A stretch of DNA of 64,000 bases, taken from NCBI RefSeq assembly GCF_048403405.1, contig NZ_CP183129.1; one strand, written 5' to 3'. The first letter of the stretch is position 1, and the number at the start of each line of letters is the position of its first letter. Of the stretch, positions 1-64,000 are shown one piece after another. The notes beneath the pieces were generated by a model, which was given only the letters and a program-made list of their open reading frames with translations, was not told the DNA's origin and searched no databases. The translations under genes were made by a program, and so were the position numbers. The DNA comes from Escherichia coli. Its GTDB lineage: Bacteria; Pseudomonadota; Gammaproteobacteria; Enterobacterales; Enterobacteriaceae.

Positions 1-12464: not shown

Positions 12465-14003
12465 ATGACCAATAATCCCCCTTCAGCACAGATTAAGCCC
12501 GGCGAGTATGGTTTTCCTCTTAAGTTAAAAGCCCGTTATGACAACTTTATCGGCGGCGAGTGGGTAGCCCCTGCCGACGGCGAGTATTACCAGAACCTGA
12601 CGCCGGTGACCGGGCAGCTGCTGTGCGAAGTGGCGTCTTCGGGCAAACGAGACATCGATCTGGCGCTGGATGCTGCGCACAAAGTGAAAGATAAATGGGC
12701 GCATACTTCGGTGCAGGATCGTGCGGCGATTCTGTTTAAGATTGCCGATCGAATGGAACAAAACCTTGAACTGTTAGCGACGGCTGAAACCTGGGATAAC
12801 GGCAAACCCATTCGCGAAACCAGTGCTGCTGATGTACCGCTGGCGATTGACCATTTCCGCTATTTCGCCTCGTGTATTCGGGCGCAGGAAGGCGGGATCA
12901 GTGAAGTTGATAGCGAAACCGTGGCCTATCATTTCCATGAACCGTTAGGCGTGGTGGGGCAGATTATCCCGTGGAACTTCCCGCTGCTGATGGCGAGCTG
13001 GAAAATGGCTCCCGCGCTGGCGGCGGGCAACTGTGTGGTGCTGAAACCCGCACGTCTTACCCCGCTTTCTGTACTGCTGCTAATGGAAATCGTCGGTGAT
13101 TTACTGCCGCCGGGCGTGGTGAACGTGGTTAACGGCGCTGGTGGGGAAATTGGCGAATATCTGGCGACCTCGAAACGCATCGCCAAAGTGGCGTTTACCG
13201 GCTCAACGGAAGTGGGCCAACAAATTATGCAGTACGCCACGCAAAATATTATTCCGGTAACCCTGGAACTGGGCGGCAAGTCGCCAAATATCTTCTTTGC
13301 TGATGTGATGGATGAAGAAGATGCCTTTTTCGATAAAGTGCTGGAAGGCTTTGCACTGTTTGCCTTTAACCAGGGCGAAGTTTGCACCTGTCCAAGCCGT
13401 GCTTTAGTGCAGGAGTCTATCTACGAACGCTTCATGGAACGCGCCATCCGCCGTGTTGAAAGTATTCGTAGCGGTAACCCGCTCGACAGCGTGACGCAAA
13501 TGGGCGCGCAGGTATCTCACGGGCAACTGGAAACCATCCTCAATTACATTGATATCGGCAAAAAAGAGGGCGCAGACGTGCTCACCGGCGGGCGGCGCAA
13601 GCTGCTGGAAGGCGAACTGAAAGACGGCTACTACCTCGAACCGACTATTTTGTTTGGTCAGAACAATATGCGGGTGTTCCAGGAGGAGATATTTGGCCCG
13701 GTGCTGGCGGTGACCACCTTCAAAACGATGGAAGAAGCGCTGGAGCTGGCGAACGATACGCAATATGGCCTGGGCGCGGGTGTCTGGAGCCGCAACGGTA
13801 ATCTGGCCTATAAGATGGGGCGCGGCATTCAGGCTGGGCGCGTGTGGACCAACTGTTATCACGCTTACCCGGCACATGCGGCGTTTGGCGGCTACAAACA
13901 GTCGGGCATCGGACGCGAAACCCATAAGATGATGCTTGAGCATTACCAGCAAACCAAGTGCCTGCTGGTGAGCTATTCGGATAAACCGTTGGGGCTGTTC
14001 TGA
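12465..14003 (+). CDS. aldB: aldehyde dehydrogenase B
   Basis: ORF track gives 12375..14003; start chosen at the ATG at 12465 ([15 protein letters not shown]...) preceded by aaggag, giving 512 aa as remembered for AldB. Confidence 0.9.
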
Positions 14004-14040
14004 TATAAGAAGCTGGTCGCATTGGGTATTCATTGCCTGA

Positions 14041-14102
14041 TGCGACGCTTACGCGTTTTATCATGCCTACGGGGACCTGACCGTAGGCCGGATAAGGCGT
14101 AC
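14041..14102. repeat. REP/PU palindromic unit, left half, split by IS insertion
   Basis: ccgtaggccggataaggcgtac is a PU-type sequence; its palindromic partner acgccgcatccggc resumes right after the IS at 15535. Confidence 0.6.
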
Positions 14103-14144
14103 TGAACTGCACCCCAAATGTTGGACATAATCTGACATCTGAAG

Positions 14145-14675
14145 GTGCAGTTTATGAAACATTCATTTGAAGTAAAAATTGCCGCTGTAAATCATTACCT
14201 GGCCGGTCATGCAGGCATCATTTCTACGGCAAAACTCTTTCAACTTTCTCACACCAGCCTCTCACACTGGATTAATCTTTTTCTTCTTCACGGTCCTCGG
14301 GCACTGGATTGCAGACACAGGCGTAGCTATTCTCCTGAAGATAAACTTTGCGTGGTTCTTTATGCTCTCGGGCATTCTGAGTCTCTACCCCGGGTAGCTG
14401 CCCGGTTTAACATTCCCAGCCACAACACGGTTAAAAACTGGATAAAAGGCTACCGCAAATCTGGTAATGAGGCCTTTATCAGGCGCAGGAAGGAGAAAAG
14501 CATGACCCGTTCTGATGATACCCATGAAAACGAAGCAAACATGACGCCGGAAGAGATGAAGAATGAGCTGCGTTATCTTCGCGCAGAAAATGCATATCTG
14601 AAAGCCATGCAGGAGCATCTCCTGGAAAAAAAGCGCCAGGAGCTGGAGAAAAAACGAAAGTCATCCGGAGCCTGA
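14145..14675 (+). CDS. IS3-family transposase OrfA (helix-turn-helix and leucine-zipper region)
   Basis: 176-aa ORF with the same architecture as IS150 InsJ but a different sequence. Confidence 0.85.
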   Translation: MQFMKHSFEVKIAAVNHYLAGHAGIISTAKLFQLSHTSLSHWINLFLLHGPRALDCRHRRSYSPEDKLCVVLYALGHSESLPRVAARFNIPSHNTVKNWIKGYRKSGNEAFIRRRKEKSMTRSDDTHENEANMTPEEMKNELRYLRAENAYLKAMQEHLLEKKRQELEKKRKSSGA

Positions 14676-14779
14676 GGTGCGGACACTGCCAGTCTGACCT
14701 GTTAAAGGCTGCAGGGCTGGCCAGAAGCACGCTGTACTACCAGCTGTCACTGCAGAAGGCTAAGGACAAGTATGCTGAT

Positions 14780-15535
<756 letters not shown>

Positions 15536-15664
15536 ACACGCCGCATCCGGCATAAACAAAGCGCACGTTGTTACAATTTACGTTTTAAACCTACGTGCGC
15601 AATAACCCAATAACCCAGACTACGCCAACAGAAGTGCGTTTCTGGGGCGTGTTTTGCCAGGAGT

Positions 15665-15877
15665 TTAATCTCGCGTTTCGATGGTGAGCGGGCGAACCAG
15701 ACCATAAATCACCATTGGCGTTCCGAGGCCAATCAGCAATAAACGGTAGATAATTGAAGGTTTAATACGCTTAATCTGTACTGTGGATGTTTTACTGGAG
15801 TTATTCATTAGTTTGGCCAATAGTTCCATTATTTCAATATGATAAGCCTCGCACTGTTGAAAAGCCAGGCTGCACAT
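15665..15877 (-). CDS. hypothetical small protein with hydrophobic C-terminal segment
   Basis: 70-codon ORF divergent from yiaW; no homology recognised; may be spurious. Confidence 0.2.
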   Translation of the reverse strand: MCSLAFQQCEAYHIEIMELLAKLMNNSSKTSTVQIKRIKPSIIYRLLLIGLGTPMVIYGLVRPLTIETRD

Positions 15878-15990
15878 TTCAGAAAGTATATAAAAAACAA
15901 TATGTCGTTATATAAATAAGGAAATTGCACCGCATTATGGTATTTCATAATATGCGTTAATTGTTCTTTTCTATATTCTCTGAGGGAAAT

Positions 15991-16314
15991 ATGTTCCTGG
16001 ATTATTTTGCATTGGGAGTGCTTATTTTTGTATTTCTGGTGATATTCTATGGGATTATTATTTTACATGATGTTCCCTACCTGATTGCTAAAAAACGTAA
16101 TCATCCACATGCCGACGCCATTCATGTTGCTGGTTGGGTAAGTCTTTTTACGTTACATGTTATCTGGCCATTTTTGTGGATTTGGGCCACGCTTTACCGC
16201 CCGGAGCGGGGATGGGGAATGCAAAACCATGACTCCTCCGTTGTGCAACTACAACAGCGTATTGCCGGGCTGGAGAAACAGCTCGCCGACATCAAATCCT
16301 CTTCTGCCGAGTAA
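15991..16314 (+). CDS. yiaW: DUF3302-family small inner-membrane protein
   Basis: 107 aa from the ATG at 15991 ([13 protein letters not shown]...); two hydrophobic segments then a coiled-coil tail; ends 5 bp before yiaV. Confidence 0.85.
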
Positions 16315-16319
16315 TACTT

Positions 16320-17456
16320 ATGGATTTACTGATTATTTTAACCTATGTGGCTTTCGCATGGGCAATGTTTAAGATCTTCAAAATTCCTGTAAATAAATGG
16401 ACCATTCCCACAGCGGCCCTGGGTGGCATATTTATTGTCAGCGGTTTAATTCTGTTAATGAACTATAACCATCCGTATACCTTTAAAGCGCAAAAAGCGG
16501 TTATTTCTATTCCTGTTGTCCCACAGGTGACAGGCGTGGTGATCGAAGTGACGGACAAGAAAAATACGCTGATTAAAAAAGGTGAGGTGCTATTTCGACT
16601 GGACCCGACGCGTTATCAGGCGCGGGTGGATCGGCTGATGGCGGATATCGTTACCGCAGAACATAAACAGCGGGCGTTGGGCGCAGAGTTAGATGAGATG
16701 GCGGCGAATACTCAGCAGGCAAAGGCCACGCGGGATAAATTCGCTAAAGAGTATCAGCGTTACGCACGCGGCAGTCAGGCGAAAGTAAACCCGTTTTCAG
16801 AACGTGATATCGATGTGGCGCGGCAAAATTATCTGGCACAGGAAGCCTCCGTAAAATCAGCGGCGGCGGAACAAAAACAGATCCTGAGCCAGCTGGATAG
16901 CCTGGTGTTGGGTGAACATTCTCAAATCGCCAGCCTGAAAGCACAGCTCGCGGAAGCAAAATATAACCTTGAGCAGACGATAGTGCGTGCGCCGAGCGAT
17001 GGTTATGTGACCCAGGTACTGATTCGTCCGGGTACCTATGCCGCGTCGCTGCCGCTACGTCCGGTGATGGTGTTTATACCCGATCAGAAACGACAAATCG
17101 TGGCGCAGTTCCGTCAGAACTCCTTGCTGCGACTGGCTCCTGGCGACGATGCGGAAGTGGTGTTTAATGCTCTGCCAGGTAAGGTATTCAGCGGTAAGCT
17201 GGCAGCCATTAGTCCAGCCGTTCCCGGCGGAGCTTATCAGTCGACCGGCACCTTACAGACGTTAAACACAGCGCCGGGTTCAGATGGCGTTATCGCGACC
17301 ATTGAACTGGATGAGCATACTGATTTGAGCGCATTACCAGACGGTATTTACGCCCAGGTGGCGGTCTACTCTGATCATTTCAGCCATGTCTCGGTGATGC
17401 GCAAAGTACTGTTACGCATGACCAGCTGGGTGCATTACCTTTATCTCGATCATTAA
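16320..17456 (+). CDS. yiaV: HlyD-family membrane fusion protein
   Basis: 378-aa ORF, N-terminal membrane anchor plus coiled-coil/barrel-sandwich-type sequence; paralog of the yibH fragment at the window start. Confidence 0.9.
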
Positions 17457-18427
17457 TCTTCGCTTTCCGCCGTTTGTTCAGGCCGCAGTTGCTGCGACTG
17501 AGCAAGCTGGTGGCGAATTTCACGCAGCATTTCATCCAGCACATACTGGACCCGCCAGGGCTGGTATTCCCGTTTACGGAAGATAGCCACCAGATCCAGC
17601 CACCATTCATACGGGTGCTGAAAGCAGGGCACCAGCGTGCCGTCTTGCAGGTCGCTCTGCACACTTTTGTCTGGCGCAAACACAATCCCCAGGTGATTTC
17701 GTGCCAGCTCCAGCGCAGATTGCGTGTTGTCGCAAACGTAATTTCCCTTCACGCGATAATCCCGCACCTCTTTACTCCCGGCGACGTTGAAGCGCCAGAT
17801 ATTCGCGTCGTCGATCATCATCGAGTCGATCAAAATACAGGAGCGATGTTCGAGTTCGTCAGGACGGCTAATGGGATGTTTCTCAAGATAGCGCTGGCTG
17901 GCATAAGCGGTTACGGCATATTGGGTAATAAAACTGGCAACCAGCGATTCATCTTTTGGTTGGGCGTAGCTGATTAAAACATCACAATCATCGGGAAATT
18001 CGACGCCTTCATAAAAGGCATTACGCTCAAGATTGCAGGTTTTTAGCGATAAGGTGATATCACCGATATCTTTAATTTTATCGATTACATGTTTGGATAA
18101 ATAGGTAATTATGCCGGTTGGTGCATAGATAGTGACCCGACCACGTTTCTCATGCTTATAATCTGCAATAAAATTATTAAGCTGCTCGTTTCTGTCCAGC
18201 ATGTCGTTGATGTACGGTAACAGCACGGTGCCAAAAGGTGTGAGCATCAGCTGTCGGGTGGTTCGGTCAAAGACTTTTAAACCCACTTTTGATTCAAAAT
18301 CAGCAAGATATTTGCTGACGTTGGCCTGTGCGATGCCAAGTACAGTCGCGGCATGGCTGATATTTTCACTGGCAGCGATTACCGAGATAATTTTTAACTC
18401 CCGGTACTTAAGTTGTAATTTTGTCAT
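17453..18427 (-). CDS. yiaU: LysR-family transcriptional regulator
   Basis: 324-aa ORF with N-terminal LysR-type HTH; convergent with yiaV (4-bp 3' overlap). Confidence 0.9.
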
Positions 18428-18550
18428 CGCAACAGCCCAATTATATATAATTTTATATATTACTATATAAATATGAATCTTGCACCGGATAAATTGTAAG
18501 CATTACTATGCCGACTCTTTTTTATCTTATTTTAAAATGGAATACCGGAC

Positions 18551-19291
18551 ATGTTAATTAACCGCAATATTGTGGCGTTATTTGCGTTGCCTTTTATGGC
18601 AAGCGCAACTGCTTCTGAATTATCCATTGGTGCTGGTGCGGCTTATAATGAATCGCCTTATCGCGGTTATAATGAAAATACAAAGGCAATTCCGCTGATT
18701 AGTTATGAAGGTGATACTTTTTATGTTCGTCAGACCACGTTAGGTTTTATTCTGTCGCAAAGTGAAAAAAATGAACTTAGCCTGACCGCATCCTGGATGC
18801 CGCTGGAATTTGACCCTGCCGATAATGACGATTATGCCATGCAACAGCTTGATAAGCGTGATAGTACGGCTATGGCGGGGGTTGCCTGGTATCACCACGA
18901 GCGTTGGGGAACCGTGAAAGCCTCTGCGGCTGCGGACGTTCTGGATAACAGCAACGGCTGGGTGGGGGAGCTATCGGTATTCCACAAAATGCAGATAGGT
19001 CGCCTGTCGCTGACACCTGCGCTGGGCGTTCTCTATTATGACGAGAATTTCAGTGACTATTACTATGGCATTTCAGAGAGTGAGTCCCGTCGTAGCGGTC
19101 TGGCAAGTTATTCCGCGCAGGATGCCTGGGTGCCCTATGTCAGCCTGACGGCAAAATACCCGATAGGAGAGCACGTCGTATTGATGGCGAGCGCAGGATA
19201 CAGCGAGCTGCCGGAAGAGATTACCGACAGCCCGATGGTTGATCGTAATGAGAGTTTTACCTTTGTCACTGGCGTGAGCTGGCGTTTTTAA
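18551..19291 (+). CDS. yiaT: MipA/OmpV-family outer membrane protein
   Basis: 246-aa ORF with signal peptide and beta-barrel-like alternating pattern ending ...GVSWRF. Confidence 0.85.
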   Translation: MLINRNIVALFALPFMASATASELSIGAGAAYNESPYRGYNENTKAIPLISYEGDTFYVRQTTLGFILSQSEKNELSLTASWMPLEFDPADNDDYAMQQLDKRDSTAMAGVAWYHHERWGTVKASAAADVLDNSNGWVGELSVFHKMQIGRLSLTPALGVLYYDENFSDYYYGISESESRRSGLASYSAQDAWVPYVSLTAKYPIGEHVVLMASAGYSELPEEITDSPMVDRNESFTFVTGVSWRF

Positions 19292-19335
19292 TTCACCGGT
19301 GGATGTCGGTGCGGCTGGCCTACGCTCTCGCACCG

Positions 19336-20116
<781 letters not shown>

Positions 20117-20220
20117 ATCAGCATACTTGTCCTTAGCCTTCTGCAGTGACAGCTGGTAGTACAGCGTGCTTCTGGCCAGCCCTGCAGCCTTTAACAGGTC
20201 AGACTGGCAGTGTCCGCACC

Positions 20221-20751
20221 TCAGGCTCCGGATGACTTTCGTTTTTTCTCCAGCTCCTGGCGCTTTTTTTCCAGGAGATGCTCCTGCATGGCTTTCAGAT
20301 ATGCATTTTCTGCGCGAAGATAACGCAGCTCATTCTTCATCTCTTCCGGCGTCATGTTTGCTTCGTTTTCATGGGTATCATCAGAACGGGTCATGCTTTT
20401 CTCCTTCCTGCGCCTGATAAAGGCCTCATTACCAGATTTGCGGTAGCCTTTTATCCAGTTTTTAACCGTGTTGTGGCTGGGAATGTTAAACCGGGCAGCT
20501 ACCCGGGGTAGAGACTCAGAATGCCCGAGAGCATAAAGAACCACGCAAAGTTTATCTTCAGGAGAATAGCTACGCCTGTGTCTGCAATCCAGTGCCCGAG
20601 GACCGTGAAGAAGAAAAAGATTAATCCAGTGTGAGAGGCTGGTGTGAGAAAGTTGAAAGAGTTTTGCCGTAGAAATGATGCCTGCATGACCGGCCAGGTA
20701 ATGATTTACAGCGGCAATTTTTACTTCAAATGAATGTTTCATAAACTGCAC
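20221..20751 (-). CDS. IS3-family transposase OrfA, copy 2
   Basis: 176-aa translation identical to 14145..14675. Confidence 0.85.
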   Translation of the reverse strand: MQFMKHSFEVKIAAVNHYLAGHAGIISTAKLFQLSHTSLSHWINLFLLHGPRALDCRHRRSYSPEDKLCVVLYALGHSESLPRVAARFNIPSHNTVKNWIKGYRKSGNEAFIRRRKEKSMTRSDDTHENEANMTPEEMKNELRYLRAENAYLKAMQEHLLEKKRQELEKKRKSSGA

Positions 20752-20856
20752 CTTCAGATGTCAGATTATGTCCAACATTTGGGGTGCAGTTCAGTTAAGC
20801 GTCGCATCAGGCAATGTGCACCCTACGGTGGATGCGGCGCGAGTGCCTTATCCAAC

Positions 20857-22827
20857 CTACGGATGGCAATGCTTTTCCTCATTCACCCAGATCCGCATTT
20901 CGCCTTCACCCCGGTTGGCCCAGCTAAACCACGGGATAAACGTTAGAGTTTGCGGCTGGCGTTTGGCTGGCGCGCTGTCGTAATGCCACAGCGGTTGCTG
21001 CTCTGGATTGCTCTGTTCATACCGGTAACCCGGAGCCTGGATTAAGATCTTATGGCGGAACAATCCCTTGCCTTCAAATGTCGTAAATGGCGCATCGGCG
21101 GGCAGCCACAGGTTATGCAGTGACTCGCCGTTGTCGGCCTGTTCCAGGCAATACACCAGCGGGCCGCGCTGAATCGCCACTTTTCCGGCGACGTGACGCA
21201 CCTGAGGGTTACCGTAAACGCGGCGTACCGGCATCGGCAAAGTCAGATTCAGCGTATCGCCCTCCTGCCATTCGCGGGTAATGTGCAAATACCCTTTACG
21301 AATATCCTGCCCGACCTCTTCCCCATTCAATATGATCTGCGGCTGTGTGCACCAGTCCGGCAGACGTAAAGCCAGCGTATGACGCACCGGCTGGGGCGAT
21401 TCAACCGCAATCGTCACCTGCTCCTGCCACGGATAGTTTCCGCTAACCCGCAGACGCAGCGTGCCATTTTCTACCGGCACTTCCATGCTGTTTCCTGCGT
21501 AGATGTTGATATACAACGCATCTTCACGCGGCGTGTAGAGATAATGACCAATCGAGGTTAGCACGCGGGCGATATTTGGCGGACAACAAGCGCAACCAAA
21601 CCAACGCTGGCGGATCGGCTTAACGTGATCGTAGATATGGTTGAATTTTAACGTTTTTGGATGCACTTCCAGCGGATTCACATAGAAGAAATGTTTGCCA
21701 TCCAGCGCCATGCCGCCGAGCACGGTGTTGTACAGTGCGCGCTCCATCACATCGGCATATTGACTGTCGCCTTCCATTTCCAGCATTCGCCGGGCGAACA
21801 TCATCAGGCCGATGGAAGCACAGCTTTCGGCGTATACCGTGTCATTCGGCAGATCGTAATCGCTGCTGAACGCTTCGCCGCTGCTTTGTGAGCCAATGCC
21901 GCCGGTAATATATAACTGACGCTGGGCCATATTGTTCCACAGCCGCAGGCAATCCTGACGCTTGCTTTCATCGTGACTTAAACGCGCCAGATGTGCGACG
22001 CCAGTCATCAGATATACAAAGCGTACTGCATGTCCGATGGCGGTTTGTTGCTGTGCGATGGGTAAATGCGCCTGGCTGTAGGCTTTATCTTTCACCATCC
22101 ACGCCGGGCCGTAGGTGTGCCAGTGCGAGGTCTGCCCGCGCTTTTCATATTCCTGGTCGTAATAGTGCGGTTGCGCACCACGCTGTTCGACAAAATAGTT
22201 CGCCAGCGCCAGGTAGCGCGGCTCTTCGGTCACTTCATACAGGCGCATTAGTGCCAGTTCAATTTCCGGGTGACCAGGATAACCGTGTAACTTACTTTCA
22301 CCTGGACCAAATACGCTGTCGATATGATCGGCCAGACGGCAAACCACTTCCAGCAAGCGCCGCTTGCCCGTGGCCTGGAAGAAGGCGACTCCGGCTTCAA
22401 TCAGATGACCGGCGCAGTAAAGTTCATGACACTCCGCCAGATTGCTCCAGCGTTCTTCGGGCGCTTTTACCGTAAAGTAAGTATTGAGATAGCCATCTTC
22501 GCACTGGGCGGAAGCGACCAGTTCGATTACCTCGTCAGCAGTTTTTTCCAGTTCGGCATCCGGCTTCTGGCACAGCGACCAGGCTACCGCTTCCAGCCAT
22601 TTGGCGACGTCGCTGTCCTGAAACACCATCCCGTAAAATTCACCGTCTTGCAGTCCTGCGGCAATGCGAAAGTTTTCAATCGCATGGCTGGGTTCCGCTT
22701 CTGGGATACGATCGTTCAAGGCATCCCACTGATAAGGAATCACCACGTCGCGGACCAGTTGTTGGTACTGACCGAGGAACGGATCGCTGACCGTCAGTTT
22801 ATGCAGATCGACTTCCGAAATGTTCAT
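20857..22827 (-). CDS. glycoside hydrolase family 127 (DUF1680, HypBA1-type beta-L-arabinofuranosidase-like), cytoplasmic
   Basis: about 656 aa; cysteine-rich signature WFGCACCPPNIARV typical of the HypBA1 family; no signal peptide; start taken at the third in-frame Met (MNISEVDL), true start uncertain. Confidence 0.75.
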   Translation of the reverse strand: MNISEVDLHKLTVSDPFLGQYQQLVRDVVIPYQWDALNDRIPEAEPSHAIENFRIAAGLQDGEFYGMVFQDSDVAKWLEAVAWSLCQKPDAELEKTADEVIELVASAQCEDGYLNTYFTVKAPEERWSNLAECHELYCAGHLIEAGVAFFQATGKRRLLEVVCRLADHIDSVFGPGESKLHGYPGHPEIELALMRLYEVTEEPRYLALANYFVEQRGAQPHYYDQEYEKRGQTSHWHTYGPAWMVKDKAYSQAHLPIAQQQTAIGHAVRFVYLMTGVAHLARLSHDESKRQDCLRLWNNMAQRQLYITGGIGSQSSGEAFSSDYDLPNDTVYAESCASIGLMMFARRMLEMEGDSQYADVMERALYNTVLGGMALDGKHFFYVNPLEVHPKTLKFNHIYDHVKPIRQRWFGCACCPPNIARVLTSIGHYLYTPREDALYINIYAGNSMEVPVENGTLRLRVSGNYPWQEQVTIAVESPQPVRHTLALRLPDWCTQPQIILNGEEVGQDIRKGYLHITREWQEGDTLNLTLPMPVRRVYGNPQVRHVAGKVAIQRGPLVYCLEQADNGESLHNLWLPADAPFTTFEGKGLFRHKILIQAPGYRYEQSNPEQQPLWHYDSAPAKRQPQTLTFIPWFSWANRGEGEMRIWVNEEKHCHP

Positions 22828-22837
22828 CTTGTGCTCC

Positions 22838-24238
22838 TTAAGGCTGTACATGACGCTGACGCAGGTCGCTAGCAATGCGTGACATCATAGGGTTATTGAG
22901 TTTGCAAAAGCGGATCGCCCCTGCCAGCAGCAGGTGGAATAGCGCAGGCAGCAATGTTTCCATCGCCGTGATCCCGCCAAGCGAACTGGTGGTCTGGTTT
23001 TCCACGCCTGGCTGGTAGGCGACAAAAATAAACAGCAGGCTGATGATCCCGGCGCTGGAGGCCCAGGCCAGCTTGATGAAAAACAGATTGAAGGCGAAGT
23101 TCATGCCGGAAGAACGTACGCGGGTTTTCCACTCGCCGTAGTCATCGGCAAAGGCCATCAATGAGAAGTGCAGTGGCAATGTGAAGCCAAGAATCACGCC
23201 ATTACCGAGGATCACCGCCAGCCACAGCGTTTGATAAGCCGGGCCGGAGGGCAGGAACCACATCAACACCGCCAGCGCAGCGAGGAGCAGGTTGGTGTAG
23301 TAATAAATTTTGACGGTATCGAAACGCCGCGTTAACGGGCTGACAATCACCGAGCCGATAATGGAGGCGAAGGTGACCATGGTGAAGAACAGCGACGTGT
23401 AGCCCGTACTGCCTTGTAAGACGTAGGTAATGAAGTACATATACCCACCGCCGCGAATGTTAAAGACGTTAATCAGCAGGAAAGACATGACCAGCATCAG
23501 CAGTAGTTGGTCGTTGTTTCGCAGCCCGGCAAGATGTTCGCGCAGGGTAAATTTCCCCATTGTGGAGAGTGGCACCCGTTCACGAACCCAGAAGAAACAG
23601 CACAGGAACATCACCACAGCGATGGCGCACAGCACGCCGACGCCCAGTTGATAGCCGCGCGCGGCATTACCCTGACCGAAGAGATCTACCATCCACGGTA
23701 AGCCTACCGAAACCAGAAATCCCGCTACGCCGCAGAGAACGAATCGCCAGGACTGGCAGGAGATCACTTCATTGTGGCGGGTGGTCATGGTGTTGATCAG
23801 CGCGCAGTACGGCACGTTGATGGCGGTATAACCGACTGAAAGGAGCAGGTAAGTGCCGAACGCCCAGGCGATTTTTACTCCCATGCTGGCATCTGGCACG
23901 GTGAACGTCAGGATGCCGATAATGCCGATGGGAATGGCAATCCATAACTGCCACGGACGAAAGCGCCCCCAGCGACTTTGCGTCCGGTCGGCAATGACGC
24001 CCATCACCGGGTCGGAGATGGCATCAAACACGCGCAGTGCAATAAACAGCGTGCCGACCAGCGCCGGAGTTAAGCCAAAAACGTCGGTGTAGAAAAAGGT
24101 GAGAAAGTTCATGATCAGGCAAGTTATTACGGTGCCGCCTGCGTCACCCAGGCCGTAGCCTATTTTTTCCCGTACAGATAACGCATCGTCAATTTTACCT
24201 TTAGCGATATCAGCGGCAGTAATCGGTGTAGAGGTCAT
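22838..24238 (-). CDS. glycoside-pentoside-hexuronide (GPH) family cation symporter
   Basis: 466-aa polytopic membrane ORF with MelB/YicJ-type motifs ([29 protein letters not shown]). Confidence 0.85.
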
Positions 24239-24463
24239 AGATATTCCTCGTGAATAGGGAGCAATTTTTAGTTTTATTGCAATGACCTGATTAATTCTGC
24301 CGTGAACGGGAATATCAACAAGGCGAGAAAAGAGTAAAAAAAGGTGACGATTCCGACCTGAATTTAAAAGTGTGAAATGGATCAGGTGAATTTAATGTTT
24401 TTGATTAATAATCAAAAGGTAATGTGTTTAATCATTAATGAATAAGCGGGAAATTACATATCA

Positions 24464-25279
24464 ATGCTCGAATTATCCATGACGTTACCGATTAAAGTGC
24501 AAAATGGTGGATTATTTATTTCCCGTGGCGTAGGGAGGCATCCGGCAAGGCGGCTGGAGTCATGGGAAATTATCTTTGTCGAAAAAGGTCGATTAACGAT
24601 TCAGGAAGAAGAGCGGATATTTCTGGTCGATGCGGGAGAGAGTTTATTACTCTGGCCGAACCGACAGCATGTTGGGGTAGAGGATTTTCCCGCCGATCTC
24701 AAATTTTACTGGCTGCATTTTGAGGTTAAAGCGCCGGATAGCGACCCGCGCTGGCTCACTCATCTTAGCGTGCCGCAACAAACGAAGGTTGCCGATCCGC
24801 AGGCGCTGGTGGCCCTGTTTCGCCAGTTCTTAAGCGAACAGGAAAAGCATCAACGCACTCCGGCGCTGGAGTTTATTGTGCTGCTGATTTTGCAGCAGCT
24901 CACCCGTGACGCGCGTCTTGATGAACAGGCCGATGCCGCAGGTACCACGCTTGCCTGGAAAGCGCAGAAACTGATCCGCACGCAATATCATCGCCCGCTT
25001 TCTACGGCGCTTTTAGCCCGCGAGCTGTACTGCAATGCCGATTATCTTGGGCGTGTCTATCGGCGGGTGTTTCATCTGACGTTAACAGAAGCAATTCATC
25101 GCCAGCGAGTGCGCGAAGCCGAAAAGCTGTTAATTAGCGAAGCGCGATCGCTCACTGAAGTGGCGGCGTTGTGCGGGTTTAATGACGTTGGCTATTTCCG
25201 GCAGATTTTTCGCAAACACACCGGTTTAACGCCAGCTGCGTGGAAGCGACGTTACAGCAAGGAACATATCAATTCGTAG
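24464..25279 (+). CDS. AraC/XylS-family transcriptional regulator
   Basis: 271-aa ORF with C-terminal AraC-type double HTH (..AALCGFNDVGYFRQIFRKHTGLTPAAWKRRY); divergent from the transporter gene. Confidence 0.85.
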   Translation: MLELSMTLPIKVQNGGLFISRGVGRHPARRLESWEIIFVEKGRLTIQEEERIFLVDAGESLLLWPNRQHVGVEDFPADLKFYWLHFEVKAPDSDPRWLTHLSVPQQTKVADPQALVALFRQFLSEQEKHQRTPALEFIVLLILQQLTRDARLDEQADAAGTTLAWKAQKLIRTQYHRPLSTALLARELYCNADYLGRVYRRVFHLTLTEAIHRQRVREAEKLLISEARSLTEVAALCGFNDVGYFRQIFRKHTGLTPAAWKRRYSKEHINS

Positions 25280-25310
25280 TGCCGGGGCAATGAAGCCCCG
25301 GCGTGAGGGA

Positions 25311-64000: not shown

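Follow-up and report, generated by a model that had tools for sequence, protein, structure and literature searches.

The obligate DUF3302-adaptor pair YiaW-YiaV, a plausible core of uncharacterised envelope-spanning exporters

What does a periplasmic adaptor do at a locus that provides no pump for it? The question is raised by yiaW and yiaV of Escherichia coli, which lie in the window analysed here (the whole stretch of DNA, 64,000 nucleotides in length) together with a regulator gene, an outer-membrane protein gene and part of a paralogous adaptor gene:

15991-16314, plus strand: yiaW, an ORF of 107 aa from ATG; predicted small inner-membrane protein of the DUF3302 family
16320-17456, plus strand: yiaV, an ORF of 378 aa; predicted EmrA-like periplasmic adaptor (membrane fusion protein, HlyD/EmrA-type)
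17453-18427, minus strand: yiaU (CsuR/LpsR), an ORF of 324 aa; LysR-type regulator
18551-19291, plus strand: yiaT, an ORF of 246 aa; predicted MipA/OmpV-family outer-membrane protein
1-810, plus strand: 3' part of yibH, the yiaV paralogue; the ORF at 4-810 encodes the C-terminal 268 aa
15884-15953, plus strand: putative yiaW upstream control region, which shares a direct repeat of 52 nt with the yiaU/yiaT intergenic region
18439-18510, plus strand: putative yiaU/yiaT intergenic control region, with the second copy of the dyad and the TATATAAATA-N6-TTGCAC block

The stop codon of yiaW is separated from the start of yiaV by a 5-nt gap. The yiaU gene is convergent with yiaV, with a 4-nt overlap, and divergent from yiaT. 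YiaU has LysR-family matches in NCBIfam. YiaT matches the NCBIfam OmpV model at 5.6e-27 and 94.9 bits against an equivalog cut-off of 400, and its RefSeq name is 'MipA/OmpV family protein'. In E. coli strain 4621, a region that is 100% identical is annotated in RefSeq as yiaW, yiaV, yiaU and yiaT. The four genes are flanked by aldB and IS1397 on the left and by IS1397, a GH127 hydrolase gene and a sugar-type MFS transporter gene on the right, and no ABC, RND, MFS-efflux or FUSC gene adjoins yiaWV in the gene content of the window. An earlier sequence-only reading had described a 107-aa yiaW gene ending 5 bp before a 378-aa yiaV gene, a convergent LysR gene followed by a MipA/OmpV-type gene, and the absence of an adjacent ABC, RND or MFS pump gene; the ORFs, the NCBIfam matches, the RefSeq names and the flanking genes agree with this description. 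Its statement that neither yiaWV nor the paralogous pair has a defined function in K-12 also holds, as no function was defined in the literature reached.

The DUF3302 gene and the adaptor gene form an obligate pair, a conserved two-part module. A YiaV-like adaptor gene immediately follows DUF3302 in all of the genome loci that were picked by DUF3302 and had downstream DNA (75/75), with a gap of -1 to +9 nt in the 70 pairs measured. In a set of 80 metagenome loci picked by the adaptor, DUF3302 lies directly upstream in about 66 of the 68 that had room for it. The exceptions without an upstream DUF3302 gene are two related contigs (L124 and L165), and L139 carries a frameshifted copy. The pair was found in Aeromonas, Vibrio, Ferrimonas, Colwelliaceae, Pseudomonas, Rhizobium, Sulfurimonas and many metagenome lineages, with further examples in Pseudomonas, Colwelliaceae and MAGs. 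The two-part module proposed earlier is therefore kept far beyond Enterobacteriaceae, as judged by co-occurrence and gene neighbourhood.

YiaW matches Pfam DUF3302 at 3.3e-43 over the full model (PF11742; positions 1-77), and the family comprises 868 cluster representatives at 50% identity. No solved DUF3302 structure was found, and the structural search returned only chance-level matches (E ≥ 0.02). The AF2 model of YiaW (pLDDT 87.6) contains helices at 2-35, 41-68 and 82-106. This predicted layout fits two membrane helices and a C-terminal helix, in agreement with the two transmembrane segments plus coiled coil that had been read from the sequence. A conserved R-x-HPH-x-DA motif is located on the tight turn that joins the two long helices and forms part of the family alignment consensus HDIP...R.HPH.DA...W.SLF...WP.LW.WA, in which HDIP is HDVP in E. 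coli YiaW. The N-terminal tail is devoid of Lys and Arg in all 21 family sequences, which hints at an N-out/C-out topology; the loop and the tail are near neutral, and their charge gives no direction.

A comparable arrangement is that of AaeX-AaeA-AaeB, the p-hydroxybenzoate efflux system, which comprises a small membrane protein, an EmrA-clade adaptor and a FUSC-type pump and has a LysR regulator nearby. As in yiaW-yiaV, the gene for the small membrane protein is located immediately upstream of the EmrA-clade adaptor gene, and a LysR gene is near both. Unlike aaeXAB, yiaWV lacks a downstream AaeB/FUSC gene, and DUF3302 is not homologous to AaeX/DUF1656. The comparison of the DUF3302 alignment with AaeX in hhalign gave a probability of 0.1, with an AaeX query sequence checked by NCBIfam (133 bits), and DUF3302 was rejected as an AaeX/DUF1656 homologue on this ground. 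Disruption of yiaW alone produced no macrophage phenotype (PMC5495878).

By domain match and predicted fold, YiaV is assigned as a membrane fusion protein of the HlyD superfamily. It matches CusB_dom_1 (PF00529, 5.3e-15) and HlyD_D23 (PF16576, 7.2e-9) in Pfam and scores 87.5 bits against the generic RND_mfp model TIGR01730, just under the cut-off of 94.9. The NCBIfam cut-offs of the specific subfamilies are not reached: EmrA/EmrK TIGR00998 (110.6 vs 390.8), MdtN NF007785 (111.8 vs 376), AaeA NF007850 (60.8 vs 400) and EmrA NF011715 (51.4 vs 563). The AF2 model (pLDDT 82) combines a lipoyl domain, a β-barrel and an α-hairpin of ~116 residues (helices 97-152 and 161-218, with β-strands on either side) with a two-helix membrane hairpin at the N-terminus (2-19 and 28-50) and a conserved helix at the C-terminus (355-374); the membrane-proximal domain is absent. 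The top Foldseek matches of the model are EmrA, MacA, AcrA and MexA. The best solved fold is that of E. coli EmrA in EmrAB-TolC (8zal/8zar; E 3e-21, TM-score 0.63-0.68 over 312-337 columns), and EmrA is also the best match among solved structures by sequence (1.8e-11). Like YiaV, EmrA of E. coli EmrAB-TolC has a lipoyl domain, a long α-hairpin and a β-barrel, lacks the membrane-proximal domain, and is anchored in the inner membrane and not lipidated. In contrast to EmrA, YiaV carries a pair of highly conserved membrane helices at its N-terminus and a conserved helix at its C-terminus, an EmrB-type MFS pump gene is never adjacent, and DUF3302 precedes the adaptor in nearly all loci.

Among 20 divergent YiaV members, conservation is 0.79 for the N-terminal TM hairpin and 0.70 for the C-terminal helix, ~0.6 for the lipoyl and barrel parts, and 0.39 for the α-hairpin. 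YiaV is thus predicted to be an EmrA-like yet atypical adaptor whose own two-TM hairpin and C-terminal helix are the most conserved parts. Because these elements are conserved above the other parts, the membrane part of YiaV appears to have a function of its own. The length of the α-hairpin varies from 54 to 121 residues across the family, which is unusual for one conserved docking geometry and speaks against an exporter. The RLS motif at the hairpin tip, which serves TolC docking in MacA and AcrA, has the form R-x3-L-x6-S. A regular-expression search of YiaV did not find this motif, an absence that likewise counts against an exporter; the tip residues R147, G151, N157-P-F-S160 and D165 are conserved nonetheless.

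Across about 170 loci drawn from many lineages, no ABC, RND, MFS or FUSC pump gene is a recurrent neighbour of the pair. Where a recurrent classical pump was sought in Vibrio and Aeromonas, the neighbours are instead DeoD, diguanylate cyclases, CstA, RadD and PBP4. An ABC-2 permease in L079 was discarded as a partner because it is convergent and occurs only once. Other partners do recur. A NodT/TolC-type outer-membrane factor (OMF) accompanies the pair in 11 loci, directly after the adaptor in nine metagenome loci and in Sulfurimonas L172 and directly before DUF3302 in L002; one OMF beside the pair reaches 284 bits against NodT TIGR01845 (cut-off 210). A ~400-aa Na_H_Exchanger transporter of the cation/proton-antiporter (CPA) family accompanies the pair in 15 loci and several arrangements. 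This neighbour matches PF00999 at 1.2e-41, and 13 metagenome loci have it directly beside the pair, in no fewer than five arrangements. The CPA neighbours have a median pairwise identity of 42%, the linked loci fall in at least three separate adaptor-tree clades, and a search from the CPA side found linkage to the pair in two of the three genomes examined, one of them the Sulfurimonas genome. The Na_H_Exchanger of L006 belongs to a different subfamily and was not counted with them. In Sulfurimonas L172 the genes form a compact operon in the order CPA-DUF3302-MFP-OEP; L094, L097 and L098 contain the same four genes, and L162 has the order DUF3302-adaptor-OMF-CPA.

Among the loci of Enterobacterales, Vibrio and Aeromonas, none has an OMF or CPA gene linked to the pair, and the window contains no homologue of the recurrent CPA subfamily, which also speaks against an exporter. 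The recurrent partners are also absent in 16 of the 27 metagenome loci (59%) with ample flanking DNA; given these partner-free loci, the pair may act alone or with varying partners. Other neighbours include PqiABC, DUF3313 lipoproteins, MipA and K+-channel-like (Ion_trans_2) genes, and MscK once, so the functional signal from the neighbours is not unique. Pairs of Ion_trans_2 and CPA genes exist also without the DUF3302-adaptor module. Escherichia/Citrobacter, Serratia L066 and the distant metagenome loci L157 (Pfam MipA match 2.9e-30) and L164 have a MipA-family gene beside the pair. The description of the module as lacking a cognate pump is accordingly correct for the E. coli locus and does not extend to the family, since distant lineages share operons with a NodT/TolC-type OMF and a CPA transporter.

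The operons of these distant lineages resemble MdtNOP, CusCBA and NodT-containing operons in that a NodT-family OMF is combined with an inner-membrane secondary transporter. They differ from classical tripartite systems in that the transporter is a ~400-aa Na_H_Exchanger (CPA) and not an RND, ABC, MFS or FUSC protein, and a literature search found no description of the CPA-DUF3302-adaptor-OMF combination. E. coli yiaWV, unlike classical tripartite operons, has neither a transporter nor an OMF linked to it.

The control region of yiaW contains an AT-rich dyad and a TATATAAATA box, followed after 6 nt by TTGCAC (-35-like, 15925-15930), a 17-nt spacer and TAATAT (-10-like, 15948-15953). In the yiaT copy of the block, TACTAT lies 18 nt after TTGCAC. 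The pattern TATATAAATA-N6-TTGCA occurs exactly twice in the 64 kb, against 0 expected. In the orthologous loci it is present at both promoters in 8 of 11 and at the yiaT site in 11 of 11, and the block is kept in Citrobacter/Pseudocitrobacter orthologous loci in which the flanks have diverged. It is missing from loci without yiaU, and the motif is likewise missing from an E. coli locus of the yibI/yibH type (L041). A conserved block, a putative operator-promoter, is thus common to yiaW and yiaT and confined to loci that have yiaU; yiaT is probably co-regulated with yiaWV, and the LysR regulator YiaU/CsuR most likely controls yiaWV. The yiaU-yiaT arrangement is that of LysR divergons, with a regulator divergent from its target and an AT-rich dyad plus a promoter-proximal box that abuts the -35 hexamer. 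It departs from them in that the operator block is duplicated ~2.5 kb away, before yiaW, and in that yiaU convergently overlaps the 3' end of yiaV. Deletion of yiaU derepresses yiaT (log2 2.8) and causes a growth phenotype with 0.3 M NaCl (PMC9068703), and yiaU-yiaV is listed as a convergent transcriptional overlap, or 'excludon' (PMC12288877). Work cited in PMC9308461 ties the YiaU/CsuR regulon to properties of the cell surface, to biofilm, and to sensitivity to complement and antibiotics.

The window begins inside yibH, and this fragment aligns with YiaV 111-378 at 75% protein identity with zero gaps. The close paralogue of yiaV claimed at this position is thus real, and the assertion that most positions are identical comes down to 75% at the protein level. 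In the 100%-matching genome, the complete yibI (DUF3302)-yibH pair, with its genes 2 nt apart, is found immediately to the left of the window, and YibI is 73% identical to YiaW. The module is therefore present at least twice with one copy bordering an Rhs locus, as had been proposed. This locus, which follows yibH, comprises an Imm57 immunity gene and an Rhs core (1268-6756, minus strand). In Citrobacter the two pairs are only ~8 kb apart, and their loci are likewise flanked by selA/selB/yiaY/aldB-type clusters; the Rhs element is no more than an insertion between two paralogous pairs. Nothing was found that links the module functionally to the Rhs locus or to contact-dependent competition. 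An anti-phage defence role, considered for the Rhs/IS surroundings, was rejected, as PADLOC gave zero matches for YiaW, YiaV and YiaT. In uropathogenic E. coli, yibI is induced in urine and the ΔyibI mutant is less fit there (PMC5404293), which suggests relevance in the host. Published E. coli phenotypes of these genes are weak or indirect, a further point against an exporter.

We consider it on balance probable that YiaW and YiaV are two obligate subunits of one inner-membrane complex, which would form the core of uncharacterised envelope-spanning exporters of the tripartite type. YiaV would oligomerise, presumably as a hexamer, and its long α-hairpin would reach an outer-membrane channel. 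In E. coli this channel would most likely be unlinked TolC, onto which YiaV may dock as EmrA, AcrA and MacA do. The membrane-embedded base would be built from the two-helix hairpin and the C-terminal amphipathic helix of YiaV and the two helices of YiaW, with a putative physical contact between the two proteins. Only the CPA transporter of distant bacteria recurs as a candidate for the energising component in the inner membrane; coupling may be to the proton-motive force or to cations, and a CPA transporter may be used in E. coli as well. In Enterobacterales, with neither OMF nor CPA linked, transcription of the pair would start at a promoter with the same operator as that of yiaT. The neighbours hint at cations as the substrate or at osmotic or ionic stress as the setting.

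A stronger form of this proposal can be advanced only tentatively. DUF3302 and the YiaV-type adaptor could be the core of an undescribed tripartite class energised by CPA (CPA-DUF3302-MFP-OMF), often beside a K+-channel-like gene. The E. coli YiaWV and YibIH pairs would then be 'unlinked' versions, which recruit TolC and one of the cell's own CPA antiporters or act as a minimal conduit alone, and which carry cations or cationic compounds through the whole envelope during ionic or osmotic stress.

Other readings of the pair must be set against the exporter core. YiaV and YibH could be spare EmrA-type adaptors for a classical pump whose gene lies elsewhere in E. coli (for instance an unpaired MFS of the DHA2 type or an ABC exporter), with YiaW as a dispensable accessory like AaeX or AcrZ. 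The nearest sequence families of YiaV (MdtN, EmrA/EmrK and AaeA), its nearest solved fold (EmrA in EmrAB-TolC) and the gene order shared with aaeXAB all point in this direction, and many E. coli adaptors use unlinked TolC. However, YiaV scores far under the subfamily cut-offs (about 111 bits vs 376-391), and an adaptor gene usually shares an operon with its pump gene, yet no such pump gene recurs in the about 170 loci. DUF3302 is very highly conserved and stands beside the adaptor almost without exception, which makes a dispensable role unlikely; it is also unrelated to AaeX by the hhalign result, and the TM hairpin of YiaV itself is the part conserved most. We regard orphan adaptors as an unlikely answer.

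The other two alternatives dispense with export. YiaW and YiaV might form a trans-periplasmic tether or sensor that touches YiaT or peptidoglycan-associated machinery and serves envelope maintenance or stress signalling independently of a pump. The operator common to yiaW and yiaT, the recurrence of MipA-family genes beside the pair, the DUF3313 lipoproteins and PqiABC found repeatedly nearby and the cell-surface ties of the YiaU/CsuR regulon would be consistent with such a role. MipA-family neighbours are nevertheless confined to a small minority of loci, whereas TolC/NodT-type factors, the known docking partners of α-hairpins, are operonic in 11; MipA-type proteins are small barrels with no known periplasmic tunnel for a hairpin. 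Because OMF and CPA genes are operonic with the pair in distant lineages, the module resembles the adaptor part of a tripartite exporter whose inner-membrane partner is unconventional, and not an adaptor docked onto YiaT. The earlier suggestion that the pair works with the adjacent YiaT thus survives as regards the shared operator block and the recurring MipA neighbours and finds no support as regards docking, and a pump-independent module of this kind seems improbable to us. Alternatively, the pair could modulate or scaffold a CPA antiporter or a K+-channel-like protein under ionic or osmotic stress, without an outward channel. The recurrent CPA and Ion_trans_2 neighbours, the single MscK, the Ion_trans_2-CPA pairs found without the module, the urine phenotypes of yibI and the NaCl phenotype of ΔyiaU speak for this possibility. 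It leaves unexplained both the complete EmrA-like adaptor fold and the operonic outer-membrane factor genes, and most loci have no cation transporter nearby; we judge it quite unlikely.

Few E. coli adaptor genes are left without a partner or function, and yiaWV and yibIH belong to these. The proper unit of study is the obligate DUF3302-adaptor pair and not the adaptor by itself, and the function probably resides in the unusually conserved transmembrane parts. Relatives of the pair point to channels of the TolC/NodT type, a specific subfamily of CPA antiporters and MipA/OmpV as candidate partners. If a CPA-based class exists, it would add a further type of pump beside the RND, ABC, MFS and FUSC systems. 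Should the CPA-linked operons prove to encode a real complex, its tripartite architecture would be new and would be relevant to ion homeostasis and envelope biology, and possibly to the tolerance of cationic compounds.

The DUF3302-adaptor pair, its neighbours and a second adaptor copy occupy five open reading frames in the window:

15991-16314, plus strand: yiaW, 107 aa, full-length DUF3302 (PF11742 at 3.3e-43)
16320-17456, plus strand: yiaV, 378 aa, starting 5 nt past the yiaW stop
17453-18427, minus strand: yiaU, 324 aa, matching many LysR-family models
18551-19291, plus strand: yiaT, 246 aa, with an OmpV model match under the equivalog cut-off
4-810, plus strand: 3´ part of yibH, encoding the C-terminal 268 aa, with 75% gapless identity to YiaV

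The coordinates agree exactly with the yiaW-yiaV-yiaU-yiaT layout proposed by the sequence-only reading. YiaV contains HlyD-type adaptor domains in Pfam (PF00529 at 5e-15 and PF16576 at 7e-9). The segment 15600-19400 is 100% identical to E. coli strain 4621, in which the four genes bear these names, and is matched in 5395 of 5426 complete E. coli genomes (coverage of at least 80% in 3722). The second yiaV copy reported at the window start was borne out as yibH. Its own DUF3302 partner, yibI, lies 2 nt 5´ of it in a matching genome, just left of the window; YibI and YiaW share 73% identity, and an Rhs element comes after yibH. Neither yiaWV nor yibIH adjoins an efflux pump gene, as that reading held for yiaWV.

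The yiaW-yiaV-yiaU-yiaT cluster is flanked by two inverted, 100% identical 1436-bp copies of IS1397 (IS3 family; 14101-15536 and 19360-20795), and the enclosed 3.8-kb segment is composite-transposon-like or invertible. Few of the E. coli genomes that match best have a query match extending to the right-hand copy, and the rest match query positions 1-3762 only, so the double insertion is apparently specific to the strain. Between the left IS1397 and the yiaW promoter is a small hydrophobic ORF (15665-15877, minus strand); in RefSeq, a 47-aa hypothetical protein is annotated inside it. The Rhs locus (1268-6756, minus strand) encodes a 1376-aa Rhs core protein with a variable C-terminal tip (2626-6756), followed by small genes that include an Imm57-family immunity gene (1268-1789). 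No functional tie of this locus to either pair was found.

The two genes of the pair were observed together far beyond E. coli. In the forward direction, a DUF3302 alignment was searched against one genome per species, and 76 loci were obtained (Enterobacterales, Aeromonas, Vibrio, Ferrimonas, Rhizobium and metagenome-assembled genomes). A YiaV-like adaptor immediately follows DUF3302 in 75 of the 75 loci having any downstream DNA, and likewise in distant members checked individually (a 7-Mb genome, Colwelliaceae, Pseudomonas, a Pseudomonadota metagenome-assembled genome and metagenome contigs). Measured in 70 pairs, the spacing from the DUF3302 stop to the adaptor start is −1 to +9 nt, which implies that the genes would be translationally coupled. 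A reverse scan of metagenomes, seeded with the adaptor and with a distant member as the first sequence, gave 80 diverse adaptor loci. Wherever the contig has room, DUF3302 lies directly 5´ of the adaptor, except in two related soil contigs (L124 and L165); the DUF3302 copy is frameshifted in L139 and shortened in L120. Both scans thus clearly contradict the possibility, named by the sequence-only reading as refuting a joint module, that co-occurrence stops at Enterobacteriaceae. The E. coli yiaWV and yibIH arose by duplication of the whole pair; two pairs are located ~8 kb apart in Citrobacter, and the Rhs element is inserted between them in E. coli. Frameshifts in the adaptor or DUF3302 gene of four assemblies (L068 8360-9494, L069 8363-9408, L139 about 2400-2750 and L173 9085-10039) are either sequencing errors or real pseudogenes.

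The AF2 model of YiaV (pLDDT 82) comprises two N-terminal membrane helices (residues 2-19 and 28-50) followed by lipoyl strands, a coiled-coil hairpin of 56 and 58 residues (97-152 and 161-218), a β-barrel and a C-terminal helix (355-374), with no membrane-proximal domain. Its best solved fold is E. coli EmrA of EmrAB-TolC (8zal/8zar; E 3e-21, TM-score 0.63-0.68), followed by MacA, AcrA and MexA, whereas the YiaV sequence scores far under the cut-offs of the EmrA/EmrK, MdtN and AaeA models. Conservation was calculated as the mean frequency of the commonest residue in 20 divergent members within a 45-member alignment. The N-terminal membrane hairpin (MDLL..L.Y.A....FK.F..P.NKWT..TA.LGG...MNYNHP) scores 0.79 and the C-terminal helix, whose consensus ends in H, 0.70, compared with about 0.6 for the lipoyl and barrel parts and 0.39 for the α-hairpin, which falls into discrete length classes of 54, 69, 82 and 114-121 residues. 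Thus, the membrane elements rather than the periplasmic domains are most conserved. Ordinary adaptors are least conserved in their membrane anchor; this reversal points to a function of YiaV-type adaptors within the membrane. The YiaW model (pLDDT 87.6) has long helices at 2-35 and 41-68 and a C-terminal helix at 82-106, and a nearly invariant R-x-HPH-x-DA motif occupies the tight turn between the two long helices. The DUF3302 core (HDIP...R.HPH.DA...W.SLF...WP.LW.WA) is very strongly conserved in the family alignment, with members of separate 50%-identity clusters retaining 45-75% identity.

In Enterobacterales, Vibrio and Aeromonas, the neighbours of the pair reflect lineage synteny (selAB-yiaY-aldB, mtlADR) or are unrelated genes, and no pump recurs beside it. 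Four kinds recur in more distant loci: outer-membrane factors (OMF), cation/proton antiporter-family transporters (CPA), Ion_trans_2/MscK proteins and envelope proteins. A TolC/NodT-family OMF directly follows the adaptor in nine metagenome loci and a Sulfurimonas operon (L172), and directly precedes DUF3302 in L002; one such OMF scores 284 bits on TIGR01845 against a cut-off of 210. The CPA has ~400 aa and a PF00999 match at 1.2e-41; in NCBIfam it comes closest, under the cut-off, to an NhaP2-type K+/H+ antiporter. Thirteen metagenome loci have it adjoining the pair, with at least five gene arrangements represented:

CPA-W-V-OMF: L094, L097, L098; also L092, with CPA-W-V as far as its contig end
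W-V-OMF-CPA: L162
W-V-CPA: L122, L156, L135
CPA convergent with the pair: L148, L164, L166, L157
CPA divergent from the pair: L110

Here, W is the DUF3302 gene and V the adaptor gene. The CPA proteins have a median pairwise identity of 42%, and in the adaptor tree their loci are spread over three or more separate clades. Three CPA members on large contigs served as a start from the transporter side: the Sulfurimonas (Campylobacterota) locus is a compact CPA-DUF3302-MFP-OEP operon (6001-9872; gaps of 9, 1 and 10 nt), a second genome has Ion_trans_2-CPA, two genes, then DUF3302 with a frameshifted adaptor, and the third has Ion_trans_2-CPA only. Compact operons with the same four components are also present in L094, L097, L098 and L162. 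Among 27 metagenome loci with ample flanks, OMF was found in 5, CPA in 5, and no OMF, CPA or other recurrent partner in 16. The pair is therefore the invariant core, and OMF and CPA are frequent yet optional operon partners. A literature search found no paper on an adaptor-OMF system with a CPA transporter.

K+-channel-like Ion_trans_2 proteins occur near the pair in several loci, and MscK once. A small Ion_trans_2 protein stands right beside the same CPA subfamily, with or without the pair (L171 5650-7203, L173 5609-7218, L174 4107-5716; also L097, L098, L148 and L164), and may form a conserved unit with it in its own right. pqiA, in some cases as two pieces, adjoins the pair together with pqiB and a likely pqiC, in differing orientations, in six loci (L101, L102, L110, L115, L121, L145), reflecting either function or inherited synteny. 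DUF3313 lipoproteins, which bear a lipobox, recur in Serratia, Enterobacter, Yersinia, Pseudomonas and three metagenome loci, where their genes immediately precede the pair or lie close to it; they may be an optional third component. Examples are L064 7289-7960 (PF11769 at 5.7e-45), L066 7217-7960, L030 7193-7861, L032 6984-7652, L089 8798-9469, L103 4723-5391 and L108 4731-5474. MipA-family proteins are found near the pair in Serratia (L066) and two metagenome loci (L157, L164).

A 52-nt direct repeat links the yiaW upstream region (15884-15935) to the yiaU/yiaT intergenic region (18439-18490). In each copy, an AT-rich dyad (TATATA-N7-ATATAT in orthologues) is followed by the box TATATAAATA and, 6 nt on, TTGCA(C) in the −35 position; a −10-like hexamer lies 17-18 nt further (TAATAT for yiaW, TACTAT for yiaT). 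The 64-kb window contains exactly two instances of TATATAAATA-N6-TTGCA, versus 0 expected from shuffles. Eleven orthologous Citrobacter/Pseudocitrobacter loci retain the block at each of the two promoters amid diverged flanks; all 11 carry the exact motif at the yiaT site, and 8 carry it at the yiaW site as well. No locus lacking yiaU has the motif, the E. coli yibI/yibH-type locus L041 among them. The duplicated block, a putative operator-promoter, is the architecture expected for LysR-type control, which implies that yiaWV and yiaT would share one regulon, most likely YiaU's. YiaU has reportedly been renamed CsuR in one study. Deletion of yiaU derepresses yiaT (log2 +2.8), and waa genes are also affected by YiaU (PMC9068703). 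yiaV and yiaU are convergent, with stop codons overlapping by 4 nt (17453-17456), and are listed as an 'excludon' of convergent transcriptional overlap from RNA-seq coverage (PMC12288877). Given this overlap, yiaWV transcription may feed back on yiaU, its presumed regulator, and the two may interfere mutually.

These data somewhat favour the DUF3302-adaptor pair as the core of a tripartite-type exporter. The two YiaW helices would combine with the membrane hairpin and C-terminal helix of YiaV into the membrane base of an oligomeric adaptor, whose α-hairpin would reach an outer-membrane channel (TolC in E. coli), and a CPA-type secondary transporter would give transport and energy where encoded alongside. 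A bolder extension, in which CPA-DUF3302-MFP-OMF constitutes a genuinely new class of pump and E. coli relies on a CPA that is unlinked, is tentative and rather doubtful. It is unlikely that YiaV is an ordinary orphan adaptor serving a distant classical pump: no such pump recurs near the pair in about 170 loci, the DUF3302 partner is near-universal, and the membrane hairpin is conserved. A pump-independent envelope module acting with YiaT/MipA would fit the operator common to yiaW and yiaT and the recurrent MipA neighbours, but leaves the TolC-type factors in the operon unexplained and is about as improbable. Still less probable is a regulator or scaffold of cation transporters, which accounts for neither the complete adaptor fold nor the OMF genes.

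The many conserved histidines near the membrane surfaces (the YiaW HPH motif and H26; YiaV NYNHP, H356 and H378), together with the cation-related genes nearby, give a speculative hint of cations or proton coupling. An envelope or ionic role would fit the published phenotypes, which are not specific. yibI is induced in urine, where ΔyibI has a competitive index of 0.33 (PMC5404293); a passage of PMC12844161 cites higher Ca2+-mediated transformation efficiency in ΔyiaW; yiaW disruption alone gives no macrophage phenotype (PMC5495878); and yiaV is among the genes associated in a Vibrio vulnificus GWAS (PMC10485832).

Both genes, yiaW and yiaV, already have annotations and count among the known y-genes that are uncharacterised. 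To judge by the accessible literature, the obligate DUF3302-adaptor pairing across phyla, the inverted conservation of the YiaV-type adaptor, the OMF and CPA operon partners and the duplicated yiaW/yiaT operator are new, although the CsuR study may already cover the operator. On balance, the pair may be viewed as a tripartite-type adaptor system whose inner-membrane core and partner are unconventional.
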